Below are positions 1 to 57,879 of a stretch of DNA of 57,879 bases, in pieces. This stretch comes from Aulosira sp. ZfuVER01. Its GTDB lineage: Bacteria > Cyanobacteriota > Cyanobacteriia > Cyanobacteriales > Nostocaceae. The translations under genes and the position numbers were made by a program. The notes under the pieces were generated by a model, which saw only the letters and a program-made list of their open reading frames with translations, had not been told where the DNA came from and did not search any database. The stretch lies in the NCBI GenBank assembly GCA_034530615.2, contig JAVRCV020000060.1:1-57879 (forward strand), written 5' to 3'. The stretch's first letter is position 1. The number at the start of each line of letters is the position of its first letter.

Positions 1-2
1 AA

Positions 3-107
3 TTTTTGGATGCCGATCATTGCTCAACAACAATCAGCTTAAATCCTGGTTCTGAATATGAGGATGGAGCATGTGAACTGTGGAGACTTGTTCCTGTAAG
101 CAGATAA
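3..107 (+). CDS. 3' end of a CDS entering from the left edge (…FLDADHCSTTISLNPGSEYEDGACELWRLVPVSR*), possibly a beta-trefoil/ricin-like repeat
   Basis: Open frame 3-107 ending in TAA. The LDA…ELWRL pattern loosely resembles ricin-type repeats. Partial. Confidence 0.4.
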   Translation, partial: FLDADHCSTTISLNPGSEYEDGACELWRLVPVSR

Positions 108-641
108 ATTAATTAATGAGGAGGAAATGAATAATACAGAGGCTCATGCTAAGTCTGTACTTTTCTCCTTGCAGTTAGATGGGGTAGCCCTTTAAGGTAT
201 CGAGTTAGTCTAGCGATATTCGATTGAGCATCATCGTTTAGATTGTTTGAATAGATCGATAGTATTGCAGGACAGTACGATTTCTGATTCAGCAGGGTGG
301 GTTAACGCAAGGAAACTCACCCATTTTTTCCTAATCAGCAGGGACATTAGCTACTCCCATCAAGTCTTTGCACTCCTCCTTTGGGGGTGACAGCGAGCTG
401 TAGTTGGGAGGCGATCGATGATGTGAAAGTACTTAGAGTACTCCAAGTAAAAAAATGCCCAATTGTCATTCCGCTTCGCTCGCAATGACAGTTTTTGGAT
501 CATCTATTTTTTGGAATACTCTTAGGAAAGTATTGGTGATATAAGCCCAATGCGCCAAGATATAGGAGATGAGGTTGGGGGCGGTAGATTTTGAGAATAT
601 TTTTTGAAACTGGAGATCAGGTTATTTAGGGGTGATGAGTT

Positions 642-884
642 ATGGTCGATATTCTCTTTGATGTTTCGTAACATTTCAATGAGAATTTGCAGGATGTTCC
701 AAATAACCCTGCTGAAATGAAATACGCCATAAAATTCTTGCTGGATCAACTTGCTGGGGAAGAAATCGAAACAAGGCAGAAAATTCAGCTTCTTGGACTT
801 GTTGGCGGATATGCTTGGATGTTGAAAGAGTTTGTAACAGCGCAACAAACTTTGACTCCAGCGATCGCATTGCTTGAGAATTAG
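642..884 (+). pseudogene. Probable truncated pseudogene of a small helical/TPR-like protein
   Basis: ATG at 642 is in frame with ORF 687-884 but is interrupted by TAA at 669-671 (MVDILFDVS*HFNENLQDVPNNPAEM…). The product is short. Confidence 0.4.
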
Positions 885-1075
885 CCCAAACTAATACACT
901 TCATCATTTTTGGTCAATATCTTGTACCCTTATATCTAAGTGGTGAAGCTGTCATGCTTCAAAATACAATATTTCGCGATCGCCCAAAGGGCACTGCACT
1001 CTGCACAATCAAATCTGCGGAATTCGGGTGACAGAACTAAGACTAGGGGCAAATAACTTTTAAACTTTGAATTTT

Positions 1076-2839
1076 ATGAAAGCAGTTGGTATTGACTTAG
1101 GCACAACAAATTCCGAAGTGGCAATTGTCGAAAACGGACAGGTGCGGGTATTACCAGGAGAAGATGGGGACTTGATATTACCTTCCTGTGTGGGGTTTAG
1201 CGATACAGGTAAACTGCTGGTGGGACGAGAAGCACTCCGTCAGTACGCTGCGGCTCCTGAACGTACTGTGAAGTCAATTAAGCGCTGGATGGGAACTGAC
1301 CACAAAACTACTTTAGGCGATAAAGAATACCTACCTCATGAAGTTTCCGCTATTATTCTCCGCGCCTTGAAACAACGGGCTGAGAATGCTTTGGGAGAAA
1401 CAATTACCCAAGCAGTAATTACAGTTCCAGCTTACTTTACAGATGCTCAACGGCAAGCAACTAAAACGGCGGGTGAGATAGCTGGGTTGGAAGTACTGCA
1501 AATTATCAACGAACCAACGGCGGCGGCTTTAGCTTATGATTTGCGTTCCCAAGAGACAGAACGAGTTGTGGTTTATGATTTGGGTGGTGGTACTTTTGAC
1601 GTGTCGGTTGTGGAAATTACAGGCGAAGTCACAGAAGTATTAGCCAGTCATGGTAATAATCGCTTGGGTGGAGACGATTTTGACAGGCTTTTGCAACTCC
1701 ATCTCGCGGATTTATTTCGGAAACAGCATGGTGTGGATGTGCCAGATGATGCCGCCACCCAAGCGCGTCTCCTGCGTGCAGCCGAGCAGGTAAAAATTGA
1801 TTTGAGTTCCCATGCTTTTGCCACAGTCCGGGAAGCCTTTTTGGGTAGTAAGGGCAAAACTGCACTACATCTAGAAATGGAAGTAGCGCGAGCAGATTTT
1901 GAAAAATTGATTCGCCCTCTATTAGAAGAAACCCTAGAAGCTATTGACCGCGCCCTCACAGATGCCAACCTGGAACCCGAAGAAATTGACCGGATTATCC
2001 TAGTTGGTGGCTCTACCCGCATTCCCCTAGTACAGCAAATGATAGAGGAGCATTTGGGACAAGCTCCCACCGATGGTATTCAACCAGACCTTTGTGTGGC
2101 GTTAGGCGCTGCTTTGCAAGCTGGGGTGCTAGTAGGTGAATCTGTAGAAGCCATTCTTGTAGATGTAATTCCCCATTCTTTAGGGATTGCTGCGGCTGTA
2201 CCGACACCAATGGGTGTGATGCCAGGTTACTTTAGTGTGATTATTCCCCGCAACAGCGTAGTTCCCGTTTCTCGCTCTCATGTTTATGCCACCTTGTTTG
2301 ACGAGCAAGAAGCAGTGGAAATCGAAGTTTTTCAAGGTGAAAATGCGATCGCAGAAGAAAATGTACCTCTAGGTTCCTTTAAAGTCGAGAACTTACCACC
2401 CAAACCCGCCGGAGATATTAAAATCGAGGTTCACTTTGACTTTGATTTGAATGGTATTCTCACCGTCACCACCACAGAGAAAGGCAAAGGCCAGCAAGGA
2501 ACGCTAGTAGTAAATAATGCAGGTATCCAGAAACTGTCTAGCCATGAATTGAAGCAAGCCAGAGCAGATTTAGATGCATTATTTGAATTTGAAAGTGATG
2601 AAACAATTGAAATTACCACTGAAACTACAATCGATGCAGTAGAAATCGCTCCAGAGTTAGCAGCACTTTTAGACAGCGCTCAACAACTACTAGAAACTAT
2701 AGACGCAGAACAAGCAGAGGAATTACAAGACTTATTAGACCAGATCGAAAATGCGATCGCTAACCAAAGCGCAGAATTACCCCAGTTACAAGAGGAACTA
2801 GAAGATTTTCTCTACTACGCCAGCACAAATGAGGAATAG
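1076..2839 (+). CDS. Hsp70/DnaK-family chaperone (non-canonical paralogue, short acidic C-terminus)
   Basis: Hsp70 motifs GIDLGTTNS, TVPAYF, INEPTAAA, DLGGGTFD and LVGGSTRIP. The DVIPHSLG linker and substrate-binding beta domain are present. Likely start is ATG 1076. Confidence 0.93.
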   Translation: MKAVGIDLGTTNSEVAIVENGQVRVLPGEDGDLILPSCVGFSDTGKLLVGREALRQYAAAPERTVKSIKRWMGTDHKTTLGDKEYLPHEVSAIILRALKQRAENALGETITQAVITVPAYFTDAQRQATKTAGEIAGLEVLQIINEPTAAALAYDLRSQETERVVVYDLGGGTFDVSVVEITGEVTEVLASHGNNRLGGDDFDRLLQLHLADLFRKQHGVDVPDDAATQARLLRAAEQVKIDLSSHAFATVREAFLGSKGKTALHLEMEVARADFEKLIRPLLEETLEAIDRALTDANLEPEEIDRIILVGGSTRIPLVQQMIEEHLGQAPTDGIQPDLCVALGAALQAGVLVGESVEAILVDVIPHSLGIAAAVPTPMGVMPGYFSVIIPRNSVVPVSRSHVYATLFDEQEAVEIEVFQGENAIAEENVPLGSFKVENLPPKPAGDIKIEVHFDFDLNGILTVTTTEKGKGQQGTLVVNNAGIQKLSSHELKQARADLDALFEFESDETIEITTETTIDAVEIAPELAALLDSAQQLLETIDAEQAEELQDLLDQIENAIANQSAELPQLQEELEDFLYYASTNEE

Positions 2840-2876
2840 GGAATGGGGCATTGGGCATGGGGCATTGGGCATGGCA
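2838..2876. repeat. Heptamer STRR-like tandem repeat (GGGCATT/GGGCATG)
   Basis: agggaatggggcattgggcatggggcattgggcatgg. The reverse-complement arrays occur at ~53768-53797 and ~55437-55466. Confidence 0.8.
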
Positions 2877-2902
2877 ATTATTAAACACTTACTTAAACAA
2901 CT

Positions 2903-3382
2903 ATGAAATGTCCTGTTTGTGGAGCAGTTTATCGTCCGGCAAAAGAGAGTAGAGGTACAGGGGGAGAAGACACGGGGACATGGGGACGCGGGGACGCGGA
3001 GAGTTCTTTCCCCACGTCCTCGCGTCTCAACCTCTCCGCGTCTTCCTCATCTTCCCCATCCCTCACTTGCAGACGTTGCAAAGCAGACTTATCTGATTTA
3101 ATCCGCCTTCACGACCAAGCTATCTGGTATCACAGACAAGCACTGCATCTATTGTCGCAGGGGCGCTATCCAGAAGCAGCAGCGCACAACAACGAAGCTA
3201 TTGCTTTGCATTACAGCAATGCAGACTTCCATGCCTTAGCTGGTAAATTATCGGCATTGCAAGGAGAATTTCGAGATGCGATCGCATCTTGGCAACAAGC
3301 ACTCAAGTTTGACCCACAAAATGCGATCGCTGGTAATTGTCTACAAATGATCGAGGTAATGACAAATAATCATCACGCTTAA
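2903..3382 (+). CDS. Zinc-ribbon (CxxC…CxxC) + TPR protein
   Basis: N-terminal CPVC and CRRC, followed by TPR-like helices (…AIASWQQALKFDPQN). Directly downstream of the Hsp70 gene. Confidence 0.85.
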   Translation: MKCPVCGAVYRPAKESRGTGGEDTGTWGRGDAESSFPTSSRLNLSASSSSSPSLTCRRCKADLSDLIRLHDQAIWYHRQALHLLSQGRYPEAAAHNNEAIALHYSNADFHALAGKLSALQGEFRDAIASWQQALKFDPQNAIAGNCLQMIEVMTNNHHA

Positions 3383-3702
3383 CCCAAATTGATTGGGGAA
3401 TATTTTCAAAATTGAATCACAGTAAAAGCAGCAAATACTCTTTGCTGCTGTTTTCTTGCTGATAAAAAAATCAAAGTGTAACAGGACTTATAGCAATTCA
3501 AATAATGTTTGCGAAACATAAATTATTTGTCAGGAATATTGTTCCCTATCCATCTATCGCATTCTTTTTTCAAATTTGCATTTGTCATTAATGTTTCAAT
3601 ACTCACCGAAATTACACTTATGTGGCAAAATTATTTGAGTAACAATACCTGTTTAACTAATGTTACTTCCGTAGTTGTGCAAATACCTATATTAGTTTGA
3701 CA

Positions 3703-5964
3703 ATGACTAAGAAAATAGCATTGCTAATTGGCGTAAGTGAGTATGAAACTGGGTTACATCTTCTTCCTGCTGCTGTCAAAGATGTAAAAGCTATGCAACG
3801 AGTGTTGCAAAATCCCAAAATTGGTGGTTTTGATGAGGTAAAAATCCTTACCAACCCTGATACTCACACCATGCATCTGGAAATAGAAACCTTCTTCTCT
3901 GGTCGTAATAAAGAAGATATACTACTTTTGTACTTTTCTGGACATGGAATTAAAGATGATAACGGTAGATTTTATCTTGCTACCAGAATTACCCAAAAAA
4001 ATTTAAACAATCAACTAATTAAATCAACTGCTGTTGCTGCAAATTTTGTTCATGACCAGATGAATAATAGTCGTTCTAAACGACAAATAATTATTCTTGA
4101 TTGTTGCTTTAGTGGAGCATTTGATCCTTCATTAATAGCAAAGGATGATGGTTCTGTAGATTTGCAGGGTCAACTAGGTGCAGAAGGGCGAGTTGTGCTT
4201 GCATCTTCTAGCTCGATGCAATATTCTTTTGAAGAACAAGGCGCGGATATTTCTGTCTACACAAATTACTTAGTAGAGGGATTAGAAACTGGAGCAGGAG
4301 ATTTAGATCAAGATGGTAAGATTGCGGCACGCGAGTTACATAAATATGCTTGCGCTCGGCTTGAGGAAAAATCTTTCAGCATGAAACCTAAAATTATTGT
4401 CTTGAAAGATGAAGGCTTTGATATTGTTATTGCTCAAACACATAGTATGACAAACAAACAAAAGCTTGAAGTTATTCAAAATAATAATATGGGAGAAGTT
4501 AGATTAGGGAAAGCAAAACCATCAGGAGATATATATAATCTGGAAGCTCCAACATTTCAGCTACGCAACTTTCTAGAACCTTACGAAGAATTTATTGGCA
4601 ATTTAATTCAACAACTTACTAGTTTAGCTAATGATGATTTAAATATAAAATCAGAAACTAATCATGAAATTTTAAATATAATCAGACAGACTTCTGAGGC
4701 TGATTTCGTATTTATTTTAGGAATCGATCGTCAAGACAATTGGTATGTTAAATCACATAGTAATCTTTCCCAAAGTATAGATAATAACTTTTATTTTAAT
4801 ACTTTAAATTCACATATTTTGCCTACAGTTTCCCGAGTAGCAATTTTTAATCCTGCTTATCATGGTATTTATAGATTACATGAAGATAAAAATGGTATTC
4901 ACAGAGCTTTTGTACTTATCCCTTTAAAAGGTCTACCACAAGCTGAGGTGATAGTGGTTTGTGGTATACCTCAAGATTCTCATCTTTTAGGAGATGTATA
5001 TGGGCGAGTTTTAGCAAGTTTTTATCATGCCTGTCATAAATTATCAGCTAACCCAGCACTAGTAGAAGCTGCTATTATTGATGATTTAAAGAAAGATTTT
5101 GGATTTGTTGCAGCACATTTGTATGAACGGAGATTTCAATTATTTTGCGAACGTCTGCAAAAAATGATTGTGTATTTTGAACCAGTTCTGCATTTGGATG
5201 CTGACGAATTATTTATCAGCAGTTGGGAAGCTTTAGCCAGAGATCCTGAAACATTAACTGCTCCTGTAGATTTATTTCAAGCGGCGGAGATGTGGGGCCC
5301 TAGATTTACGATTGAACTTGACCAATATTTTCTCAGAACTGCTACTGCAAGTTATCAAGAAGCTAGAAAAAGATCGAAACAAAATAGATCTGAAGAGATA
5401 GCGCCACTCTCAGTTAATGTTTACCCAGAGTCTTTGATCAGAACTGCTTATTTTGAAACCGTTCGCCAGGTTATCAAAGATAAAGCGATTACATCAAGAA
5501 ATCTCATATTGGAAATCTCTGAGAAAACCGAATTACCACAGTTTAATGATGGTAGCCGCTTACAAGCTCCTTTAACATTTTTCAAGAGTAAACTGCTGGA
5601 ATATGTTAGGCAATTACAAATTAGATTTGCTATTGATGACTTTGGTGTTGGCTACGCTTCGGTTTCTCGGTTGGCAGGCTTGAACCCATCTCATGTAAAA
5701 ATCGATCGCAATATTTTATATCATCAACCTTGTGATATTATTATCCGTTTTGTGCATGAATTAGTTGGAGCAAATAATCTCAATCCATCTAATGTAATTG
5801 TCGAAGGTATAGATGAAACTACACCAATTAGCTTACATCGTCTAAAAGAAATTGGTGTGAATTATATTCAAGGGCATATTGTCGGTAAACCCAGTCCGGA
5901 GATTTATCGATTAAGTAAGGAGAAATATGATGATTTAAGAAAACTTATTTTAGAAAAACCCTAG
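3703..5964 (+). CDS. Caspase-like (peptidase C14) protease fused to an EAL c-di-GMP phosphodiesterase domain
   Basis: N-terminus: ALLIGVSEY, YFSGHG and ILDCCFSG (His/Cys dyad). C-terminus: WEALAR, SVN, LEISE, IDDFGVGYAS, VKIDR, VEG and YIQG. Confidence 0.9.
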   Translation: MTKKIALLIGVSEYETGLHLLPAAVKDVKAMQRVLQNPKIGGFDEVKILTNPDTHTMHLEIETFFSGRNKEDILLLYFSGHGIKDDNGRFYLATRITQKNLNNQLIKSTAVAANFVHDQMNNSRSKRQIIILDCCFSGAFDPSLIAKDDGSVDLQGQLGAEGRVVLASSSSMQYSFEEQGADISVYTNYLVEGLETGAGDLDQDGKIAARELHKYACARLEEKSFSMKPKIIVLKDEGFDIVIAQTHSMTNKQKLEVIQNNNMGEVRLGKAKPSGDIYNLEAPTFQLRNFLEPYEEFIGNLIQQLTSLANDDLNIKSETNHEILNIIRQTSEADFVFILGIDRQDNWYVKSHSNLSQSIDNNFYFNTLNSHILPTVSRVAIFNPAYHGIYRLHEDKNGIHRAFVLIPLKGLPQAEVIVVCGIPQDSHLLGDVYGRVLASFYHACHKLSANPALVEAAIIDDLKKDFGFVAAHLYERRFQLFCERLQKMIVYFEPVLHLDADELFISSWEALARDPETLTAPVDLFQAAEMWGPRFTIELDQYFLRTATASYQEARKRSKQNRSEEIAPLSVNVYPESLIRTAYFETVRQVIKDKAITSRNLILEISEKTELPQFNDGSRLQAPLTFFKSKLLEYVRQLQIRFAIDDFGVGYASVSRLAGLNPSHVKIDRNILYHQPCDIIIRFVHELVGANNLNPSNVIVEGIDETTPISLHRLKEIGVNYIQGHIVGKPSPEIYRLSKEKYDDLRKLILEKP

Positions 5965-5987
5965 ATAGAGGTTATTAATTAAACAAA

Positions 5988-6023
5988 ATACCCCGATAAC
6001 TTTAACCAGTCTCAATCGGGGTA
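5988..6023. terminator. Hairpin between convergent genes, likely a bidirectional terminator
   Basis: ATACCCCGAT…ATCGGGGTAT inverted repeat between two convergent stop codons. Confidence 0.55.
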
Positions 6024-6057
6024 TGAGTACAATATATTGCAAATTACTTTATTTTGC

Positions 6058-6537
6058 TTAAAAATTTTGCGGTGGCAATGGTTTTCCTTGGCTATTAGGA
6101 ACGTTGACGACTTTTAGAGTTTTAGTGATAGCAAGAACATCATTTTCTAAACGCCTAGCTCTAGCATTACCAGGACAACTAATATCTGATGATTGCTGAC
6201 CACCTAAAGTTACAGTAGTAGTCGTACCAAAAGAAGTAGATTTGACACAATTTGGCTTGACTGGCAAATTTGACAATGGTTCAGCAGCTTTTAAATCCCG
6301 GAAGAATCTTTTCGTGAAATTTTCTGGCAGTTTACCTTGACCAGATCCTTTTCCATATACATAATTGACTTCTCCTGATGGCGAGACATAAATACGATAA
6401 CCGATAGTATTGGTGGAACCACTATTGAGGATAACTGCTACATTATTGGGAACAAGTGCCATTGTTGATTGCGAAGAACAAACTAAAAATGTTACACCTG
6501 CTAGCCCTAGCAGACTTTTAGAAATAAGCTGATTCAT
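6058..6537 (-). CDS. Hypothetical exported protein
   Basis: N-terminal signal-peptide-like segment, GGAG upstream of the ATG, and two Cys in the mature part. Confidence 0.8.
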   Translation of the reverse strand: MNQLISKSLLGLAGVTFLVCSSQSTMALVPNNVAVILNSGSTNTIGYRIYVSPSGEVNYVYGKGSGQGKLPENFTKRFFRDLKAAEPLSNLPVKPNCVKSTSFGTTTTVTLGGQQSSDISCPGNARARRLENDVLAITKTLKVVNVPNSQGKPLPPQNF

Positions 6538-6621
6538 ATTAGTAAACTCCCCATTTTAAAAAGTGCTATGAATGTGTGGATATAGTAGTCTATTGCATTA
6601 ATGATCGCGAGTTAGCAGTAA

Positions 6622-6723
6622 TATCATTTCACTTTAAGAATGATACAAATATGTGGTAGAGGATTTAGCATTGCTAAATACCTACGAAAAATCTATCTGT
6701 ATCAAATTTTTCGTGAATTGGTA
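6622..6723. mobile_element. MITE of the TACCAATT…AATTGGTA family carrying a REP-like palindrome (degenerate)
   Basis: Imperfect terminal inverted repeats (TIRs) tatcatttcac/gtgaattggta. Flanks are TAA/TGA. Internal palindrome gtagaggatttagcattgctaaatacctac. Confidence 0.55.
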
Positions 6724-6873
6724 TGAAGTCCTGACTACGAACTGATAATCGCTAGACTTATGATTCAGAAGAATAACTGAGATATATGTCGAAACTATGT
6801 AGGAAGTATGGCAGACATAATACAGGTGTTATTAAGCGTCTCTATAACCCTAGACTGTGCTTTTAAACTCGTC

Positions 6874-8277
6874 CTAATCTCCAATTCCTAGCCCACCTAA
6901 CTCTTGGCGTAAACGGTAGACAATTGTATTTGGTTCCACTTGAGAGAGGATTTCTTGAATGACGGTGTTAGCACCTAATTGACCCCAAGTACAGCCTTTT
7001 TCGAGATAAACTTGTGCTGCTTTACCTACAGCATAGGCTCCATAACCGGCGATTCCTGCTTGAGCGATCGCACTCCCTGCCGAGGCGGTAATATTGATGG
7101 GATTATCGCCACTAGTTAGCGCCGCAGTACTTTTACCTAAACCTAATAGGAAACTACTTCCTAATTCAGTGAGCAATAAGCCACCGGAACTCAATAAAAT
7201 TGTTTTTAAAATTTTCCCAGCTTCGTAGTTGGTGATGGGTAAACCATACAACCGCGCCAGAGAACGAATTAATAATAAATCGGCAATCGTTCCGCCTAAA
7301 ATATCTAAGACAGCAATGGGATTTAAGCCTACTACCAAAGCTTTATACTTAGTAAATTGCCAAATGATATCTTCGGCTTCTTGTTCGCGTAAGTCAAGAG
7401 TTTTTTGCGCGATCGCGGCTTCTGCTTCTCGTGCTTGGATGAGTGCATTTAAAGCTAACAGCGATCGCCCCTCACGGTTGAGAATATTTAGTATTGTCTG
7501 TTGTAGCTCCTCTATTTGGGTGGGGGGAGTCTCCCATTCATAGCTCACTCGACCATCAGGCCATTCAACCCGCACTTCCATCGGTGCTGGTTCCGCCGCT
7601 ACCATGACAATTTCATCAGGTAGTAAAGGCTGGGCTTGGGGATGTCCTGCTCCTAATTGTTGTAAATTTTGGTAGATGGCGGCTCGGTCTGTATCTGGGT
7701 AAAGGTCTATTTTGTTAAATACCAAAATTAGCGGTTTTTGTGACTGCCGCAAATCTAGTAATGCTTGATACTCTGTCCGGGTAATATCACCAGACACGAC
7801 AAATAAAATTAAATCGGCTTGGCGCGCTACGTCTCGCGCCATTTGTGCCCGTGATTCACCCTCAATTTCATCTAATCCAGGTGTATCAATTAATTCTATC
7901 TGTACCTTACCTCCTGGTTGCCAGCGCACAGAACGAGGCCATTGCGTGACACCATTTAAAGGGCCAGTTTGGAGAATTTTATCCCCCAGTAAAGCATTTA
8001 ACACCGCAGACTTGCCGCGACTTACTAACCCAAACGCAGCAATTCTAATCACATTCGAGTCCAGCTTGTTGAGTGTGGTACTCAAAGCATCCAACTCCGG
8101 CTTGACCAAACCCGCCAATTCGGGGTTGGATGACAGCTGTCCTGACTTGCGAAGATATCCATACCAAGACAACGCTTGACGGAGACTAGCACGCGCACGG
8201 TTTAAATGAGTTTCTTGCAGATTTCGCACTTGGTTGGCTTCAGTCAAGGTAAGTTTGATGAGTTGAAAAGGTGACAA
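6874..8277 (-). CDS. Era-like GTP-binding protein with C-terminal DUF697/YcjF domain
   Basis: G1 GLVSRGKS, G3 DTPG and G4 NKID motifs, plus a hydrophobic C-terminal part. The true start is probably 8247 or 8229. Confidence 0.88.
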   Translation of the reverse strand: MSPFQLIKLTLTEANQVRNLQETHLNRARASLRQALSWYGYLRKSGQLSSNPELAGLVKPELDALSTTLNKLDSNVIRIAAFGLVSRGKSAVLNALLGDKILQTGPLNGVTQWPRSVRWQPGGKVQIELIDTPGLDEIEGESRAQMARDVARQADLILFVVSGDITRTEYQALLDLRQSQKPLILVFNKIDLYPDTDRAAIYQNLQQLGAGHPQAQPLLPDEIVMVAAEPAPMEVRVEWPDGRVSYEWETPPTQIEELQQTILNILNREGRSLLALNALIQAREAEAAIAQKTLDLREQEAEDIIWQFTKYKALVVGLNPIAVLDILGGTIADLLLIRSLARLYGLPITNYEAGKILKTILLSSGGLLLTELGSSFLLGLGKSTAALTSGDNPINITASAGSAIAQAGIAGYGAYAVGKAAQVYLEKGCTWGQLGANTVIQEILSQVEPNTIVYRLRQELGGLGIGD

Positions 8278-8437
8278 AAGAAAGCTGAGACTGAAACTAG
8301 AACAAAAACATATTATGGAGTATCAGCAATCGAAACTATTAAACCATTCTATCTCGACTAAATGTAAGGGTGATTTGTGGCAACCTAGAGGATTGTTTGA
8401 CAATCTCACCCTTTCAGGGATAGCGCCGATCTGAAAG

Positions 8438-9022
8438 CTAATGGTAAAAGTGTAGGCGACCGTAACCTAAAAACTGGCCGATACTATTTTCTCCTGCTGG
8501 ATAAGCAGTAACGCCAAATAGATACACTCCTCCAAACCTAGGATTTCCCTTGCTGACTATTTCGACCGTTACCGTGCTACCAGGGACAACAGGCGGATCG
8601 AATACTATCGTTTGCTGGTTAGATTGGGATACTTCATTCCCGCCAACACTACTCAAATGTAAAGCTGAACCACCAGCGAAACTGTTACCCTTAAAAGCAC
8701 GATGTTGACTCACCTCAAATGCGATTGTTTCTACATTTGGACGCTGTACTATTGAAACGGCTTGTAGAGGTTCCCCAGCATCTTGAGGAATAGTAATGGT
8801 AAATTGATAGGCTCCACGTAAATTAGAACTACTAGAGCTAGTAGCAGATCGAATTAATCGGGGAGGATTGTTAAAAGCAATCTGCCCATTACTTAACTGG
8901 ATGGCTAAAGCAGGCGAGACTAGCAGCAAACCAGGTAGCAAAAAACTTAAAGCCAAGCTACTAGTACTTAAAAGCCAGGTATTGAGGAATGATGATTTGA
9001 AATTGAGAGTTTTGTCTAACAT
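8438..9022 (-). CDS. DUF2808-type exported cyanobacterial protein
   Basis: Signal peptide. Motifs FDPPVVPG, NPRFGGVYLFGVTAYPAGE and FLGYGRL are typical of this family. Confidence 0.8.
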   Translation of the reverse strand: MLDKTLNFKSSFLNTWLLSTSSLALSFLLPGLLLVSPALAIQLSNGQIAFNNPPRLIRSATSSSSSNLRGAYQFTITIPQDAGEPLQAVSIVQRPNVETIAFEVSQHRAFKGNSFAGGSALHLSSVGGNEVSQSNQQTIVFDPPVVPGSTVTVEIVSKGNPRFGGVYLFGVTAYPAGENSIGQFLGYGRLHFYH

Positions 9023-9849
9023 TTTTGACTCCCAAACTAATTTTTATAAAAGTGGTATTTTCAAATCAAAAGGTAAATTATGTGAGCGCTTAAATGTTGC
9101 ACATTTTATGTTTGATTATTGACACAAATTCTATTTGAGACGATGTATAAAAATCCGATTTTTTAATTCAGATAAATTACTTTCGTGGTGCGCGAAGCGT
9201 GATAGGTAGGTAAGAGGGAAAAGGCAACAGGCAAGAGGATTATAGAAAATTAATTTGTACCGAGTTTTTTCAAAAATCAAATAAGAGTCCTATATTACCC
9301 AGTCGAATAACTTGAATTAAAAAATCTCAGATCCCCGATCTGAATGCAGAAATTTGTTCTAATGACAAAACTTTTATCAAGGTGACGCTCCTTCTCCCAA
9401 GGGGAGACACTTCGCGTAGCTTGCTTCTCCGTAGGAGTACGTCGCTAGTGCTTCGCTAACGCTATACTAACGGCAGTTGCTTTCTACTTAATTAATGAAT
9501 CTTCACTCAGCACTTAGCATTCTTGCAAGCTAGAATGCAGTTAGTAAAAGCATTTTCAGCCTACAAGGTATTTTAGGTTTATTTAAGTCTATCTACGGAC
9601 TTTAACGGTTTTTCAATTTCTATTATGCAATCATTTTGATCCCAGATTCACTGGTGCAACCTATTGTAATACTTACTATTCACCCATTGTTTTGAAGTAG
9701 TATTGGTTAGACAAAGTTGCAGAAGGCATGGTCACGATGCGTAGACAGCCCGTGGCGCAAGTATTTGGAACCATGCCAATCTTCTATTACTCAGGTTACG
9801 TGCTACGACAGATGCGATCGCTAACGAAATCCTCGTTTACAAATACTTA

Positions 9850-10923
9850 TTAAAATAAAGGCACATTTAACCCTATATTCACTCCTACAGAAAAGTTGTC
9901 TAAGTCTACCAATGGGTCTGATGAAGAACCAAAAAGATAGGATGCTGAACCACTGATAAATAAATCTGGGTTAATGTTGTAAATTGCTTCTAAACCTATT
10001 TGGTTTTGAGTATCAAATCTCTCTTGTTGGGTGAAGTCTTTTAAACTTAAGCGGTAGTCTAATGCACCTTGCAGTTGGGGTGTAATGTCATAGCGCAAAC
10101 GCGCTCCTAAAGTGTTGGCTACACGATTTTGGTCGCTGGGTGTGGCAAAGCTAGCGCGTAGTTCGTAAAATGAATCGAGTCTCAGGCGATTATCTAATTG
10201 ATCCTGTCGCCCTACAGTTAAGCGAACTGAATCATCTAATAATAAGCGATCGCCACTACCATCTCTGTAAAGTCTCTCCTGAACCCATCCCAGTTGACCA
10301 TACATTCCCCTGGTAAGGCGTTGTTGTATCCCCACATTAAAGTTGAGGTAGTTGTAATTAAAGTCTCCTTGGTCGGCATATCTTACCAAACCACCACCCA
10401 CAGCAGCTATCAAGCGGGTATCTTCTGCTAGTTTAGGTGTTGCTAGTAAGGTAGCACCATTAATAAATACCGTATCACTTGGTTGAAATACTTCAAAACC
10501 TGTAATGTTAGAACTGGTAAAGGTTGAGGAACGTAGTAATAGTTGCACATCAGGCTGACGGCGCTGGGGTGGTTGTTGTGGCCGAGGAGGGATAATTTTA
10601 ATCTCGCCTAATTCTGCCTCAACATCCTGTGGATCGGTTGCTTGATTTGAGTCAGCAGGAGGGAAATCTGCGGGATTATTCGGGTCGCCAGGAACTACAG
10701 GTACTTGAACTAAAATTGTCTTTTCTGGGTTTTGCTGACTCTGCACAGAATCATTGGTAATTACTTCTGGTATTGGTTTTAGAGAATCTGCTTGTGTGGA
10801 AACGGGGAAATTCTCGCTTGGGGTAGGATTAGCAGCTGCACTATGATGAATGTCCCAAGTCAACAAGGTAGCTAACGAACAAAGTGCAATCGGAAAAGCA
10901 CGCATAAGTAATTCAATATTCAA
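9850..10923 (-). CDS. Outer-membrane beta-barrel protein
   Basis: Signal peptide, Pro/Gln-rich linker, amphipathic beta strands and a C-terminal Phe. Confidence 0.8.
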   Translation of the reverse strand: MNIELLMRAFPIALCSLATLLTWDIHHSAAANPTPSENFPVSTQADSLKPIPEVITNDSVQSQQNPEKTILVQVPVVPGDPNNPADFPPADSNQATDPQDVEAELGEIKIIPPRPQQPPQRRQPDVQLLLRSSTFTSSNITGFEVFQPSDTVFINGATLLATPKLAEDTRLIAAVGGGLVRYADQGDFNYNYLNFNVGIQQRLTRGMYGQLGWVQERLYRDGSGDRLLLDDSVRLTVGRQDQLDNRLRLDSFYELRASFATPSDQNRVANTLGARLRYDITPQLQGALDYRLSLKDFTQQERFDTQNQIGLEAIYNINPDLFISGSASYLFGSSSDPLVDLDNFSVGVNIGLNVPLF

Positions 10924-10991
10924 AATAATTAACAGTCATTCCAGCTTGATTTTACGTAGATGCGTAACGGCTTGCCTTTAGCATCGAAAAA

Positions 10992-12062
10992 TCAAGGTAC
11001 TTGTCCTCGTCCACCAGTTTGACCGCCAGTCTGACCACCAGTTTGACCGCCAGTCTGACCGCCAGTCTGACCGCCGGTTTGACCACCGGTTTGACCGCCA
11101 GTTTGACCACCAGTTTCTCTTCTAGGTGGAGTTACAACATTGCGATCGTCTTCAAATCTCCGCAGTGGGTCATCGTTAGTGGTGATACAGTTAGTGGAGA
11201 GTGTACTAGCTCCACTACGAGAATTGAGATTACACAAACCTTCAATCCAGACTTTTTGTGTATTTAATCCTGCTAAGGTTTCTTTTCTGACTTTATTGAG
11301 AACTACCTGCACATTGGCAGATTCTTGAGCTACTAATGCTTCTTGTCCTGGCCCTAAGCCAGCAGCTAGTTGGCTAGTTTGGTAAAACTTCTGTAAGTCA
11401 AAGTTTTGTACTGGACTGATTACCCCATTGTTAATTGTGACTGTTTGACCAGCTTGTAAAATTTGGGTTTGAGTACCGTTGAGATTGCTTACTGTAACTG
11501 GCAGATTGGTTAAATTAAAAACTTGGGTGATATTAGTTGCACCGTTATGAGTAACAGCTACAGCCCCACTTGTAGCAGTTGGAGGTAATATATCTGAACC
11601 TGGAGGCGGTGCTGCTGCAATTACGTCAATGCGGCTTTGAGGCGTTTCGATTGTCGTTCCTGTACTACCAGATGGAGTGAGGATTAAAGCAGTACCATTT
11701 CTCAGTTCAAAAATAGTTTCTGCTTTGTAAATACCACCCGGTAATTCAAAGCGACGTATTCCTGGCTTAAACCTAAAGGTTGCACTAGAACCAATTCTGG
11801 CTAAAGAACCTTCATTAAATAATAATTCGGCACGCGATCGCGATTTTGTCTGAAGTGCATCTAGAGGAACCAACACATCTGCCTTTTTAGCAGCGCGCGG
11901 TGGTTTATCTTTTAGCAGCAATTGCACTTGATTCAGCAACTTATAAACTTCTGCACGGGTAAGTAAATCTTGCTGCGCCAATGCAGGAGTTATCCAAGAT
12001 ACTGTAAGAACAATCCCTACAATTATTTTTTGAGCTAATGACCGCATCCGCCAATCCATCAC
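10992..12062 (-). CDS. Exported FecR-domain protein with C-terminal (TGGQ)8 tail
   Basis: Signal peptide. DALQTKSRSRAELLFNEGSLARIG is a FecR-like motif. Confidence 0.82.
   Translation of the reverse strand: MMDWRMRSLAQKIIVGIVLTVSWITPALAQQDLLTRAEVYKLLNQVQLLLKDKPPRAAKKADVLVPLDALQTKSRSRAELLFNEGSLARIGSSATFRFKPGIRRFELPGGIYKAETIFELRNGTALILTPSGSTGTTIETPQSRIDVIAAAPPPGSDILPPTATSGAVAVTHNGATNITQVFNLTNLPVTVSNLNGTQTQILQAGQTVTINNGVISPVQNFDLQKFYQTSQLAAGLGPGQEALVAQESANVQVVLNKVRKETLAGLNTQKVWIEGLCNLNSRSGASTLSTNCITTNDDPLRRFEDDRNVVTPPRRETGGQTGGQTGGQTGGQTGGQTGGQTGGQTGGQTGGRGQVP
11011..11115 (-). repeat. 12-bp coding tandem repeat encoding (TGGQ)8-TGG
   Basis: ccaccagtttga/ccgccagtctga units, which vary only at synonymous positions. 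Confidence 0.9.
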
Positions 12063-12308
12063 AACCTTAAATAAAAATGTTATCTATGATTAGAACATTT
12101 GTTCTGAGATTTTAGACTACAAACTGCGATCGCCTTTTTCCAGATAAGTGTTTGTTACGTTTGGTAAATCGAAGGTTTTGGGCAGATGGGGGGATACGGG
12201 AGATCAAGGAAATGACTTCTTTTGTTTAAGAAATTGTTGCAATTTGCGAGTGTAAATCTACTAACAAGTAAAGTTTGGTTTCAAGTATTACACATCACAA
12301 TTTAATGG

Positions 12309-12317
12309 TGCTATTTT
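12309..12317 (+). promoter_or_regulatory. Putative extended -10 (TGcTATTTT) for ncRNA copy 1
   Basis: TGn + TAnnnT lies 7 nt before the first hairpin and is conserved in position in copy 2. Confidence 0.5.
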
Positions 12318-12324
12318 AGTAATT

Positions 12325-12596
12325 GAAGCTACAAAGCTTCCCTGGCAGATACAACAGCCAAGTAGGTCAAAGTCCAAGTTAGTTAAGAGGTAAAAAACGC
12401 TGTTACATCATCTGTCTCGTCAACGAACAACAACACCCAACTCGAAAGCTAATATTTCCTCAATGTGGTAAAGAGGGGGTAATACACCTCAAACTTAATT
12501 ACATAGCGAGTATGTAATTAGTAGTTGTAGCCCCGTGTGTTAACAGGAAACAGAGGAAATCACTAAGCAAGTCGTAGCTTGGGTGTTGTTGTTTTT
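12325..12596 (+). ncRNA. Putative structured ncRNA (~270 nt), copy 1
   Basis: No ORF. 5' hairpin, a second stem domain, and a long rod closed by a perfect 15-bp stem (12426-12440/12579-12593) followed by a T-run. Duplicated at +533. Confidence 0.65.
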
Positions 12597-12609
12597 AGAA
12601 TTTTTTCTA

Positions 12610-12730
12610 CAGTCTTTTTCAAGTAAATAAACCACGCGGTAGGGAACATCCACAATCTTCTGGTACAGACAATAATCTTACTGGTGCGTGCCCTATGAGT
12701 ATCTGTGGTTGAATTACCTAAAAACTGCTG
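12610..12730. mobile_element. MITE inserted between the two ncRNA copies
   Basis: Imperfect TIRs cagtctttttcaagtaaataaaccac / gtggttgaattacctaaaaactgctg, flanked by TA on both sides. Internal gtaggg…ccctat REP-like cargo. Confidence 0.55.
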
Positions 12731-12841
12731 TAAAAACGTCAGAAATCACGACAGTATGTAAAGTAATTGTTGCAACTTCTGAGTGTAAATTTTCACTCTA
12801 GTAAAGTTTAGTTTCAAGTATTATCTATACACAAATAATGG

Positions 12842-12850
12842 TGCTATCTT
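12842..12850 (+). promoter_or_regulatory. Putative extended -10 (TGcTATCTT) for ncRNA copy 2
   Basis: Same spacing to the 5' hairpin as in copy 1. Confidence 0.5.
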
Positions 12851-12857
12851 AATAATT

Positions 12858-13128
12858 GAAGCTACAAAGCTTCCCTGGCAGATACAACAGCCAAGTAGGC
12901 AAAGTCCAAGTTAGTTAAGAGGTAAAAACGCTGTTACATCATCTGTCTCGTCAACTGACAACAACACCCAACTCGAAAGCTAATATTTCCTCAATGTGGT
13001 AAAGAGGGGGTAATGCAGCTGAAACTTAGTTACATTGCGAGTGTGTAATTTAGTCGGTGTAGCCCCGTGTGTTAACAGAAAACAGAGGAAATCACTAAGC
13101 AAGTCGTAGCTTGGGTGTTGTTGTGTTT
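12858..13128 (+). ncRNA. Putative structured ncRNA (~270 nt), copy 2
   Basis: About 15 differences from copy 1 by manual alignment. Closing stem is 12958-12971/13111-13124. Confidence 0.65.
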
Positions 13129-13491
13129 AGAGGATATTTGAAAATTTAAAAAGTTGCCGGCTGCGATTTTAGTTATTCTTGGGTACATCGCAGTTTTTAT
13201 AAATCCTCACAGCCTAGAAGCTTTGCGATCAAATAAACCTCGTCCATTTTGTAACCTGGAGTAGTGCGGGCATTTTGCCGCTACGAAGAGCAGGGAGCAA
13301 GATGCTCCCACTACTTTTAAAACTATGGATATCAAAATAGATGTAATTTAGATATTTTCAATCTCCCGCTTGGTTTTAGGGAGAAATAATTAAGACTAAT
13401 TGATTCTTAGGAGAAGTGCGATCGCTCTTTTCTCTTCTTTAACTGAAAGCATAGGGTTAGTTTTGAGTACACAACTATAAGGCTTTGGGAT

Positions 13492-13968
13492 ATGAAAGTA
13501 GCTGATTTACCCACATCGGTAATTGAAGAACTAATAACAAGCGAATATTGGCGAATTGATATCGACCCTGGTTTTGATGCGAAACATGAGTTCTTCATGC
13601 ACTGGAAATATTTACTACCAAACCCGCATACGGCGGATTACGAAGAAGAAGAACTGGCAGAGTTGATTAATTTTAATGGCTATGAGATACTGCTGCCGAT
13701 GGGACGGAACCATCACCCCCATTTAAATTTACTGCGGTTAAATGTTAATCAAGATGAGACTTCATTAACGTTATTTTTGTTTGATACGTATCACAGTAGT
13801 TGGTTTGAAGATATACATTCTGCCCGTTACGGTTTTCTTGCGGTTGCTGACCGCTATCAAAAATATGGGTGTGACTTTTTTATCGCCTCTTACTATCATT
13901 TTTCCTATTTAGTGGGGCAAGATTACGAAAATGCATGTTTAATTATGCAGCAGCGATTGGGTATTTAG
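13492..13968 (+). CDS. Hypothetical protein
   Basis: 158-aa ORF with ATG start and globular composition. No motif recognised. Confidence 0.8.
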   Translation: MKVADLPTSVIEELITSEYWRIDIDPGFDAKHEFFMHWKYLLPNPHTADYEEEELAELINFNGYEILLPMGRNHHPHLNLLRLNVNQDETSLTLFLFDTYHSSWFEDIHSARYGFLAVADRYQKYGCDFFIASYYHFSYLVGQDYENACLIMQQRLGI

Positions 13969-14224
13969 ATAAGTTGGCAATACTTGCGATCGCTTTCCAA
14001 TTGGCTTCAATAAATATTATGAATTGATTTGTGTGATATGTAACTAAATGCTGGGCAACTTTTCCGTACAATTCTTTACACCCAGTTAGTAAATGATGTA
14101 TTAAATTATGACCGGGCATCTACAAGACAATACTTAATTGTAGAGCCTGCTAGCCTGAGTTTTTGTGTCTAGCCCTAACAAAAAATACTTGAACCTAACT
14201 CTGAGATGATGTGGAGTTTTAACT

Positions 14225-15187
14225 ATGTCCAGTGATACCATTACTGAAGCTGAATTATTGAATGAAAAAACCGAAAAGCATCACAATTCCCAGCAAATTC
14301 TTAGCGTCGAAGAATTAAGCATTTTAAATGAGCGCTCTAATTTGAAAGGGTTGTTTCAACTAGCAGGACATTTAGCAATTATCGGATGTAGTGGCTATTT
14401 ATGGGGTACTAACTTTGGCAATTGGCTGATAGCAATTCCGGCATTAGTAATCTATGGCTTTAGTCTGGCTTGTATGTTTGCACCTATGCACGAAGCTGGA
14501 CACAGAACTGCTTTTGCCAACAATCGCTTGAATGATATTGTTGCTTGGTTTGCAGGTGTACTCTCCTTTTACAACAGCACTTTTTATCGTCGTTATCACA
14601 AATGGCATCACCGTTATACTCGCGTTCCCGGTAAAGATCCAGAACTAACGGATCTCACACCTCACAACCTGGGTGAGTACTTTTTGGTTCTTAGTGGTTT
14701 ACCTTGGTGGATAGACAAAATACAAGGACATTATCGCGCTGCACTCGGACACCTTGATAATTGTCCATTTATACCAGACACAGCAAGGGCTGAAATTATT
14801 CGTTCTACTAGATTACAATTAGCAGTCTATGCAGGTGCGATCGCGCTTTCAATTGCAGTAGGTAAACCTTGGTTTTTCATTTATTGGCTGCTACCGCTAA
14901 TTGTCGGACAACCGCTTTTGCGTTTTATTTTGTTAGGGGAACATACAGGTTGCACTCTTGACGCAAACTTGTTGACAAATACGCGCATCACCCTGACACT
15001 ATGGCCTGTGCGGTTTTTAATGTGGAATATGCCACTTCATGCAGTACATCATTTATACCCATCAATTCCATTTCATGCAGTGCCTCAAGCATATCCAATG
15101 TTGAGTTCCCATTTTACTTATGTTGATCCAGGTTATATCAAAGTCAACCGATATATTCTTGCTCGATTAGGAAAGTTGCCTTGTTAA
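14225..15187 (+). CDS. Membrane fatty-acid desaturase/hydroxylase family protein
   Basis: Three His boxes (HEAGH, HKWHH, HAVHH) and transmembrane segments. GGAG RBS. Confidence 0.9.
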   Translation: MSSDTITEAELLNEKTEKHHNSQQILSVEELSILNERSNLKGLFQLAGHLAIIGCSGYLWGTNFGNWLIAIPALVIYGFSLACMFAPMHEAGHRTAFANNRLNDIVAWFAGVLSFYNSTFYRRYHKWHHRYTRVPGKDPELTDLTPHNLGEYFLVLSGLPWWIDKIQGHYRAALGHLDNCPFIPDTARAEIIRSTRLQLAVYAGAIALSIAVGKPWFFIYWLLPLIVGQPLLRFILLGEHTGCTLDANLLTNTRITLTLWPVRFLMWNMPLHAVHHLYPSIPFHAVPQAYPMLSSHFTYVDPGYIKVNRYILARLGKLPC

Positions 15188-15284
15188 ACCTTTTTTTACA
15201 ACTTTTTTAGTAGTCCTCAAGCAAGATGCACTTTCTGGATGTTGCCGCAAACTTAGAAATAAGTAAGCGTAAATTATCACAGCC

Positions 15285-15461
15285 ATGACTACTGAAAAAA
15301 CAAACAATTCCCAAAATATTGCGTTCGCGAATTCTAAGCAAACTGAAAGCAAAAAAGAACTCAATCAAAAGACTTCTGTTGAGTTTTCCACTAGCGTTGT
15401 CTTAGGAGTTTTAATAATTGTACTTTTGGCTGCAACTGCTTATTACGGACTAGTTCGCTAA
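15285..15461 (+). CDS. Small (58 aa) single-pass membrane protein not in the ORF track
   Basis: MTTEKTNNSQ…STSVVLGVLIIVLLAATAYYGLVR*. Polar N-terminus and a C-terminal TM helix. Confidence 0.65.
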   Translation: MTTEKTNNSQNIAFANSKQTESKKELNQKTSVEFSTSVVLGVLIIVLLAATAYYGLVR

Positions 15462-15947
15462 TTTGCTGGTAGCAATAACATGGCAGAGGCAGAATTTTCT
15501 CCAAAATATCCCTCTGCCGCCAAGGGTAGAGTTGTCTTCAGCAGTAAAATTTAGATCTCGCGATCGCAGTAAGTCAAGAGAGATTGTAGAGACAGTTATT
15601 TTACCGATACCACTCCCCTAGTAACAGGATTACCAATTGCGATCGCTCTTTCCCCGGATTTTAACCAGTGGAAATTACCAAGGCGATCAAATCTTCTTGC
15701 CTGTTCCCTACTTTCTTGAGAAAAATCGTTCTCATCAACAACGATGCATCGCCCAACACCCAAAATTCTTACTTTAGATAGGGGTCTTTTAGCTAAGGTT
15801 TAAGCCAGCGTGGAATAAGGAAAATTGTTGCTCTAGCTGCTAGCTTAAATTTGTGATTTAAAGAACAGCAGCAGTTCTCATTGCAGCAAACAAAGTGAGT
15901 GGTTTTAGGGATGAATAATCCTGTTGGTTTCCCAAAATCTCTAAAAA

Positions 15948-16424
15948 ATGGGGAGTAAAACTATGGGAACACGCTATTTTGCCCTTATTAGCGGCATTGT
16001 GTTTCTATTAATTGGCCTTTTTGGCTTTATACCGGGTATGGTGGCAACTCCTGGTGCGGCTGGGCCGGCAATTGCTGTTAAGGTTGGATATGGCTATCTG
16101 CTAAAAGCATTTGCGGTCAATATTTTACATAATATTGTGCATTTAGCTGTTGGTATTTGGGGAATAGTTGCCTACCGTACCTATATCAGAGCGAGAAATT
16201 ACGGACGCGGTTTGGCTATCTTTTATGGGGTGTTGGCAATTATGGGATTGTTGCCAGTTCTCAATACCGTATTTGGTCTAATTCCAATATTTGGTAACGA
16301 TGTGTGGCTACATGCAATCACAGCATTGATTGCTGCCTATTTTGGATTCAAAACACCCAGTCCAGCAGATCTGCGAGAACACGAACGCGAATTAGTAACT
16401 GGTCGCTATCGCGATCGCTTATAA
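15948..16424 (+). CDS. DUF4383-type membrane protein
   Basis: Four TM helices, with motifs NILHNIVHL and NDVWLH. Confidence 0.85.
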   Translation: MGSKTMGTRYFALISGIVFLLIGLFGFIPGMVATPGAAGPAIAVKVGYGYLLKAFAVNILHNIVHLAVGIWGIVAYRTYIRARNYGRGLAIFYGVLAIMGLLPVLNTVFGLIPIFGNDVWLHAITALIAAYFGFKTPSPADLREHERELVTGRYRDRL

Positions 16425-16446
16425 AACTTGACGGCTAAACGAACTC

Positions 16447-16470
16447 AGCCTGCTTTTGCAGGCTTTTTTT
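16447..16470 (+). terminator. Rho-independent terminator
   Basis: AGCCTGC-tttt-GCAGGCT followed by a T-run. Confidence 0.8.
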
Positions 16471-16647
16471 TGCATAATCTCTAAAATTAAGAGCTTAGGC
16501 AAACTTTTAATTTTTTATGTGAAAATTTTTACTAAGAATTTAAACTTTTTTTAGCTAATTCATAATTTAGGTCAGCAATTATGCACATGATGCTTTATAC
16601 TTAAAAACTTTCCAAATTCCCGCATTGGTGCTCAAGAAGGAAAAATC

Positions 16648-17361
16648 ATGCCAGACAATAAAAAAGGCGGGGGGAAAACTTCCCGACGCGGTTTTTTGGG
16701 GCAAGCATTGACCGCAGCCGGTACAGCCATAGCCGCTCCCACCTTGTTGAATCAAGCCAGCATAGGTAAGGAAGCTAGCCAAAATTCTCCAGGAGAGATA
16801 ACCATGAAACTTACGGTAAATGGTGAGCAGCAAACTCTTAATATTGAGCCGCGTGTCACCCTTCTGGATGCACTGCGCGAAAATTTAGGATTAGTGGGCA
16901 GTAAGAAGGGCTGCGATCATGGACAGTGTGGAGCCTGTACTGTATTAATTGACGGTGAGCGAGTTTATTCCTGCCTAGCTTTGGCAGTGATGCAGGAAGA
17001 TAAGAAAATTGTCACGATAGAAGGCTTGGCGAAAAGCGATACTCTGCATCCAGTGCAAGCCGCATTTATCGAACACGATGGTTTTCAGTGCGGTTATTGT
17101 ACGCCAGGACAAATTTGTGCCTCTGTGGCTTTACTTGATGAAGTTAAACGGGGTTGCGCTAGCGTTGTCACCGCAGATTTAACTCGTCCGCCACAGTTAG
17201 CTGATATCTCGGAAAAGGAAATTAAAGAGCGATTAAGTGGCAATCTCTGCCGATGCAGTGCCTACAACGGCATTGTCGCAGCAGTGCAACAAGCAGCGGG
17301 ACAAACACCACCCTCTCCTGTTGCAGATGTCATGGTGAGTGAAGCAGAGGAAATGGCATGA
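16648..17361 (+). CDS. paoA: 2x[2Fe-2S] subunit of a xanthine-dehydrogenase-family aldehyde oxidoreductase, with Tat signal (PaoA/YagT-like)
   Basis: Twin-arginine motif SRRGFL, plus GCDHGQCGAC, QCGYCTPG and NLCRC. Confidence 0.88.
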   Translation: MPDNKKGGGKTSRRGFLGQALTAAGTAIAAPTLLNQASIGKEASQNSPGEITMKLTVNGEQQTLNIEPRVTLLDALRENLGLVGSKKGCDHGQCGACTVLIDGERVYSCLALAVMQEDKKIVTIEGLAKSDTLHPVQAAFIEHDGFQCGYCTPGQICASVALLDEVKRGCASVVTADLTRPPQLADISEKEIKERLSGNLCRCSAYNGIVAAVQQAAGQTPPSPVADVMVSEAEEMA

Positions 17362-18353
17362 AGAACTTTACCTACAGCCGCGCTAGTTCAGTAAAAGATG
17401 CGGTGCAACGAGCTAGTAGCGATCGCAATGCTATGTTTATTGCTGGGGGGACAAATCTAGTCGATCGCCTCAAGGTTTTTTTAGATGAGCCATCCCAACT
17501 CATCGATATTTCTCGACTGGAGATGAAGCGAATTGAAAAACTAGCTAATGGCGGTTTGCGTTTAGGAGCATTAGTGACAAATACAGCTGTCGCAGATAAC
17601 GCTGATATTCGTCGCGACTACCCAATCCTCGCCCGTGCCATTCTTTCGGGAGCATCGCAGCAAATTCGCAACGTTGCCACAGTTGGTGGTAATTTACTGC
17701 AACGTACTCGTTGCCCTTATTTTTACGATACTGCTTTCCCTTGCAACAAACGCGAACCAGGGCAAGGTTGTCCCGCCCTCAGTGGTATCAGTCGGATGCA
17801 CGCTATCCTGGGTGCTAGCGACCAGTGCGTAGCCGTGAATCCTTCTGATATGAATGTTGCCTTAGCGGCTTTAGATGCGGTTGTGGAAGTTGTCGGTGCT
17901 AAAGGAAAGCGGCAAATACCCTTTACAGAGTTTCACCGTCTCCCAGGAAATACACCCCAGCAAGATACCAATCTAGAGGCGGGAGAATTGATTACTGCTG
18001 TGATTTTGCCACCAGTAACATTTGCGAAATCGGGAGTTTATTTAAAATTACGCGATCGCACTTCTTATGCTTTTGCTTTAATTTCGGTAGCAGCCGCTAT
18101 TGACTTAAAAGGTGACAACATTCAAGATGTCCGTTTAGCGCTGGGTGGTGTAGCCCACAAACCTTGGCGAACAATAGAAGCCGAAAAGTTTTTAATTGGC
18201 AAGACTGCTGAAACTGCAACATTTCAACAAGCAGCAGAAATTGCCCTCAAGGGAGCCACACCCTTATCTCACAACGCTTACAAAGTGGAATTAGCAAAGC
18301 GAGCAATTCGCCGCGCACTCACTGTTTCTGCCAAAGGAGGCGGCGTAGCATGA
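17358..18353 (+). CDS. paoB: FAD-binding subunit (PaoB/YagS-like)
   Basis: AGGTNL, ATVGGN and RCPYF…CNKREPGQGC. ATGA overlap with the upstream gene. Confidence 0.88.
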   Translation: MKNFTYSRASSVKDAVQRASSDRNAMFIAGGTNLVDRLKVFLDEPSQLIDISRLEMKRIEKLANGGLRLGALVTNTAVADNADIRRDYPILARAILSGASQQIRNVATVGGNLLQRTRCPYFYDTAFPCNKREPGQGCPALSGISRMHAILGASDQCVAVNPSDMNVALAALDAVVEVVGAKGKRQIPFTEFHRLPGNTPQQDTNLEAGELITAVILPPVTFAKSGVYLKLRDRTSYAFALISVAAAIDLKGDNIQDVRLALGGVAHKPWRTIEAEKFLIGKTAETATFQQAAEIALKGATPLSHNAYKVELAKRAIRRALTVSAKGGGVA

Positions 18354-20464
18354 ACAAAGTAATTGGCACAGGAGTTGACCGCAAGGATGGACGGGCAAAG
18401 GTCACGGGTACTGCAACCTACGCCGCCGAACATCAAATTCCGAATTTGGTTCATGGCTATCTCGTCACCGCCGCTATTGCCAACGGACAAATTAAAAGTA
18501 TCGATACCAGTGCAGCCGAAAAAGCACCAGGGGTAATTTCTGTTTTCACCCACAAAAACCCACCCAAGATATTTAAACCTGCCAACGATTTTATGACCTC
18601 GAAAATTTACGAGGCGCGTTTACCGTTGTCAGATGACAAAGTCCACTACGGCGGGCAAATTATTGGTTTAGTAGTAGCAGATACCTTCGAGCGAGCAAGG
18701 GATGCAGCCCATTTAGTGAAGGTGGAGTACGCCACTCAAAAGCCTGTGGTCGAAGCCAAAAAAGCCGACTTTAAAGCAGCACCACCTTTGTTTGGTGAGG
18801 AACTAAAGTTTGAAAAAGGCAATTTAACAGCAGGTAACTCAGCCGCAGAGGTGAAAATTGTCGGGACTTACAAAACTGCTACCGAACTGCACGCCCCAAT
18901 GGAACCCCATGCCATTATTGCCCATTGGCAAGATGACAACTCCTTGACAATCTACGAACCATCGCAATGGGTGATGGGTTCGCAGCGCACCTATGCACAA
19001 CTTTTCGGATTGCCAACGGAACGAGTGCGAATTGTTACGCCTTTTCTCGGTGGAGCTTTTGGTTCTAAAGCCTTCCCCTGGCCGCATGGGATTCTAGCGG
19101 CGGCGGCGGCGCGACAAATCAAGCGTCCTTTGAAAGTTGTTCTCAGCCGTCGGCAAATGACAGCCAATGCCGGACATCGCTCGGAAACTGAGCAATTAAT
19201 TCGCTTGGGAGCGACTGCCGATGGTAAGTTAACTGTCATTGAGCATGAAGCAAAATCTGCTACCTCACCCGTAGAAGTCTTTCCTGAAGCTTGCACAGGT
19301 ATTACGCCAGCGATGTATACTGCACCGAATCTGCTGCTCAAGCAAGAAATCGCCACCATGAATGTAGGCACGCCGACATTCATGCGTGCGCCTGGTGAGA
19401 ATCCGGGGATGTGGGCAATGGAGTCTGCAATGGATGAATTGGCTTGGGCGCTGAAGATAGATCCGGTGGAACTACGGATAAAAAATGAAGCTAAAGAACA
19501 CCAAAAGAAGGGTTTACCATTTTCAGCCAAGCATTTTGCTGATTGTTTGCGAGTGGGTGCAGAGCAATTTGGCTGGAAAGACAGACCAAAACAAGTGCGA
19601 TCGCTCACTCATGACGGTAAACTCATTGGTTGGGGAGTAGCAGCAGCCACGTTCCCAGGTATGAGAGGTAAAGCATCAGTGAAAGCCAGGTTGCTACCAG
19701 ACGGTACAGCCCACATCCTGACTTCTGGCAATGATATGGGTACTGGTGCTTATACTGTTGTTGCAGCCACAGCCGCAGAGATTTTGGGTTTACCCGTCGA
19801 AAAGGTACGGGTGGAAATGGGCGATTCCTTATTACCAGATGGTGGTTTGGCAGGTGGTTCGCAAATGACAGCATCTCTTTTGCCGGCAGTGATGTCAGCT
19901 TGTCAGGAAGTTCTGAAAACTGCTAATGCTAAAACTGCAAAAGAGGCTTTGACAAAATTAACTCAATCAGGAAGATCCGCTTTTGAAGCCACAGCTTCTT
20001 CCTCCCCTGGTGCAGAGGGCAAGAAATGGGCGTTTCAATCTTGGGGCGCACATTTCTGTGAAGTCAATATTGATGAAGAAATCGGTCGCCTCCAGGTAAC
20101 GCGCTGGGTATCGGTGATGGATATTGGCAAAGTCATCAATGCCAAAACAGCAGCTAGCCAAGTACGTGGCGGCGTCATCATGGGTATTGGGCAAGCTTTA
20201 ATGGAAGAGTGTCATTTTGACCCTAACATCGGCTACCCCGTAGTCTACGATTTAGCTACCTACCACTTTCCCGCCCATGCAGACATTCCCCGCATTCAAG
20301 TAGCTTTTGTTGGCGAACCCGATCTCAACTTCAACCCAGCAGGTGCAAGAGGTGTGGGTGAAATTGGTATTACAGGTGTGTCAGCTGCGATCGCCAATGC
20401 AGTTTATCATGCCACAGGTAAACGCATCCGTGAGTTACCGATTACACCTGATAAATTATTGTAA
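18350..20464 (+). CDS. paoC: Molybdopterin-binding subunit (PaoC/YagR-like)
   Basis: GGAFGSK, FMRAPG, DMGTG and GVGE motifs. ATGA overlap with the upstream gene. Confidence 0.9.
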   Translation: MNKVIGTGVDRKDGRAKVTGTATYAAEHQIPNLVHGYLVTAAIANGQIKSIDTSAAEKAPGVISVFTHKNPPKIFKPANDFMTSKIYEARLPLSDDKVHYGGQIIGLVVADTFERARDAAHLVKVEYATQKPVVEAKKADFKAAPPLFGEELKFEKGNLTAGNSAAEVKIVGTYKTATELHAPMEPHAIIAHWQDDNSLTIYEPSQWVMGSQRTYAQLFGLPTERVRIVTPFLGGAFGSKAFPWPHGILAAAAARQIKRPLKVVLSRRQMTANAGHRSETEQLIRLGATADGKLTVIEHEAKSATSPVEVFPEACTGITPAMYTAPNLLLKQEIATMNVGTPTFMRAPGENPGMWAMESAMDELAWALKIDPVELRIKNEAKEHQKKGLPFSAKHFADCLRVGAEQFGWKDRPKQVRSLTHDGKLIGWGVAAATFPGMRGKASVKARLLPDGTAHILTSGNDMGTGAYTVVAATAAEILGLPVEKVRVEMGDSLLPDGGLAGGSQMTASLLPAVMSACQEVLKTANAKTAKEALTKLTQSGRSAFEATASSSPGAEGKKWAFQSWGAHFCEVNIDEEIGRLQVTRWVSVMDIGKVINAKTAASQVRGGVIMGIGQALMEECHFDPNIGYPVVYDLATYHFPAHADIPRIQVAFVGEPDLNFNPAGARGVGEIGITGVSAAIANAVYHATGKRIRELPITPDKLL

Positions 20465-20562
20465 TTTTCTTGGTTATGCGATCGCATCTATAAATTGTCA
20501 CTCCTTACTCGGTGTGATCGCTCTCTGAGTTGGGCTGGATCAGCCATAATCAAGAGAGGTCA

Positions 20563-20596
20563 TAGATCCCCGACTTTTTGAAAAAGTCGGGGATCT
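20563..20596. repeat. REP-like palindrome AGATCCCCGACTTTT…AAAAGTCGGGGATCT
   Basis: Perfect inverted repeat in the intergenic region. A half copy occurs near 9328. Confidence 0.7.
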
Positions 20597-20680
20597 GAAA
20601 AATCATTACGGGATGTCGGAGAAATAGAATAATTAGGTATTCAGATAATTTATTAGTGGAACTGGTATGAGCATTTAGTA

Positions 20681-21844
20681 ATGAAAGAAATTAACTCTAT
20701 TTTGCAAGCATTTGCAGAAATTCAGCATGATGCTGAATCAAGCTTTCTGGCGACTGTAGTTAATGTTAAAGGCTCTACCTATCGTCGCCCAGGTGCGCGG
20801 ATGTTGATGACGCCAACAGGTTCCATCATTGGCACGATTAGCGCTGGATGCTTAGAAAATGATGTGTTTCAACATACTCGTGTTTCCATGCCAGATGGGC
20901 AACCAATTGTGGTAACTTACGACACCACTGCTGATGAAGACATTGTTTGGGGGTTTGGGCTTGGTTGTAATGGATTAGTGCAAGTTCTGATTGAACAGTT
21001 AGATAAAGATGATCTCCTGAATCCCTTGGTTTTTATTCAAGAATGTTTTGATAAACAGCAACAAGGTGCGATCGCCACTGTGTTTGCTGTAGAAGGTGCA
21101 ATTAATATCAAAGTTGGCGAACGTTTAATACTCAAGCCAGACAATAATGTAATTACTAATATTCAAGAATCTGCTTTAAAATCTGCTCTCATCAAAGATG
21201 TGCAAATTGCCCTGCAAAATCAAAAATCAAGCATTAACAAATATCAATTAGCTTTAGATAGTGTTGATGTATTTATAGAAGTTATCCAACCACCCACACA
21301 CCTGATAATTTTTGGTGCAGGTCAAGATGCTTTACCTACAGTCCAGTTTGCTAAAGCTTTAGGTTGGCAAGTGACTATTGTGGATTGTCGAGCTAATGAA
21401 GCAACTAAAGAACGTTTTAGCATAGCTGATGAGGTAATTCTGAGCCGTCGAGAAATTCTACAAAAACAAATATCTGTGAATGAGCAAACTATTGCTGTAG
21501 TCATGACTCATAATTATCTCGATGATTTAGAAATTTTGAAAATGCTAATCCCATCTTCTGCAAAGTACTTAGGTATTTTGGGGCCAAAACGGCGCACCGA
21601 AAAATTACTTCAAGATTTACATACACAAGAATTAGAAAACACACCAGAACAACTAAAAAAACTGTATAGTCCAGTTGGTATGGACATTGGGGCAGATACA
21701 CCAGAAGCGATCGCCTTATCGATCATCGCTGAAATTCAAGCTGTGTTAGCAAACCGTTGTGGTGGCTTTTTAAAAGACCGCAGCTTACCAATTCATCAGC
21801 GAAATGAAATTAAAGAAGTATTCATCGAACCGTTGCGCTTGTAG
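20681..21844 (+). CDS. xdhC: XdhC/CoxI-family molybdenum-cofactor insertion chaperone
   Basis: GSTYRRPGA, GCLE, GLGCNG, VMTHN and PVGMDIGA motifs. Follows the paoABC-like operon. Confidence 0.92.
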   Translation: MKEINSILQAFAEIQHDAESSFLATVVNVKGSTYRRPGARMLMTPTGSIIGTISAGCLENDVFQHTRVSMPDGQPIVVTYDTTADEDIVWGFGLGCNGLVQVLIEQLDKDDLLNPLVFIQECFDKQQQGAIATVFAVEGAINIKVGERLILKPDNNVITNIQESALKSALIKDVQIALQNQKSSINKYQLALDSVDVFIEVIQPPTHLIIFGAGQDALPTVQFAKALGWQVTIVDCRANEATKERFSIADEVILSRREILQKQISVNEQTIAVVMTHNYLDDLEILKMLIPSSAKYLGILGPKRRTEKLLQDLHTQELENTPEQLKKLYSPVGMDIGADTPEAIALSIIAEIQAVLANRCGGFLKDRSLPIHQRNEIKEVFIEPLRL

Positions 21845-21951
21845 TAAAGGTTTCAAGTAGCTTTAAAGGTGTAATTGATTGTCGGTGCCGTACCCTCAGG
21901 AATAACACACCCTACTTTTCAAGGGGTTAAGGAGAATCAATCAGTGCCTAA

Positions 21952-22097
21952 TACCAATTTAATGTGAAGTTGCACATATCTAGATCCCCCTAAATCCCCC
22001 TTAAAAAGGGGGACTTTGATAAATTTTTTCCGGTTCCCCCCTTATGAAGGGGGGCTAGGGGGGATCGAATTCTATGCAGCCTCATAAAAAATTGGTA
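21952..22097. mobile_element. MITE (TACCAATT TIR, TAA target duplication) with GC-run palindromic cargo
   Basis: TIRs taccaattt/aaattggta, with TAA at 21949-51 and 22098-100. Confidence 0.75.
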
Positions 22098-22249
22098 TAA
22101 AATCAATAGCCAATAACTTTTAAAAAAACTCGAAGGCACAAAATTGTTCCCTACTTTCTGTCACATTGTTTTTTCAGATAGAGATAAAATTAAGATAGTT
22201 AAAAGATTTTATTGTTTGAGTATGCCTAAAGTTTAAGCAAAGTGAGTTA

Positions 22250-22343
22250 TACCAATTCAAAATTCAAAATTCAAAATTAAGAAAGTGAGACTCAGCATAG
22301 GTTTTAGAGTTTGAATCTGTATCAGATTTTTCGTAAATTGGTA
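22250..22343. mobile_element. 94-bp MITE (TACCAATT TIR, TTA target duplication)
   Basis: TTA at 22247-49 and 22344-46. A homologous inverted copy of the same length lies at 26875-26968. Confidence 0.8.
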
Positions 22344-22349
22344 TTAGTT

Positions 22350-23375
22350 ATGAACCAAGAAGAATTGAACTATAATTTTGAAAAAATTCGGCAGCAGATA
22401 GAGGCATTAGAAAAATACATAAAAGAGTCACCAATACAGCAGCCAGAGGGAGTCGCAGCATTGGAAGCGCTGACCGCTTCTATCAAAAACTTGGAATTAT
22501 TCAAAGAAGAAATGCAGGCTGATTTACAAGTATTTAAAGTTCTTGAACAAGAACTGCTGCAACAATATGAGATGATAATAGCAGAACGTCATGTTTATCA
22601 CGATCTGTTCAAATTTGCACCTAATGCTTATTTTGTAACAAATGCTGAAGGAATAATTCTCGAACTAAACTATACTGCTGCGGCTTTATTGAATGTATTG
22701 CCTAGTTTGCTAATTGGTAAATCATTAATCAATTTTGTATCTCAAAACGATCGTTCATTATTCCTGACCAAACTGAAGGAATCGCTTGATGCCAAGTCGG
22801 TGCAAGAATGGGAAGTCATTATCTGTCCTCATGGCGGTCAAGCTTTTGATGCTTTACTGTTGGTGAAGCCTGGCCGAGAAACTTCTGGAGCTTTGGGTGC
22901 GTTACAGATCAGTCTGCATGATATTACCAAGTACAAGCAATTAGCAGTTCCTCAGCAGATGCCAAGCTTGATAGCACCTGTTGCAAGACCTAACGGATTG
23001 GATGGCTTACGGGTACTGTTTGTAGATGATGAAGCCGATACCCGCGAGTTGATTGCAGCAGTGCTAATGCAACATGGGGTGGAAGTTACAACAGTGGCAA
23101 CAGTAAGAGAGGCTTTGCAAGAATTAGAGCGATCGCGTCCCGATGTCATAATTAGTGATATCAGAATGCCCGATGAAGATGGCTATGATTTAATTCGCAA
23201 AATTAAAACACTAGAAGCCGAGAAAGGATGGCAAATTCCGACTGCTGCCTTGACCGCTTATCTTACAGAAGACAGAGCCAAGGTACTAAGTGCAGGTTTT
23301 CAATCGCATTTACATAAACTGGCACAGCCAACGGAGTTGATTGCCATGATTGCGCAGCTGGCTGGGAGAGAGTGA
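22350..23375 (+). CDS. Coiled-coil + PAS + receiver-domain protein
   Basis: PAS (LFKFAPNAYFVTN…HDIT) and REC (LFVDDE, IISDIRMP, AGFQSHLHK). The ATG start is 22350; the upstream TTG lies inside a MITE. Confidence 0.85.
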   Translation: MNQEELNYNFEKIRQQIEALEKYIKESPIQQPEGVAALEALTASIKNLELFKEEMQADLQVFKVLEQELLQQYEMIIAERHVYHDLFKFAPNAYFVTNAEGIILELNYTAAALLNVLPSLLIGKSLINFVSQNDRSLFLTKLKESLDAKSVQEWEVIICPHGGQAFDALLLVKPGRETSGALGALQISLHDITKYKQLAVPQQMPSLIAPVARPNGLDGLRVLFVDDEADTRELIAAVLMQHGVEVTTVATVREALQELERSRPDVIISDIRMPDEDGYDLIRKIKTLEAEKGWQIPTAALTAYLTEDRAKVLSAGFQSHLHKLAQPTELIAMIAQLAGRE

Positions 23376-23492
23376 AAGAGAGCAAGGGAAGCAGGGGAGC
23401 AGAGGGAGACAAGGATTTGAGTTTTGGAAAAAGCGGAACTTTATATCAATTAAGTAAAAGTCTAGAATTTTCTTAGCTGAAGATTTACGGAC

Positions 23493-26480
23493 TTGAGTAA
23501 ATATCTTTTCCCAGGAAACATGGACAGCTTAACCGAAGGCAAGAAAGCTGCTTCCGCTTTAGATGTGTTTGCAGGCGGTGGCGAAATGGGCGAGTTGATG
23601 CGATCGCATGACTGGTCAAACACGCCCTTAGGCCCGGTCGAGAACTGGTCGCCAACCCTACGTACCCTGGTCAGTACCATCCTTGCGTCTCGCTTTCCTC
23701 AATGCATTTTCTGGGGAGATGACTACATTCAAATCTACAACAATGCCATGATGGTCATCTATGGAGCGTATCATCCCCACGCTCTAGGGCAACCGCTACG
23801 CGAAACGTGGCCAGAAGTTTGGGATAACCAACTCAAGCCGATGTGTCAGGGCATTAGGGATACGGGTGAAGCCGTCTTTGCGGAAGATCTGCTGTTTCAG
23901 GTCTTCCGCTTTGGCGACTTGGAAGAAACCTATTTTACTGTGTGCTACAGCCCTGTTTGGGATGAGGCGGGCAAACTCAGTGGGATACTTTGTATTACAA
24001 CTGAAACCACCCAGCAAGTGATTGGTCAACGGCGCTTGACGATGCTGCGAGAATTAGCGACGGCTAGTAGTGGGGCAAAAACGCTACAGTCCGCCTGTCT
24101 TGCTGCCGCTGATACGCTCAACCCCTACGATATCCCCTTCGCCTTGTTCTATCAGGTCAATTCCCAAGGCGACAAAGCAGAGCTGGTGGCTTCAAGTGGA
24201 CTAAGTGCAGACAGTGCCGCTGCACCCCCAACGATCTCGCTGTCCTCGAATGATTCAGAATGGCTGCTGGCTGAAGTGTTCCGGAGCCGTGAACCTCAAC
24301 TGATGACCGATGTGGGCGATCGCTTCGGCGTGCTATCAGTCGAACCGTGGCCCGAAAGTCCCCATTCTGCATTGATTCTCCCAATCCTATCGAGCAACAA
24401 AGAAATTGTGGAATGTCTACTGGTTGCAGGAATCAATCCCCGCCTCCCGTTCAATTCGGAATATCGCTCATTTCTAGAACTGGTTGCCCAGCAGATTGAA
24501 AGTTCCATTGCCACGGCTCAAAGCTATGAGCAAGAGCGTAAACGGGCAGAAGCATTGGCAGAATTAGACCGTGCCAAAACAGCTTTCTTCAACAACATTA
24601 GCCATGAATTTCGCACGCCGCTAATGTTGATACTCAATCCACTTGAGCAAGTAATCGCCCAAACACAGGGTTCACTCCAACCGGAACAGCGCGAACAATT
24701 GGCAATTGTGCAGCGAAACGCCATGAGATTGCAAAAACTAGTTAATACTCTACTTGACTTTTCCCGAATTGAAGCAGGTAGGATACAGGCAGTTTATGAA
24801 CCAACCGATTTAGCTGCATTTACGGCCGAGTTAGTATCCGTTTTCCGTTCCGCAATAGAAACAGCAGGGCTGCAATTAATTGTGGATTGTTCACTTCGGA
24901 GCGAACTTGTGTATGTAGACCGCCAAATGTGGGAGAAAATAGTGCTTAACTTAATCTCCAATGCCTTTAAATTCACCTTTACTGGAGAAATTGCCGTTTC
25001 ATTACATTCCATTGCTGGCACAGTAGAGCTAAAAGTACGGGATACAGGCACAGGCATTAAGAGCGAAGAGTTACCACGAATTTTTGAACGCTTTCACCGG
25101 ATACGCGGGGTGCAAGCCAGGAGTCATGAAGGATCGGGAATTGGTTTAGCTTTGGTGCAAGAACTCGTTCACTTACATGGCGGCACTATAAAGGTGGAGA
25201 GTGTCTTTGGTAAGGGAACGACATTTACAGTCACCCTACCCACAGGCTCATCGCACTTGCCATCTGAGCAAATTAGTACCGAACGGATAATGTCATTAAC
25301 ATTACTTGGTGCTACTTCCTACATTCAAGAAGCACAGCAATGGCAAAAACACGAAAATTTGTGGCATTGGAGCCGCCACGAAGTGGCGGCTCCAATAAGC
25401 CCTCACGAGTTCTCGGCAGGGCTGATTTTGTTAGTAGATGATAATGCGGATATGCGCGGCTATCTTAAGCGTCTACTACAGCAACATTGGCAGGTACAAG
25501 CTGTTGCTAATGGAGCAGATGCACTTCAGGCGATCGCCGAGCAAACACCAGATTTGGTACTCACCGATGTGATGATGCCAGAGATGGACGGTTTTCAATT
25601 GCTGAGTGCATTGCGTGCCGATCCAAAGACAAAAGGCTTACCCATTATTCTGCTGTCGGCTCGTGCAGGGGAAAAAGCAGCAATTGAGGGTTTGCAAGCA
25701 GGAGCAGACGATTACTTAATCAAGCCCTTTTCTGCACAGGAATTGATCGCTCGCGTAGATTCTCACTTACAAATGGCGCGTTTGCGTAACATATTATCTA
25801 CCAATCGCCTCAAGGATGAGTTTTTAGCCACCGTTACCCACGAACTTCACGCACCTTTAGTAGCTATCCTGGGCTGGACTCGCTTACTACGTTCAAATCA
25901 GCTGGATCGGGTTACTGCTTTAGGGGCTTTAAATACCATCGAGCGCAACGCTACCAACCAGGCCAAGCTAATTGAAGATTTACTCGATATTTCAACTATT
26001 CTCTCAGGTAAAGTTCACATAGATCGCCAGCCAGTCAATCTCACCTCTACTGTTGCTGAAGTGATGCAGACAATGTTAAGCGATGCTCAAGTAGAAACGC
26101 GATTAATTGCGCCTCTTCAAGAAGATATTTGCATTTGCGGGGATTTAATTCGTTTGCAGCAAGTCTTCTCAAAATTACTGCATAATGCCATTAAATTTAC
26201 GCCTAAAGGTGGAAGTATTGAAGTGCAGGTTAATGCTGTTGAATCTTGGGCTATTATCCAAATCAGCAACAATGGTATTGGGATGAGTGCAGATTTTCTC
26301 CCCCATGTTTTCGATCGCTTTAGCCAAGAAGAAGTACCCAGCAGACATTCACCTGGGGGTTTGGGGTTAGGGTTGGCGATCGCGCGTCAACTTGTAGAAC
26401 TACACGGCGGTACAATTGAGGCAGCGAGTGAAGGAATTGGGCGAGGCGCAACGTTTACCGTCAAGCTACCGTTAATTTGA
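23493..26480 (+). CDS. Hybrid sensor kinase PAS/GAF-HisKA-HATPase-REC-HisKA-HATPase
   Basis: SHEFRTPL, NAFKFT, DTGTGI and GSGIGL; REC with DVMMP; second H-box THELHAPL. Start may be ATG 23520. Confidence 0.92.
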   Translation: MSKYLFPGNMDSLTEGKKAASALDVFAGGGEMGELMRSHDWSNTPLGPVENWSPTLRTLVSTILASRFPQCIFWGDDYIQIYNNAMMVIYGAYHPHALGQPLRETWPEVWDNQLKPMCQGIRDTGEAVFAEDLLFQVFRFGDLEETYFTVCYSPVWDEAGKLSGILCITTETTQQVIGQRRLTMLRELATASSGAKTLQSACLAAADTLNPYDIPFALFYQVNSQGDKAELVASSGLSADSAAAPPTISLSSNDSEWLLAEVFRSREPQLMTDVGDRFGVLSVEPWPESPHSALILPILSSNKEIVECLLVAGINPRLPFNSEYRSFLELVAQQIESSIATAQSYEQERKRAEALAELDRAKTAFFNNISHEFRTPLMLILNPLEQVIAQTQGSLQPEQREQLAIVQRNAMRLQKLVNTLLDFSRIEAGRIQAVYEPTDLAAFTAELVSVFRSAIETAGLQLIVDCSLRSELVYVDRQMWEKIVLNLISNAFKFTFTGEIAVSLHSIAGTVELKVRDTGTGIKSEELPRIFERFHRIRGVQARSHEGSGIGLALVQELVHLHGGTIKVESVFGKGTTFTVTLPTGSSHLPSEQISTERIMSLTLLGATSYIQEAQQWQKHENLWHWSRHEVAAPISPHEFSAGLILLVDDNADMRGYLKRLLQQHWQVQAVANGADALQAIAEQTPDLVLTDVMMPEMDGFQLLSALRADPKTKGLPIILLSARAGEKAAIEGLQAGADDYLIKPFSAQELIARVDSHLQMARLRNILSTNRLKDEFLATVTHELHAPLVAILGWTRLLRSNQLDRVTALGALNTIERNATNQAKLIEDLLDISTILSGKVHIDRQPVNLTSTVAEVMQTMLSDAQVETRLIAPLQEDICICGDLIRLQQVFSKLLHNAIKFTPKGGSIEVQVNAVESWAIIQISNNGIGMSADFLPHVFDRFSQEEVPSRHSPGGLGLGLAIARQLVELHGGTIEAASEGIGRGATFTVKLPLI

Positions 26481-26607
26481 CAGGGCAATATGGCAAAAGA
26501 TATTTTTCACGATACTGTTAAGTTGGCACTGCAACAAGACGGCCATCGCTTACGCTATAGTATTGCTGATATTTACATTGACCTTGCCGCCGAGGAAGCG
26601 ATCGCTG

Positions 26608-27012
26608 CAATACGGTTCCGATAAGACTCGATCCCCCCAACCCCCCTTAAAAAGGGGGGCAAAAACTTCTTAAAGTCCCCCTTTTTAAGGGGGATTTAGG
26701 GGGATCTCAGCACATTTTGCATCCAGTACAGAGATGTGTGTACACCGTAGCCTTAAAAAGGGGGGCAAAAACTTCTTAAAGTCCCCCTTTTTAAGGGGGA
26801 TTTAGGGGGATCTCAGCACATTTTGCATCCAGTACAGAGATGTGTGTACACCGTAGCTTTTTAAGGGGGACTAATACCATTTCACCAAAAATATGATGCA
26901 GACGCAAACCCTGGAACCTTTGCTGAGTCTCAATTTCTTAATTTTGAATTTTGAATTTTAAATTGGTATAAGGGGGATCTGTAAGATTATGCACCTTAAC
27001 CGAACCGTATTG
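26608..27012. mobile_element. 405-bp composite MITE (TIR CAATACGGTTC) with nested elements
   Basis: TIRs caatacggttccgataag / cttaaccgaaccgtattg. Flanked by the near-duplicated 10-mer GCGATCGCTG/GCGATCGCCG. Contains an internal tandem duplication and a nested 94-bp MITE. Confidence 0.82.
26875..26968. mobile_element. Nested 94-bp MITE, inverted homologue of 22250-22343
   Basis: TAA at 26872-74 and 26969-71. The sequence aligns to the reverse complement of 22250-22343. Confidence 0.8.
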
Positions 27013-27099
27013 GCGATCGCCGCCGAAAAAACAGGACGTAAAATAGCTGTTGAAGTCAAAAGTTTTATCGGCGGTTCAGGTATCTCCGATTAACCAAAA

Positions 27100-27273
27100 T
27101 ACTTGTGTTGTGGCAGAAAGTACTTGCGTTTTGACAGAAAGTACTTGCGTTTTGACAGAAAGTACTTGTGTTGTGACAGAAAGTACTTGTGTTGTGGCAG
27201 AAAGTACTTGTGTTGTGGCAGAAGGTACTTGTGTTGTGACAGAAAGTACTTGTGTTGTGGCAGAAAGTACTTG
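27100..27273. repeat. 21-bp tandem repeat, 8 units plus a partial (TACTTGTGTTGTGGCAGAAAG)
   Basis: Units start at 27100, 27121, … 27247. There are no spacers. Confidence 0.92.
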
Positions 27274-27398
27274 GCTTGTTAACCAACAAACCTATATTTT
27301 GTTAGATACCCCCCAGCGAGAAGCAAGCTACATAATTAGTGTGTAAGATTGCAATTAAGAGCTATTTTGCTGGTGAACTGCTGGAGCTAAAGCGTCCT

Positions 27399-30300
27399 AT
27401 GCAACGATCTCAAAAAGAAACCGTGACGCTAGAAGATATTGTCATCACTGAGGAGGTATTCCAGCGAAATCCGCGTGCAGCAAACTTAGTCCAAGAAAAT
27501 CAGGCATTGCACGCTTTAGCGCAGCAGTTGGTAAATCAGCCCCAAACGATGCTTCAGAATTTAGTTGACATAACACTAGAATTGTGCAATACAGGAACAG
27601 TAGGGGTCAGTTTACTAGAATTAACAGCAAATGGGGAAGAAATCTTTCGCTGGAATGTGTTAGCAGGAGCGTTAGCACACTATGTAGGCGGCACTACACC
27701 CCGCCATTTTAGCCCCTGTGGTGTCTGCCTGGATCGGGGTACTCCGCAACTTTATTCTTATCCCAATCGCTATTTTACTTATTTACAGGCAGCAAACACT
27801 CCCATTGTTGAAGGGTTAGTGCTACCGCTAATTGCAGATAACCATGCTCTAGGAACAATCTGGATTTTATCGCACGATGAACAGCGGCATTTTGATAGTG
27901 AAGATGTGCGGGTAATGACGAGTTTGGCAGATTTTGCTGCTGCGGCATTGCTACTGAATCAGCGACAGACTCAGGAATTGCTAGCGAAGAATGCCCAATT
28001 AGAAGCGGAGGCTGCGGAACGTCAACGAGCCGAAAAGTTGGTGCGGGAGTCGGAAGCATACTTCCGCGCGATGATGGAGAATCTACCAGGTGGGGCTGCA
28101 TTTGTCGTTGACCGCAATCTGCGCTATCTACTTGCCGAAGGCGAAGCACTTCATACAGCCGGATTTAAAAGCGCAGATTTAGTTGGCAAAACTATTTTTG
28201 AAGTGCTGAGTCACGAATTAGCAGCAAATTATGAGGTGAATTACCAAAGAGCGCTTGCTGGGGAGCCGTTTGAACACGAGCACAATGCCCATAATCGCAC
28301 TTACATCTCACGGGGAACGCCGCTTCGGGCTGACAATGGGGAAATATATGCTGTGCTTGCAGTTTCTTATGATATTACGGAACGCAAACGCGCAGAAGTT
28401 GCCTTGCGTGAATCCGAAGCTCGGTTGCAGGCTGTCGCCAACCTCGTCCCCGACCTGCTTTGGGACAGCGAACCGGACGGTTCCACCAACTGGTACAACC
28501 AGCAATGGATGGAATATACAGGGCAAACCTTCGAGCAGGCGATCGGCTGGGGCTGGATAGACGCGATTCACCCTGGCGATCGCCAAGGGTCAGCGCAGCG
28601 TTACCGGGAAGCCGTCGAACAGGGGATGCCGCTCTTACAGGAACACCGCATTCGGCGGCATGATGGAGCCTATCGCTGGTTTGTCGTCAAGGCTTCGCCG
28701 CTCAAGGATGAGAATGGCAAGGTCATCAAGATGTATGGTGCGGCGACCGATATTCACAATCGCAAACAAGCCGAGGATGCCCTGCGGGAATCGGAGGAGA
28801 AATATCGATCGCTATTCAACTCGATGGATGAGGCGTATGCCGTCGTCGAAGTCCTATCGGATGAGAACGGTGAGTGGAACGACTTTCTCTTCTTGGAGGT
28901 TAACCCTGCTTTTGTTGCCCAGACGGGGATGGAGTATCCGGTCGGACGCAAAGCCACAGAACTGCTGGGAACCCCCAATCCAGAGTGGGCAAAGGTGTAT
29001 GGGCAGGTTGCTGCAACAGGCGCACCGATTCGGTTTGAAGAAGGTGAAGCTACCCTGGGACGAGTTTTTGACCTGTATGTTTTTCGTTTAGGGGGAGATG
29101 GGAGCCGTCGCGTGGCGGTTCTGTTTACGGATATCACCGATCGCAAACGCCGCGAGGCGAATCTCGCCCTGATCGCCAAAATCTCTGAAGACTTTGCGAA
29201 CCTCGCTTCCGAAACGGAAATTATGCAATCGATCGGGGCGCGGCTGGCAAGCCATCTGCGGCTCGACGGCTTCAACTTTTGCGACGTTGACGAAGTGGGC
29301 GGAACAACGACGGTCACCTACGTCTGGAATGCAGCGGGCGTACCACAACACACCGGAACCTACCGGATTGCCGATTATATGACCGAAGAATTTGTCCAGA
29401 CGATGCGACGCGGAGAAATTTGGGTCGTCTACGATACGCAAGGAGACGATCGCGTTAACCCAGAAGCCACTGCCGCTATCGGTCTTGGAGCCTACATCGT
29501 CATTCCGTATCATCGGCAGGGTGAATGGACGGGGTGTTTCACGGCAACCGATCGCAGGGCACGCCACTGGACAACCGATGAAATTGCGCTGATTCAAGAT
29601 GTGACAAGCCGCACTTTCCCACGGCTCGAACGCGCCCGCACTGAAACATCCTTACATGAATCGGAAGCCAAATATCGATCGCTGTTCAATTCGATCGATG
29701 CAGGCTTTTGTATCTTCGAGATGCTCTACAACGAGGCGGGTGAGGCGATCGATTTCCGCTACATCGAGACAAATCCAGCCTTCGAGCGGCAGACTGGGCG
29801 CATACCGCAGCCAGGGCAGACGATGCGGGAGCTTTTCCCGGAAACAGAGGACATGTGGCTCAAGGACTACGCAGAGGTTGCCCGTACCGGACAGCCAAAG
29901 CGTTTTATTGACTTTCACGCAGAACTCGATCGCTGGTTCGATGTTTTTGTCTTTCCCACCAGCAACGGCAAGAATCAGCTTGCAGCACTCTTCAGCGATG
30001 TCTCGGAGAGCAAACGCGCAGAAGAACAGTTGCGCCGCGCGGCTGAGATGGATGCGTTTCGGCTGAAGTTATCGGATGCGCTGCGATCGCTCACCGATCC
30101 GGTTGAAATTCAGACAGAAGCGATGCGCATTCTGGGCGAGCATCTTCAGGTTGACCTCGCGCTGTATGCCGAAGTCAGCGACGACGGTGAAAAAGTGCAT
30201 ATTCCCGATGCCTACGTATCCGGCGCGGTGCCCAAAATAACGGGCGATTTCCCGGTCAATGACTTTGGCGGCGCGGTAATCGAGACAATGCGCCGTGGGG

Positions 30301-32594
30301 AAGTGTCCCTGGTCAACGATGTGAGTCGCGCTCCCGAAATTACCGAAGCGGTATTGCCAGCTTACACCAATTTGAATATCGCTGCCTTTGTCGTTGCGCC
30401 GCTCGTCAAGAGTAATCGCTGGGTTTCCAACCTCGCCATATATCACGCCAGCCCGCGCGAGTGGCGGGCGGACGAAATCGCCATTTTACAGGAAACTGCG
30501 GAAAGAACTTGGGCGACAGTCGAACGCGCCCGCGCCGAAAATGCGATGCGCGAATTAGAAATTCAGCGATTTCGAGAACAATCCGCCCGCGAAGAGGAAC
30601 GGCAACGCGCTGAAGCTCTGGCAGAACTCGATCGCGCTAAAACTCTCTTTTTCAGCAACGTCAGCCACGAATTCCGCACGCCGCTGACACTGTTACTCGC
30701 TCCCCTGCAAGATGCCTTGAGCGATTCTGCCAATCCCATACCTCCAGCACAACGAGAACGGCTAGAACTCTCCCACCGCAACAGCTTGCGTTTGCTGAAA
30801 CTGGTTAATACCCTGCTCGACTTCTCCCGCATTGAAGCCGGACGCATGGAAGCAGTTTATGAACCGACCGACTTAGCAATGTTCACCACTGAGTTAGCCA
30901 GTGTATTTCGTTCCGCCATTGAACGGGCTGGGCTGCGGCTAGTGGTCGATTGCCCACCGATAAGCGAGCCTGTATACGTAGACCGGGAAATGTGGGAGAA
31001 AATTGTCCTGAATTTGCTCTCCAACGCCTTTAAATTTACCCTAGAAGGCGAAATCGCCGTCAGGCTGCATCTTGGTGATGACCATCATGTAAAACTACAG
31101 ATAGAAGACACAGGCACAGGGATTTTGTCAGAAGAACTGCCCCATCTTTTTGAGCGATTTTACCAAGTGCGTGGGGCAAAAGCCAGAACTCATGAAGGTT
31201 CGGGTATTGGTCTAGCTTTAGTGCATGAGTTAATCAAAATGCATGGTGGAACCATAGAAGTAAGCAGCACACCAAGGGTAGGCAGCTGCTTTACCATCAC
31301 CATTCCCTTAGGCACAGCACACCTATCGAGCGATCGCCTACGACGAGTCGTAGGCGATCGCTCTCAAGTCACACGCACCTTGGCATCAACTGCATTAGGT
31401 GCAGCCCCTTATGTTCAGGAAGCAGAACGGTGGATAGGAGAAGAAGACATGGGGACACGGGGACACGGGGACGCGGGGGATTTTTCTCTCTCCGCGTCCC
31501 CGCGTCTCCCCCTCTCCGTGTCTTCCCGTGTTCTCATCGTCGATGACAATGCCGATATGCGCGATTACCTCACGCGGATATTAAGCGATCGCGTTGAAGT
31601 CCAAGCCGTTGCTGATGGGGCAGCAGCACTAGCGGCGGTGAATGAGCGATCGCCGGATCTGGTTCTCAGTGATGTAATGATGCCAGGATTAGACGGCTTT
31701 GAGTTGTTGAAAGCTTTGCGGGCTGATGCACGGACAAAAGAAGTACCGATAATTCTGCTTTCTGCCCGTGCTGGGGAAGAGTCTGTAATTGAAGGGCTTC
31801 TTGCTGGGGCTGACGATTACCTTATTAAACCCTTTTCAGCTACCGAACTTGTCACTCGTGTTAATGCTTATCTGCAATTGGCACACCTGCGCTCAGAAAC
31901 TCTCCGCCAAGAAAGAACAATTAACCACAGAAAAGATGAGGTACTATCAACAGTTTCTCACGAACTCAACACCCCCTTAGTCGCCATTCTCGGTTGGACG
32001 CGGTTACTGCGAAGCAGTTCTCCCAGTCAAGCCATGCTGATGAAAGCGCTGGAGACAATAGAACGCAATGCCACTTTGCAAGCCAAACTTGTGCAAGATT
32101 TGCTCGATATCTCGCGGATTACTGCGGGTAAAATTAGCCTGAATCTAGAGCCAGTCGAACTGCAAGGGGTAATTGAAAATGCGATCGCCACAGTGCGTCA
32201 ATCCTACCAAACCAAAGACATTCACCTCGATTGTCTGCTCGATCCATTACCAACAATCGTACAAGGCGACCCAGAACGGTTACAACAAATCATCTTAAAT
32301 TTACTGAGTAATGCAGTCAAATTTACACCTGAAAGGGGAAGAATTGAACTTAGCCTGCAAACTCATGAAAATCAAGCCCAAGTTATAGTCAGCGATACTG
32401 GCTGCGGCATAGATAACGAGTTTTTACCATACATCTTTGATACTTTCCGGCAAGCAGACGGTGTAAAAAAAGGACTAGGGTTAGGACTTGCGATCGCCCG
32501 TAGCTTAGTCGAACTCCACGGCGGTACAATTCATGCTCACAGCCTAGGTATTGGGCAAGGTACAACTTTTATTGTCAAGCTACCGTTGATATAG
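27399..32594 (+). CDS. Large multi-GAF/PAS hybrid kinase with HisKA-HATPase-REC-HisKA-HATPase output
   Basis: GAF, several PAS/PAC (DITERK, DIHNRK, DITDRK) and two more GAF domains; SHEFRTPL; REC; SHELNTPL. Likely start is ATG 27399, after GGAG. Confidence 0.92.
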   Translation: MQRSQKETVTLEDIVITEEVFQRNPRAANLVQENQALHALAQQLVNQPQTMLQNLVDITLELCNTGTVGVSLLELTANGEEIFRWNVLAGALAHYVGGTTPRHFSPCGVCLDRGTPQLYSYPNRYFTYLQAANTPIVEGLVLPLIADNHALGTIWILSHDEQRHFDSEDVRVMTSLADFAAAALLLNQRQTQELLAKNAQLEAEAAERQRAEKLVRESEAYFRAMMENLPGGAAFVVDRNLRYLLAEGEALHTAGFKSADLVGKTIFEVLSHELAANYEVNYQRALAGEPFEHEHNAHNRTYISRGTPLRADNGEIYAVLAVSYDITERKRAEVALRESEARLQAVANLVPDLLWDSEPDGSTNWYNQQWMEYTGQTFEQAIGWGWIDAIHPGDRQGSAQRYREAVEQGMPLLQEHRIRRHDGAYRWFVVKASPLKDENGKVIKMYGAATDIHNRKQAEDALRESEEKYRSLFNSMDEAYAVVEVLSDENGEWNDFLFLEVNPAFVAQTGMEYPVGRKATELLGTPNPEWAKVYGQVAATGAPIRFEEGEATLGRVFDLYVFRLGGDGSRRVAVLFTDITDRKRREANLALIAKISEDFANLASETEIMQSIGARLASHLRLDGFNFCDVDEVGGTTTVTYVWNAAGVPQHTGTYRIADYMTEEFVQTMRRGEIWVVYDTQGDDRVNPEATAAIGLGAYIVIPYHRQGEWTGCFTATDRRARHWTTDEIALIQDVTSRTFPRLERARTETSLHESEAKYRSLFNSIDAGFCIFEMLYNEAGEAIDFRYIETNPAFERQTGRIPQPGQTMRELFPETEDMWLKDYAEVARTGQPKRFIDFHAELDRWFDVFVFPTSNGKNQLAALFSDVSESKRAEEQLRRAAEMDAFRLKLSDALRSLTDPVEIQTEAMRILGEHLQVDLALYAEVSDDGEKVHIPDAYVSGAVPKITGDFPVNDFGGAVIETMRRGEVSLVNDVSRAPEITEAVLPAYTNLNIAAFVVAPLVKSNRWVSNLAIYHASPREWRADEIAILQETAERTWATVERARAENAMRELEIQRFREQSAREEERQRAEALAELDRAKTLFFSNVSHEFRTPLTLLLAPLQDALSDSANPIPPAQRERLELSHRNSLRLLKLVNTLLDFSRIEAGRMEAVYEPTDLAMFTTELASVFRSAIERAGLRLVVDCPPISEPVYVDREMWEKIVLNLLSNAFKFTLEGEIAVRLHLGDDHHVKLQIEDTGTGILSEELPHLFERFYQVRGAKARTHEGSGIGLALVHELIKMHGGTIEVSSTPRVGSCFTITIPLGTAHLSSDRLRRVVGDRSQVTRTLASTALGAAPYVQEAERWIGEEDMGTRGHGDAGDFSLSASPRLPLSVSSRVLIVDDNADMRDYLTRILSDRVEVQAVADGAAALAAVNERSPDLVLSDVMMPGLDGFELLKALRADARTKEVPIILLSARAGEESVIEGLLAGADDYLIKPFSATELVTRVNAYLQLAHLRSETLRQERTINHRKDEVLSTVSHELNTPLVAILGWTRLLRSSSPSQAMLMKALETIERNATLQAKLVQDLLDISRITAGKISLNLEPVELQGVIENAIATVRQSYQTKDIHLDCLLDPLPTIVQGDPERLQQIILNLLSNAVKFTPERGRIELSLQTHENQAQVIVSDTGCGIDNEFLPYIFDTFRQADGVKKGLGLGLAIARSLVELHGGTIHAHSLGIGQGTTFIVKLPLI
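31328..31363. repeat. Perfect hairpin formed by a 24-bp insertion at a HIP1 site, in-frame in the kinase
   Basis: GAGCGATCGCCTACGA-cgag-TCGTAGGCGATCGCTC, with HIP1 at 31330-37 and 31354-61. Confidence 0.8.
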
Positions 32595-32736
32595 CAGGGG
32601 GCAGAAGGCAGGAGGTAAAAACACTACTGTTCCTGAAATTTACGCTTTTATCATGTCCTAATCTAACGTGAGTTCTATGAACCTGTCCTGGGTTGAAGTA
32701 TTGGTATTACCCCACCCTAACCCTGCCCTTGTAAAG

Positions 32737-32902
32737 CTACGGTGTACACAGATCTCGGTGCTAGATGCAAAATGTGCTTAGATCCCCCTAAATCCCCCTT
32801 AAAAAAGGGGACTTTAAGAGGTTTTTGCCCCCCTTTTTAAGGGGGGTTGGGGGGATCAAAAGCCTGTGGAGCAACTCCAAAAGACTTGTGTGTACACTGT
32901 AG
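32737..32902. mobile_element. 166-bp MITE (TIR CTACGGTGTACAC) with 10-bp target duplication
   Basis: CCTTGTAAAG at 32727-36 and 32903-12. TIRs ctacggtgtacaca/tgtgtacactgtag. Confidence 0.85.
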
Positions 32903-33050
32903 CCTTGTAAAGGGGGATTTAGGGGGATCTAGATATGTGCAACTACGCATTAAATTGCTATAAGTAAGCCACCATAAAAACAAACTATCTTACTCAACAT
33001 AAATACCATTGAAACCCTAACTAATAACAGCCCCCATTCATTATCTGTAA

Positions 33051-34682
33051 TTACGCCGACCTATTTACAGGTAATAAAAGTCGAGAATTAGCCTCACTAC
33101 CACAACTCACTGTTAAAGTAATAATCTGAGTATGAAGTAAACCTTCGCTATTAATTACTGCTCCAGTTCCAGAGTTCATTGGGTAAGCTGGAAAACAGGC
33201 TGCACTCAAACTCAGACGTAAAGCGTTACCTTGAGGGATACACGCACAAGTCGCTTGCAGTTGGATTTTTGTAGGTGTAGGATTCGTCTCAGCTCGACAA
33301 TGTATGTAACCTTGGGTCAAATTATACACTTGCCCATCAGGATGAACTTCCGACAGCACCGCACACAAATCATAACTTGGTTGGTCGGCGCTGCAAAAGA
33401 CTTCTACTATTACATCCCCTGCTAAATGCAAGTCGGCTGCTAGAGGTTGACTAGTGTAAGTTAATACATCTGAGCGTAAATCTAAATGCGATCGCTCAAA
33501 TACTCCCGCCGGAATTGCTGCATGACCACCCAAAGCTGGAACCGGTCGCCAAGGGTCGTGAACTAACACATCAGTAGTGCTGAGTGCTGAGTGCTGAGTG
33601 CTGAGGGTTCCTGAATCTTCGCGGATGCTAGCTAATCCGGTAGTTGACAAATAATAAGATTTTTGAGTTGATGTTGGTAGGCTAGGGAAAGTGCGCCAAA
33701 TATTACTTCCCATCTCAAACAAACAGACAGGTTGTTCTTGCAGTAAACCTGTATCTACACCTTTAAGAAATTGGTCAAACCAGCGAATTTGCATCCTATC
33801 TACAGGACTAGCTGCTTTAGCGCCGAAATCAGCATCACCAACTTTACGACCCCAAGGTAAATGTGCCCAAGGCCCAACTAATAAATGTTGGGGTGTGTTG
33901 CTACGGGCTGCCATATCTTTATATAAATGCAGAGTACCCCGCAAATAAGTATCAAACCATCCCCCAATGTGGAACATAGGTAAATCGACAGTTTGTAAGT
34001 GGTTTTTGGGCGAAAGTTCTTGCCAATATGCTGCATCTGGTTGGGAATTAGCCAACCAATCGTGATAAAAAGATTCCGGAGCTAAATTTTTGAGAATTTC
34101 TGGATTATTTAAAGGTAGCTTGCGAGAAGCTGAAAATAATGATTTGTAGGCTGCTGTATCTTGTCGCAATCGTGCGGTTTCAGTTGCTAATTGAATTGCC
34201 CAAGCAAGATTACTTTGAAAACAGAATGCACCACCTTCATAAGCCCAATCTGCATACAAATCATAGCCAATCATTGCCGGACAAATTGTTGTTAAAGCGG
34301 CTGGTTGATTAACGGCTGCATATAGTTGAGTCATGCCTTGATAAGAAAAGCCATACATCCCCACCTTGCCATTACTCTGAGGAAGATTTGCCGCCCAATT
34401 TACCGTATCTTCGCCATCGGCAATTTCATGAGCAAATAATTTAAATTCTCCCTCAGAAGTGCCTCTCCCCCGCACATCTTGAATCACGACGATGTAACCT
34501 TGGGCTGCATACCAGGTAGGATGAGCATAAACAACAGTAGATGCGATCGCTCTGCCATAAGGTTGCCGCATTAATAATACTGGAAACTCACCCTCAGCAT
34601 CAGGACGATAAATATCTGCATCTAAGCGTATACCATCACGGGTATGCATAGACACTGTTTGTTTAGGAATAACTTTGAGCAT
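33051..34682 (-). CDS. CocE/NonD-family serine hydrolase
   Basis: RDGIRLDADIYRP, QDVRGRG, GFSYQG nucleophile elbow, GGWFD and GPWAH. Confidence 0.93.
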   Translation of the reverse strand: MLKVIPKQTVSMHTRDGIRLDADIYRPDAEGEFPVLLMRQPYGRAIASTVVYAHPTWYAAQGYIVVIQDVRGRGTSEGEFKLFAHEIADGEDTVNWAANLPQSNGKVGMYGFSYQGMTQLYAAVNQPAALTTICPAMIGYDLYADWAYEGGAFCFQSNLAWAIQLATETARLRQDTAAYKSLFSASRKLPLNNPEILKNLAPESFYHDWLANSQPDAAYWQELSPKNHLQTVDLPMFHIGGWFDTYLRGTLHLYKDMAARSNTPQHLLVGPWAHLPWGRKVGDADFGAKAASPVDRMQIRWFDQFLKGVDTGLLQEQPVCLFEMGSNIWRTFPSLPTSTQKSYYLSTTGLASIREDSGTLSTQHSALSTTDVLVHDPWRPVPALGGHAAIPAGVFERSHLDLRSDVLTYTSQPLAADLHLAGDVIVEVFCSADQPSYDLCAVLSEVHPDGQVYNLTQGYIHCRAETNPTPTKIQLQATCACIPQGNALRLSLSAACFPAYPMNSGTGAVINSEGLLHTQIITLTVSCGSEANSRLLLPVNRSA

Positions 34683-34888
34683 AGAAAATTATGGAATAAC
34701 TTTGAGGGCTAAATATTGATAAAGTTAGGAATATATATAATAAATTTTCCAGAGACAATTTTTTACTAAAAAACTTATACCAATTCCAACTCAATGAAAC
34801 GCTGACACTATATTCATTTTGAATTTTGCGAAAAATTGAGCCAGTGCGTTGGTGTTAGCGTAGCGGTAGCAATGACAAATGGCAAAAT

Positions 34889-37800
34889 TCAAGTCCGTCC
34901 GGCGAGATTGGCAACTACGGCAACTAATTCTGCGGGATTCACAGGTTTGGGGATGTGGAGTTGAAAGCCTGCTAACAAAGCTCTTGTACGGTCTTCAGAT
35001 CTGGCATAGGCTGTGAGTGCTACTGCGGGAATTTGTCCTCCTTGCTCTGAAGGCAAGGATCTGAGTTGACGAATGAGTGTGTAGCCATCTGCTTCTGGCA
35101 TACCTATATCGCTTACCAGTACATCGGGATGAAATTGTGGCACGGCAATTAAGGCTTCAGCAGCAGATGCAACTGTCATTACTTGGGCACCAGATTGTGA
35201 CAGAACTGTGGTGAGTAATTGTCGGGCATCTTGCTCATCATCAACGACTAACACGCGCACGCCTTCAAGTGACAATGGGTTATTTGGGGAAATTTCGCTG
35301 TTGATGGAGCGATCGCTCAATACTGATATAGTATTCTCGACATAAACAGCTCTCATGGGTAAATTGACAATAAAAGTCGCTCCTTGTCCAATTCCTGGGC
35401 TTTCCGCAGAAACTGTACCGCCGTGCAATTCTACCAGATGACGGACGATCGCCAACCCTAAACCAAGTCCGCCATGCGATCGCGTGCTAGAACTATCGGC
35501 TTGGCGAAAGCGTTCAAATACATGGGGTAGGAAGTCGTTAGCAATTCCCTCGCCTGTATCGCTTACCCGAATTTGAATCTGAGAATGTCTGCGTTTCAGT
35601 TGCACATCGACTCTGCCGCCTTTGGGTGTGAACTTGACAGCATTGGAGAGTAAATTCCAAATAATTTGTTGCAAGCGGTTGACATCGCCCATCACCACCC
35701 CTATTTTCGGGTCAAATCTGCATTCAATGCGAATTTCTTTGGCATCGGCGGCGGGCTGTACAGTTTCAATTGCTGCTTCTACAACTGGTATAAGTTCTAC
35801 TTGCTGGAGATTCAAGGAGAGTTTGCCTTGAATAATCCGGGAAACATCTAAAACATCTTCAATCAGTTGTGCTAGGGACTTGGTATTACGATCAATTGTC
35901 TCTAAAGCGCGAGCCTTAGTAGCTTCATCCAATTGGCGCTTTTTGAGTAGTTGTGTCCAACCCATCATGGCGCTGAGAGGGGTACGCAGTTCGTGGGAAA
36001 GGGTGCCTAAAAACTCATCTTTCATGCGGTTAACAGCTTCAGCTTCGGCTAATAGTCGTTCGCGTTCTTGCTCTGAGAGTTTGCGATCGGTAATATCAAG
36101 CAAGAAGCCATGTAGTAGCTGTGGCTGACTTTCATCCCGTATAACATTCACAATGTCATATATCCAGACTACTCTGCCATCTGCTGCTAACATTCTGTAT
36201 TCAAATTCATAATTATCCAGTGAAAGTGAAGATTCTATACAATACTTAACTGCCCACTCGCGATCGTCTGGGTGAATGTGTTCTTCCCAAAAATTGTCGG
36301 CGTACCAGTCTGTTGATGGATAACCAAGAATCTCTTCAGTTTGCGGTCCCACATAAGTAAAATTTCCTGTATTGGCATCTACTTCCCAAGGGATTACCCG
36401 GACTTTTTCTGCGAGTTTCCTAAAGCGTTCCTCACTCTGTTTCAGAGCATTTTGGGCTTGTTTGTTATCTGTAATATCGTTAATTAGAGCGACAAATCCT
36501 TCTACTTCTCCCTGTTGATTGAATTGAGGAACATAAGAGATGTTAACGTCATGAATGCTGCCCTTTGGGGAAACCATTTGAGTTTCGTAGGTTACTAATT
36601 CTCCTGATAATACTGTTTCTATATAAGGACGAATTGCCTCATAACCTGACTCACCGACAATTTCTTGGATGTGCTGGCCACACATTTGCGAAGCTTTAAT
36701 GCCATACCATTCTTCGTATTTGCGATTATTAAAGCGGTAACGTTGCTGGGCATCGACATAGGAAATAAACACAGGTACAGCATTTGTAATTAGCTGTAAT
36801 TGTTCTTCTCTTTGGCGCAGTGCTGCTTCTACTTGTTTGCGTGCAGTTAAATCTAAATAAAATCCGATAATTTCTTCTCGATCGCCCTCAGACTCTTGCA
36901 ATAATGCCGCACCAATCATAATCGGAACGCGACTACCATCTTTGCGAATGTATTCTTTTTCAAAGGGAGTAGAAATTCCATTTTTCCTGAGTTCTTCTGC
37001 GGCCTTGGCATCCAAGGAGAGGTATTCTGCTGGTGTCATGATATCCCAGCGCAATTCACCTGCACCCATATCGGCTAAAGTATAGCCAACCATGTTCAAA
37101 AAATATTCATTGGCATAGGAGATACTACCGTCGAATTTGCTAAAAGCTACACCAAAAATATTAGATTCTACTAGCCTGCGAAATCGTTTTTCACTGTTTC
37201 TAATTGCTGCTTCTGCTTGCTTACGTTCTGTAATGTTACGCCATGCAGAAACTCTCACATTACGACCTTTATATATAGATTTTTTACCGAATACTTCTAA
37301 GCTAAAAGTAGTTCGATCTTTTTTTAACCCAGTCACCTCATAAAGCTCGTCATAACCAAAATGTATATTTTCTAAGATAATTTTTTGCGATTCTGGGATT
37401 AAAAATTCTGTCACCGACATCCCGATCGCTTCATCGATTGAATAGCCAAACATTTTGGCAAAAGCTGGGTTGGCATCTAAAATTTTTCCATTGTCGTGAA
37501 TCGCAACACCTTCAATCGTGGCATCAGCTAAAGCAAAAAATCTACTTTGGCTTTCACGCAAGGCATTTTCTGTTTGTTTGATAGCGCTTAAGTCAAGCAC
37601 AAAACTAATGACTTCTTCTATCTTGCTTGCTAATAAGGCAGAACCAATCAGGATGGGAACGCGGCTACCACCTTTGCGGATATATTCTTTCTCAAAAGGC
37701 TGATTTATACCTTGATTGCGCAGTTCTGTAACGGCGCGATCGCTAATTTCTTGATATTCTGGCGGTGTCAGATCGCGCCATCGCACTCGCCCGGATACAA

Positions 37801-38341
37801 GTTCCTCTTGCGTGTAACCTACCATTGTTAAGAAGGCATCGTTAGCCTCAATAATTGCCCCATTCATATCGGCTACAACTACCCCAATAATGTTAGAATC
37901 TGCCAAGCGTCTAAACCTGGCTTCGCTGGCTTGTAGCTTCTGCATACTTTTCTCTAGACAATGCTTGGCATGACGTAACTGCGAGTTCAACCAACTGATG
38001 AGTATTGTTACCAGCACAAACAAGCCTAAGCGCAAGATGCTATCTACAGGGTAAATCAAAGGCGAAGATGCAGTAGGAATAAAAAAATATGTAACAGCGA
38101 TAGTAGCCAAAGTAGTAGCCAATAAACCTGGTTTCATACCTCCATACCAAGCACTCACCGCCACAGCAGCAAAAAATAGCAAGAAAATTGTTTGACTGAG
38201 GAGTGGCTGTAACAGTAGTGTCAGTAGTAATGCGCTACCAACTGCCAAGACTGCTACACCATAAGGCATGAGTCGGAGGATGATTCCTTTCAAAGTGGCT
38301 TCTCCTGATGATGCTGCTAACTGAAGGGAATTTTGCCACAA
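34889..38341 (-). CDS. DUF4118-type membrane + multi-PAS hybrid histidine kinase with REC
   Basis: N-terminal TM bundle, five PAS domains, SHELRTPL, GGLGLGL and SDIGMP. Confidence 0.92.
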   Translation of the reverse strand: MWQNSLQLAASSGEATLKGIILRLMPYGVAVLAVGSALLLTLLLQPLLSQTIFLLFFAAVAVSAWYGGMKPGLLATTLATIAVTYFFIPTASSPLIYPVDSILRLGLFVLVTILISWLNSQLRHAKHCLEKSMQKLQASEARFRRLADSNIIGVVVADMNGAIIEANDAFLTMVGYTQEELVSGRVRWRDLTPPEYQEISDRAVTELRNQGINQPFEKEYIRKGGSRVPILIGSALLASKIEEVISFVLDLSAIKQTENALRESQSRFFALADATIEGVAIHDNGKILDANPAFAKMFGYSIDEAIGMSVTEFLIPESQKIILENIHFGYDELYEVTGLKKDRTTFSLEVFGKKSIYKGRNVRVSAWRNITERKQAEAAIRNSEKRFRRLVESNIFGVAFSKFDGSISYANEYFLNMVGYTLADMGAGELRWDIMTPAEYLSLDAKAAEELRKNGISTPFEKEYIRKDGSRVPIMIGAALLQESEGDREEIIGFYLDLTARKQVEAALRQREEQLQLITNAVPVFISYVDAQQRYRFNNRKYEEWYGIKASQMCGQHIQEIVGESGYEAIRPYIETVLSGELVTYETQMVSPKGSIHDVNISYVPQFNQQGEVEGFVALINDITDNKQAQNALKQSEERFRKLAEKVRVIPWEVDANTGNFTYVGPQTEEILGYPSTDWYADNFWEEHIHPDDREWAVKYCIESSLSLDNYEFEYRMLAADGRVVWIYDIVNVIRDESQPQLLHGFLLDITDRKLSEQERERLLAEAEAVNRMKDEFLGTLSHELRTPLSAMMGWTQLLKKRQLDEATKARALETIDRNTKSLAQLIEDVLDVSRIIQGKLSLNLQQVELIPVVEAAIETVQPAADAKEIRIECRFDPKIGVVMGDVNRLQQIIWNLLSNAVKFTPKGGRVDVQLKRRHSQIQIRVSDTGEGIANDFLPHVFERFRQADSSSTRSHGGLGLGLAIVRHLVELHGGTVSAESPGIGQGATFIVNLPMRAVYVENTISVLSDRSINSEISPNNPLSLEGVRVLVVDDEQDARQLLTTVLSQSGAQVMTVASAAEALIAVPQFHPDVLVSDIGMPEADGYTLIRQLRSLPSEQGGQIPAVALTAYARSEDRTRALLAGFQLHIPKPVNPAELVAVVANLAGRT

Positions 38342-38698
38342 TTAGCTAAATACGGCGAGAGCTTCACAGCTATTTTGCCCTGAAAAAATACATAAATAAT
38401 AATTAATGTCTGCGAATCTATCTAAAGTAGGAAAACTCAATGATTTTTAATTAAAAGTATTACAAGGCATAGATTAATTTTAGAATATTTTAGTATTTAT
38501 TAATTAGAGTATGATAACACACCCTACGTAATTATATAATTTTCTATGAATAATTTAAGACTGATATATATCCAGATTTTTTATTTTTTTAGGATTCAAA
38601 ATTAGAAATAAACTAATAATAATAATGCTCAGATTAAGTTGAAATAGATAGTTAAAAATAGGTCAAAATATATTTTTATTCTGACTTCTTGTCTAAAT

Positions 38699-38826
38699 TA
38701 GAACTTACGCAAAAGTCACGGAATTACGTCATTACGAGCGTAGCGACGTAATCGCCTAAAATTATGGGATTGCTTCCCTACACTACGTTCCGGTCGCAAT
38801 GACAAATTTTGCTTGCGTAAGTCCTA
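38699..38826. mobile_element. MITE (TIR TAG[G/A]ACTTACGCA) with GTCATT…AATGAC REP-like cargo
   Basis: tagaacttacgcaa / ttgcgtaagtccta. The cargo resembles the palindrome at 464-490. Confidence 0.7.
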
Positions 38827-38943
38827 TAAATTAAGCGATCGCGATTTCATTTTTCTCAGCTATTGACCCATAATCAAAATACGCAAGCTGCCCATTTTGC
38901 GTTATTAGTAATTAAATATGAAAACGTCGGGACAAGGCTCTAC

Positions 38944-40479
38944 ATGGCTCGCACCCCTACATTAACTTTCGATCGCGGTACACTGATACTGCATCCACCA
39001 CCACGCGGTAAAGCTTGGATGGACTATGCCACCTGGGACGATCGGGTGGAAAAATTTCGGCTGCCTGCTATTCAATATCGTTCTTTAGTAGAAGCACTGC
39101 AAGCGGAAGAGGTTAACTTTATTGATGAGGCGAAGGAATTTTATCCTTTAGATTTGGTTGCAACTCTGGAAATGGAACCTTATCCCCACCAGAGTGAGGC
39201 GTTAGCGGCGTGGAAACTAGCGGGAAGACAAGGGGTAGTGGTGCTTCCTACGGCTGCGGGAAAGACTTATTTAGCACAAATGGCGATGCAAGCCACACCG
39301 CGCACAACGTTAATTGTCGTCCCAACTTTGGATTTGATGCATCAGTGGTATGCTCACTTGGTAGCGGCGTTTCCAGATGCGGAGGTGGGTTTGTTGGGGG
39401 GTGGTTCCAAAGATAGGACACCGATTTTAATTGCAACTTACGATAGTGCAGCTATCCATGCGGAAACTTTGGGAAATCAATATGGCTTGCTAATTTTTGA
39501 TGAATGTCACCATTTACCGACGGATTTTAATCGGGTAATTGCCGAATATGCGATCGCACCCTATCGTCTTGGACTTTCAGCTACCCCAGAACGCACCGAT
39601 GGTAAACATGCTGATTTAAATATTCTCATTGGTAGAGAAGTATATCGCAAACGCGCTGAAGATTTGGCGGGAAAGGCGTTAGCAGAACATGAAATTGTCC
39701 AAATTAAGGTGAAATTATCCCAACACGAACGGGAAAAATACAACGAGTTGATTCAACTCCGCAATGATTTTTTACGAGAATCGCGGATTTCTTTGGGGAG
39801 TATTCAAGGTTGGCAAATGTTTGTGCAAATGAGTGCGCGATCGCAAACTGGTCGTAGAGCGATGTTAGCACACCGGGAAGCTAAAGAAATCGCCTTGGGT
39901 ACGGATGGGAAGTTGCGTATTTTAGCTAATTTATTGGCGAAACATCATCCGGAGAGAATTATCGTTTTTACTGCTGATAATGCGACTGTTTACCGGATTT
40001 CTCAAGAGTTGTTAATTCCAGCTATTACTCATCAAACACCTGTAAAAGAACGGCATGAAATATTAACTAAGTTTCGTGAGGGTGAATATAATACTTTGAT
40101 TGCTTCTCATGTGTTGAATGAAGGTGTTGATGTGCCAGCGGCTTCGATTGCAATTATTTTATCTGGGACTGGTTCGACTAGGGAATATATTCAACGTTTG
40201 GGGAGGGTGTTGCGGAAGGGGAATATTGCAGGGAAGCAGGCAATTTTATACGAAGTTGTGGCTGAGGATACGAGTGAGGAAAGAACTTCGGCGCGGCGTA
40301 GGGGGATGGAGAAGAGTAGCGAACCGCAGAGACGCGGAGAACGCAGAGGAAAGGAGAAGAAGAAAGGACATTTGCAAGTTGTGTATGGAACTGGGAAAGA
40401 AAAAAGTGCTAAGGCTGCGGAACAGTTAGAAATAAATTATTCAACTAAGCGCAGTGAAGATTCATCCGATTTAACATAG
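38944..40479 (+). CDS. XPB/Rad25-like SF2 helicase
   Basis: PTAAGKT, DECH, SAT, EGVDVP and QRLGRVLR. ATG start at 38944. Confidence 0.9.
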   Translation: MARTPTLTFDRGTLILHPPPRGKAWMDYATWDDRVEKFRLPAIQYRSLVEALQAEEVNFIDEAKEFYPLDLVATLEMEPYPHQSEALAAWKLAGRQGVVVLPTAAGKTYLAQMAMQATPRTTLIVVPTLDLMHQWYAHLVAAFPDAEVGLLGGGSKDRTPILIATYDSAAIHAETLGNQYGLLIFDECHHLPTDFNRVIAEYAIAPYRLGLSATPERTDGKHADLNILIGREVYRKRAEDLAGKALAEHEIVQIKVKLSQHEREKYNELIQLRNDFLRESRISLGSIQGWQMFVQMSARSQTGRRAMLAHREAKEIALGTDGKLRILANLLAKHHPERIIVFTADNATVYRISQELLIPAITHQTPVKERHEILTKFREGEYNTLIASHVLNEGVDVPAASIAIILSGTGSTREYIQRLGRVLRKGNIAGKQAILYEVVAEDTSEERTSARRRGMEKSSEPQRRGERRGKEKKKGHLQVVYGTGKEKSAKAAEQLEINYSTKRSEDSSDLT

Positions 40480-40538
40480 TTAGCAATTCAAACTTCTTTC
40501 CTCTCTGCGTCTCTGCGCCTCTGCGCGATCCAAATCCC

Positions 40539-41753
40539 ATGTTACCCACAGAATTATTAATGCACCGCCACAATGGTGAAGAAATCATCCCCAAGCGATT
40601 GAAGATTGATGATAAACATTTAAATTTAGCGAATGAGTTAATTACTTATTTTCAAGCAGCAGTTGGTAAAACTCAGGGGATGCTAGAACGCCAACTGACA
40701 GATTTTGAAGGAGATACTACAGATTATCGCGTTAAAAGAGGTTTGGCTTATATTCTCAAAAGCAGTTTTTGTACTTTTGAGGTGGTGAGTCCGCTAGAAC
40801 CGCCAATGTTAAGAGAAAGGGTATTTGCGTTATCTGCTAAATCTGTTCCTAGTAAAGAAGCAACACAAATTACTTTCAGTAAAATAGCTGATGAATTAAC
40901 TCATGAACTGGAACGAGAAGTTTTACCACAACAAATTCATGATGGATTATATGCTGATTTAGCTGAGAATAAAATTTTGACGGTTTTCGATGCACCCACA
41001 GCACAAGATTTATTACATCGATATAATTTATCGCAAGTGCAGGGAGTATTTTATAAAGCCAGCCAATTAGTATTAAATGCTCATCGCAATGTTCCGGGAG
41101 AATATAAGCTGTTATTTCGCTATCTCAAGTTATTTCAATTGATGGCTTATATTGAAGGCGATGCTGACCACGGATTTACAATTACTATTGATGGGCCGAC
41201 GAGTTTATTTAATCCTAGTACGCGCTATGGGTTGGCGATCGCTAAACTTATCCCCGCTTTACTCCACGTAACTCGCTGGAGTTTGGCTTCCACGTTGCAA
41301 AGCCGCGACACCTACACCAATACTTGGAGAACGGGACGTTTTACTCTCAATTCCGAATGTGGTTTAGTTTCACATTACTCTCCAGGTAAGCCTTACGATA
41401 GTATGCTAGAAGCATCCTTCGCTGATAAATGGGATGCTCTCAAAAGTGAATGGGCGTTAGAGCGAGAAGTTGATTTAATTCCCATCCCTGGAAGTGTGAT
41501 GATTCCCGATTTTCGCTTAGTGCATCCTGATGGACGCAGCTTTCTGTTAGAAATTGTTGGTTATTGGCGTCCAGAGTATTTACAAAAAAAGTTTGCTCAG
41601 GTGCGGCGTGCTGGACGGGATGATTTAATTCTGGCAATTTCTGAGAGACTGAATTTAGAAAAAGCTGGAGTGAAGTTAAATGATGTCCCCGCAAGAATTA
41701 TTTGGTTTAAAGATAAATTGTTACCAAAATCTGTGTTAGCTGTGATGGAGTGA
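40539..41753 (+). CDS. DUF790 (Bax1-like) endonuclease
   Basis: RYNLSQVQG and PDF…LEIVGYW PD-(D/E)xK-like motif. Adjacent to the XPB-like helicase. Confidence 0.88.
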   Translation: MLPTELLMHRHNGEEIIPKRLKIDDKHLNLANELITYFQAAVGKTQGMLERQLTDFEGDTTDYRVKRGLAYILKSSFCTFEVVSPLEPPMLRERVFALSAKSVPSKEATQITFSKIADELTHELEREVLPQQIHDGLYADLAENKILTVFDAPTAQDLLHRYNLSQVQGVFYKASQLVLNAHRNVPGEYKLLFRYLKLFQLMAYIEGDADHGFTITIDGPTSLFNPSTRYGLAIAKLIPALLHVTRWSLASTLQSRDTYTNTWRTGRFTLNSECGLVSHYSPGKPYDSMLEASFADKWDALKSEWALEREVDLIPIPGSVMIPDFRLVHPDGRSFLLEIVGYWRPEYLQKKFAQVRRAGRDDLILAISERLNLEKAGVKLNDVPARIIWFKDKLLPKSVLAVME

Positions 41754-41881
41754 TATCAATTTTAGATTTTAGATTTTGGATGAAGTTATTAGTGATGGCG
41801 ATCGCTAAATATAAAGTTTCTACTAAGTGCGATCGCAAACGTAACAAACTCTACGACTATTGCCCGTTCTCTTTTGTCCTT

Positions 41882-44800
41882 TCAACCACGACCGACTAAG
41901 CTAGCTACTACTGTTGCTAATTCGGCAGGTTCAATGGGTTTCGGTAAATGTAGCTGATAACCTTCTTGAATAGCTCGCATTCTATCTTCGGTTCTCGCAT
42001 AAGCTGTGAGTGCGGCGGCGGGGACATCTCCACCTTGTTCTGCTGGAAGCGATCGCACTTTGCGAATAAAGGAGTAACCATCTTCTTGTGGCATACCAAT
42101 GTCACTAACTATTACATCTGGTTTGCACTGGGAAATTATCTGCAATGCCTCTTTTACTGATGCTGCTGCTTGAACTTCGGCTTGGCATTGTCGCAGTACT
42201 GTGGTGATAAATTCCCGGTTATCAGCTTCATCATCTACAATCAAGATTCGCACGCCTAAAAGCGAAGGATAGGAAAGCAATACAGAATTATCTTCCCCAG
42301 TTTGTAGCTGTGAAATATTTCCTTGAGTAGGTGACAAAAGTGGCAACTTGACTGTAAATGTCGCTCCTTGCTGCTCGCCTGCACTATCAACCTGGACGCT
42401 ACCGCCGTGTAGTTCTACTAAATGCCGTACAATGGCTAATCCTAATCCCAGTCCACCATGTGTTCTGGTGCTGGAACTATCAGCTTGCCGAAAGCGATCG
42501 AATACGTAAGGCAGAAACTCGTAATTAATTCCAATACCTGTGTCGATTACTTGAATTTGAGCGTAGCTAGCTAAATTACCTTTGAATTGTTCATCGATCT
42601 GGGAAAGTCGGATTTCTACTCTACCGCCTGGGGGTGTAAATTTGATGGCATTGGAGAGCAAATTCCAGATGATTTGCTGCAACCGTTCTGCATCCCCGGA
42701 AACTAAAAATTCTGGATGACGCTTGCTATGCTGTGGTGACTCTCTTCGCGGTGGGTAAAATTGCAAGTCGATTTCTTTGGCCTGAGCAGCTAGGCTAACA
42801 GTTTCTAAGGCTGAGTCAATAATCGAAATCAGATTGCAAGTTGCCACATTCAAACGCAACTTACCTCTAATCATGCGCGAGATATCCAGCAAGTCTTCAA
42901 TGAGCTGGGTTTGCATTCTGGCATTGCGCTCGATTGTTTCTAAACCTCTACTAGCCTGAGTTTCGCTGAGACTACGGGAACGCAGCAATTGCGCCCAACC
43001 AAGGATGGCGTTGAGGGGCGATCGCAATTCATGGGATAGTATCGCTAAAAATTCATCCTTCATGCGGTTGGCATCTTGCAGCTGCTCTGTTTGTTCTTGT
43101 AAAGAAGCAATTAACCGCGCACGTTCCATTGCGATCGCTATTTGATCGCAAACTGCTTGCATCATCCCTCTTTGATTTTCACTAAAGCGTGTGCGACTGC
43201 GACTGCCAAAGGAAATAGTACCTAAAAGCTGCCCTTGGGCGATTAACGGGTAACTATAGTAAGCTGTAATTCCTAAAGAGCGAATCAATTCTGTTTTTGG
43301 GTCAGTTAATTGCTGCACATTATCTAAAGCAATCTGACAACGTGTTTGAGCTGTAGTACCGCATACGGCTTGACCTATTGTTAGATACTCAATTTCTTTT
43401 GCCAGTTCTTCAGAAATGCCTGTGGATGAGGCTAGACGCATTACCTGAGAGTTGTCTTCTACCAAATAGTTAAGGTAAACATCTAAACCAATTTGTACCG
43501 CAAGTTTACGAAATAATTTATCAACTAAAGCTACAGGGTTTTGGCTGGATAATAATTCATTGGCAGTATCAAATAGTAATTTAAGTCTCTTGTAATTTAA
43601 GGAGAGCGCTTTTTCTGCTTGCTTGATACTAGTAATGTCGTGGAAAATCATTACACAGGTAGCTGGATAACCATGCATTGCTGGTAAGGTATCGGCAAAT
43701 ACCAGTAGGGAGTGTACATCTTGGCTACTATGCCAGTCTACCTCCAACCCATCCAGACGTTCTCCACGGGCAACCCGCACTCCAGGCATTTGGTCGTTAG
43801 GGATACGTTGTCCATTAGCATCAGTGCAATAGTAAAACTTGTGATATTCTTCGGCTGGTATACCTTTAGGAAATTCACCTCCAGCTAACTCATCAGCTGC
43901 GCGATTAGCAAAAGTTACCCGTGCTGTTCCTGGTTCAATAAATAGCAATGGTCTGGGCATCAAATTCAGCACATCTTCCAGCCATTTTTGCTGATTTCGC
44001 AGAACTTCCTCCGCTTGCTTGCGTTCTGTGATGTTCAAAAATGCAGCGATGCAGCCTCTAGTTTTACCTTCCTCGTCAAACAGGGGTGCAACATACTCCA
44101 GCAGTGTGACGACTTTGCCGTTTTCTTGGACAACATCAAGTTCAACATCGAGAACTTCTACGCCGTGAGCCGCCGCATACTGCATGGGAAGTTCTTCTCC
44201 CGAAATTTCTCTACCTTCACGGTATGTTTTAAAACTCGGTTTCTCATCAACTGGAGCAGTCAGAGAAGCATTGACATCTGGCGAAATTCCCAACTGTTTG
44301 GCCAAAGCGGGGTTTACTTTGATAGTTTGACATTGTGGATCTTCGGCAATACCAATGCCAACTGGCATGACATCGAGCAAAGTTTGTAACTCAGTCACCC
44401 GGCGCTGAAGATCCTTGTTAAGTTGAAGAATTTGTTTCTTTGTTTGTTGCCGTTCGCTTAAGTCGATAATAAATGCTACTGCCTCTTGCCGTTGTTCTCC
44501 TAGCAATACAAAACCAACTAAAACTGGAATGCGGCTCCCATCTTTGCGGATATATTCTTTTTCATAAGGCATACAAGTACCATTAGCACTTGCTTGGGCT
44601 TCAGCGATCGCCCGATCGTCCAATGGCAGATATTCTGATGGTGTGATGGCGTTCCAGGCGATTCTGCCTGCTAATAAATCTTCTCGCGTGTAGCCAATAA
44701 TCGCTAACAATTCGTCGTTGGCTTGCTGGATACCGCCATAAATATCGCAAAATAAAATACCAATTACATTTGCATCTACGAGACTGCGGAGTTTTTCTTC

Positions 44801-45751
44801 GTAGGCCTTTAATTCATTTTGAACGCGATCGCGTTGGTAACTGAGGCGTTCGACAACTGCGGCACTTTGCCAGATTAAAATGGCAAAAACCACCATAACG
44901 ATGATGGCAAACAGTGATATTGCAAAGGCTGTATCATACTTGCCTACTTTCTGGCCCAGAACAATTAACCACCCCAGTAGAAAAGGCACTGCGATCGCCG
45001 CAAATAAAAACCTGCGAGCTAATAAGCCGCTGTCACTATTGCTTGTGATGATTCGCATGAATGCCTGGTTTGGATGTGTCCACATAATACCCATACACAG
45101 CGCTATAAAAGTTAGTGCTGTATGTAACGCCATTGAAGTTGTATATGGTTGTACACCATAAAAGACTTCTACTTGATAAGCATAGCCAATCAGCGCTTGG
45201 AAGGAAATTAAAGTAGCTATCAGGGCGAGAATCTGGGAATACCAATAGCTGCGGTGGGTTTTTTGATGCAGCGACAGTTCTAGAGATCTACCAACGAGCA
45301 TAAAGTTGAGTGCAGTGTTCAAACCCATTCGCCCTGGATAAGCTGTCTCTAAAGCATTTGGCGAATCGCGGAAGAAAAATTCGTCAATTCCCAGATTGCT
45401 ACCGAAGATATATTGAACAACTGTTAAAAAGCCAATTAACGTTACTGCTATTGCACACAGCCGAGAACACCAGAAGTAGAAGGGATGATGAGGAGAAGCA
45501 CCTTTGTCTTTTTGGAGATTCTGAGCTAGCCACAGTGACAAACCACAGAGTAGAAAACCCAAGGCTGTGTTTGCCTTCATTGTCACCAAATTGCCATTGC
45601 AGCCACATTTGAGAAATTCAATATCAAAACCCCAGCCAATTAGTACCAAGCCACCAATGAATATGGCGATCGCACTACTAATTTTTACTATCAACGACTG
45701 TGTGGCGACTCGATCGGGAACTTGCAGATGCAAGCGGTTTACTTTGAACAT
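41882..45751 (-). CDS. Membrane-bound PAS/GAF hybrid histidine kinase with REC
   Basis: Multi-TM N-terminus, three PAS, GAF, SHELRSPL, HATPase and REC. Confidence 0.92.
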   Translation of the reverse strand: MFKVNRLHLQVPDRVATQSLIVKISSAIAIFIGGLVLIGWGFDIEFLKCGCNGNLVTMKANTALGFLLCGLSLWLAQNLQKDKGASPHHPFYFWCSRLCAIAVTLIGFLTVVQYIFGSNLGIDEFFFRDSPNALETAYPGRMGLNTALNFMLVGRSLELSLHQKTHRSYWYSQILALIATLISFQALIGYAYQVEVFYGVQPYTTSMALHTALTFIALCMGIMWTHPNQAFMRIITSNSDSGLLARRFLFAAIAVPFLLGWLIVLGQKVGKYDTAFAISLFAIIVMVVFAILIWQSAAVVERLSYQRDRVQNELKAYEEKLRSLVDANVIGILFCDIYGGIQQANDELLAIIGYTREDLLAGRIAWNAITPSEYLPLDDRAIAEAQASANGTCMPYEKEYIRKDGSRIPVLVGFVLLGEQRQEAVAFIIDLSERQQTKKQILQLNKDLQRRVTELQTLLDVMPVGIGIAEDPQCQTIKVNPALAKQLGISPDVNASLTAPVDEKPSFKTYREGREISGEELPMQYAAAHGVEVLDVELDVVQENGKVVTLLEYVAPLFDEEGKTRGCIAAFLNITERKQAEEVLRNQQKWLEDVLNLMPRPLLFIEPGTARVTFANRAADELAGGEFPKGIPAEEYHKFYYCTDANGQRIPNDQMPGVRVARGERLDGLEVDWHSSQDVHSLLVFADTLPAMHGYPATCVMIFHDITSIKQAEKALSLNYKRLKLLFDTANELLSSQNPVALVDKLFRKLAVQIGLDVYLNYLVEDNSQVMRLASSTGISEELAKEIEYLTIGQAVCGTTAQTRCQIALDNVQQLTDPKTELIRSLGITAYYSYPLIAQGQLLGTISFGSRSRTRFSENQRGMMQAVCDQIAIAMERARLIASLQEQTEQLQDANRMKDEFLAILSHELRSPLNAILGWAQLLRSRSLSETQASRGLETIERNARMQTQLIEDLLDISRMIRGKLRLNVATCNLISIIDSALETVSLAAQAKEIDLQFYPPRRESPQHSKRHPEFLVSGDAERLQQIIWNLLSNAIKFTPPGGRVEIRLSQIDEQFKGNLASYAQIQVIDTGIGINYEFLPYVFDRFRQADSSSTRTHGGLGLGLAIVRHLVELHGGSVQVDSAGEQQGATFTVKLPLLSPTQGNISQLQTGEDNSVLLSYPSLLGVRILIVDDEADNREFITTVLRQCQAEVQAAASVKEALQIISQCKPDVIVSDIGMPQEDGYSFIRKVRSLPAEQGGDVPAAALTAYARTEDRMRAIQEGYQLHLPKPIEPAELATVVASLVGRG

Positions 45752-45958
45752 TGAGGTCTTTGTAACCCCACCTAAACGAGCTTGTGAAAGTTCAAGGTTT
45801 TTTCCTGGTCTAGTGGGTTAGTTGCTTGTGTTTTATGCTACAGGTACTTGACTAATAATTTCATCTATCTATATGCATATTTTCTGGGGCATTGGGCATT
45901 GGGCAATGGAAATTTGTCATTTCTCCCCACACTCCCCACACTCCTCACACCCCCTCCA

Positions 45959-48418
45959 TTAAAACTTCCAACTACACCCGCTACCATCATCTTGAAACCG
46001 CTGTTCTCCAATGCCGACAAGTTCGACAATTACTTCTCGCTGTGGTGGTGTCCATTCTCCTTCACGGGCGCTAATTTCTACAGTTGTTTGGTTCTCCTCT
46101 GTAAATACACTTATCTTTCTTAAAGAGTGGTTTTGCTTTTGAATTGTGTTTGTTTTGCCATCGTCTTCAAAGAAAATATATTCGTTTTTTCCTGGCCAAA
46201 TACGCAAATGCAGTGGTACATCTGGAATTTCATCGACATATTGCTGCACGGGTTGCATGGGAATAATGGCACCACCACGGACATACAGTGGCATTTTTTC
46301 TAATGGTGCATGGCTGAGAATGTAGGTAGGGCCTGAGTAACGTTCGCCACTCCACCAGTCATACCAAGTACCTGCGGGTAAATAAACAGCCCGATACTCA
46401 ACGCCAGGGCGGTAAACAGGTGCAGCCATAAGGGAAGCTCCCAGCAAGACTTGATCGTAAAGAGTGTAGGTTTGGCGATCGCTGGGAAAATGGTAAAATA
46501 GTGGTCTTAAAATCGGAGCGCCTGTTTGTGCTGCTTCCCAAAAAAGATTGTAGATGTAAGGTAATAGCTGATAACGCAGATTAATATATTCACGACAGAT
46601 ATTTTCTGTGCGATCGCCAAATACCCAAGGTTCATGACGCGCAGTAGACATAGCAGAATGACCGCGCATCAATGGGTAGAGCATTCCAACTTGCATCCAA
46701 CGGGCAAATAATTCAGCAGTGGCGTTACCTGCAAATCCACCAATATCGCAACCAACAAACGCCACACCCGAAAGCCCCATATTACACAGCATTGGTAGAG
46801 ACATTTCCAAATGCTCCCACAATGAATGGTTATCCCCCATCCACACCGAAGACCAACGCTGCACCCCCGCATAACCGGAACGAGTCAGCACAAACGATCG
46901 CTCTTTTTGCCGATGGCGCTGCAACCCTTCCGCACAAGCTTTCGCCATCATCAACCCATATAAGTTATGCACCTCCAGATGAGTAGAAGTGGAAGCGGGG
47001 ACTTGAGGACGCGGGGACGCGGAGACATTTTCGTTTTTTGTGTCCTCCTCATCTCCCCCCTCTCCCCCATCTTTTCCATCCCCGCGTCCCCGCGTCTCCT
47101 TGTCCCCCCCCTCTCCCTCACTCCCCTGCGGCGCATCCAGCGGAAACCAAATCTTCTCTCCACCATCCCCAAAAGGACGATTATCAATGGCAGGTTCATT
47201 CATATCATTCCAAATTCCTGCCACACCAATATCAGTCAGGCTTTTATGCAAATCACCCCACCACTGACGCACATCAGCGCGTAAAAAATCTGGAAAAACA
47301 GCTTTCTCCGGCCAAACGTAGCCGTGAAATAACTGGCCATCAGCTTTGCGCACAAAATAGTCGTTGTCTATTCCGCGATCGAAAACGTGATAATTGGCTT
47401 CTGGTTCATACTTCACACCCGGATCGATAATTGTGACAGTCTTAAAACCATCTTGTGCCAAGTCACTTACCAATTTTGCCGGATCGGGGAAGCGCTTGGG
47501 ACTCCAGGTAAACACCCGATAACCCCGCATATAGTCAATATCGAGGTGAATAACATCGCAGGGAATGCGACGCTGACGAAATTCTTGTGCTAGTTCCCGC
47601 ACCACATCTTCTGATTCGTAACTCCAGCGACATTGATGATAACCCAATGCCCATTTTGGTGGTAGCGGCATTCTCCCAGTTAATTGGGTGTATGTACGCA
47701 ATATTTGGGCAGGTTCGGGGCCGTAGATAATGTAATAATCCAGTTCCCCACCGCGAGTTTCCATCTTCCAAACACCAGGGTGTTCAGCACCGATATCAAA
47801 TTGACTCCAAAATGTCGTATTAAAAAAGATGCCATAACCCACATCTGGACGCAAAGCCATAAAAAACGGAATGGCTTGGTACATTTCATCAGTTAATGCA
47901 TCGTAATCTAAAGCGTCAACTGTCCAGTTAGTTTTAACTTGACTAAGTTTATCGAGAAAGCCTGTGCGTTCGCCAAAGCCATAGAAATGCTCATCAGCAG
48001 CAATTTTCTTCCAGCCTGCAACTGCACCCATCCGCCAACCCATCCGCAGATCTAAATCATCTTCAGCAAAGGGACGATTGGCTTTGTCAAAGCAAGCAAG
48101 ACGACATTCTTGCTTATGCACGCATACACGAATTTGCTCAGTTGTAATTTCTACCGTAGCGTCAGTGTCCTGCACCTCAAAAGGAACCTTTGCCCATTCT
48201 GAATCATCTACCGTTACTGCCCAAGAACGGCGGCGCATAAATTCTCCAGTCGGTGCAAGCCTTACCCGCAGTAAATTGGGGGCAAGTATAGTAATTTGCA
48301 AGCGGGAGTTAGTACACTGAAAATTAACAGTGCTATTGCTCCAATTTACAGCTTGCACACTACCAATAGTTGTCCACGGTTGGTTAGTTGTGGGTAATTT
48401 CCCAAAATATTGCGGCAT
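45959..48418 (-). CDS. Glycoside hydrolase family 31 (alpha-glucosidase)
   Basis: HLDIDY, GIWNDMNEP (nucleophile), WMGDN and GCDIGGF. Confidence 0.95.
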   Translation of the reverse strand: MPQYFGKLPTTNQPWTTIGSVQAVNWSNSTVNFQCTNSRLQITILAPNLLRVRLAPTGEFMRRRSWAVTVDDSEWAKVPFEVQDTDATVEITTEQIRVCVHKQECRLACFDKANRPFAEDDLDLRMGWRMGAVAGWKKIAADEHFYGFGERTGFLDKLSQVKTNWTVDALDYDALTDEMYQAIPFFMALRPDVGYGIFFNTTFWSQFDIGAEHPGVWKMETRGGELDYYIIYGPEPAQILRTYTQLTGRMPLPPKWALGYHQCRWSYESEDVVRELAQEFRQRRIPCDVIHLDIDYMRGYRVFTWSPKRFPDPAKLVSDLAQDGFKTVTIIDPGVKYEPEANYHVFDRGIDNDYFVRKADGQLFHGYVWPEKAVFPDFLRADVRQWWGDLHKSLTDIGVAGIWNDMNEPAIDNRPFGDGGEKIWFPLDAPQGSEGEGGDKETRGRGDGKDGGEGGDEEDTKNENVSASPRPQVPASTSTHLEVHNLYGLMMAKACAEGLQRHRQKERSFVLTRSGYAGVQRWSSVWMGDNHSLWEHLEMSLPMLCNMGLSGVAFVGCDIGGFAGNATAELFARWMQVGMLYPLMRGHSAMSTARHEPWVFGDRTENICREYINLRYQLLPYIYNLFWEAAQTGAPILRPLFYHFPSDRQTYTLYDQVLLGASLMAAPVYRPGVEYRAVYLPAGTWYDWWSGERYSGPTYILSHAPLEKMPLYVRGGAIIPMQPVQQYVDEIPDVPLHLRIWPGKNEYIFFEDDGKTNTIQKQNHSLRKISVFTEENQTTVEISAREGEWTPPQREVIVELVGIGEQRFQDDGSGCSWKF

Positions 48419-48528
48419 GATCTACCTGTTTTGAAGAGACTGGGGAGTGTGGGGAGACAAGGAGGACAAGGGGGACAAGGGGACAGGGAGGACAAAGGGA
48501 GAATAGCAATTACCAATGCCCAATGACA

Positions 48529-48849
48529 TTATTGAGATAATGACTTTAATTCCTCTAAACTACAACGCAAACGCGGCTTTTCAGGGTCTGTCAAATCTAG
48601 CTTGTCCCAAGGTACTGTATGACCACCATGAATTTTATGCGCCCCAAGTAAATGCAAAATTCCTAACCCAATTGTCCAGGCGGATAATCTTTCTAAAATT
48701 GCCGCGTAGCCAATCAGATATTCCTGAACTAACCATTCTTCACCTTGCTTTTCGGCGCGTACTTCCTCAATACGTCCGATCGCTTTACCATTGGAGTCTA
48801 ATACTTGCTTACCAAGTAGCAGTTCTAAATGAATTTCACTAGTTGCCAT
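48529..48849 (-). CDS. PRC-barrel domain protein
   Basis: LLGKQVLDSNGKAIGRIEEV…VPWD. The start MATSE at 48849 overlaps the upstream stop (TAATG). Confidence 0.82.
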   Translation of the reverse strand: MATSEIHLELLLGKQVLDSNGKAIGRIEEVRAEKQGEEWLVQEYLIGYAAILERLSAWTIGLGILHLLGAHKIHGGHTVPWDKLDLTDPEKPRLRCSLEELKSLSQ

Positions 48850-49208
48850 TATCCATCTCCTGGGATGCGTTTGATAATGCGATCGCGCAACCATTTTTCG
48901 TAGGCTAATGCTGGTGTTGCTTCTGCTTCCATATCGACTTCCACATCAATACCAACATCCCGCACCTTTGACCAAGGAATCCGAAATGGTTCAGTTTGCT
49001 TCCCACCCCATTTACTCGCAATTGCTGCTATCCAACGTGCTAAACGTGGATTTAACCTGTTAGCCAGGGTTGTCACTCCCACTTCTATATAAATTAGTCG
49101 TGGTGGTTTTCCTTCTTGTAATTCCATCACAACGCCATCAACTTTACCCATTTTGTGTTGATTGCGATCTACTAATTGATTATCCAAAACATCTCTAATA
49201 ATATCCAT
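48849..49208 (-). CDS. PRC-barrel-like protein
   Basis: DVLDNQLVD…GKVDGV…IPWSKV. Confidence 0.82.
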   Translation of the reverse strand: MDIIRDVLDNQLVDRNQHKMGKVDGVVMELQEGKPPRLIYIEVGVTTLANRLNPRLARWIAAIASKWGGKQTEPFRIPWSKVRDVGIDVEVDMEAEATPALAYEKWLRDRIIKRIPGDG

Positions 49209-49282
49209 ATTCTTGCACTCTTCTCTGCGTCTCTGCGTGAGACAAAAAATATTGAAGAAACAACTCGATTCATTTCAAGATA

Positions 49283-50497
49283 TCAACCTCCGATAAATTC
49301 CAAAGGAATTGCAACAATCGCTAAGATAAATGCCAGCACAATTGTAAATATCACCACGCTATTACTAATCCAACCGTTGCGATACTCACCCACATATAAC
49401 TCATCATTCATTAAGACTAAAAATGGCACAATTACAGGTGGTAAAATGACTGCTGTAATTGCCATTGAAAATAAAGTCAATTGTAAAGGGTCGATACCAA
49501 ATACCATTAGTAACGACGCTAAAAATACAAACACGGTATAAACCAAACTAAACCGCGCTGCATCTTTTGGTTTGAGACTTTCACCCCAATTCCAACCAAA
49601 AGCTTGAGCCACAATATAGGCTGTATCAAGGGTAACTTCCAGTGCAGCACCAAAGCAGGCTATTCCTAGGGATGCTGCAAAGAGAATAAAACCCCAATAA
49701 CCCAGAGGTGCTGTCAGCATCAAAGCCGCTTGTTCGTAGCTATCGACTTGAACACCTTGAGGCTTAAGCACCATCGCTGCGACAATCAGCACACCGAGCG
49801 ATACTATACTACCAAAGCCCATCCCCAAACCGGCAACGGCACGATTCACACCAATATGACTTTCATCCCATTTATCTTCTACTGCACCCGATGAGTAAAA
49901 ATAAAATAGGTAAGGGCTGATTAATGCACCTAAAATACTCACAGCAATAAATAGATAATGGGTAGTATCTTCCCTTGATATTGTGGGTAACAAACCACTG
50001 CCAATTTGAGTTAATGATGGATGTAGTTTAAATGTGGCATAGACAAATACTAATGTAATTAATCCTAATAGTGAAACGCCATTTTCAATTAAACCAAATG
50101 TGCCTTTCCAAAGCAGTAACCAAATTGCAAAAGCTACAGGTAAAGCAAACCATTGGAAACTAATGCCTGTGACTAGTTGTAGTGCTATACAAACACCACC
50201 TATTTCAGCTGCTAAAACTAGAAAATCAACAACAATTTCTGCAAATAAGGGAATCACATAAAAGTTGAAACCGAAGCGTTCCCTAACTGCCGCAGCTAAG
50301 GTATGCTTACTAACGGCGGCTAATCGCCCAGACATTTCCACTAAAGAGATTACACAAATTGTCCCTAGGACAATTACCCAAATAAGTTGAAAACCGTAGA
50401 GAGATCCAGCTTCTGCTGCTGTAGCGATCGCACCTACATCCAGAAAGCCGCCAATACTGGTAACAATTCCCAGTGCAATTTCCAAAATTTTCTTCAT
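49283..50497 (-). CDS. Nramp/MntH-superfamily divalent-cation transporter (divergent)
   Basis: About 11 TM helices. GGFLDVG replaces the canonical DPGN, and LGALISPY is present. Confidence 0.85.
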   Translation of the reverse strand: MKKILEIALGIVTSIGGFLDVGAIATAAEAGSLYGFQLIWVIVLGTICVISLVEMSGRLAAVSKHTLAAAVRERFGFNFYVIPLFAEIVVDFLVLAAEIGGVCIALQLVTGISFQWFALPVAFAIWLLLWKGTFGLIENGVSLLGLITLVFVYATFKLHPSLTQIGSGLLPTISREDTTHYLFIAVSILGALISPYLFYFYSSGAVEDKWDESHIGVNRAVAGLGMGFGSIVSLGVLIVAAMVLKPQGVQVDSYEQAALMLTAPLGYWGFILFAASLGIACFGAALEVTLDTAYIVAQAFGWNWGESLKPKDAARFSLVYTVFVFLASLLMVFGIDPLQLTLFSMAITAVILPPVIVPFLVLMNDELYVGEYRNGWISNSVVIFTIVLAFILAIVAIPLEFIGG

Positions 50498-50501
50498 GGC
50501 T

Positions 50502-50933
50502 TTATTCTGGTATTTTTCTCATTCTGTTTAGCACTCTACTCTCTGCTTCTAATTCTTCTAGGGATTTTTGCACCTGGGCACGATTCGCTTGAGTAATTGC
50601 TATTGATATTTTCTCTGTTTTATTAGCTAATAGTAAAACCTCAGTTAAAACTACAGATTTATGCTGCTGAATTGCCTTTTGAGAGGGCTGGAATTTTCCA
50701 ATATTATCTCTTTCTTTTAAAATCTCTTCTTGAGCTTTTTTCAAAGTTTCCTGAGCATATTTTTTAGGTACAGCACCATGTATCCAAGCATCACCTACCA
50801 TGTGGGCTGTTGCTGACCAGGAAGATACATTTTGGATTTCTTTAGTCATTTCTTTGGAGGAAGAGTTACTAGTACAAGATGTTAGCCAGAGAATTACTAA
50901 CATTAAAAATGTATATTTACCTACTTCTGGCAT
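50502..50933 (-). CDS. Putative lipoprotein
   Basis: Signal peptide with lipobox LTSC. GAGG RBS. First gene of the operon. Confidence 0.8.
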   Translation of the reverse strand: MPEVGKYTFLMLVILWLTSCTSNSSSKEMTKEIQNVSSWSATAHMVGDAWIHGAVPKKYAQETLKKAQEEILKERDNIGKFQPSQKAIQQHKSVVLTEVLLLANKTEKISIAITQANRAQVQKSLEELEAESRVLNRMRKIPE

Positions 50934-51809
50934 TTCTATACACCTCGTTGTTTAGATAATATATTTTTGGCATTATCTTGATAATTATGTACATCTCCCC
51001 CGCGAAAGATTTACTAATTTATAAAAATAATTACGACTTAATTTTTGTAAAGATAAAACAATAAATTTATACATTAATTAGATAATTACTGAGGTTTAAA
51101 TCTATGATTTAATTCAATTAATACCCAATTTCTAAAATTCATTTAATTATATTCATCTTTTTAGCAATTGCATCCCCACAAATGTAGATAATTCAGTTCT
51201 ATCTAAGTGTAGATATGCTACTAATAAATAGTTTTTTGCACAGATGCAGTAATGATAATTAATCAGCCTGATACAATAGAATTGTTTGGCTGGGCAATGC
51301 CCAGCCAAAAGATGCTTTTTATTGTTGGCTTTTAACTTTTCCATTGCATTCACACCAACAATAATTGATGCTTGCTGAATCTACTGAAATGAAAACGCAA
51401 ACTTCAGTTTGAGAAAGCAATATCTGCTTTTGCTAATTAAATTTCTAATAGGAGGGCGAACAACTGTACTCTACTCTAATAAAAGACACGGGTAGAGAAC
51501 ATTATTCATGGGTGCTTACTTAACGTGAAATCTACATTTATGACAACGTTTTACTCTCACCATAGAATGGGACAAGGGGTTCGGGGATGAGGTAATATCT
51601 AATACTATTTCAGTTAAATAATAATACAAACACGTAAGTATAGCGTTCCCGACCCAGTAAAGTACAGGAAGAAATAATTAACCCCAGATGAACACAGATG
51701 TAGACGCGCAGCGGTGAGTGCAGCACTGCGAGAGGGTTTCCCTTCGCAGGCGACTGGCATTAGCGACACAGAAGCACACTAGTAACTGCTATAAGGGTTT
51801 AGCATTGCT

Positions 51810-52013
51810 CATACGTGTCAACTTAACGCGAAACCCTGTTACCGCAAGGAACTGAAGTTCCTTGCTAATAGCTTAAGTCATCTTCAGATGACTAAATATC
51901 CTCAAAATCTTGAGTCTACTTCAGTAGACTTGGGCTTTGGTCCTGAGAATTCATTCTCAGGCGGGCGACAAAGCTAACACAGAGGCTATTTTTAGCTTAA
52001 GTTGACACCAATG
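51810..52013. mobile_element. 204-bp MITE (TIR CAT..GTGTCAACTTAA) with 9-bp target duplication and four internal hairpins
   Basis: AGCATTGCT at 51801-09 and 52014-22. TIRs catacgtgtcaacttaa / ttaagttgacaccaatg. Confidence 0.88.
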
Positions 52014-52718
52014 AGCATTGCTAAACTCCTACGAAAAATTTATGTGTATCAGGATTTTTGTGATTTTGTATAACACGCTAGGATATTTTTTTAATTGGAA
52101 GTCCCTTGAGTGAGTAGCACCCACTCTTTTTATATTTATGAGGTTTAATTTCTGGAAATTATTTATTTTCAATGGTCGTGATAAATAAATCTACTTTATC
52201 AGTATTTACAGTAGTCTTTATATTGTTCTAGTCTCTTGATTCCCTACCTTAAAAAAAGCCGCGCTTGCTTAGACTATAAAAATTGATGTTCATCTGGGCT
52301 GACTATTACTCGTTAACCAAAATTTGGTAAATTGTTTCTCTAAATACCACAAATATGCTATTCTATTCTTCCTCATCAAGGCTTTCAAGCTTTTACCCTG
52401 GTAAAATTAGCTGTTCATTACTAAAAAACTTTGCAGGTAACTGACTAAATTTCAGCACAACTGTTCATATTTACCAGAAAAACTGATGGTAACTATACCT
52501 TCCTCTTCCTTATGCCTTTTTGTCACCCAAGCCCTATATACTAGACTATAATTTAAGCAATTTGAGAATTTTGTTAATTGTGATACCGTAAACTATTAAT
52601 TTTTAGAGGAAATACTAGCGAAAATACAGCTTTTAAGGTTTAGTAAAAATTATATCCAGTATCATCAAAAAAGACTGAAAATTTCATGTGGTGTGAAAAT
52701 CAAGAGAGGAGTAAAGAC

Positions 52719-53549
52719 ATGGATTTACGTAGAGATGCACTACAGATATTGAAGGAAACTAGTCGAACTTTTTACATTCCAATTAGTTTTTTACCTTCAG
52801 GATTACAAGAGGCAGTTGCATCAGCATACTTGTGTATGCGTGCTATTGATGAAATTGAAGATCATCCAGAACTGGATAACCCAACTAAAGCACAGTTGCT
52901 AAGAACAATTAGCTTGACATTACAAGCAGGAGTTGATGGTTTTGCAGTTGATGCTTTTGCTCTAGGGTTTAATGGTTACGAAAATATCTTACCAGAAGTC
53001 ACCCTTGGGATTAGAGAATGGTCAATATTAGCACCGGAAGCGATCGCACCCCGAATTTGGGATGCCACCGCCGCAATGGCAGACCGGATGGCGCACTGGG
53101 CAGAAATAAACTGGAAAGTTCAGACAGAGTCTGATTTAGATCGTTATACATTTGGGGTGGCAGGTGCGGTGGGCTTGTTACTATCAGATTTATGGGCTTG
53201 GTATGATGGCACGCAAACTAACCGAACTCAAGCAATTGGGTTTGGTCGAGGCTTACAAGCAGTGAACATCTTGCGTAACCACACTGAAGATTTAAAACGC
53301 GGCGTAGATTTTTATCCCGAAGGGTGGACTGCGGCAAATATGCACGAGTATGCACGCCGCAATCTAGCTTTGGCAGATGCTTACACCAAAGACCTGCCTG
53401 CTGGCCCAGCTTTAGACTTTTGTCAAATTCCCCTCACCTTGGCACACGGCACACTTGATGCCTTAGCCAATGGCAAAGAAAAACTCAGCCGCAACGATGT
53501 TTTGGCACTTCTCAAGCAGTTTATCAATGTGAACATCAAAGCTAGCTAG
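52719..53549 (+). CDS. sqs: Squalene synthase (cyanobacterial type)
   Basis: TSRTF, YLCMRAIDEIED, VAGAVG and LQAVNILRN. AGGAG RBS before ATG 52719. Adjacent to hpn genes. Confidence 0.85.
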   Translation: MDLRRDALQILKETSRTFYIPISFLPSGLQEAVASAYLCMRAIDEIEDHPELDNPTKAQLLRTISLTLQAGVDGFAVDAFALGFNGYENILPEVTLGIREWSILAPEAIAPRIWDATAAMADRMAHWAEINWKVQTESDLDRYTFGVAGAVGLLLSDLWAWYDGTQTNRTQAIGFGRGLQAVNILRNHTEDLKRGVDFYPEGWTAANMHEYARRNLALADAYTKDLPAGPALDFCQIPLTLAHGTLDALANGKEKLSRNDVLALLKQFINVNIKAS

Positions 53550-53597
53550 TTTGGAAAGGCAGAAGGCAGAGGGGCAGAGGGACAAGGAGGACAAGAA

Positions 53598-53800
53598 ATT
53601 TTAGATTTTAGATTTTGCGGAAAGTTGAGCCAGTGCGTTGGGCGGGTTCCCCGACTTGAAGCAACTGGCGTTGCCAGGAGGGTTTCCCTCCGTAGCAAAC
53701 TTTCCAAGACGGATTTTAGATTGAAATCTAATCCAAAATCGCAAATTCAAAATCAAAAATTGTTTCCAATGCCCCATGCCCAATGCCCCATGCCCAATTA
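53598..53800. repeat. Composite of heptamer repeats and small dispersed palindromic repeats
   Basis: ATTTTAG/TCAAAAT arms enclose gcgttgggcgggttccccgacttgaagcaactggc. Related copies occur at ~51723 and ~55331. Confidence 0.65.
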
Positions 53801-53830
53801 CTATTAACCCTTGACTAAGGAGACATATCA

Positions 53831-55297
53831 GTGAAGAAAACTTTGTTCCTCAGTCCCCCTTCCTTTGATGGGTTTGACGGTGGTGCGGGTTCACGATACC
53901 AAGCCAAGCGCGAAATTACTTCCTTTTGGTATCCCACATGGTTAGCGCAACCCGCTGCACTTGTACCAGGTAGCAAGCTTGTGGATGCTCCACCGCACGG
54001 TCAAACTGTGGAAGATGTGCTGAAAATCGCTCAGGATTACGAATTGGTAATCATGCACACCAGTACGCCCTCACTCGCTAATGATGTCAAGTGTGCAGAA
54101 GCTATCAAGGCGCAAAATCCAGATGTGCAGATAAGCTTTGTCGGGGCCCATGTCGCAGTATTACCAGAGGAGACACTGCGGGATAACCCAGTTATCGACT
54201 TTGTTTGTCGCAATGAATTTGACTATACCTGCAAAGAACTGGCAGAAGGCATCCCTTGGGAAAATATTAAAGGTCTAAGCTACCGTGACCAATACTCTAA
54301 CGTGCGTCATAATGAAGAGCGCCCCTTAATTCACGATTGGGATGCCATGCCCAGTGTCCTCCCTACCTATGCTCGTGACTTAGACATTGATAAATATTTC
54401 ATCGGCTACCTACTGCATCCCTACATTTCCTTTTACACTGGGCGCGGTTGTCCGGCGAAATGTACTTTCTGCCTCTGGCCGCAAACAATAGGCGGTCATC
54501 TCTACCGTCATAAAAGTCCAGAGGTTGTCGGGCGGGAGATGGAAGAAGCCAAAGCCATCTTCGGTGATAAGGTGCGCGAATATATGTTTGATGACGATAC
54601 CTTTACGATAGACAAACATCGCGCGATCGCCATCAGCGAACACATGAAGCGGCTCAAACTCACATGGAGTTGTAACGCCCGTGCCAACTTAGACTACGAC
54701 ACCTTAAAAACCCTGCGCGACAACGGTCTGCGCTTGCTGCTTGTCGGTTTTGAATCTGGTAATCAAGATATTCTCAACCGCATTAAAAAAGGCATCAAGC
54801 TAGAAGTGGCACGGGAATTTATGAAAAACTGCCACAAACTCGGCATTACTGTTCACGGCACATTCATTATTGGTCTACCAATTGAAACCAAAGAAACCGT
54901 AGAAGAGACAATTCGCTTCGCTTGCGAACTCAGTCCCCATACAATTCAAGTCTCAATTGCTGCACCATATCCTGGTACAGAACTATACGAACAAGCCAAA
55001 GAAAACGGCTGGTTTACCAACCAATCTTTAGTAGCTAACTCCGGTATCCAAACCTCAACACTGCAATATCCCACCCTTTCCAGCGAAGAAATCGAAGATG
55101 CAGTTGAGCGGATGTACCGCAAATTCTACTTCCGTCCCAAAGCAATCATCCCGATTGTCAAAGAAATGCTCACAGATCGGCAGATGATGGTCCGCCGTCT
55201 GCGCGAAGGCGGAGAGTTCTTCTCCTACCTCAAAGAACGCCGCAATCAGCAGACCACTGCACACGCACAATCTAGACAAACGGCGAGTGTTTCGTAA
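53831..55297 (+). CDS. hpnJ: Hopanoid biosynthesis-associated radical SAM protein HpnJ
   Basis: FDGGAGSRYQA…SFWYPTWLAQ N-terminus and CPAKCTFC radical-SAM motif. AAGGAG RBS. Confidence 0.92.
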   Translation: MKKTLFLSPPSFDGFDGGAGSRYQAKREITSFWYPTWLAQPAALVPGSKLVDAPPHGQTVEDVLKIAQDYELVIMHTSTPSLANDVKCAEAIKAQNPDVQISFVGAHVAVLPEETLRDNPVIDFVCRNEFDYTCKELAEGIPWENIKGLSYRDQYSNVRHNEERPLIHDWDAMPSVLPTYARDLDIDKYFIGYLLHPYISFYTGRGCPAKCTFCLWPQTIGGHLYRHKSPEVVGREMEEAKAIFGDKVREYMFDDDTFTIDKHRAIAISEHMKRLKLTWSCNARANLDYDTLKTLRDNGLRLLLVGFESGNQDILNRIKKGIKLEVAREFMKNCHKLGITVHGTFIIGLPIETKETVEETIRFACELSPHTIQVSIAAPYPGTELYEQAKENGWFTNQSLVANSGIQTSTLQYPTLSSEEIEDAVERMYRKFYFRPKAIIPIVKEMLTDRQMMVRRLREGGEFFSYLKERRNQQTTAHAQSRQTASVS

Positions 55298-55463
55298 AAC
55301 TGGATACGAGAAGGGGGACAAGGGGGAGTCACTGCGTTGGACGGGTTTCCCGGCTTAAAGCAAGTGGCCTGACAAGGAAGTAGAGGAACATAATAACTAT
55401 TGACCCTTTGACCTTTGACCCTTGACCCTTGACTCTTGCCCAATGCCCCATGCCCAATGCCCC

Positions 55464-56330
55464 ATGTCCAATAACAAATCCCATCGCTTTGTCATTATTA
55501 ATGGTGATGACTTTGGCTTTTCTGCTGGTGTCAATCAAGCAATTATCCAAGCTTACGAACAAGGTGTGCTAACTAGTACCAGTTTGATGGTAACGGGAGA
55601 TGCAGCCGAAGAAGCGATCGCCTGGGCACGTAATCACCCAAATTTGGCAGTTGGCCTGCATTTAGTACTAGTGTGCGGTCGGGCTGTTTTGCCACCCTCA
55701 CAAATTCCTCATTTGGTTGACCCCAAAGGTAACTTTTCCGATAGTCCTCTGATAGCTGGATTACGCTATCAATTCCATCCTGCTGCTTGTGAAGAACTGC
55801 GGCAAGAAATTCGCGCCCAGTTAGAAAAATTCCGTGACTCTGGGCTACCCCTTTCCCATGTAGACGGGCATCTACATTTACATACTCATCCCGTAATATT
55901 ACGTATTTTGACTGAATTGTCTCAGGAATTTGGTATCCGAGTAATTCGTTTGCCATCCGAAGAATTGCAATTTAACCTGAAGCTTGACAGACGCAACCTC
56001 ATAACTAAGTTAGTCTGGTCAGGAGTATTTGGGAGACTACGCAGCTATGGAGAAAGTTTACTGAAATCTCATAGTATTAAATACGCCGATCGAGTGTATG
56101 GATTGCTGCAAACTAGCTCCATGACTGAGAAATACTTACTTGGTCTCATACCCCAAATTCAAGCAGACCTAGTAGAAATTTATTCCCATCCAGCAGTGAT
56201 TAATACTGGAGAACCACTCAACGGGCCATCAGGCTCAGGCGCAGCAGAACTATCTGCCCTTTTGAGCGAGCATGTACGCCAGAGTTTGACAACTAACGGC
56301 TTTGAATTAACTAATTACCACAGGGTTTAA
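55464..56330 (+). CDS. hpnK: Hopanoid biosynthesis-associated YdjC/ChbG-family deacetylase HpnK
   Basis: NGDDFG, GLHL, HVDGHLHLH and EIYSHP. Follows hpnJ. Start MSNNK at 55464. Confidence 0.9.
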   Translation: MSNNKSHRFVIINGDDFGFSAGVNQAIIQAYEQGVLTSTSLMVTGDAAEEAIAWARNHPNLAVGLHLVLVCGRAVLPPSQIPHLVDPKGNFSDSPLIAGLRYQFHPAACEELRQEIRAQLEKFRDSGLPLSHVDGHLHLHTHPVILRILTELSQEFGIRVIRLPSEELQFNLKLDRRNLITKLVWSGVFGRLRSYGESLLKSHSIKYADRVYGLLQTSSMTEKYLLGLIPQIQADLVEIYSHPAVINTGEPLNGPSGSGAAELSALLSEHVRQSLTTNGFELTNYHRV

Positions 56331-56458
56331 TGGACATTGGGCATTTGTTTTCCCACTGCTCCCTTGTCCCTCCGAAGTTCAGATCGCCGGAAGCCGGCGC
56401 TCCGACTTCTCTCCTTGTCCCCCTTATCCCCCTCTGCCCTCTGCCCTCTGCCTTATTT

Positions 56459-56824
56459 TCAAGACAGTGCATTTTTCTTCATATCCTCCAGGCTACAGAC
56501 TTCCAAAGCTCTAGCCTGGGTAGCTGAAAGAACCACTGGGGGAGCCACGCCAGCTTCCAGAGCTTCTTGCCAACGAGCCGCACATAAACACCAGCGATCG
56601 CCTGGTTTCAATCCGGGAAAATTAAATTCGGGAACAGGTGTGCTGAGGTCATTCCCTTGCAATTTAGTAAATTCCAGAAATTCTGCTGTCACTTGGGCAC
56701 AAACAACGTGCATCCCAAAATCTTGACCGCCTGTATTGCACAAGCCATCGCGGTAATAACCAGTCATGGGAGAAGTGCAGCAAATCTCCAGGTTGGTGCC
56801 TAGTACGTTTTTAGCTTCTGCCAT
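56459..56824 (-). CDS. DUF2237 family protein
   Basis: NVLG…PMTGYYRDG.C…GNDLSTP…GLKPGDRWCLCA.RW. GAGG upstream of the ATG at 56824. Confidence 0.9.
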   Translation of the reverse strand: MAEAKNVLGTNLEICCTSPMTGYYRDGLCNTGGQDFGMHVVCAQVTAEFLEFTKLQGNDLSTPVPEFNFPGLKPGDRWCLCAARWQEALEAGVAPPVVLSATQARALEVCSLEDMKKNALS

Positions 56825-57048
56825 AAACACCTCGCCTAAGGAATGGAATTAGTCTTGCCAAATTAGTCAAAACTTTATCATCTTTCCATGACTGAAGGAG
56901 TAATGCACGTACTCGATGACGAAGTAGCGAACAGTTTTCCAAAATCAAGATTTCAGCCTCAATCAATTCCTAATGCTGTACTCCTCAATTCCGTATTTTC
57001 ACAGTAGCAATCGGCTGTAACACCCGTGTAATCTGTAGCGAATATCTT

Positions 57049-57357
57049 TTGATGCTCTCAGACGTTGTGAAATCAATTCTTCAGACCTACTTAGAACAAG
57101 AAATCTGGATACTAATAAGAGATAAGTGGTATTTCGCCACAGTAATCGGAGTTTGGGATGATTTGTTGTGGTTTAAACACAGAACTTACAACAAAGAAAC
57201 AGAGGAGGATACTCTGTGGGAAATGATTGTCAAAATCAGTGAAGTAATTGCTATTGATAAAGTTAAGTCTGTTGTGAGTAGAAAACCAGATGTGTTTATT
57301 TCACGACTACTCGAAACTGAGACAGGCACAGGTCATCATCCAGAGCATGAAAATTAA
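57049..57357 (+). CDS. Hypothetical protein (small beta-rich, possibly Sm/SH3-like)
   Basis: 102-aa ORF with plausible composition. Confidence 0.7.
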   Translation: MMLSDVVKSILQTYLEQEIWILIRDKWYFATVIGVWDDLLWFKHRTYNKETEEDTLWEMIVKISEVIAIDKVKSVVSRKPDVFISRLLETETGTGHHPEHEN

Positions 57358-57404
57358 CTAGCTGAATAACAACGCTCGCTGCTCTTGAGACAGAAGCAAA
57401 GTTA

Positions 57405-57510
57405 TACCAATTCAAAAAATCTTTGCAACACATCAATCATTTATAGGTAGGGGCGCAAAGCTTTGCACTCCTACCTTTTATATTTGTCGCATTCTTTTTT
57501 CAAACTGGTA
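57405..57510. mobile_element. MITE (TACCAATT family, TTA duplication) with GTAGGGG…CCTAC REP-like cargo
   Basis: TTA at 57402-04 and 57511-13. Ends are taccaatt/aactggta. Confidence 0.75.
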
Positions 57511-57879
57511 TTAAATCTCCGCACCAAAAACCTAATTTTGTTCGCGTAAATCGCTGAGTGTGTAGATGACGAAACGGGTGCATCCCAGTTTTTATTTTGC
57601 CACGAGAGTATAACTGTCATTGCAAAAAAGTGGGATGCTCCCTGACAAAACTTGGTAATTTCCCCTGCAACAGCGAGATTATGTCTGTTGGTTTCAAGAG
57701 GCGATTAAAGATGAATCACCTGAGCATGTTTAAGCTAACTAAATACTTATTTGTTAAATCTACATACTAAATTAAAGTCTTTGCTTTAGGCATTGTCACG
57801 GTTATCAAATTGTTTTTCCTAGATATATAGCTATAGCCATCAAGATTAGGACGTAAACTATAAGAGTTCCCAAGTGCAT

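What the first reader, a model, noticed from the sequence alone, without database searches (positions are those of the whole stretch)
12232..13128. Tandem pair of promoter-bearing, highly structured ~270-nt non-coding elements: candidate new ncRNA family
Seen: two direct repeats with a 533-bp period. Homology begins ~90 bp upstream of the structured part (aattgttgcaa at 12232 and 12765) and includes an extended -10-like box. Copy 1 folds into three parts. (i) A GAAGCT-acaa-AGCTTC hairpin. (ii) A domain pairing GGCAGAT/ATCTGTC (12344-50/12410-16) and AACAGC/GCTGTT around a ~40-nt purine-rich loop. (iii) A ~170-nt rod with a 15-bp closing stem, ATTTCCTC/GAGGAAAT, a large internal bubble, GGGGT/GCCCC, and an apical TAATTACATA-gcgag-TATGTAATTA hairpin, followed by a T-run. 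I found no credible ORF on either strand. Inference: each unit is an independently transcribed ncRNA gene. I do not recognise it as 6S, SRP, tmRNA, RNase P, a tracrRNA or a riboswitch. A conserved scaffold with internal loops in tandem copies is the kind of layout seen in protein-binding, guide or retron-type RNAs, but no partner protein gene is evident in this window.
Basis: partly seen in the sequence, partly recalled or inferred. Interest (0 to 1): 0.85.

Follow-up and report, generated by a model that had tools for sequence, protein, structure and literature searches.

The report
Tandem PmgR1 RNAs with hidden ORF
These are two side-by-side copies of PmgR1, a known and very abundant cyanobacterial RNA whose mode of action is unsolved; comparison of relatives shows that it keeps a ribosome-binding site, a CUG start and a short open reading frame, so ribosomes probably read this supposedly non-coding RNA.

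Summary
The repeat, promoters and fold are real, but this is not a new family. Both units are homologues of Synechocystis PmgR1 (Ncr0700/DsiR1), which Rfam lacks: its published sequence has the same motifs in the same order, and a model built without it finds near-identical loci. The genome holds four copies. Another scan report found the same RNA on other DNA (e1-7609385). Beyond that: the conserved loop is Shine-Dalgarno-like (GAGGU in 45, AAGGAG in 12 of 57 hits), 5-10 nt before a CUG. The CUG frame stays open for at least 17 codons in 201 of 201 distinct members; shuffling predicts early stops in 21 of 54 non-redundant ones, and none has one. The open frame follows the CUG, not the structure, and the peptide is not conserved. 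Best reading: ribosomes load weakly and translate through helices P2 and P4, so ribosome passage, not the peptide, is what is selected. Translation is inferred, not shown. I did not find it in print, but could not read the original PmgR1 paper or the Ribo-seq tables.

The parts
12268..12284 (+). Copy 1 upstream box (GTAAAGTTT-type), likely activator site just upstream of the -35 region; factor not identified
   Evidence: Found in 47 of 57 model hits, 41 of them at 56-57 nt before the first helix; position
12309..12317 (+). Copy 1 extended -10 element (TG-C-TATTTT); start site inferred at 12323-12325
   Evidence: Sequence; column conservation in relatives; the published Ncr0700 sequence begins 2 nt before the first helix. 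Start site not mapped here
12325..12597 (+). PmgR1 homologue, copy 1: P1 hairpin, P2/P3 domain, about 165-nt rod (P4-P7) and U-rich tail
   Evidence: Model R1 127.7 bits; covariation; RNA-library contigs of relatives cover 12346-12593 only
12387..12391 (+). Copy 1 Shine-Dalgarno-like loop motif GAGGU
   Evidence: pairs with the 16S 3' tail of a same-genus genome
12400..12471 (+). Copy 1 CUG-started short ORF, 23 codons plus stop, running through the 3' strand of P2 and the 5' arms of P4 and P5
   Evidence: family-wide stop avoidance. Translation inferred
12426..12593 (+). Copy 1 rod: closing stem P4 (12426-40 with 12579-93), P5 (12454-61 with 12553-60), central bubble, variable apex
   Evidence: 12 of 13 P4 pairs and 8 of 8 P5 pairs show two-sided changes in 50 sequences
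12801..12817 (+). Copy 2 upstream box
12842..12850 (+). Copy 2 extended -10 element; start site inferred at 12856-12858
   Evidence: by alignment to copy 1
12858..13129 (+). PmgR1 homologue, copy 2
   Evidence: Model R1 134.7 bits; RNA-library contigs of relatives cover 12875-13121 only
12919..12923 (+). Copy 2 Shine-Dalgarno-like loop motif GAGGU
12931..13002 (+). Copy 2 CUG-started short ORF, 23 codons plus stop (one residue differs from copy 1)

Best explanation
Two recently duplicated, separately promoted paralogues of the cyanobacterial RNA PmgR1 (Ncr0700/DsiR1). Identity with that family is shown by sequence (about 0.97 likely). How it works, as inferred: the P2/P3 domain displays a Shine-Dalgarno-like loop in front of a weak CUG start. 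A ribosome loads there by opening P3, then translates 17-33 codons, which pulls apart P2 and the base of the rod (P4, often P5), and stops inside the rod. The peptide is a by-product (translation about 0.8 likely). The RNA therefore switches between a folded and a ribosome-opened state according to initiation capacity, and at its very high level it ties up initiation machinery or binds and releases a protein that recognises the invariant P2 core. That fits an RNA that is plentiful in darkness, heat and stationary phase, and repeated tandem duplication would raise its dose. The partner and the link to glycogen control are not identified.
For: Family: motifs colinear with the published Ncr0700 sequence, read by eye. 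Model R1, built from 25 sequences that include no Synechocystis-type row, scores L087 at 52.7 bits and L185/L186 at 37.7/47.5 bits; these loci match the published 5' probe primer at 22, 23 and 22 of 25 nt just before the RNA. Ribosome site: 57 of 57 model hits carry GAGGU (45) or AAGGAG (12), 5-10 nt before CUG; the motif is the best 16S-tail-pairing 10-mer of 120 in the 5' domain in 46 of 57; permuted tails pair both forms as well in 0.54% of 5000. CUG is kept in 13 of 14 members that have lost its CAG pairing partner. Open frame: 0 of 201 distinct members stop before codon 17, against 140 and 129 in the other frames; 0 of 54 non-redundant members against 21.4 expected after linker shuffling. 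Stop triplets in the first 51 nt by frame are 0/54/33, then 92/57/65 in the next 51 nt. Reciprocal test: members in the 'SVS' frame have stops in the 'LSR' frame (10 of 25) and the reverse (11 of 27), never in their own. Same result in the 86 members not found by the motif scan: 0/70/53. Members fetched after the idea was formed: 7 of 8 new typical ones are open for 17 codons or more, one for 16; three that lost P3 have a stronger SD (-11.8 to -12.6 kcal/mol) and 22-24 codons. Peptides fall in three frames against the structure. Literature passages: most abundant sRNA in dark, stationary phase and heat (PMC6596454); processed by RNase E, targets and mechanism unknown (PMC8682795).
Against: No direct evidence of translation; the main text of a Synechocystis start- and stop-codon ribosome-profiling preprint does not mention PmgR1 or ncr0700, and its tables could not be seen. 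In a gradient PmgR1 peaks in fractions 8-9 and was not reported in the ribosome-rich pellet (PMC12475003 passage), so most of it is not on 70S ribosomes. The model contains the SD and CUG, so its hits lean towards keeping them (the open frame is not modelled). Members are related: well-supported branches force only 2 SD switches (5 on the best tree) and 2 frame switches per class (7 in all on the best tree). Among purine-only double mutants 16 of 50 also keep 16S pairing, and GAGGU alone is matched by 11% of permuted tails. Exceptions: L235 has no SD, L237 has AUU in place of CUG with 15 codons, L236 has 16 codons. Opening the ribosome footprint costs 7-8 kcal/mol and the motif is only about half unpaired in predictions. 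The decoy and switch steps are inference only.
Confidence: 0.55

Rival explanations
1. PmgR1 paralogues whose translation is only housekeeping: a ribosome on the short ORF shields RNase E sites or couples transcription through the rod, while the regulatory work is done by the folded RNA binding a protein such as RNA polymerase (6S-like rod) or another RNA-binding factor.
For: Rod length is 160-169 nt in 103 of 136 members; bubble strands are 12-17 and 17-20 nt in 50; the CAGA/UCUG core of P2 is invariant in 57 of 57; gradient peak close to RNase P RNA; RNase E cuts the RNA.
Against: No 6S match in the region at E up to 10; the genome has a separate true 6S RNA; the inner rod sequence is not shared with the Synechocystis type, while the ribosome site is.
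Confidence: 0.25
2. Dual-function RNA: the 17-33 residue peptide is itself active.
For: Open frame kept in 201 of 201; residue 2 is F or L in 51 of 54; an in-frame extension in the Synechocystis type (L087, 31 codons, against L182, 23 codons).
Against: Three different frames against the conserved nucleotides give unrelated peptides after residue 4-6; residue 2 is fixed by the P3 helix.
Confidence: 0.08
3. Conventional base-pairing sRNA that uses the purine loop or the strand freed from the rod as a seed on mRNAs.
For: The literature treats PmgR1 as an sRNA regulator; RNase E processing could free a seed.
Against: The only invariant single-stranded motif is SD-sense and swaps between two forms that both fit the 16S tail; no target is known; a seed role does not explain frame-specific stop avoidance. 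No target prediction was run.
Confidence: 0.07
4. Cis-acting leader or attenuator: translation of the short ORF controls read-through into the next gene, and free-standing copies are offshoots.
For: 58 of 209 member loci have the same 256-aa gene downstream in the same direction; read-through into ssr2227 is reported in Synechocystis 6803.
Against: The window's two copies lack that gene, copy 1 is followed by copy 2, and lineages with the RNA gave no match to the protein (0 of 4 in g30, 0 of 6 in g59); free-standing in strain 6714; distance to the gene ranges from 6 to 505 nt.
Confidence: 0.04
5. Non-autonomous mobile element or a guide, bridge or retron RNA.
For: Several copies per genome (1-7 matches) at varied sites; large internal loops.
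Against: Four copies at 70-91% identity; no terminal repeats around the unit; conserved promoter and synteny; no reverse transcriptase, IS110 or IscB family among 118 neighbour representatives, and three unrelated transposase or TnpB hits.
Confidence: 0.01

Closest known systems
PmgR1 / Ncr0700 / DsiR1 of Synechocystis sp. PCC 6803 (de Porcellinis et al. 2016, not held; sequence from the supplement of PMC6596454)
   Same: P1 hairpin, CTGGCAGAT, AACAGCC, AGAGGTAAAA, GCTGTT, ATCTGTCTCG and ACAACACCCAA in the same order; 3' GGGTGTTGTT arm (probe primer); similar length; by eye also a CUG frame open for 31 codons.
   Different: Synechocystis has an insert between P2 and P4 and a different inner rod. 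Here there are four copies, two in tandem, with a GTAAAGTTT-type box that differs in the Synechocystis-type loci.
6S RNA (RF00013)
   Same: Long rod with a central bubble, high abundance under low growth, own promoter.
   Different: No model match; separate 6S gene at G000:C15:23803-23985; extra 5' domain with SD, CUG and short ORF.
Leader-peptide attenuators and dual-function RNAs (for example rnTrpL; review PMC12612679, passages)
   Same: A short ORF inside a structured small RNA, where ribosome position can decide the fold.
   Different: No run of regulatory codons, no fixed operon, CUG start, peptide frame not conserved.
infC-type weak-start autoregulation (recalled, not from a call)
   Same: Strong SD before a near-cognate start makes initiation sensitive to initiation-factor levels.
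   Different: There the ORF is a functional protein; here only passage of the ribosome seems selected.

Membership tests
PmgR1/Ncr0700 | Colinear sequence homology with Synechocystis ncr0700 | tested here: met
   Seven motifs in order, by eye; model R1 hits L087, L185 and L186, which follow the published sequence closely and match its 5' primer at 22-23 of 25 nt. The 3' primer matched only in its stem part (7-8 mismatches of 22). The exact published locus was not found in the genome collection.
PmgR1/Ncr0700 | Own promoter and a discrete transcript of about 250-280 nt | tested here: inconclusive
   Conserved box and -10; contigs from 4 of 4 RNA libraries laid cover only the two RNA bodies, but they come from relatives, were chosen for holding the stretch and show neither strand nor ends.
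PmgR1/Ncr0700 | Wide conservation in cyanobacteria | tested here: met
   48 of 61 relatives by BLAST; 45 of 151 phylum genomes by model, none of 57 in family f40; 19 of 41 in a class sample; 79 of 80 listed pattern hits are titled as cyanobacteria.
PmgR1/Ncr0700 | Dark induction, PmgA dependence, need for photomixotrophy and glycogen control | not testable with these tools
   Known for Synechocystis from citing papers; nothing for this organism.
6S RNA | Match to RF00013 | tested here: not met
6S RNA | Rod with central bubble of open-promoter size | tested here: met
   Bubble strands 12-17 and 17-20 nt in 50 sequences; flanking helices covary. Shape only.
6S RNA | Binds RNA polymerase holoenzyme and templates pRNA | not testable with these tools
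   No data.
Retron, bridge or omega RNA | Conserved neighbouring reverse transcriptase, IS110 recombinase or IscB/TnpB | tested here: not met
   118 of 135 neighbour clusters scanned (those of 100 aa or more): no RT, IS110 or IscB; one TnpB and two transposase hits.
MITE | Terminal inverted repeats and many near-identical dispersed copies | tested here: not met
   The inverted repeat closes only the 3' rod; 4 copies at 70-91% identity. Target-site duplications were not tested at empty sites.
Translated small RNA | SD, start codon and a frame kept open by selection | tested here: met
Translated small RNA | Ribosome footprints or a detected peptide | not testable with these tools
   Not mentioned in the main text of the Ribo-seq preprint; its tables could not be seen.

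The most novel reading that the evidence does not exclude
PmgR1 is a ribosome-read gauge RNA: a phylum-wide, very abundant RNA that presents a Shine-Dalgarno loop and a CUG start so that ribosomes unzip it only when initiation capacity allows, and whose folded or opened state, not its peptide, signals to carbon metabolism or holds initiation machinery during darkness. It would be a translation-side counterpart of 6S RNA.
Probability: 0.35. Interest if true: 0.85.

Novelty: new member of a known kind. Interest (0 to 1): 0.62.

Why it matters
PmgR1 is the dominant small RNA of Synechocystis in darkness and is needed for growth on light plus glucose, yet citing papers state that its targets and mechanism are unknown. 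The family-wide SD-CUG-open-frame signal gives a concrete mechanism that four point mutants and a second look at existing ribosome-profiling data can test. It also shows that a 'non-coding' RNA can be under selection to be translated without any conserved peptide. The element itself is an ordinary member of a described family.

Tried and rejected
Rfam at E up to 10: one chance snoRNA match outside the element. Exact search of the genome collection with part of the published 5' primer: 0 hits, so the link to Ncr0700 rests on close look-alike loci and a by-eye reading. A second register for P2 (with TCTCGTC): no better supported, 1 two-sided pair; the first register was kept. A conserved peptide: my first reading that the frame was broken in the Synechocystis type was wrong about openness but right about sequence. 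Identity of the promoter factor: the box does not fit the HLR1 spacing given in PMC13421787 (compared by eye); no RpaA consensus was found in print; a weight-matrix scan of the genome gave 16 sites, the four best at the four copies, and the other 12 showed no common theme. The 256-aa downstream protein as partner: no Pfam family, no convincing NCBIfam family, a TIR-like lead at 0.86 only, not found in two RNA-bearing genera, and no RNA hit upstream of it in 18 of 18 stretches chosen where the RNA was missed or lay elsewhere. Sequencing runs: only contigs, shares 0.07-0.23; 4 of 24 laid; lack of cover on the flanks is a weak hint only. Earlier findings by sequence and by place: nothing. RNase E sites could not be mapped onto the RNA because no start coordinate for strain 6803 was retrieved.

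Full report
Observation. The two units are there. Window 12228-12599 and 12761-13131 are 90.9% identical over 374 nt, 531-533 nt apart. Each folds better than shuffles (z -3.98 and -3.41). No ORF of 50 aa or more lies between 12062 and 13407. Rfam gives nothing over the element at E up to 10. The genome has two more copies, on C49 and C32, at 70-74% identity.

Distribution. BLAST finds the RNA in 48 of 61 related genomes, own included, with 1-7 matches each. A covariance model of the 5' 117 positions, built from 25 sequences, finds it in 45 of 151 genomes across the phylum and in none of 57 of family f40, and in 19 of 41 of a class sample; strict filters lose weak matches, so these are lower bounds. 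A motif scan of the named collection stopped at its limit with 119 stretches; 79 of the 80 listed are titled as cyanobacteria. Tandem arrays of 2-4 copies recur in distant lineages, and the window's two copies are sisters on the tree, so duplication has happened repeatedly.

Structure. In 57 model hits, 97.1% of cells pair and 8 of 18 pairs show two-sided changes, against 1.9 in shuffles; that alignment is fitted to the model. In an independent MAFFT alignment of 50 of the 60 non-redundant full-length sequences, 27 of 47 pairs show two-sided changes (shuffles 9.3; slid controls 10-16), mostly in the rod. P2 hardly varies, which suggests recognition of its sequence. The rod is 160-169 nt in 103 of 136 parsed members (76 hits were not parsed); its apex varies freely.

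Identity. The supplement of PMC6596454 prints the Synechocystis ncr0700/DsiR1 sequence. Read by eye, it has the P1 hairpin and six further motifs of this RNA in the same order, and the published probe primer gives the same 3' stem arm. The model, which had no such row, scores L087 at 52.7 bits (E 1.7e-7 for its genome) and L185 and L186 at 37.7 and 47.5 bits. These three loci follow the published sequence closely and match its 5' primer at 22-23 of 25 nt. Ncr0700 was renamed PmgR1; it is not in Rfam (PMC12873609 passage). The element is therefore a pair of PmgR1 paralogues. An earlier scan report reached the same reading on other DNA (e1-7609385, seen after my own identification). It is not 6S: the genome has a separate 6S gene. 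Among 118 of 135 neighbour clusters scanned there is no reverse transcriptase, IS110 or IscB family; there are one TnpB and two transposase hits.

Promoter and expression. A GTAAAGTTT-type box lies upstream in 47 of 57 hits, in 41 at 56-57 nt before P1, followed by a conserved -10 region. I could not name the factor. Contigs from 4 of 4 soil RNA libraries laid cover only 12346-12593 and 12875-13121. This fits a discrete abundant RNA but is weak: contigs of relatives, chosen for holding the stretch, without strand.

The hidden reading frame. All 57 model hits carry GAGGU (45) or AAGGAG (12) in the P3 loop, 5-10 nt before the CUG of P3's 3' strand. Both pair with the 16S tail taken from a same-genus genome (mean -7.3 and -8.0 kcal/mol), and the motif is the best such 10-mer in the 5' domain in 46 of 57. 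The swap occurs 5 times on the best tree, but well-supported branches force only 2, and 16 of 50 purine-only double mutants would also keep the pairing, so this part alone is modest evidence. CUG survives in 13 of 14 members that have lost its pairing partner. The frame from CUG has no stop before codon 17 in 201 of 201 distinct members (235 parsed hits, 1 dropped as too short; hits covering only part of the profile were not counted), against 140 and 129 in the other frames. In 54 non-redundant members shuffled linkers predict 21.4 early stops and none occurs. Stop triplets by frame are 0/54/33 in the first 51 nt, 0/38/26 without the first 9 nt, and 92/57/65 in the next 51 nt. Other start-like triplets out of frame are open as far in 76 of 235 cases. 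Because linkers differ in length, the CUG frame reads the conserved P2 strand as LSR (27), SVS (25) or ICL (2). Each class has stops in the other's frame (11 of 27, 10 of 25) and none in its own. The classes need 7 changes on the best tree, with weak support for most branches. The result holds for the 86 members not found through the motif scan (0/70/53). Of 16 hits fetched after the idea was formed, 11 were typical (3 duplicates of earlier sequences; of 8 new ones 7 reach 17 codons and one 16); three that lost P3 have a stronger SD and 22-24 codons (two of these are weak hits); L237 has SD with AUU and 15 codons; L235 has no SD. In the window the frames are 12400-12471 and 12931-13002, 23 codons each.

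How it most likely works. Shown: membership of the family, the fold, and selection for an SD, a CUG and an open frame without a conserved peptide. Inferred: ribosomes initiate weakly at the CUG (opening the footprint costs 7-8 kcal/mol) and translate past the 5' arm of P4; in the 44 of 54 members where it could be placed, the stop lies after that arm. Passage would unzip P2 and the base of the rod. Further inferred: this lets the RNA sense or absorb initiation capacity, or release a bound protein. High abundance in dark, heat and stationary phase, strong induction in an RNA-helicase mutant and repeated duplication fit a dose-dependent role. Against: no direct footprint data, and a gradient peak in fractions 8-9, not the ribosome pellet. 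The main rival is that translation only protects or matures an RNA that acts through a protein-bound fold. A functional peptide, a base-pairing seed and a cis attenuator are less likely; 58 of 209 loci do have one 256-aa gene downstream, but it was not found in two RNA-bearing genera and is absent beside the window's copies.

What is in print. Searches for PmgR1 (25 of 29 listed), ncr0700 (22 of 24 listed), DsiR1, PmgR1 with 'translated' and 'open reading frame' (0 papers) and Ribo-seq terms showed no statement that PmgR1 is translated, in listings and in the passages I read. I saw passages only of PMC8682795 (supplement 20, 23, 28), PMC6693541, PMC12873609 (abstract and outline 14, passages 21; supplement not readable), 10.1101/2020.07.02.184192 (33), PMC6596454 (supplement passage 39), PMC5386190 (supplement rows 102), PMC11622646, PMC6166021, PMC13421787, PMC12329169, PMC12378183, PMC12475003, PMC11288746, 10.64898/2025.12.20.695498 (85, 87) and PMC12612679. 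The original PmgR1 paper is not held; it contains a homologue alignment and may already report multiple copies or an ORF. The Ribo-seq preprint's tables and a thesis cited could list this ORF. The infC comparison and the labels LSR, SVS, ICL and P1-P7 are mine or recalled.

Verdict. New members of a known RNA family, so not the new family proposed. Interest 0.62, because the comparison yields a specific, cheaply testable mechanism for an RNA whose mechanism is reported as open.

Noticed in passing
G000:C32:162399-163163 and 58 of 209 member loci (for example L019:1824-2591): A conserved 256-aa cyanobacterial protein without Pfam family lies downstream of one PmgR1 copy in many lineages; its C-terminal half has a weak TIR-like (CAP12) lead at 0.86. 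Probably the ancestral site of the RNA gene.
   Followed up: partly
window 10992-12062 (-) and 9850-10923 (-): Divergent gene pair: a secreted-looking 356-aa protein with no Pfam match, ending in eight 12-nt repeats (GGQT), and a beta-barrel protein. The first is upstream of the RNA in 11 member loci of this genus.
   Followed up: partly
window 12348-12593, run X3 record 6: One RNA-library contig folds back through the P4 and P2 inverted repeats and closes on itself: an assembly artefact or reverse-transcriptase template switching across the stems.
   Followed up: no
L175:2082-2441 (-): An AAGGAG-type copy lies just downstream of a ribosome hibernation factor gene (PF02482). Single case.
   Followed up: no
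L065, L198 (4 copies), L099, L008, L010-L012 (3 copies): Longer tandem arrays of the RNA in several lineages; some copies in this genus change the 5' strand of P2 together with the sequence after its partner.
   Followed up: partly
G000:C78:6053 (+): Best non-PmgR1 match to the upstream box, 78 nt before a 170-aa gene and divergent from an alanine-dehydrogenase/transhydrogenase-like ORF (named from memory).
   Followed up: no
window 12232-12242 and 12765-12775: A second, TTGTTGCAA-type palindromic motif about 90 nt upstream is shared by the copies of this genus only.
   Followed up: no
L235:1501-1609 and L237:1501-1593: Divergent members: one lacks the SD but has AUG and GUG next to the CUG; the other keeps the SD with AUU as the only start-like codon.
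   Followed up: partly
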